A stretch of DNA of 20,000 bases from an uncultured virus (IMG/VR IMGVR_UViG_3300026430_000073). Taxonomy: Duplodnaviria; Heunggongvirae; Uroviricota; Caudoviricetes. The notes below the pieces were generated by a model that saw nothing but the letters and a program-made list of their open reading frames with translations, had not been told where the DNA came from and did no database searches. The translations under genes were made by a program, and so were the position numbers. Of this stretch, positions 1 to 20,000 are shown piece by piece. The stretch spans positions 54,031 through 74,030 of the IMG/VR virus record IMGVR_UViG_3300026430_000073; one strand, given 5' to 3'. Each line of letters begins with the position of its first letter. Position 1 is the stretch's first letter.

Positions 1-46
1 AGCGCTATGTCGCTGCGATGGCACAATTAAACCAACAAGCCTTGGC

Positions 47-337
47 GTGTTAGCTATGAAACATTTCATCTACGCTTTATCGGTCACTGCGATCACCTAC
101 GTGATCGGCATGTTTGTCGCAGCCACTCCCGACATCAGTCAGTGGGATGGGTTCGGGAAGATGACGCTCGCCCTACTCTGGGTGATTGGCTTGGCGTTCG
201 TCTTCTTCGACCATCGTCGCCAACAGTCGATCGACGATTACAACGAGTTTCAGCGCCTGAAGCGTGAGAACAAACACCTCAAGTCAGTGTCGCCAGCGCC
301 TGGAAAGGTAGTGCCTATCCGTAAGGAGCACAAATGA
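47..337 (+). CDS. Hypothetical small membrane protein (2 predicted TM segments, charged C-tail); start uncertain (ATG at 56 plausible)
   Basis: ORF track; hydrophobic segments FIYALSVTAITYVIGMFVAA and MTLALLWVIGLAFVFF; overlaps the next ORF by ATGA. Confidence 0.7.
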   Translation: MLAMKHFIYALSVTAITYVIGMFVAATPDISQWDGFGKMTLALLWVIGLAFVFFDHRRQQSIDDYNEFQRLKRENKHLKSVSPAPGKVVPIRKEHK

Positions 338-543
338 AACTGTTAAGCGTATTGTTCGCCTGGGCAATCGTCTTCCTGGTCGAAGGGTTCATCCTCGGCA
401 CGCACCACATCCGCGAATGGTCGTGGATCGCGATTACCATCATGATCGTGATTGATATCATCATCGCCGTCATCGCTTACGCACCGGGCGGCGTTGGCGA
501 AGCGATGGATGGTCTGGGCGATGCGTTCGACGGCTTCGACTGA
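334..543 (+). CDS. Hypothetical small membrane protein (2 TM, acidic C-tail)
   Basis: SD AAGGAG upstream; ATGA coupling; two hydrophobic stretches. Confidence 0.75.
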   Translation: MKLLSVLFAWAIVFLVEGFILGTHHIREWSWIAITIMIVIDIIIAVIAYAPGGVGEAMDGLGDAFDGFD

Positions 544-569
544 TCTCTACTGTAAGGTGGCACATCGCT

Positions 570-1187
570 ATGAAAGCATTGAAAGACATCTGGGCTACCG
601 CGACCAGGCTCCTTAACCGTCCATTGTTCCGAGCCACTGTGACGTTTCTCCCAACCGTACCTCCGGAACCAGAACCTGAACCTGCAATCAAGCGGGTACA
701 GCGCCCGCTGATTATGGCACGGATAGGTATCGATGGGGAGGAGCAAGAAACCTCTCCTCAGTTCCTGGCTTACGGCTGGAGTAAGGGTACTTTCAACCAT
801 CTGTCAGAGCCTGTCTACACGATGATCCGGGACTTGCTCAACAAGCCGAATCTAGAGTGGAAGGTCAGCAACAACTCGATGGACTTCCAAGGCGGACTCA
901 GCGTTCGTACGATCGAAGTCACGCATGTCGACGGCTACGAGTTCTATGGCGATCCACATGTCGCCATGTTCTTTCCAGTAGCTCCGATTCCGAACACTAA
1001 TAGTCTGTTCGGCGGACCCTCCGCGGGTCTGTTGCAACTGCTGCAAGAAATCGCCTTCAAGCTTGAGTGTAGGATCGTGACCATCGAGACCGCCACCGAC
1101 GACACAGTGCTCGTCATCTTCAAGGCGTGGGGAACAGAATTTTCACCAACCGCTATTGCGGAACATTACAACAGCAGCCTGACTTAA
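570..1187 (+). CDS. Hypothetical phage protein
   Basis: 205-aa ORF, SD AAGGTGG upstream, phage-like codon usage. Confidence 0.75.
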   Translation: MKALKDIWATATRLLNRPLFRATVTFLPTVPPEPEPEPAIKRVQRPLIMARIGIDGEEQETSPQFLAYGWSKGTFNHLSEPVYTMIRDLLNKPNLEWKVSNNSMDFQGGLSVRTIEVTHVDGYEFYGDPHVAMFFPVAPIPNTNSLFGGPSAGLLQLLQEIAFKLECRIVTIETATDDTVLVIFKAWGTEFSPTAIAEHYNSSLT

Positions 1188-1209
1188 GGCTGCTTTAGGA
1201 GTATGGGGC

Positions 1210-1887
1210 ATGAATATGTTGCAGGCAGCAAAGAAAACAGCGATCAAGGTGATCTATATTCCCGTAGAGGAAACCGCCGGTCACCGTGAAATCGCCATCG
1301 CGAACAGCAGTGTGTTCGAAGTGCTGCGCAAGAAGAAGTCTGCAGAGATTTCTTACTGGGGTCTGCCCGACAATAAGTCCGACGTGATGCGCCGCCGCAT
1401 TCGTGTAGTCAGGCAAGAGAAGAAGACGGCAGCAGGTAGCTTAGAGGATATCCCAGATCTTGAAGACGTCCATTACTCCGACCTGCCGTGGATCGGCAAC
1501 GTCACCTTCAACCAGGCGCCACGACAGTTCCGGTCGAAGCACGTACTGGCGGTGGTGGCTGAGGTCGTTCGTGAGATCGATGGTTATCTGTTTAGTATTC
1601 GGATCGACAGCGACAAGATGTTCGAACCACAGCCGCCAATGATCCTCTGCCGCTTGTACAAGGCAGGACCACTGGAACTGAACCATCGCATCGACGTTCA
1701 CCTCGAACCTACTGAAGAGCAGATTAAAGCCATGAAAGCGCCATGGGACGTACCACCGTCTCTGATCGCTGAAATGGCTGCTCTCGATTACCAGCTGCGG
1801 GGCAACACGTTTGTCCACCCTCTGCTGGATTCGCAAGGCCACAGGCTGGTATGCGAACAGTACGGTAAGCTCGTCATCGAACAGTGA
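1210..1887 (+). CDS. Hypothetical phage protein
   Basis: 225-aa ORF, AGGAG upstream. Confidence 0.75.
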   Translation: MNMLQAAKKTAIKVIYIPVEETAGHREIAIANSSVFEVLRKKKSAEISYWGLPDNKSDVMRRRIRVVRQEKKTAAGSLEDIPDLEDVHYSDLPWIGNVTFNQAPRQFRSKHVLAVVAEVVREIDGYLFSIRIDSDKMFEPQPPMILCRLYKAGPLELNHRIDVHLEPTEEQIKAMKAPWDVPPSLIAEMAALDYQLRGNTFVHPLLDSQGHRLVCEQYGKLVIEQ

Positions 1888-1896
1888 GGTAACGTC

Positions 1897-2352
1897 ATGA
1901 AGTTGGAACTGATTCCCAAGTGGGTCTGGCTACTCTTACTTGCGGCGGTACTGGGCGGTGCCTATTTCGGCATCGGCTATGCGGTGGATACCTACCGCAA
2001 CATGACCACGGAGTTGGCTGAGGAAAAGGCGAAGGTCGCCAACTTGCTCGAGATCAACGCCAGTGTCAACCAGGAACTCATCAGACGCGTCAAGGACGAT
2101 GAGGACCGCAGGAAGACCGAGGAAGCAATCGATCAGCAAACCACTGATCTGCTGGGCTCGGTTGATGAGTTAGGCGTCAAGCTAGCCAAAGCGGTGGCTG
2201 AACGGAAGAAACTGGAAAGCAAACTGGCTGATCAGTCCAACGGATCGAATCCGAATACCTTCAGGGGTATCCCGGTAGAGATCGAAATCACATGGCAGGC
2301 TTACTGCAAGGTAGCTCCATCCGACCCGCGGTGTGAGCCTAAGGAGAAGTAG
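1897..2352 (+). CDS. Putative inner-membrane spanin (Rz-like i-spanin)
   Basis: Single N-terminal TM (WVWLLLLAAVLGGAYFGIGY), long predicted coiled coil, C-terminal Cys pair; directly upstream of a lipoprotein ORF; SD GAGGT. Confidence 0.75.
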   Translation: MKLELIPKWVWLLLLAAVLGGAYFGIGYAVDTYRNMTTELAEEKAKVANLLEINASVNQELIRRVKDDEDRRKTEEAIDQQTTDLLGSVDELGVKLAKAVAERKKLESKLADQSNGSNPNTFRGIPVEIEITWQAYCKVAPSDPRCEPKEK

Positions 2353-2355
2353 CAA

Positions 2356-2688
2356 GTGTTCAGGATTCTGTCCGTAGCGTGTTTCTCGATCTTGATCACA
2401 GGTTGTGCTCCCAAGGTCAAAGAGGTCATCGTAGAGCGTACCGTCACCAAGTACGCTGTCATCGACGATCGGTGGTTGAAAGACTGTCCGGTACTCTCTC
2501 CGGCAGAACCTGATGAATACCGTCAGATGTCTCTCCAGGAGCAGGTGGACTTCTGGAGCGGTCTGTACATCAAACAGATCGGTCTGGTGGGTGCGTGCAA
2601 CATCCGCTTGGATAATACGCGCAACTACAACGCCCTCAAGAAAGATGAGGTCAACATCCTCACCTGTAAGGAAGGCGTTTGCAAATGA
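2356..2688 (+). CDS. Putative outer-membrane lipoprotein spanin (Rz1-like o-spanin)
   Basis: Signal peptide II with lipobox ILITG|C17; +2 residue is Ala (not Asp), consistent with OM sorting; LKDCP motif and further Cys; follows the i-spanin candidate. Confidence 0.75.
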   Translation: MFRILSVACFSILITGCAPKVKEVIVERTVTKYAVIDDRWLKDCPVLSPAEPDEYRQMSLQEQVDFWSGLYIKQIGLVGACNIRLDNTRNYNALKKDEVNILTCKEGVCK

Positions 2689-2722
2689 CATATAGGCCGG
2701 GTAATCCCCGGCCTATATGCTG
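2689..2722 (+). terminator. Stem-loop after the spanin genes (CATATAGGCCGGG-TAATC-CCCGGCCTATATG, ending in TATGCTG)
   Basis: Perfect 13-bp inverted repeat directly after the stop codon; no long U-tract. Confidence 0.7.
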
Positions 2723-2732
2723 TTAAAGTTTA

Positions 2733-2745
2733 TTCGGTCATACAT
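2733..2745 (+). promoter_or_regulatory. Phage promoter-like motif TTCGGTCATACAT (copy 1 of TTCRGTCAYACAT)
   Basis: Near-identical intergenic copies at 3521-3533 and 13244-13256, each preceded by TTAA and located upstream of + strand genes. Confidence 0.7.
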
Positions 2746-2780
2746 AATCGACAGGATGAACCGTGATAATAGGTGGCCCT

Positions 2781-3230
2781 ATGTTCTACCATGTGATAAC
2801 ACATAATGCCGCCGCTGCAGAGAGCCTAGGACCTTTGCCGAAGTATGCGGACAAGGAAGATAATTGTTTCATTTGGCGGTGCGGTCATTGGACTGTAAGC
2901 GACAAAGTGCTCGAGCCCCAAGTCGCTGGAAAGCCAACAACCGTTTCAGAAGGCGTCCTTCTGATGAAGCTGCTGGATGTTGACGCTCTCGCTATCGCGA
3001 AGTGCATCACTGCTGCACAACGCTTCAGACGCTGGTACTACTTCCGCAAGGCTGGAGACAGCGAGCAAATCAAGATCGTCCGATTAGAGGACAGGCTGTG
3101 CTTTAAGTACAGCTGCATCGCAGATGCGATTCCTGAACACGCCTACTTTGAGCACAATCTGGAATTCGCACTTAACCAAACCACTACAGATGAGAGTGAG
3201 CTTTATCTATGTCACATGTTAACCAGGTAG
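2781..3230 (+). CDS. Hypothetical phage protein (start moved to ATG 2781)
   Basis: ORF track 2763..3230; AGGTGG upstream of ATG 2781. Confidence 0.65.
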   Translation: MFYHVITHNAAAAESLGPLPKYADKEDNCFIWRCGHWTVSDKVLEPQVAGKPTTVSEGVLLMKLLDVDALAIAKCITAAQRFRRWYYFRKAGDSEQIKIVRLEDRLCFKYSCIADAIPEHAYFEHNLEFALNQTTTDESELYLCHMLTR

Positions 3231-3502
3231 TCAGCTACGACGAAGACTTCGTACAACAAAGCGTAGACTACGGCCGTGCCGTAGCGGACCTGCGTAGTCG
3301 TCGTTTGGCTCTGGATGCTAAATACGGGCAGTTGTCGACTGAACGTCAGGAAATGCAAATGCGCCACGAAGATACGACCGAGATTACCGATCGTATCCGC
3401 GAGGTCATGGGTAAGATGCGCGAGATTTCTGACTCCATCGATATACTGCTCGAGAAACAGTTAGTCCATCTCAATACTTGCCAGCATCGGCAGCGTGCCT
3501 GA
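3209..3502 (+). CDS. Hypothetical helical/coiled-coil phage protein
   Basis: 97-aa ORF, heptad-like charged helix. Confidence 0.65.
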   Translation: MSHVNQVVSYDEDFVQQSVDYGRAVADLRSRRLALDAKYGQLSTERQEMQMRHEDTTEITDRIREVMGKMREISDSIDILLEKQLVHLNTCQHRQRA

Positions 3503-3520
3503 AATCGCATTAAAAAGAAT

Positions 3521-3533
3521 TTCAGTCATACAT
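3521..3533 (+). promoter_or_regulatory. Phage promoter-like motif TTCAGTCATACAT (copy 2)
   Basis: Repeated intergenic motif; see 2733 and 13244. Confidence 0.7.
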
Positions 3534-3604
3534 ACTCAGCGTGAGTTGTGCAACATGACGGCTCAAGGAACACCAATCGCATAACACCGAAGGAGGTAAT
3601 CGCG

Positions 3605-3784
3605 ATGCTTAATTTCCTGTTTGGTAACACCCGCAGCAACGAAGTCACCGATTCCCTCCTGAGGGAAAAGCGGATGGCTGAGAAGCTGTTCGAACGCGCC
3701 ATGCGTAACCACGGCGTTAACTCTGACGAAGCTAACCACTGGTCTGCAAAGATCGATGAGGCCGAAGCCGCCTTGGCAGCATAA
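3605..3784 (+). CDS. Small hypothetical phage protein (likely start ATG 3605)
   Basis: Strong SD AAGGAGGT just before ATG 3605. Confidence 0.7.
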   Translation: MLNFLFGNTRSNEVTDSLLREKRMAEKLFERAMRNHGVNSDEANHWSAKIDEAEAALAA

Positions 3785-3795
3785 AGGAAAATGTG

Positions 3796-4047
3796 ATGGC
3801 AGAGTTATTCAAGATAAGTCACTACCGAGGTGACGTAGATGACGAGGACCCGGACGAGTTCTTCAACAACTTGCTCGAAGAGGCACAGGAGTTGAGCTAT
3901 AAAGCCGATGCGTTGAAACGTTTCGGCACGAGTCCGCACGTTCAAGTCGACTACATCGACATGCGCCGTAAGGAGCTGTTGGGTATGCAGGGTGACATCT
4001 ACAAATTCGTAGTGAATGAACTCGGCCGTCAAGGCCAAGTACTTTAG
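3796..4047 (+). CDS. Small acidic hypothetical phage protein
   Basis: SD AAGGA; followed by a terminator. Confidence 0.7.
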   Translation: MAELFKISHYRGDVDDEDPDEFFNNLLEEAQELSYKADALKRFGTSPHVQVDYIDMRRKELLGMQGDIYKFVVNELGRQGQVL

Positions 4048-4079
4048 CGACCGAAAGGTCAGACTGGACATCCCCTTTA

Positions 4080-4107
4080 GGGGCGGGAAACCGCCCTCTT
4101 TTTTTTT
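4080..4107 (+). terminator. Rho-independent terminator (GGGCGG-GAAA-CCGCCC + T-tract)
   Basis: GC stem, GNRA loop, long T run. Confidence 0.85.
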
Positions 4108-4148
4108 GTTACAAAACCGCCCTGTGCTATAACTACAAGGAGACTACC

Positions 4149-4610
4149 ATGCTTGGGAAGAATAAAAAGATGTATTGGGTGGACTGCATTTATGCGATTC
4201 TGCTCGTTGGGTTCATCTGGCTGACTAATTACGCCGACGGTAAATCAAGTTATCCGACCGAACGGGTTGTGCGCTCCGCGGAACTGACTCAAGCGTGGAG
4301 CTACTTGAGCGGTTCCAAGAGTCATCTAGAAGAAAACTGGATGGGCTACTTCGTCGATAAGAAGACCAAAGCGGGCTTCGAACATCCGATAAGCGGCGGT
4401 GTCTATCAGACGTACAAGTCAGGTAAACGTGGGATCGTTTACGACATCAACGTAGTGCGCTATAAGTTCGACCCTAACGTCACCAGTACCCCATGGTGGT
4501 TTGTAGCCGTTATAGTTTCGGCGATCTGTACCGTTCTCGTCGGGTTCCTTTGGTTCTGTTGGGTCATGGACCGGAAGAAGGAAAACACCCCACATCCTGA
4601 CTTCCGGTGA
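4149..4610 (+). CDS. Hypothetical membrane protein (N- and C-terminal TM segments)
   Basis: SD AAGGAG; hydrophobic segments CIYAILLVGFIWL and WWFVAVIVSAICTVLVGFLWFCW. Confidence 0.75.
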   Translation: MLGKNKKMYWVDCIYAILLVGFIWLTNYADGKSSYPTERVVRSAELTQAWSYLSGSKSHLEENWMGYFVDKKTKAGFEHPISGGVYQTYKSGKRGIVYDINVVRYKFDPNVTSTPWWFVAVIVSAICTVLVGFLWFCWVMDRKKENTPHPDFR

Positions 4611-4650
4611 TATTCGTATGCCCACTATAGGGCATTGACGGATCATCACC

Positions 4651-5073
4651 ATGGCTAAGCTGTTCAGTAACTTCGACACACGTCAACTGAGTCGTCAGGA
4701 AAATCTGCTCCTCGATGACTTCAGCTTCAACGACCAGAGTGGTCTGGGTCTCATCACTGCGAGGAAAGGTTTCGTTACCGACTACGCTTCGATCGATGCC
4801 CTGTACAACATCCTCACGTTCTTGTTCTACGCTCTGCTCATGAGTTACGGGGACAAGAGCGCCACCATCCACGACTGGCTGTATAGCGGGTACGGGATTG
4901 AGGTGGAGCCTGGTCGGTTCTATTACCCAACCCGTAAGGAGTGTGATCAGATCTTCTATCGCGCTCTACGGGCTGAGGGTATCGCTAAATGGCGGGCATG
5001 GATCTTCTACGCCGGTGTTCGCCTCTTCGCCAAACGTAACTTCTCGACCACCTCTGAGAAGTTTGCTGTATAG
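4651..5073 (+). CDS. DUF1353-family phage protein
   Basis: Family-typical motifs GFVTDYASI, ATIHDWLY, RKECDQIF and WRAWIFYAGVRLF. Confidence 0.85.
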   Translation: MAKLFSNFDTRQLSRQENLLLDDFSFNDQSGLGLITARKGFVTDYASIDALYNILTFLFYALLMSYGDKSATIHDWLYSGYGIEVEPGRFYYPTRKECDQIFYRALRAEGIAKWRAWIFYAGVRLFAKRNFSTTSEKFAV

Positions 5074-5083
5074 AGAGGATTAG

Positions 5084-5374
5084 ATGAGAAAGCTGCACCT
5101 AAAGACAGACATGGATGTGCCGGGCTTCTTCGTTATCGAGATGGTCGATACCGGAAAGGTCTACACCGGTACGTCCACTCAGATGCAAACCGCCTTACTC
5201 AAGATCAAGCGTGATCTGGAAGACGGCAAGATGAACTGTCCTAGGTTGCAGCGCGTCTATGGGCCGAGGGAGGACATCAAGGTGAGGTTCTACCCTGCCG
5301 TAGATGTGAGTGAGGCGAAGAAAGAAGAACGTAAGTTCCGGAAGGATCGGCCTAGTTGGTTACTTCTGAATTGA
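5084..5374 (+). CDS. Degenerate GIY-YIG-like protein (stand-alone)
   Basis: GFFVI...GKVYTGTS matches the GIY..YIG hairpin; a later helix carries Glu (EAKKEE); the usual catalytic Arg is not apparent. Confidence 0.55.
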   Translation: MRKLHLKTDMDVPGFFVIEMVDTGKVYTGTSTQMQTALLKIKRDLEDGKMNCPRLQRVYGPREDIKVRFYPAVDVSEAKKEERKFRKDRPSWLLLN

Positions 5375-5377
5375 CGA

Positions 5378-5420
5378 CATAGAGCCCCGGCGTTTGCCGG
5401 GGCCTTATGCTGTTTTTTTT
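5378..5420. terminator. Terminator between convergent genes (GCCCCGGC-GTTT-GCCGGGGC, TATGCTG, T-tract)
   Basis: 8-bp GC stem at 5384-5403, T8 downstream, located between convergent ORFs. Confidence 0.85.
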
Positions 5421-6498
5421 AGGCGAGGATGCCCTTCAGCCATTTCAGTACCAACGCTGGGCGCATGATGATGCGGTCAGCGGCAGCAACTGCCATGCTG
5501 AATACCTGGATGTCGTCCAGGATTTGCTTCTTCTCCTCAGGCTTCATCTCGCGACCTTGGGACTCGAAGCGCGCGATGCGTTTCTCCATCCCTTTGATGG
5601 TACCTTGCAGGTCTTCGGACTGGCCGTGGATGCTGACGATGCACGCGGTGAACTTGCCGATGTACTCCGCGATTTTCGGAATATCCACTTCGTACTCTTG
5701 CTTGTTGTCGTCGCCATTGCCGTTGGCTGGGAACGAGGCCATGATGTGGCCGATCTCGGTCCGGAAGTGATCAGGAGTACCGCCCTTCACTTCGCCCTGC
5801 ATCAGGTTCTTGACCTGAGTGCCATTGCAAACGGCGATGATCTTGTCCAGCTCACCCCAGTTGATCTGGTCGCCTTTGACCATCCAGCCCGGCAGGCGCT
5901 TCATCGACTTGACCTTGACGCCCGAACCTTCCTGCGATTTGTACTTCTCGGCGAAGCCGTCAGAAGCCAGGCGCTTGATGCCATCGTCGGAGTACTTCTT
6001 CGCGTACGCTTTTGCGTCTTCCTCGGCCTTCTTCGCTTCTTCGGCCTTGGCTTTGGTCTTGGCGCTACCGCGAGTGAACAGGGCAAGCAGCGCCTTGACC
6101 TTTTCGCGGATCCATTTGATGGCAGCGTCGATGGCGCCTTTGACTTTCTGACCCACGGTCTTCTTGTCGGCTTCCGCCGCTTCGAACGAAGGGGCAATCA
6201 GGTCAACCGGGATACCCAGGCCGCTGGAGCGCAGCAAACATTCCAAGTTGAAGCGATAGCTTTCCATCGCAGCTTCGGTGATGTCGCCAGCTTCCACTCG
6301 CTCGGACATCGAGTCGAGCGACTGCACCAGCGCCACGCCGCGATCGATCTCGTTAGCGCTGTGCTCGATCAGCTGAGACAGGTCGCCGTCGATGGTGTCG
6401 TTGTCATCAGGCGGGATCTCGACAACGGCGGGTTCTGGAGTGATCAGACCCGACTCGACGCCGTAGGTATTCAGGATATCGCTCAGGAGAGTTTGCAT
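5419..6498 (-). CDS. Putative virion head / inner-body structural protein (phiKZ-type paralog family) with acidic propeptide
   Basis: Acidic N-terminal ~105 aa containing AME-S and SFE-A (S/A/G-X-E protease-like sites), then the basic amphipathic helix KVKGAIDAAIKWIREKVKALLALF, as seen in phiKZ-like head proteins. Confidence 0.65.
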   Translation of the reverse strand: MQTLLSDILNTYGVESGLITPEPAVVEIPPDDNDTIDGDLSQLIEHSANEIDRGVALVQSLDSMSERVEAGDITEAAMESYRFNLECLLRSSGLGIPVDLIAPSFEAAEADKKTVGQKVKGAIDAAIKWIREKVKALLALFTRGSAKTKAKAEEAKKAEEDAKAYAKKYSDDGIKRLASDGFAEKYKSQEGSGVKVKSMKRLPGWMVKGDQINWGELDKIIAVCNGTQVKNLMQGEVKGGTPDHFRTEIGHIMASFPANGNGDDNKQEYEVDIPKIAEYIGKFTACIVSIHGQSEDLQGTIKGMEKRIARFESQGREMKPEEKKQILDDIQVFSMAVAAADRIIMRPALVLKWLKGILA

Positions 6499-6523
6499 GT
6501 TGATACTCGCTGTTGTTAAGGTT

Positions 6524-6541
6524 GGCGGACCGTAGTCCGCC
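6524..6541 (-). terminator. Intergenic hairpin GGCGGAC-TACG-GTCCGCC (cUACGg tetraloop on the minus strand); terminator or stabiliser
   Basis: Perfect 7-bp stem between the helicase stop and the head-protein start; no U-tract. Confidence 0.55.
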
Positions 6542-6547
6542 CCTATA

Positions 6548-9500
6548 TTACTTGATACTGCGTTCCATCCAGGCCATCAACGCAATGATGACATCACCAC
6601 CAACAGAGGAAGAATCAGGGAACCCTTCGACGATGGCTTGCCCTACGGTCTGGTGGTAGTATTGATCGTAGTAATCCATGTACAGCATTTCGTCGTACTC
6701 ATGGATTACATTCGAGAAATCACTACCATCTTCGAAGTCCAGCCATGACTGATAGAAGTCACTGCTTTCGCGCATCTTCAAGCACTCGCGGATGATCTTA
6801 ACCGCAGCGATAAAGCCGTTGCGATCGAGTGCCGGAATGCGGGCAGGGGACTTGACCTCAGTTTCCTTACCCTCAACGTTACCGCCAAACATCCAGCGGT
6901 CGTTCTTGTCGAAGTAGACCTCGACACTGCCGATCACCTTGACGGGAGTCATCTTGGCCATCGGCACCGGGATGTCGTCGTAGGCCTTGACCGCTTCTCT
7001 GATCAGCTCTTCAAACTTGTCGTGCTGATCAGCCTTGGCAGCGGCGATGAGTGGTTTCTCATACTTGCCGTAAACCCGCTGCACCGCACTGTCCATCTCT
7101 TTGAGTTGGGACGCAAACTTGGCAGCCTTCGTCTTGTAGTCATTGAGATGACCATTGATAGCCGACATCGGATTGGTGGTCGTGAACTTACCGTCGTACG
7201 ACAACGCCTGGATGATGCCGTTACTTGGGACGTCGACGTTGAACTGTTGTTTAGACAGCCAGGAATCGTTGCCGAAGTAATCATCGATGTATTCAAGCAG
7301 CGCTTTAATTTCCTTGGTGCTCATCCAAGGTTTAGTCGGTAGGTGTTTCTTCTTGTCTTCGCGATTATCGCCGAAGATCATCTTCTTCAGGTTACTCATC
7401 ACCTGCGAGAAGCTTTCGGTCGAGTATTCCGCTTTCGACTTGACGATCTCGAGACGGTAGTTGGCGAGCACCTTACTGATATCGACTTGCTCGGTCTTGA
7501 TGATCGATTCATCGATAGTGTTCTGGGTCTTATACTCGTTCTCGATGCCGTTCTGCTGATTGAAGTTCGGCAGCCACTCGTCAGAGTTCTCACCCTTGAT
7601 GGTGTACAGGAAGACCTGGGCCTTTCTGACGTCAGCGGGAGTGATGTTGTCCGGCGAGGTAATGACCAGCTTACGAGTCTTGGCATCGTACGAATATCGA
7701 TCGACACGGAACTCTTTCTCAAGAGCCGAGCCAATCCCCAACATGATCGCATCTTCACGATCGGTGGTTGCGTACAGCCACTCGTTCGACTCCACGCCAT
7801 CCCAACGAACCAGCTCACCGGAGCGCTGGAAGCCAGGCATGAGTTCGCCCTGCTTATACATCGAGCCGTGGTACAGGTAATGCGGGACATCAAAGCCCAC
7901 ACTCTCTTTCGAGTAAGCTTCGTTACCCCAACCTGTCCGGCCTTGGTTAGTCAAGTTCGTACGAGCCCCGATGCGGTCAAGGAACTTGTCAATACCGAGG
8001 ATTTGTGCGAGCAGGTCACCAGCGTCGACAAGCAGATCGAACACCTCAGTCGAGTACTCATCAACGGACGCGGATTCCAATGCCAGCGTATCCACGTCGA
8101 CGTTATTCACGCCAAGGATCTGCGACACTTGGTTCTGACTCCAGAGCAGGATGTCATTACTGCGCGTCGAGATGTTCGGCATGTCGCCAGTGTCGAGCAG
8201 GAAGTCGAACACGTAGACGTTCTTGTCCTGACCAAGACGGTTTGCACGAGCGATGGTCTGTGTACGGATAGCGTCACGGAACGGCTGGTTGATCATGAGG
8301 ATCGTGTTGGCCGCAGTGAGAGGTACCGCAGTCGAGAGTGACTGGTAGGTAGCGCACAGCGGATTGAGGTCTTCGTCTTTGTAGAACTGACCCACGATCG
8401 ATGCCAAGTCTTTGTTGGTAGCGCCGTAGACGCGCCCAGACTTATAGCCGTTGCTGTCGACGATATCAGCCACCGACTCGAGGACCTCGACGTAGCTGGT
8501 GAAGATCAGCGTCTTCTTCTCAGCGTCGTCGATGTACTTGTTGAAGTCGATGTGCTTGACCATCTCGACGTGACACTTCGAGCGCATACCGCCAACGATG
8601 GTGCCGAGTGCCTCGCCCATGATCTTGAGGTCGACGTACTTGATAACCGAACGAGCACCTTTGAAGTTGTTCTTCAGCGGATTGTTCAGGACCGGGATGA
8701 TGGTCTTGAGCTCGTACTGGTTACAGAGCTGTGCTTCAGCCTTCATCGTCTGCGGATCAAAACGACCGGCGATGACTTTGAATGCAGACTGGTACGCTTC
8801 GAACTGACGCTTCTGCTGGTCAGTCTTGAGCGTCTGCTTGAAGACCTTCAGGCCATCCTCGTAGAACTTGACATAGTCCAGTCGGTGTTTGGCGTAATGC
8901 TCACGACGCTTGTCGATGAACTCACGCAGCAGCTTACCGATGTTCTCGAGGGTGTAATCCTTCGCGTTAGGCATCGAGACTTTGACGGTCTCAACGATAA
9001 CCTCGGTATGGACCACGTCCTGTTGAGGTACGTGATACTTGAGGTGACCGATGCGGTTACGCAGGATGTCGTTAGCGCGCTTAGCGTCACGACCGTAGAT
9101 CTTACGGAAGGCTTCTTCGCAGTAGCTGTCAAACAGCGGGTCAACACACTTCAGGAACGGGATGCACTCAGTGCCCAGCGCCTGGATCGGGGTACCAGAA
9201 GCCCAGAGGTTGTAGGTAACCTGAGGGAGGTTGCACAGCTCGATGAAGAACTGGGTACGGTCCGATGCGATGCGGTTGAAGTTGTGCGACTCGTCAAGGA
9301 TGACGAAAGTGTTCTTGAACGCCTGTGGGTTTGCCTTGACAAACGCCAGCATCTGCTCGAGCGACTCGTAGTGGCAGATGAAGTAGTAGTCGTTGACGCT
9401 AGGCGGCTTGTTACCCACCGACAGCCAGTAGGGTTGCTTCTTCAGGACGATGTCCTTGATGGTAGCTTCCCAGACGCGCTCTGCGGCGTTCTTTGGCGTG

Positions 9501-10027
9501 ACGATGATTACCTTGTTGGCATGCAGGGACGCTGCGATAACGAGGTCTGTGACGGTCTTACCGGTACCTGCACCTGCATCGAGCATGTAGCCCTTCAGAC
9601 GGTAGGCTGGGACCATCTTCCCGAACACTTCCACGAACTCACGCTGGAATGGCTTCAGGGTGAAGCTTACGGTCTTGTCGGCTACACTGATGTCAGTGAT
9701 CGGAGTGATGTCCTTACCGACTTGGCCGAGCCAGGTCTTCTCTTCGAGCTCCTCGATGATCTTACCCAGGATACGCTTTGGCATGCTGGTGTATTTCTCG
9801 TCGTAGAGGCGACGGCAGATGTAGAGGAAGTCGAGGCCGAAGAAGTGTCGCAGCTTGAATTCGCTCGACCGTACTTGAGAGAACATGTACTTGGCGATGG
9901 TGTTGTTACCCCATACGCGATACATGTCCTTGGTGAACGATAAGGTACTGAATCCTTCCACCACGATATAGGTCGGGGTGGTGGTGACTTCCACCAGTCC
10001 CAGCCTTCTTTTGATTCCTGCAAACAT
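6548..10027 (-). CDS. SF2 (SNF2-like) helicase, reminiscent of phiKZ gp203, with a ~510-aa C-terminal extension (ART-like domain plus an unknown domain)
   Basis: Walker A GAGTGKT, Walker B ILDESH, motif III SGTP, motif IV LIFTSY and motif VI QTIARANRLGQ in aa 150-605; the extension contains YLYHGS...WLYATT...ENEY. Confidence 0.9.
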   Translation of the reverse strand: MFAGIKRRLGLVEVTTTPTYIVVEGFSTLSFTKDMYRVWGNNTIAKYMFSQVRSSEFKLRHFFGLDFLYICRRLYDEKYTSMPKRILGKIIEELEEKTWLGQVGKDITPITDISVADKTVSFTLKPFQREFVEVFGKMVPAYRLKGYMLDAGAGTGKTVTDLVIAASLHANKVIIVTPKNAAERVWEATIKDIVLKKQPYWLSVGNKPPSVNDYYFICHYESLEQMLAFVKANPQAFKNTFVILDESHNFNRIASDRTQFFIELCNLPQVTYNLWASGTPIQALGTECIPFLKCVDPLFDSYCEEAFRKIYGRDAKRANDILRNRIGHLKYHVPQQDVVHTEVIVETVKVSMPNAKDYTLENIGKLLREFIDKRREHYAKHRLDYVKFYEDGLKVFKQTLKTDQQKRQFEAYQSAFKVIAGRFDPQTMKAEAQLCNQYELKTIIPVLNNPLKNNFKGARSVIKYVDLKIMGEALGTIVGGMRSKCHVEMVKHIDFNKYIDDAEKKTLIFTSYVEVLESVADIVDSNGYKSGRVYGATNKDLASIVGQFYKDEDLNPLCATYQSLSTAVPLTAANTILMINQPFRDAIRTQTIARANRLGQDKNVYVFDFLLDTGDMPNISTRSNDILLWSQNQVSQILGVNNVDVDTLALESASVDEYSTEVFDLLVDAGDLLAQILGIDKFLDRIGARTNLTNQGRTGWGNEAYSKESVGFDVPHYLYHGSMYKQGELMPGFQRSGELVRWDGVESNEWLYATTDREDAIMLGIGSALEKEFRVDRYSYDAKTRKLVITSPDNITPADVRKAQVFLYTIKGENSDEWLPNFNQQNGIENEYKTQNTIDESIIKTEQVDISKVLANYRLEIVKSKAEYSTESFSQVMSNLKKMIFGDNREDKKKHLPTKPWMSTKEIKALLEYIDDYFGNDSWLSKQQFNVDVPSNGIIQALSYDGKFTTTNPMSAINGHLNDYKTKAAKFASQLKEMDSAVQRVYGKYEKPLIAAAKADQHDKFEELIREAVKAYDDIPVPMAKMTPVKVIGSVEVYFDKNDRWMFGGNVEGKETEVKSPARIPALDRNGFIAAVKIIRECLKMRESSDFYQSWLDFEDGSDFSNVIHEYDEMLYMDYYDQYYHQTVGQAIVEGFPDSSSVGGDVIIALMAWMERSIK

Positions 10028-10148
10028 AGATGACTCCGAATTTATCTGTGGTGAAAGAAAGAGTTGACATAAAATTGGTATCGCGCAGTCAAACGAATTT
10101 GAATACTACATTGTAGTCATGAACAACAACATCCGAAAGGATAACGCA

Positions 10149-10733
10149 ATGCTTGATGAATTAAGAAACAAGGTTATCGAAGACTTCACCAAGGCGTGGG
10201 AAGTCAATGACAAAGCGCATCGAGTAGATCATTTCACTCGGGTTGAATTGTGCGGGAATGTAATCAACGATCGGTTAGGGTTGGGGTATGATCCCAAGCT
10301 GATCATGCTGGTCGCGCACTTCCACGATATGTTTGCTCATCAGCGACACAACCACCATCTGCTGAGCGCTGAGTGGGTGCGCAGCACTGATTACAAGATG
10401 ATCACTGAGTTGGATATCACCGATCGAGAACAGGTGGCGCTTGGATGTCAGTATCACCGAGCGTCGTACGAGGGCGGGTATCCGAGTATGTTCGCGGAGC
10501 TGATGGCTTCAGCTGATCGAGAGTTACCAGGGAACATCGGTTTGATGGTTGAACGCGCTGTGCTGTATCGCATGAATCAAGGGATGAGTCGCAACGAAGC
10601 GATGAAGCCTGCGATCGAGCACATCAAAGAGAAGTTTGGTGCAGCGGCTGGCTATGCGCGATATCCGAAAATGTATCTTGATGTATTCGGCGATGAGCTC
10701 GCCGAACAACGCCGCCTGATCGACAACATGTAA
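10149..10733 (+). CDS. HD-domain metal-dependent phosphohydrolase (likely start ATG 10149)
   Basis: Motifs AHRVDH, AHFHD, HHLLSA, YHRAS and ADR; SD AAAGGA. Confidence 0.85.
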   Translation: MLDELRNKVIEDFTKAWEVNDKAHRVDHFTRVELCGNVINDRLGLGYDPKLIMLVAHFHDMFAHQRHNHHLLSAEWVRSTDYKMITELDITDREQVALGCQYHRASYEGGYPSMFAELMASADRELPGNIGLMVERAVLYRMNQGMSRNEAMKPAIEHIKEKFGAAAGYARYPKMYLDVFGDELAEQRRLIDNM

Positions 10734-10741
10734 TCTAATTA

Positions 10742-10769
10742 GGGGCGGGAAACCGCCCCACTTATGCCG
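10742..10769 (+). terminator. Stem-loop GGGGCGG-GAAA-CCGCCCC followed by TATGCCG
   Basis: Perfect stem; 20 nt identical to 4077-4096. Confidence 0.7.
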
Positions 10770-10779
10770 GAGCTTTATA

Positions 10780-12093
10780 ATGCATATTCAGATCGAAACC
10801 TACGATGCTGTCTCCATCAACTTCCGCCAGCTGAGCCCAGTTCCAAAGCTGGTCGCTTATCCGATTCTCACTCCAGGTATGCGTTGTCATATCCAACGTG
10901 ACGAACTGATCGACGACGCTCTGTCGATCTCATTGCGCGACGGGCGGGAAGTCACCATCCCGGGCGGCAACGATCAACCGCGCTACGCGTTCACCCTGAC
11001 CATGGAGAGCAATGTCGGTGGTCCAGGGTTCGGTAAGCAGACTGCTGTCGTTACGGGCTTCACTGAAGACGCCAGTGTCGTCAGCATGGGTGGGTTGGTC
11101 GATCACGATGCCAAGCTGTACTTCGACCGCGTGACTACCTATCGTCAGCTCAACACACCGCATGGTCCTCTCGTGCAGACGATCACTGATGACCACGTCG
11201 TCCCGCCGACTCATCGCATCGATGAGAGACTCTACAGCCTTCGTCCGGGCGACCTCATCAACCGTACGATCTCCGAGGCGGTGTTAGGAGCACACACTCG
11301 GATAGGTAGCCCTGCACTCAACCTGACTGGCGTTCCGACTACGGTGCGACTGGTGCCGGTACTCACCGAGTCTTCGAGAGAATGGCTGGACGAGATCCTG
11401 CGGGCATACGACGGTGTTGCGAAAGAGTTCGACCTCGACGCAGCTCCTCATGATACCTTGGAGCAGATGAGTTACGCGACGGAAACTCGACCACTCAGTC
11501 ACGTCATGTTCCTCGACAGGCTCAGTCGCGATACGCAGTTCGCTTCGGACGGTTACGTTACGTTCGGTGAGTTGGTCAGGATTTTCAGTGGCATCCCAAC
11601 CACCTTCGGGCCGGAGATCATCGTGAAGTCGTTCGATGAAACTATCGAAGCTTCGGATCCGGAATATCGACACATCCTCAACCGCATCTACCGCGCGACT
11701 CTGTCGACGATGTCCGAACTCAACCTCGACACGCTCAACGTCGTGTATAACGGCGCGACTTTCATCCCGCATTTCACCACCTTGATGGATACCATCGGCG
11801 TCCCTTACGGTGATGAGATCGCACAGAAGGTCATGGAGCGTCTCATGGAAGAGATGCGTAACGCAATCTGCGAGTTCGCCGAATACATCACTGGCGTATC
11901 GGTGAACTGTACTCGACATGGGGTGATGAATGTCCACCTGATCGATCGCGGCCTGATGCCGACCATCAGCATTCCGATGTGTATGACCGGTCGTCTGACC
12001 AGTCAGTTGAGTGACGAAGATGTGCAGCACAATCTTTGCCGCTGGCTAACCCATCTGACCACCACTGATCAAGTCGATTCTGAGGAAGACTGA
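10780..12093 (+). CDS. Putative paralog of the phiKZ gp68-like non-virion RNA polymerase promoter-specificity subunit
   Basis: Motif series IPGG-x-QPRYAF, TGFTED, GLVDHDAKLYF, TPHG and YSLRPGDLI resembles the gp68-family pattern as recalled (IPNGW..R..F / GYTD / G.IDP.M.F / TP.G / MRP.D); not verified by search. Confidence 0.55.
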   Translation: MHIQIETYDAVSINFRQLSPVPKLVAYPILTPGMRCHIQRDELIDDALSISLRDGREVTIPGGNDQPRYAFTLTMESNVGGPGFGKQTAVVTGFTEDASVVSMGGLVDHDAKLYFDRVTTYRQLNTPHGPLVQTITDDHVVPPTHRIDERLYSLRPGDLINRTISEAVLGAHTRIGSPALNLTGVPTTVRLVPVLTESSREWLDEILRAYDGVAKEFDLDAAPHDTLEQMSYATETRPLSHVMFLDRLSRDTQFASDGYVTFGELVRIFSGIPTTFGPEIIVKSFDETIEASDPEYRHILNRIYRATLSTMSELNLDTLNVVYNGATFIPHFTTLMDTIGVPYGDEIAQKVMERLMEEMRNAICEFAEYITGVSVNCTRHGVMNVHLIDRGLMPTISIPMCMTGRLTSQLSDEDVQHNLCRWLTHLTTTDQVDSEED

Positions 12094-12419
12094 TGAAATC
12101 TCCGCTTGAAGAACTCATGTGGGACGCTTACCGAGCAGAGTCTGCGGCTGCGCTTGTTCACGGCTTCCGAGGTAAGATCGCAGACGTCGGCGATAACATC
12201 ACCGAAATCATCGACACGCCAGAAGAAGTGAACATTTATAATGCTGGCGCGAGTCATGGTGTCGCCTGGTTGCTCAACCAACTGGATGATGCTGGTTATG
12301 TGCTGACTGACCGCTTTGGCCGTAAGGTAACCAAGGACCGATTTCCGTCCTTCAAAGCGGCGTGGACAGCATGGTTCCGAAAGAGTTCGCACCCACCGAC
12401 TCTTAGCGTGATCAAGTAA
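12093..12419 (+). CDS. Hypothetical phage protein
   Basis: TGATG overlap with the upstream ORF; GAGGA SD. Confidence 0.7.
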   Translation: MKSPLEELMWDAYRAESAAALVHGFRGKIADVGDNITEIIDTPEEVNIYNAGASHGVAWLLNQLDDAGYVLTDRFGRKVTKDRFPSFKAAWTAWFRKSSHPPTLSVIK

Positions 12420-12426
12420 GACTAAA

Positions 12427-12466
12427 CACATCAGGGCCGCAAGGCCCTGGTGTGCTTTCTTTTTTT
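12427..12466 (+). terminator. Rho-independent terminator (CACATCAGGGCC-GCAA-GGCCCTGGTGTG + T-tract)
   Basis: 12-bp stem with one G-U pair, GNRA loop, T run. Confidence 0.85.
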
Positions 12467-12523
12467 GTATAGGGGGTGTTCGTTAAAACTTATCGTATGG
12501 TCAAGTATATTGAGAGTAGGATC

Positions 12524-12940
12524 ATGGCGACTATAACACCTGAGCTTAAAGCGCTCGTGGACAAAGCCTTGAAGGATCCATTCTTAGGCCCTGCCGCACT
12601 TAAGAACCACATGGAAAATATCGAACCCTTGTACTTCGAGGGGAAGGTCGTGGGATTCTCTGTACCATTCCAAGAGCCGGACGGCTACTGGCGGACAGGC
12701 TCTATTTACATCCTCCCCGAATATCGGGGTAAAGGTGTGGCAGCAGACTTCATTCGCGCATTTCGTCAAGGTAAGCGCATGAGAGCCTGGATCGAACCGA
12801 AGAATGCTTCAAGCATCCGCGCATACAAAGCCGCAGGGTTCCTCCCTACAGCTAAACGTGCATACGCAAATGCCAAGCCTTTCGACGAATACACTGTCGA
12901 GGCTAATGCATCGGAGAGGAGTAAGATGTTCAACTGGTGA
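12524..12940 (+). CDS. GNAT-family N-acetyltransferase (likely start ATG 12524)
   Basis: Acetyl-CoA motif A IYILPEYRGKGVA and motif B NASSIRAYKAAGF; AGGA SD. Confidence 0.85.
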   Translation: MATITPELKALVDKALKDPFLGPAALKNHMENIEPLYFEGKVVGFSVPFQEPDGYWRTGSIYILPEYRGKGVAADFIRAFRQGKRMRAWIEPKNASSIRAYKAAGFLPTAKRAYANAKPFDEYTVEANASERSKMFNW

Positions 12941-12960
12941 CATGTGATGTATTATATGTT

Positions 12961-13230
12961 AGACTGAATTATTTCGGGCGAATGGATTCAGTTTAATCCA
13001 ACGGTGTGCACACTCCCATCGTTGGATCACCGTGGTCGGGAGTCCTCTCCGACCTTAGGCTACGACGGTCGCGGGTCCGTCGGAGTCTAGCTAGTGCCTA
13101 GAGTGCACAGCCTGCAGAGTTCAGCGTCGTGAGGACAAGCCGAACTCTGTGGGGTGACCACTCAGCCCCAAGTGTGAACCAACATAGATCCCCACCACCG
13201 GTCGCTCCGCCGGTGGTGGGGTATATGCCG
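12961..13230 (+). ncRNA. Candidate structured ncRNA locus 1 (at least 6 tandem hairpins plus a terminal 12-bp stem)
   Basis: Stems 12961-69/12986-94, 12996-13006/13017-27, 13034-39/13049-54, 13064-68/13077-81, 13114-25/13139-50, 13151-57/13162-69 and 13190-201/13210-21; G-U pairs favour the + strand; preceded by GTATTATAT. Confidence 0.6.
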
Positions 13231-13243
13231 CATTTAACTATTT

Positions 13244-13256
13244 TTCAGTCACACAT
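13244..13256 (+). promoter_or_regulatory. Phage promoter-like motif TTCAGTCACACAT (copy 3)
   Basis: Repeated intergenic motif; see 2733 and 3521. Confidence 0.7.
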
Positions 13257-13296
13257 TGTCGCGATGAACAATCTCAATGACCGAGGAGGTCGCGCA

Positions 13297-13635
13297 ATGA
13301 ACTTTGGTAATATCGTCCGTATCGCTGCTCTGGGTGCAATCGTTGGTGGTCTGGGTTACGCAGCCTACAAGTCCATCAAAGCTACAAAGGAAAGCGAAGA
13401 CAGAACTCTCGCCAAGATGAAAGTCACTTCGATCATTGTGGATCTTCAGATGATCAGCCTGTTCGTCAACCTGAATGGCAGCGGTTTGCTGAGCGATGTC
13501 CAGGTAGATTTCCTTGCTAAGCTGACTGTCCAGAGCACCACGGGCGAACTCGACAAATTGTCGCCTACCGAACTGGAGAGCATCCAGGATCAGCTGAAGG
13601 TCATCAAACTTATCGTCATGCCTAATGTAGGCTAG
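13297..13635 (+). CDS. Small N-terminally membrane-anchored protein (true start likely ATG 13297)
   Basis: SD GAGGAGGT; TM IVRIAALGAIVGGLGYAAY; similar to the next ORF. Confidence 0.75.
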   Translation: MNFGNIVRIAALGAIVGGLGYAAYKSIKATKESEDRTLAKMKVTSIIVDLQMISLFVNLNGSGLLSDVQVDFLAKLTVQSTTGELDKLSPTELESIQDQLKVIKLIVMPNVG

Positions 13636-13644
13636 GAGGTAACC

Positions 13645-13950
13645 GTGAACGCAGCAAAGTTAGTAGCCGCTCTGATAGCAGCTGGCGTGATCACTGGTGG
13701 AGGTTACGCAGCTTACCAGCGATACAAACCAACTCCTCGGACCGAGGCGGATAAGAAGAAGATCGATGAGGAGATCGAGTTTCTTCACAAGAAGATCCTG
13801 GAGAAGATCGCAGATATCGAGCGCAAGCTCACTGCGGCAGAAGCGTGGCTCATGCAGACAATCATCTCGCATGACTACAAAGGTGATCGCGATCGGGTCC
13901 TCAAGGAGATCCGTGATCTGTACAACAAAGTCTACGAGGTAGTTACGTGA
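13645..13950 (+). CDS. Small N-terminally membrane-anchored protein, probable paralog of 13297..13635
   Basis: SD AGGAGGT; TM LVAALIAAGVITGGGYAAY. Confidence 0.75.
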   Translation: MNAAKLVAALIAAGVITGGGYAAYQRYKPTPRTEADKKKIDEEIEFLHKKILEKIADIERKLTAAEAWLMQTIISHDYKGDRDRVLKEIRDLYNKVYEVVT

Positions 13951-14270
13951 CACAGCCGTACATCAAGCACAGTCAGGATCACTACGGGGATGAGGACGGC
14001 ACTGTCGTCCACCTCTTCGTAGATACGATCCACGGTAAGGAGCGACTCATCTGGGAAGCTGCTGACCCAAGTAAGCACAAGGACGACATGATCTATATCC
14101 GCCACTATCTACCCGATGGTGAGATCAGTCACTACGTGCAGCTTTCGAAGATGGAGGAGTTGATCGCCTACAGAGATTTCTGTCGGCAGAACTCGGTCCC
14201 GTATTCCGAGATCAAGAACCTCTCCTACATCAAGAAAGCAATCACATCCTTCAGACGTCGCAAAGACTGA
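13947..14270 (+). CDS. Hypothetical phage protein
   Basis: GTGA overlap, GAGGT SD, followed by a terminator. Confidence 0.7.
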   Translation: MTQPYIKHSQDHYGDEDGTVVHLFVDTIHGKERLIWEAADPSKHKDDMIYIRHYLPDGEISHYVQLSKMEELIAYRDFCRQNSVPYSEIKNLSYIKKAITSFRRRKD

Positions 14271-14276
14271 CAGCAT

Positions 14277-14319
14277 ACAGCCCGGCGAAAGCCGGGCTGT
14301 GCTACTTTCTTTTTTTTTT
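14277..14319 (+). terminator. Rho-independent terminator (ACAGCCCGGC-GAAA-GCCGGGCTGT + T-tract)
   Basis: Perfect 10-bp stem, GNRA loop, long T run. Confidence 0.9.
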
Positions 14320-14355
14320 GCGTGAATACTTACGGATGATGTCAATATACTATGT

Positions 14356-14626
14356 AGAGAATGCCCTCACAAGTTGTTCTCTGAGCTCTTTCACAATTTA
14401 GATCTTGAACTCACAGTAAGGACGTCCGTTTCGTCCAGCTCCCTGAGGAATGGAACCCCAATGGCGGCAACGCCACCCCTTAGCGTTCTTCCTGAGGCTG
14501 AACGCGCCTATCAATGCTTGTAGCTGAAACCTATCGGGCGGTTCGCTGCCTCTAGCCGGATGCGCATGTACAACGACGGGCAACATGAAGATCAAGATGC
14601 CCGGCTTCGGCCGGGTCTTTATGCCG
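14356..14626 (+). ncRNA. Candidate structured ncRNA locus 2 (multi-branch fold plus terminal UUCG hairpin)
   Basis: Stems 14356-63/14375-82, 14420-24/14432-36, 14462-66/14471-75 (GCAA loop), 14483-88/14500-05, 14537-41/14546-50 (TTCG loop), 14565-69/14583-87; long-range pair 14402-08/14592-98; terminal stem 14599-14616; no credible ORF. Confidence 0.6.
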
Positions 14627-14677
14627 TTCGTATACATTTAACAATGACGGCTATGTAATGAATAAACGGAGGTCGTC

Positions 14678-15073
14678 ATGGAACTGGAAGCATTTCTGCT
14701 GGACTGTGTGCGGCATCAAATACCTCGAGACTTACTTCGACTCCTTGGCGACGAATACGTCCTCATCTTAAAGGTTGAGGGTTATCTCAATGAGGTCCGT
14801 AAGATGACCTGCCATGATGTCCCTAACAAGCTGTGGCGTGACGCTGCCCGGTACGTGGCGCACCTCGTCAAACACGAGGTCTACTGTGTCGTCCTCGAAG
14901 CTAAGCGTGACGACAAGCAGGTCGGAGCCCTACGACCTGGTCTCAGGGAGGTAGCGTTTGAATACAATGATTGTCATGACGTAGCGCTCGGCGCTGCGGC
15001 GGGCATCATGAACAAATGGTCATACATCAAAAGAGAGATCGCAGCCAATGGAAAAGCTCGAAGTCATCGTTAA
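14678..15073 (+). CDS. Hypothetical phage protein
   Basis: SD GGAGGT; 131 aa. Confidence 0.7.
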   Translation: MELEAFLLDCVRHQIPRDLLRLLGDEYVLILKVEGYLNEVRKMTCHDVPNKLWRDAARYVAHLVKHEVYCVVLEAKRDDKQVGALRPGLREVAFEYNDCHDVALGAAAGIMNKWSYIKREIAANGKARSHR

Positions 15074-15755
15074 AGGTTCGACCGGCGTCGGTAAAAGTCA
15101 CGTCATGGCAATCATCGAGCGTGCTCTGATGCAGGAGTACGGTCACGAGGTTAAGATCACCAGCGAGGATCTGCGTGCAGAGCGCAACCTCGTTGGCGAG
15201 GATATCCGTAACTGGACTAGCCTTGATGGCAGTAAAGTCGAGATCGTCATCAAGGAACAGAACGTACCACGCCGCGTGGACACGAGCTTAGCGATCACTG
15301 CGTTACAGTTCGACTCGAGCATGGATCACCTCAAAGCCAATCGTGATGTCATTAACGCCCTGCTGCGTATGCAGGTAGTCTCGGTTGGTGGTGAGGATAC
15401 TGGCGGAAGTATCAGCGTAGTGTTTAACGACACCGACACTGCCGATCGTGATGCGATACGGCAAGCCCTCTACGGCATCAACCAAGTCGTACTTGATAGC
15501 ACTCGTGATCTCGATTACCATTACGTGCTATATCGTACCGATATCGACGGCAAGGTGATCCAAGCCACCCTGCTGCCGGTGCCGCTTATCGAAGTCCGTA
15601 TCTTCGCCGGCATGATCCAACTGACCTTCAACTGTAAATCCCAGTCCGGTGGACCGATCCTCAAAGAGTTCTGCCAGCGCATCAACGCGGCTACTAAGTT
15701 AGGTAACGTCATCAAGATGACCAACGAGTACATGGTGCGAACTATCCGTGAATAA
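15048..15755 (+). CDS. Hypothetical phage protein with N-terminal P-loop (GSTGVGKS)
   Basis: Walker A at aa 10-17 after a hydrophobic strand; no clear Walker B. Confidence 0.7.
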   Translation: MEKLEVIVKGSTGVGKSHVMAIIERALMQEYGHEVKITSEDLRAERNLVGEDIRNWTSLDGSKVEIVIKEQNVPRRVDTSLAITALQFDSSMDHLKANRDVINALLRMQVVSVGGEDTGGSISVVFNDTDTADRDAIRQALYGINQVVLDSTRDLDYHYVLYRTDIDGKVIQATLLPVPLIEVRIFAGMIQLTFNCKSQSGGPILKEFCQRINAATKLGNVIKMTNEYMVRTIRE

Positions 15756-15777
15756 TTACGAAACATGAAAGTATTAT

Positions 15778-16126
15778 ATCAGAGGACCAGCCGCGCATCC
15801 CGGACTCCCTCGCTGGCCGCCTGACTGTCTAAGGCAGCTGGTCCTCTGATCGTCTTATCACTGATGATCGCAAGACGTTAAACATGGCGTGAAACACTCT
15901 TGTGTTTGATATGCCTTAGGGCATCTCCAATAACCTCACCCTGGACTATTGGAGTATATGAGAGACTCTCTGACCCCTGGCCGGTGATTAGAGTTTCGAA
16001 GGGTACGGGGGACTCGTTAAGCACGCCAACGCTTCAAGGAGTACTCAAGTTGTTGCACGATGTTCGCGCTTGGCAGTTAATCGAAAAGTGCCTCACAAGT
16101 ATGGCTGAACCGTCCGAGACAGTACC
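15778..16126 (+). ncRNA. Candidate structured ncRNA locus 3 (14-bp perfect stem, hairpin series, hammerhead-like core); possibly truncated by the junction
   Basis: ATCAGAGGACCAGC 15778-91 / GCTGGTCCTCTGAT 15837-50; further stems ATGCC/GGCAT, CTCCAATA/TATTGGAG, GAGACTCT/AGAGTTTC, GGTAC/GTACC; preceded by GTATTATAT like locus 1. Confidence 0.55.
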
Positions 16127-17762
16127 AAATGATGAGTATGACGAGTTGGAGTTTAGATCAGACTCTGGCATAAAAAAGAATCTGGCATCAGACGAATTTG
16201 TGTTGTTGTCCTGCATTGTATACAAATACAACAAGAGACTTAAAAGACAGGAGAGAAGCTTGCTGATCACAAACAAGGCTATTTATAATATCAATAAACA
16301 GGAGTTTTTTGCAAACATAATTTCAGTGTTCAACTCAAGCTACGCGATTAGAAGAAGGATTGATATTGTAAATGTCGCATGCATCACGGTTAGTGAGCTC
16401 AGCTCCGAGTTTGTGATCCACGTGAGAGACGAATATGACTACAGATATGGGTCACCAGATAAAAGAGATCGAATTCTCTCTATGATTTGCAAAGCTTACT
16501 GCTTGAATGTCCGAAATAAACCCCTTCCCTTCTTTTTCAAGGATGATGTGAATTTGATCGATTACACAACAACTGAAGATGATAAGAAGAAAGGAGTCAT
16601 AAGAATGCCTAAAGATGGAGCAGCACTGATGGATGAAGTATCTCTCTACAAAAAAATCCAAGAGAACGCCAAAAAAAGAGAAAAGATGAAGGCAAATACC
16701 CAAGTCGTCTTTACAAAGAATCTGTCTGAAAACAGGGCAACCCTGGAAGACTTTGAAATTTTAAAAGTTCTTGGTAGAGGTGCATTCGGAAAAGTTATGT
16801 TGGTTCAAAAGAAAGATACAAAGCAAGTGTTTGCATTAAAATCAATGCACAAGGAAGAAATTATTGACAAGGATCAAATTGAGCACACGAAAACCGAGAG
16901 ATATGTCTTGGAAAAAAGCAAATGTCCATTCCTGGTCAGTTTAGAATACGCTTTCCAGACACCTGATAAAGTGTTTTTCGTTATGAAATTCATGAAGGGC
17001 GGAGAATTGTTCCAACATCTTCGAATTTCGAAAAGATTTGATGAAGAAAGAGCAAAGTTTTATGTGGCTGAGATTTTATTGGGCTTGGAATACCTTCATG
17101 AGCTTGGTGTGATTTATAGAGATTTAAAACCTGAGAATATTTTAATGGACGAAGATGGTCATCTTGTCATTACTGACTTTGGTATGGCAAAACAATTAAA
17201 AGATGGAGAATTGACTCATTCTTTTGTGGGAACTCCTGAATATCTCTCACCAGAGATGGTTAGAGGAGAAGGACATTCTCAGCCAGCAGATTGGTGGGCT
17301 CTCGGGATTTTAGCTTTTGAAATGTTGACAGGATTACCACCATTTTATAACAGAGAACAAAATACTCAGAAGGTGTTTAATGCTATCAGAGAGAAAGAAA
17401 TTGTATTCCCTGCTAAGGTGAATATCTCTGCTGATGGAAAAGATTTTATTACTAAATTATTGAAAAAGAAGCCAGAAGAGAGATTAGGTTTTAAGGGAGC
17501 ACAAGAGATTAAAGCTCATAAATGGTTTAGCAATGTGAACTGGAACCTTTTGGGTGAAAAGAAAGTCACACCACCTTTTAAACCAAAGGTTACTGGAGAT
17601 TATGATGTTGAGAATTTCGATTCTGAATTCACAAAAGAAGAGGCTTACAATTCTGTGAGACATAATGCAAACATGAAACTTGTCAACAAATATCAAAAAG
17701 AATTCAAAGACTTTACTTATGTTCCAGGAAAAGGAATGTTGAATGAAGGAAAACAGCATTAA
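16101..17762 (+). CDS. Eukaryotic AGC-family Ser/Thr protein kinase (SGK/AKT/S6K-like) with an N-terminal myosin TH1/PH-like domain; 5' end uncertain because of the junction
   Basis: GRGAFGKV, ALK, YRDLKPEN, DFG, GTPEYLSPE and DWWALG; AGC C-tail PPFKP...NFDSEFT and hydrophobic motif FKDFTY; N-terminal K..QERSLLITNKAIYN resembles TH1/PH; AT-rich codons. Confidence 0.93.
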   Translation: MAEPSETVPNDEYDELEFRSDSGIKKNLASDEFVLLSCIVYKYNKRLKRQERSLLITNKAIYNINKQEFFANIISVFNSSYAIRRRIDIVNVACITVSELSSEFVIHVRDEYDYRYGSPDKRDRILSMICKAYCLNVRNKPLPFFFKDDVNLIDYTTTEDDKKKGVIRMPKDGAALMDEVSLYKKIQENAKKREKMKANTQVVFTKNLSENRATLEDFEILKVLGRGAFGKVMLVQKKDTKQVFALKSMHKEEIIDKDQIEHTKTERYVLEKSKCPFLVSLEYAFQTPDKVFFVMKFMKGGELFQHLRISKRFDEERAKFYVAEILLGLEYLHELGVIYRDLKPENILMDEDGHLVITDFGMAKQLKDGELTHSFVGTPEYLSPEMVRGEGHSQPADWWALGILAFEMLTGLPPFYNREQNTQKVFNAIREKEIVFPAKVNISADGKDFITKLLKKKPEERLGFKGAQEIKAHKWFSNVNWNLLGEKKVTPPFKPKVTGDYDVENFDSEFTKEEAYNSVRHNANMKLVNKYQKEFKDFTYVPGKGMLNEGKQH

Positions 17763-17944
17763 TATTTTAAAGATTTATTTATTTATTTTGTTTGCTTTAA
17801 GTTGAGTTGGTGATTTTAATAAGATATCAGATTACATAATGATGATTTATATATACATACTTTGAATCTGATAAAATCATTGTTACTTAATGATAATATA
17901 CATACTTATAATTATTATGATTGTTCAATTTGGTTACAAGAAAA

Positions 17945-19972
17945 TTATTGAAGATTGTAAGCAGGTGGGGGTGGGAGAAAATCTGGATTCCCAGTTGTGA
18001 CATAATTAATATACCTTTCAAGATTCTTCTTACTCTCATCTTGTCTGAGATAATTTGGTAAAACGAAAGCATAGAAAGTGCTGATTCTATTTTTGGTTTT
18101 CCCGATGCGAGAAATTAAACGAAGATTTTCTTTTTCTTGGCTTTTAACAAGTGTAAAAAGAGCTAAGATTGCAACGATTGAAAATATTGTCATGAAGCCA
18201 TTAAACCAAATAAACAAAAGAACTCCGATCTCACTGCTCAGGATAGTTGAAATATAGACGATCAAGTTTAACAATGCAGAAATAATTCCCACAATAATTG
18301 CTGCAGCTGTTTGTCCAACAATTCTTTTAATGACAGCTTCATCACTTTTGATGACTTGTTGATGGTGTCGAATATATTCGGGATCATCCATTAATCTCTT
18401 TATATAGAGTTCACTGAGAGAGCTCGATTCATGAAGAGTTTTATCGTTGTCTGCAAATTTCTGAAAGACTGTCTTTTTCTTGAGTCTTTCAATGCCTCTT
18501 TTTAACTCGATTTTTTCTTCTTCTTCTGTGATAGAGGCCTGGATTTGTCTTTCATGATCTTCTTCTTCATCAGGGACATCCCATACAAATCCTTCAGTAT
18601 CAGTGATAATGATAGAAGCATCAACATCCAATTCTTCATCAAGTTGCTTTTTGACGACGGGTTTAAAATAGTATTGATCCCGACTGACTATGTCCCTGAT
18701 TTTCTTTTCTCTGAGGAAATCAGCTCCACTTCCATGGAATGTGACGGCTCTTGTGAGTTTGGGTTCAAAGAGAACAGGCTCTCTGAACTCAAGATCCTGC
18801 CTGACTTTTTGGATTTTTCGAATTTGTTTTTCAGTTTGAAGGATATCCTCATGGTCTTGAAATACAAATCCGTGTTTATTTTCTTCTTCGAGGTCTTGAA
18901 TTTTTTGGTCCATCTCGGCTTGAAGAGACTCTTCAAGGATGATTGGTTGGGAGATTTTTTTGAAATGGATATGCTTAGACTTTGGAGGACAAGAACGAAG
19001 CTTTTGAAACATTGGCTGCTCAGAAGGAAGATCCTCAATGAGATCGCTTGGCTCCTCAATTGGAGATCGATTTCCGGCAGTGCTCTTGGCTCTCTTTTTA
19101 ACCGCTGTAACGACATTGCTTAATGATGACCTTGAGCTTGAGGAATTATAGTTGCTATCTTGATTCATTTTTAATTGATTCAAGGTTGGTGCTGCTGATG
19201 CCATCATTTTATCAGGATTTGGGCTTAAGGCAGTGAAAGCTTTTTCCTGAGCTTTAATACATTTATAAAGATGATAACCATAAAATGTGAGGCCGAGGAT
19301 GAAGAAAGCGTTTATGATAAATATGAGGACGCTGAGGATCAGATTCGGGTATCGAAAGTCGTCGTTTCTGAATCCTTTAGTTACGCTAACAAATGTCTGA
19401 GCCACCATAATAAAGACAACACCAACGAGAATGAGCGGTTTGATTGCCCTCGATTGATACTTTTTTTGACTGGGATCTCGAATTGTAAGCTCTAAATAGA
19501 TTGTATACCAAACTCCAAAGACAACGGCATAGATCATACTCATGAAAGTATATGAGACTTCAAACAAGAATCGTTCCACAGACGGGTTGAATACATTGTC
19601 ATAGTCGAAAGGGTCGATGGCAAGCCAGAGAATTTGAGTCATACAGATTAAGATGATTATGCGCATGAGCAAGTTCAAGGGAGACCACATCGTAATAAAG
19701 AAGATATATCTTTTCTTTTTACCAAAGTTTCTGCTTTCTTTGCGGATTTTCATAGCAAGTCTGAATATCACAAAAGCAGCAAGAAAGGAATAAATAATCA
19801 GGAAAGTGACTCGAAAACTATAGAAACCCCCAGGCCATTCTTTCGCTAGATTAGTCAGACAGTGATCACCAAACCATCCTTCATCGCATTGGCAATAAGA
19901 TTCATCAACGCAAAAACCTTTATCATTGCAATCACTCTGTGTCGTGCATGCATTGTTGCCATCATCTGACAT
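17945..19972 (-). CDS. Eukaryotic EGF-like-domain, 7-transmembrane (GPCR-like / TOM1-like) protein with a long third cytoplasmic loop
   Basis: N-terminal CNDKGFC..CQCDEGWFGDHC; five TM helices, a ~310-aa hydrophilic loop, two more TM helices; C-terminal PPAY; intronless, AT-rich. Confidence 0.8.
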   Translation of the reverse strand: MSDDGNNACTTQSDCNDKGFCVDESYCQCDEGWFGDHCLTNLAKEWPGGFYSFRVTFLIIYSFLAAFVIFRLAMKIRKESRNFGKKKRYIFFITMWSPLNLLMRIIILICMTQILWLAIDPFDYDNVFNPSVERFLFEVSYTFMSMIYAVVFGVWYTIYLELTIRDPSQKKYQSRAIKPLILVGVVFIMVAQTFVSVTKGFRNDDFRYPNLILSVLIFIINAFFILGLTFYGYHLYKCIKAQEKAFTALSPNPDKMMASAAPTLNQLKMNQDSNYNSSSSRSSLSNVVTAVKKRAKSTAGNRSPIEEPSDLIEDLPSEQPMFQKLRSCPPKSKHIHFKKISQPIILEESLQAEMDQKIQDLEEENKHGFVFQDHEDILQTEKQIRKIQKVRQDLEFREPVLFEPKLTRAVTFHGSGADFLREKKIRDIVSRDQYYFKPVVKKQLDEELDVDASIIITDTEGFVWDVPDEEEDHERQIQASITEEEEKIELKRGIERLKKKTVFQKFADNDKTLHESSSLSELYIKRLMDDPEYIRHHQQVIKSDEAVIKRIVGQTAAAIIVGIISALLNLIVYISTILSSEIGVLLFIWFNGFMTIFSIVAILALFTLVKSQEKENLRLISRIGKTKNRISTFYAFVLPNYLRQDESKKNLERYINYVTTGNPDFLPPPPAYNLQ

Positions 19973-20000
19973 TTTCTTTTGGTTTGAAACAAGAGTTTAA

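Follow-up and report, generated by a model that had tools for sequence, protein, structure and literature searches.

Candidate structured non-coding RNAs in three conserved intergenic gaps of a phiKZ-like soil jumbo phage

The window analyzed here is a stretch of 20,000 nucleotides of an uncultured, phiKZ-like phage from soil. It contains three gaps without a credible gene, located at 12941-13296 (356 nt), at 14271-14677 (407 nt) and from 15756 onward, whereas the remaining gaps between the chosen ORFs of this window do not exceed 91 nt. The unusual length of these gaps had already been pointed out in a first-pass annotation, which also assigned the genome to a jumbo phage; this assignment is supported by the presence of the same phage as a 248,338-bp contig and by the phage helicase, which matches phiKZ-like phages. 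The sequences used for comparison are L003, L004 and L010, which belong to the same phage, and L011, a syntenic relative. In the intact phage, where gap 3 is 744 nt long and ends in a GC hairpin plus TATGCCG, a common layout is found: an AT-rich motif that has TATG at its end (TATC for gap 3) is followed by a non-coding stretch, a GC hairpin, TATGCCG and then genes. The non-coding elements, termed R1, R2 and R3, are approximately 265, 265 and 660 nt in length, and the first helix begins at base 2 after the motif in each of them. The earlier proposal that each locus has its own promoter-like motif and alternates with small gene cassettes is borne out.

All of the following features of the window are on the + strand. 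The promoter-like motif region of R1 (12941-12957) contains TATTATAT at 12950-12957, and its TATG (12955-12958) ends on base 1 of R1. R1 itself (12958-13223) forms six hairpins, the last being the closing GC hairpin at 13190-13221, and is followed by TATGCCG (13224-13230) and the 70-nt leader of the next gene (13224-13296 in all), a late-promoter-like arrangement with a putative +1 at G 13227. Cassette 1 (13297-14270) comprises three small genes (13297-13635, 13645-13950 and 13947-14270) with no family matches, which agree with L011 at 47-69% of their third codon positions; genes 1 and 2 have a common N-terminal membrane-helix-like segment (repeat D2). The cassette is closed by an intrinsic-terminator-like hairpin with a long T run (14276-14320; L010 7229-7254 plus tail), which is 96% identical to L011. 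The motif region of R2 (14338-14353) contains TATACTAT at 14346-14353, with TATG (14351-14354) ending on base 1 of R2. R2 (14354-14619) consists of a 5' hairpin, a central domain with a long-range closing helix, a hairpin whose loop reads GCAA (GAAA in the relative) and, at 14599-14616, a closing UUCG hairpin; then come TATGCCG (14620-14626; putative +1 at G 14623) and a 55-nt leader (14620-14677 in all). The expected closure of loci 1 and 2 by a GC hairpin plus TATGCCG is thus found at 13190-13230 and 14599-14626. Cassette 2 (14678-15755) encodes two proteins, of 131 aa and 235 aa, the longer of which has a P-loop-like motif. In the motif region of R3 (15756-15779), TATTATAT recurs at 15772-15779 and the next base is C, not G. 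A TAT-rich motif opens each locus, as had been noted. Only the 5' 304 nt of R3 (15780-16083) are seen before the window breaks off; the intact R3 of about 660 nt corresponds to L004 5380-6038, with TATGCCG at L004 6041-6047; downstream, L004 6100-6624 is a gene for a virion structural protein (PHROGs 1037 and 2935 matches).

The window is identical to L003, L004 and L010 up to position 16083; 3' of it, these three sequences agree with each other and differ from the window. Past the junction, the GC content of the window falls from about 0.5 to about 0.37, and the ORF located there encodes a kinase of eukaryote type that carries Myosin_TH1, Pkinase and Pkinase_C domains. From 16084 on, the window is a chimera, in which eukaryote-like cDNA has been joined on by an assembly error, and consequently gap 3 is cut short in it. 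A public viral contig is hereby flagged as a phage-eukaryote chimera, which matters to its annotators. The short motifs reported as shared between the loci do exist, but their second copies, at positions 16091 and 16103, fall within foreign DNA. Since about 0.3 shared 10-mers would be expected by chance among three 350-nt stretches (our own arithmetic), we regard these motifs as coincidence.

Compared with L011, R1 is 94.1% identical, R2 87.0% and the 5' part of R3 90.1%, while the neighboring genes are 54-89% identical overall and 41-76% at third codon positions. R1 shares about 160 consecutive identical bases with L011, starting at its motif, of which only the terminal bases (TATG) are kept and from which the identity climbs. 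The mismatches are evenly spread over the codon phases (8/4/4 in R1, 19/11/11 in R2 and 51/50/50 in R3), 15 of 17 indels have lengths not divisible by three, and all Pfam and PHROGs matches lie outside the gaps. The three gaps do not encode protein, and they are under purifying selection. Of note, the GNAT gene adjoining R1 is 89% identical to L011 (76% at third codon positions); part of the identity of R1 may come from recent exchange, because the GNAT-R1 block is less diverged overall.

The loci had been described as almost fully foldable, which holds for locus 1 only. Against shuffles, the folding z-score of R1 is -6.4 (-7.1/-7.3 on the + strand and -5.8/-4.0 on the - strand). Locus 3 scores -1.6 as truncated in the window, -4.3/-4.4 in full length with its own sequence and -6.1/-7.6 in L011. 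R2, with z-scores of -0.6 to -1.3 (-0.6 to -0.8 for locus 2), folds no better than shuffles, an outcome that the first-pass annotation had named as speaking against its proposal, and this locus is rescued only by its conservation and compensatory changes. The + strand always folds better than the - strand, and the - strand of R1 and R3 likewise beats shuffles (z -3.1 to -5.8).

In the RNAalifold structures, which were fitted to both sequences, R1 comprises 93 pairs and shows 3 double and 3 one-sided changes, R2 comprises 74 pairs and shows 5 and 5, and R3 has 174 pairs, 38 of which vary, with 23 and 15; no pair is broken in any of them. As a control, the structure was derived from one sequence only and compared with slid partners. 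Under this control, R1 keeps 7 of 8 variable pairs, 3 of them by double changes (slid partners keep 1-2 of 9-13), R2 keeps 11 of 20 with 4 double changes (slid, 2-4 of 23-24 and no double change), and R3 keeps 35 of 73 with 18 double changes (slid, 9-16 of 78-89 and 1-3 double changes); over all loci, the slid controls give 0-5 double changes against 3, 4 and 18. The one-sided changes of R1 turn G-C into G-U, on the + strand only. The covariation carries little statistical weight, because only two lineages are compared. Within them, the helices of the three elements are maintained through compensatory changes, and the folding strand is the + strand. The view of the three gaps as non-coding, structured elements of the + strand is upheld, and they are conserved as well.

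In about 129 kb of phage sequence, the pattern TAWWNTAT+AGA occurs only at the three loci, all three matches falling within a 64.8-kb contig; the same search gave no match on the reverse strand and none for a control pattern. A looser regular expression has 10 matches in the 129 kb, among which the R1-R3 sites alone have this context. As for TATGCCG, 14 of its 21 sites in the 129 kb have a stable hairpin immediately upstream, the corresponding figures being 5 of 19 sites with a control word and 24.5% with random 40-mers, and an ORF starts within 120 nt of 11 of these 14 sites. The distance from TATGCCG to the gene start is about 7-81 nt, and the leader behind it is 87% (locus 1) and 94.5% (locus 2) identical to L011. 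The hairpin plus TATGCCG is a genome-wide signal before genes, not peculiar to the three loci. The phiKZ late promoter is 5'-TATG-3' with G as +1 (PMC4666361, PMC7598289), and any change in TATG strongly cuts transcription (PMC4666361). Similarly, TATG here ends exactly at the onset of conservation and of the first helix in R1 and R2, and it is present at the 14 hairpin-linked TATGCCG sites, the start sites being read from the motif; unlike the phiKZ promoter, it is extended at the latter to TATGCCG, usually with a GC hairpin upstream, and R3 has TATC. The early promoter of jumbo phages, used by the virion RNA polymerase, is described in PMC7598289 as an AT-rich motif some 10 nt long, conserved and centered near -10, that recurs before early operons; the present motif is AT-rich too, and the roughly 129 kb searched of the 248-kb genome hold three copies of it, one at each of these loci.

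The Infernal/Rfam check proposed earlier was run with the Rfam 15 covariance models at E<=1. Inside the loci nothing matched, be it group I/II introns, RNase P, tmRNA, 6S, GOLLD, ROOL, pRNA, CRISPR repeats or riboswitches. One weak match in the window (2679-2722) lies outside the loci, as do two sub-threshold matches in L010 and L011, with the full-length R3 included. ARAGORN found no tRNA or tmRNA in the window, L010, L011 or L004. The window has no repeat array, only three short repeat families whose copies are nearly all coding (one lies in R3), and it lacks the regularly spaced direct repeats of a CRISPR array or repeat-derived RNA; the reported absence of tRNA, tmRNA and CRISPR signatures stands. 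Queried by blastn, the loci found no match among 50,697 phage records, and the covariance models of R1-R3 each hit 0 of 5 other jumbo-phage genomes. None of these models matches another of the three loci. The RNAs are therefore mutually unrelated, and to call them one system, as had been proposed, would be to argue from position alone. Nothing found here speaks directly for the regulatory or decoy role put forward earlier. In the suggested check of the neighborhood, no nuclease, reverse transcriptase or RNA-binding gene adjoins the loci. Exact complementary 11- to 13-mers in the 129 kb of phage number 0/1/12 for R1, 1/5/21 for R2 and 3/12/46 for R3, in no excess beyond scatter over the shuffle means (1.2/5.6/18.5, 0.8/3.2/18.4 and 3.3/9.2/40.8, respectively), an outcome that does not support a cis- or trans-antisense regulator of phage genes.

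Among the listed runs that contain the stretch, 21 of 24 are soil metatranscriptomes. One RNA run contains unitigs that cover at least 91 nt of R3 at a depth of about 16,000-18,000, whereas the flanking 40-kb phage contigs average about 145; being contigs and not reads, these data cannot show the ends, strand or level of transcripts. This deep segment is present in one of the four runs examined and lies within the least conserved part of R3 (62.6% identical); an exact search of its pieces against 185,579 species genomes found nothing. A terminator scan made calls at 12427 and 14276 and none at the RNA ends, where the closing hairpins are without a T run. Therefore, the 3' ends are putative, and read-through into the genes is possible.

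Taken together, the best reading is that of new stand-alone structured RNAs, or else long structured leaders, that fit no described RNA family. We give about an even chance to the former, namely that the gaps are genes, or transcribed elements, specifying three single-copy, structured non-coding RNAs of this phage that are unrelated to one another. The phage's own RNA polymerase would start each RNA on the last base of the AT-rich TATG (R3, TATC) motif, and the RNA would fold during synthesis, with the 5'-terminal hairpin at base 2 forming first. It might end, by stop or trimming, at the GC hairpin, which could double as the upstream half of the hairpin plus TATGCCG, where the downstream genes' own late transcript would start. 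The resulting RNAs, about 265, 265 and 660 nt long, would stand alone and resist nucleases; their invariant parts may bind a protein or another RNA while the peripheral helices are free to vary. Among the observations that count against this reading are the folding of R2, the TATC start of R3 and the lack of a homologue in the 5 other jumbo-phage genomes.

The leader alternative is possible, though clearly less probable than stand-alone RNAs. Transcription from the AT-rich motif would then read through the hairpin into the cassette, and the folded leader in cis would stabilize the mRNA, control the timing of expression through attenuation at the hairpin, or render the polymerase terminator-resistant, with a second, leaderless transcript from TATGCCG. 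Each element does lie directly upstream of a gene cassette on the same strand, the closing hairpins have no downstream T run, and the short leaders behind TATGCCG at loci 1 and 2 are conserved too. In addition, short RNAs of phiKZ and 201phi2-1 come from 5' UTRs by premature termination beside full-length transcripts (PMC10914365, PMC11512511). However, each cassette already has the standard hairpin plus TATGCCG module, so a long leader is not needed for its expression; moreover, the three leaders would be related neither in sequence nor in fold, would exceed the genes they serve in conservation and, at 265-660 nt, would lie far above the 71-250 nt of the RNAs described in those two phages.

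Much less is to be said for conservation at the DNA level, be it of a promoter/terminator block or a replication or packaging site, or for a recently exchanged or recombined segment, with an RNA fold lacking function; we consider either improbable. The long runs of 100% identity that include both helix strands, the unusually similar GNAT gene and the better-than-shuffled - strand of R1 and R3 would fit such an origin, but the differences preserve more pairs than in the slid controls, one-sided changes yield G-U pairs on the + strand only, and the same pattern is met at three loci despite diverged genes between them. Least probable are missed small protein genes or decayed genes. Mechanical ORFs can be drawn at 13006-13101 (31 aa) and 14374-14523 (49 aa), at L004 5500-5712 (70 aa) and, on the - strand, at 14398-14637 (79 aa); against them stand the lack of codon periodicity, the frame-shifting indels, an identity far exceeding that of third codon positions in real genes and, by eye, the absence of a Shine-Dalgarno sequence like those of real genes.

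Going beyond the stand-alone reading, it is a rather unlikely conjecture that nucleus-forming soil jumbo phages carry large ornate late RNAs acting as RNA-protein or RNA-only assemblies in virion production or translation control, possibly through C-rich loops capturing ribosome-binding sites or through loop-loop multimers, with one RNA at about 100 times the rest of the phage RNA. The non-coding RNAs of phiKZ-like phages have been mapped only recently, and those described are short, none having a known role. R1-R3 are longer, better conserved than the surrounding proteins and fixed in place within the phage's transcription punctuation. These properties qualify them as concrete cases for studying the role of structured RNAs in nucleus-building phages that use RNA polymerases of their own, and R3 would join a small group of very large structured RNAs found apart from ribosomes, introns and RNase P.

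GOLLD and ROOL, both represented in Rfam, are large structured RNAs, often phage-borne. R3 resembles them in its size class, many helices and phage origin; unlike them, the loci match no Rfam family at E<=1 and have no adjacent tRNA, the phage tRNA cluster being about 40 kb away. The pRNA of phi29 is a structured phage RNA that multimerizes via loop-loop contacts; it is likewise a phage-encoded folded RNA, but from a different phage type, and the loci have no Rfam match to it. Another close comparison is with the RNAs upstream of PHIKZ221 and PHIKZ302 in phiKZ and with sRNA005 of 201phi2-1, which are 5'UTR-derived or intergenic RNAs with mapped transcript ends, some of them conserved in position among related phages (PMC10914365, PMC11512511). 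In the phage records and jumbo-phage genomes searched, R1-R3 show no homology to them. As in those phages, the present elements are structured and lie in a phiKZ-like jumbo phage between a phage promoter (here read from the motif) and the next gene on the same strand; unlike those RNAs, they have putative sizes of about 265-660 nt, and each is followed by a second promoter-like module.

The window is the final 20 kb of a 74,030-bp IMG/VR viral contig with a completeness rating of ~30%, and other contigs of the same phage are available from metagenomes, such as L003, L004 and the 248,338-bp L010. By tblastn, its large helicase shows 36-42% identity to the pPa_SNUABM_DT01, LucasX, Noxifer and Ea35-70 group of phiKZ-like jumbo phages, and judging from these helicase matches together with the soil samples, the source is an uncultured, phiKZ-like soil jumbo phage. 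The three other contigs agree with the window at 99.98-100% identity through base 16083; past this base they agree with one another and differ from the window, and the GC content falls from ~0.5 to ~0.37 from 16084 on. The remainder carries an intron-free ORF (ATG at 16103, extending to 17762) for a eukaryote-type, AGC-type kinase with Myosin_TH1, Pkinase and Pkinase_C domains, as well as a 675-aa EGF-domain ORF on the - strand (17945-19972). That is, by its sequence, window 16084-20000 is foreign, eukaryote-like DNA attached at a mis-assembly joint. The joint sets the phage + strand directly ahead of the kinase mRNA's short 5' leader, in sense orientation, which gives it the appearance of a cDNA chimera; the public viral record combines phage sequence with that of a eukaryotic transcript.

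Because the window is chimeric beyond 16083, the third of the three long intergenic gaps is cut there. The intact third gap measures 744 nt, and its end, as in gaps 1 and 2, consists of a GC hairpin and TATGCCG, here 56 nt ahead of a gene. The cluster of three loci described in the first-pass annotation is largely right, and the sequence bears out all three gaps with their TAT-rich heads, apart from the truncation of locus 3 by the assembly chimera. The motifs said to be shared among the loci have to be given up: the second copies of CCTCACAAGT (16091) and GGCTGAAC (16103) lie where the foreign kinase mRNA has its 5' leader and start codon, and the sharing is a matter of chance.

Do the gaps, then, encode structured RNAs? 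We denote the elements in loci 1, 2 and 3, all on the + strand, as R1, R2 and R3. Folding z-scores against dinucleotide shuffles are -6.4 to -7.3 for R1, -4.3 to -7.6 for full-length R3 (-1.6 when truncated as in the window) and -0.6 to -1.3 for R2; by this measure, the statement that the loci are almost fully foldable holds for locus 1 and full-length locus 3, and fails for locus 2. Folding of the + strand beats that of the - strand in all four comparisons made for R1 and R3. The only syntenic relative found, the 39-kb metagenome contig L011, shares 9 kb with the phage, over which the genes are 54-89% identical overall and 41-76% at third codon positions. R1 and R2 are 94.1 and 87.0% identical, respectively, and R3 is 90.1% identical in its 5' part, 62.6% in the middle and 76.5% in its 3' part. 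The differences exhibit no codon periodicity, and the length of 15 of the 17 indels is not a multiple of three. Since the third codon positions of the adjoining acetyltransferase gene (GNAT) are 76% identical, part of the identity of R1 may stem from a recently exchanged GNAT-R1 block. Nearly every difference in R1 is confined to one hairpin, where the variable stem CAGAGTTC/GAACTCTG is replaced by CAGGAATC/GATTCTTG, that is, by three double changes in which both partners of a pair differ, with the loop unchanged.

The RNAalifold structures comprise 93 pairs for R1 (three double and three one-sided changes), 74 pairs for R2 (five double, five one-sided) and 174 pairs for R3 (23 double, 15 one-sided), with no pair broken in any of them, and the one-sided changes in R1 lead to G-U pairs on the + strand. 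Because these structures are fitted to both sequences, the pairs were recounted with the minimum-energy structure predicted from the window's phage alone and tested in L011, with slid partners as the control. R1 keeps 7 of its 8 variable pairs, 3 by double changes (slid: 1-2 of 9-13 kept, 0-1 double), R2 keeps 11 of 20, 4 by double changes (slid: 2-4 of 23-24 kept, 0 double), and R3 keeps 35 of 73, 18 by double changes (slid: 9-16 of 78-89 kept, 1-3 double). With two lineages compared, the evidence that the gaps act as functional RNA is good without being conclusive. Conservation and compensatory changes uphold the proposal of dedicated jumbo-phage non-coding RNAs at each of the three loci, and folding energy adds to this for R1 and R3; the elements may be either free-standing RNAs or long leaders.

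The heads and ends of the elements bear on their transcription. The pattern TAWWNTAT+AGA has three matches in the 64.8-kb contig, all on the + strand and all at the three loci (control pattern: 0), and no context like that of the three heads occurs elsewhere in the window's own 74-kb contig. TATG closes the heads of R1 (12955-12958) and R2 (14351-14354), and TATC that of R3. In the L011 alignments, the bases 5' of TATG are variable and identity is near-perfect from TATG on, and the first helix begins one base past the motif in all three elements. Transcription starts at 12958, 14354 and 15780 would fit the positions of the motif, the conservation and the first helix. Late promoters of phiKZ are defined as 5'-TATG-3' with the G as start site (PMC4666361, PMC7598289), and for early promoters an AT-rich motif is reported (PMC7598289). 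The heads mix AT-rich sequence of the early type with the late TATG consensus, so that they could belong to either temporal class. The motif TATGCCG has 21 sites in the ~129 kb of phage sequence searched (contigs G000 and G001), and at 14 of them, for example at window 10763, 13224 and 14620, a stable GC hairpin ends 0-4 nt upstream; equally stable folding is seen at 5 of 19 control-word sites and in 24.5% of random 40-mers. Among the 14 hairpin-linked sites, 11 are followed on their own strand by an ORF (at least 50 codons) that starts no more than 120 nt away, and the gene usually starts ~7-81 nt after the module. Because the late promoters of phiKZ are TATG, hairpin plus TATGCCG may be read as the usual late-promoter module of this phage, and the hairpin probably also halts or insulates transcription from upstream. 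The hairpins closing R1, R2 and R3 are without a T run. At 12427-12470 and 14276-14320, units are closed by canonical terminators that do have a long one. Sigma-70 promoters are at chance level (4 found, 3.7 expected).

Some further sites of this kind were observed. A single hairpin at G000 5178/5204 has the TATGCCG motif on both strands, and several hairpin plus TATGCCG sites have a T run after the hairpin on the opposite strand, where the hairpins may also serve to terminate transcription that arrives from the opposite side. At three sites on the - strand of G001 (merged coordinates 90784, 92551 and 106604), a different promoter-like motif recurs, TAATGTATCACTG, with a related TTGACA...TATAAT-like site at G000 45713 (- strand); it may represent another promoter class of the phage. 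Directly 5' of the acetyltransferase gene, with a short leader, window 12483-12515 contains ACTTATCGTATGGTCAAGTATATT, which is like the R2 head and also scores as sigma-70-like (TTAAAA-17-TATATT).

Each covariance model matches its own locus only (74-kb contig, 64.8-kb contig and L011), and R1, R2 and R3 are mutually unrelated and single-copy. As the first-pass annotation had stated, no tRNA or tmRNA (ARAGORN) and no CRISPR repeat array (repeat search) is present at the loci, and the Rfam scan it called for found no family for R1-R3. No match to the loci was obtained by blastn among 50,697 phage records, and an exact search of IMG/VR with one 20-mer of R1 matched the window's own phage only. 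Protein-guided scans yielded one useful relative, L011, besides further contigs of the phage itself. Six loci of distant jumbo phages, which have a neighbouring protein in common at 44-54% identity, and five of their whole genomes gave 0 matches to the three models, which is weak evidence with models built on nearly single sequences; a screen of distant relatives for ORF-free gaps also missed the known L011 loci. Outside the window, G000 48792-49109 is a 318-nt ORF-free stretch with TATGCCG at its end before a gene (z ~-2 on both strands), without an AT-rich head of the R1-R3 type and without a match to the R2 and R3 models. G000 26500-28050, also outside the window, is a tRNA cluster with five genes by ARAGORN (Ile, Tyr, Asn, Gln and one undetermined); Rfam gives six tRNAs, along with several tRNA-like pieces below threshold and some weak matches resembling YrlA. 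Within it, ~280 nt between tRNAs (G000 26940-27220) fit no family, and the cluster has no match to the R1-R3 models. These two regions are the other long gaps of the contig.

As for the neighbouring genes, the loci have beside them no gene for a nuclease or a reverse transcriptase and none recognisable as RNA-binding, the kinds that the first-pass annotation had suggested looking for. The gene 3' of R3 matches virion structural protein families. On L004, two convergent virion structural protein genes (6100-6624, +, and 6675-7385, -; PHROGs 1037 and 2935) have the C-terminal peptide ...D(L)(D/G)GFDAEG in common. The two small proteins encoded after R1 (112 and 101 aa; window 13297-13950) have a common N-terminal hydrophobic segment with a GG(L/G)GYAAY motif and are likely paralogous membrane proteins. 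Two ORFs outside the window, at G000 51385-52284 and 11631-13451, were assigned by eye: one looks like a QueC-type 7-cyano-7-deazaguanine synthase (SGGMDS motif), and the other resembles a thymidylate-synthase-like enzyme that carries a long extension at its N terminus, which hints at modified DNA bases.

The stretch is present in 24 listed runs, 21 of which are soil metatranscriptomes that may come from one campaign. The RNA-run data are contigs or unitigs, which carry no transcript ends, strand or level. In three of four RNA runs the stretch is one unbroken contig without local depth information, and in the fourth the phage contig is broken within R3. In that run, unitig depth reaches ~16,000-18,000 over at least 91 nt of R3 (L010 8987-9077, equivalent to window 16034-16124 and L004 5634-5724), where the flanking 40-kb phage contigs average ~145. 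One-letter variants of the segment occur at depth 4-11, and one branch leads to AT-rich sequence opening with an ATG frame. The chimeric joint at 16083 falls inside the segment, L003 ends 129 nt past the joint, and three assemblies are broken or chimeric within ~180 nt of the segment. From this one run, we infer that these samples contain a portion of R3 as + strand RNA in very large amounts, an abundance that would breed chimeric reads and assembly breaks. The deep segment belongs to the R3 region of lowest conservation. The idea that the deep 91-nt piece is shared with a cellular RNA was also considered and rejected: exact searches with parts of the segment, run twice over 185,579 species genomes, gave no match.

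With regard to function, complementarity of the elements to the rest of the phage (~129 kb) is at chance level, which gives no antisense targets. The three RNAs contain CTCC 10 times (3.6 expected) and TCCC 7 times (3.1 expected), with GGAG likewise in excess (6, 3.6 expected); the modest CTCC/TCCC excess is only suggestive of C-rich loops. A literature search on large non-coding RNAs of nucleus-forming phages found nothing matching R1-R3. In phiKZ and 201phi2-1, short RNAs originate in the interval from a phage promoter to the gene that follows, and these are the closest known counterparts; the positions of some are conserved across giant phages, and no function is known for any of them (PMC10914365, PMC11512511). 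R1-R3 resemble them, as described there, in genomic place and phage type. However, R1-R3 are longer (~265-660 nt by their inferred ends, compared to the 71-250 nt given there) and unrelated in sequence, and, unlike those RNAs, they are conserved above the neighbouring genes and are each followed by a second promoter-like module.
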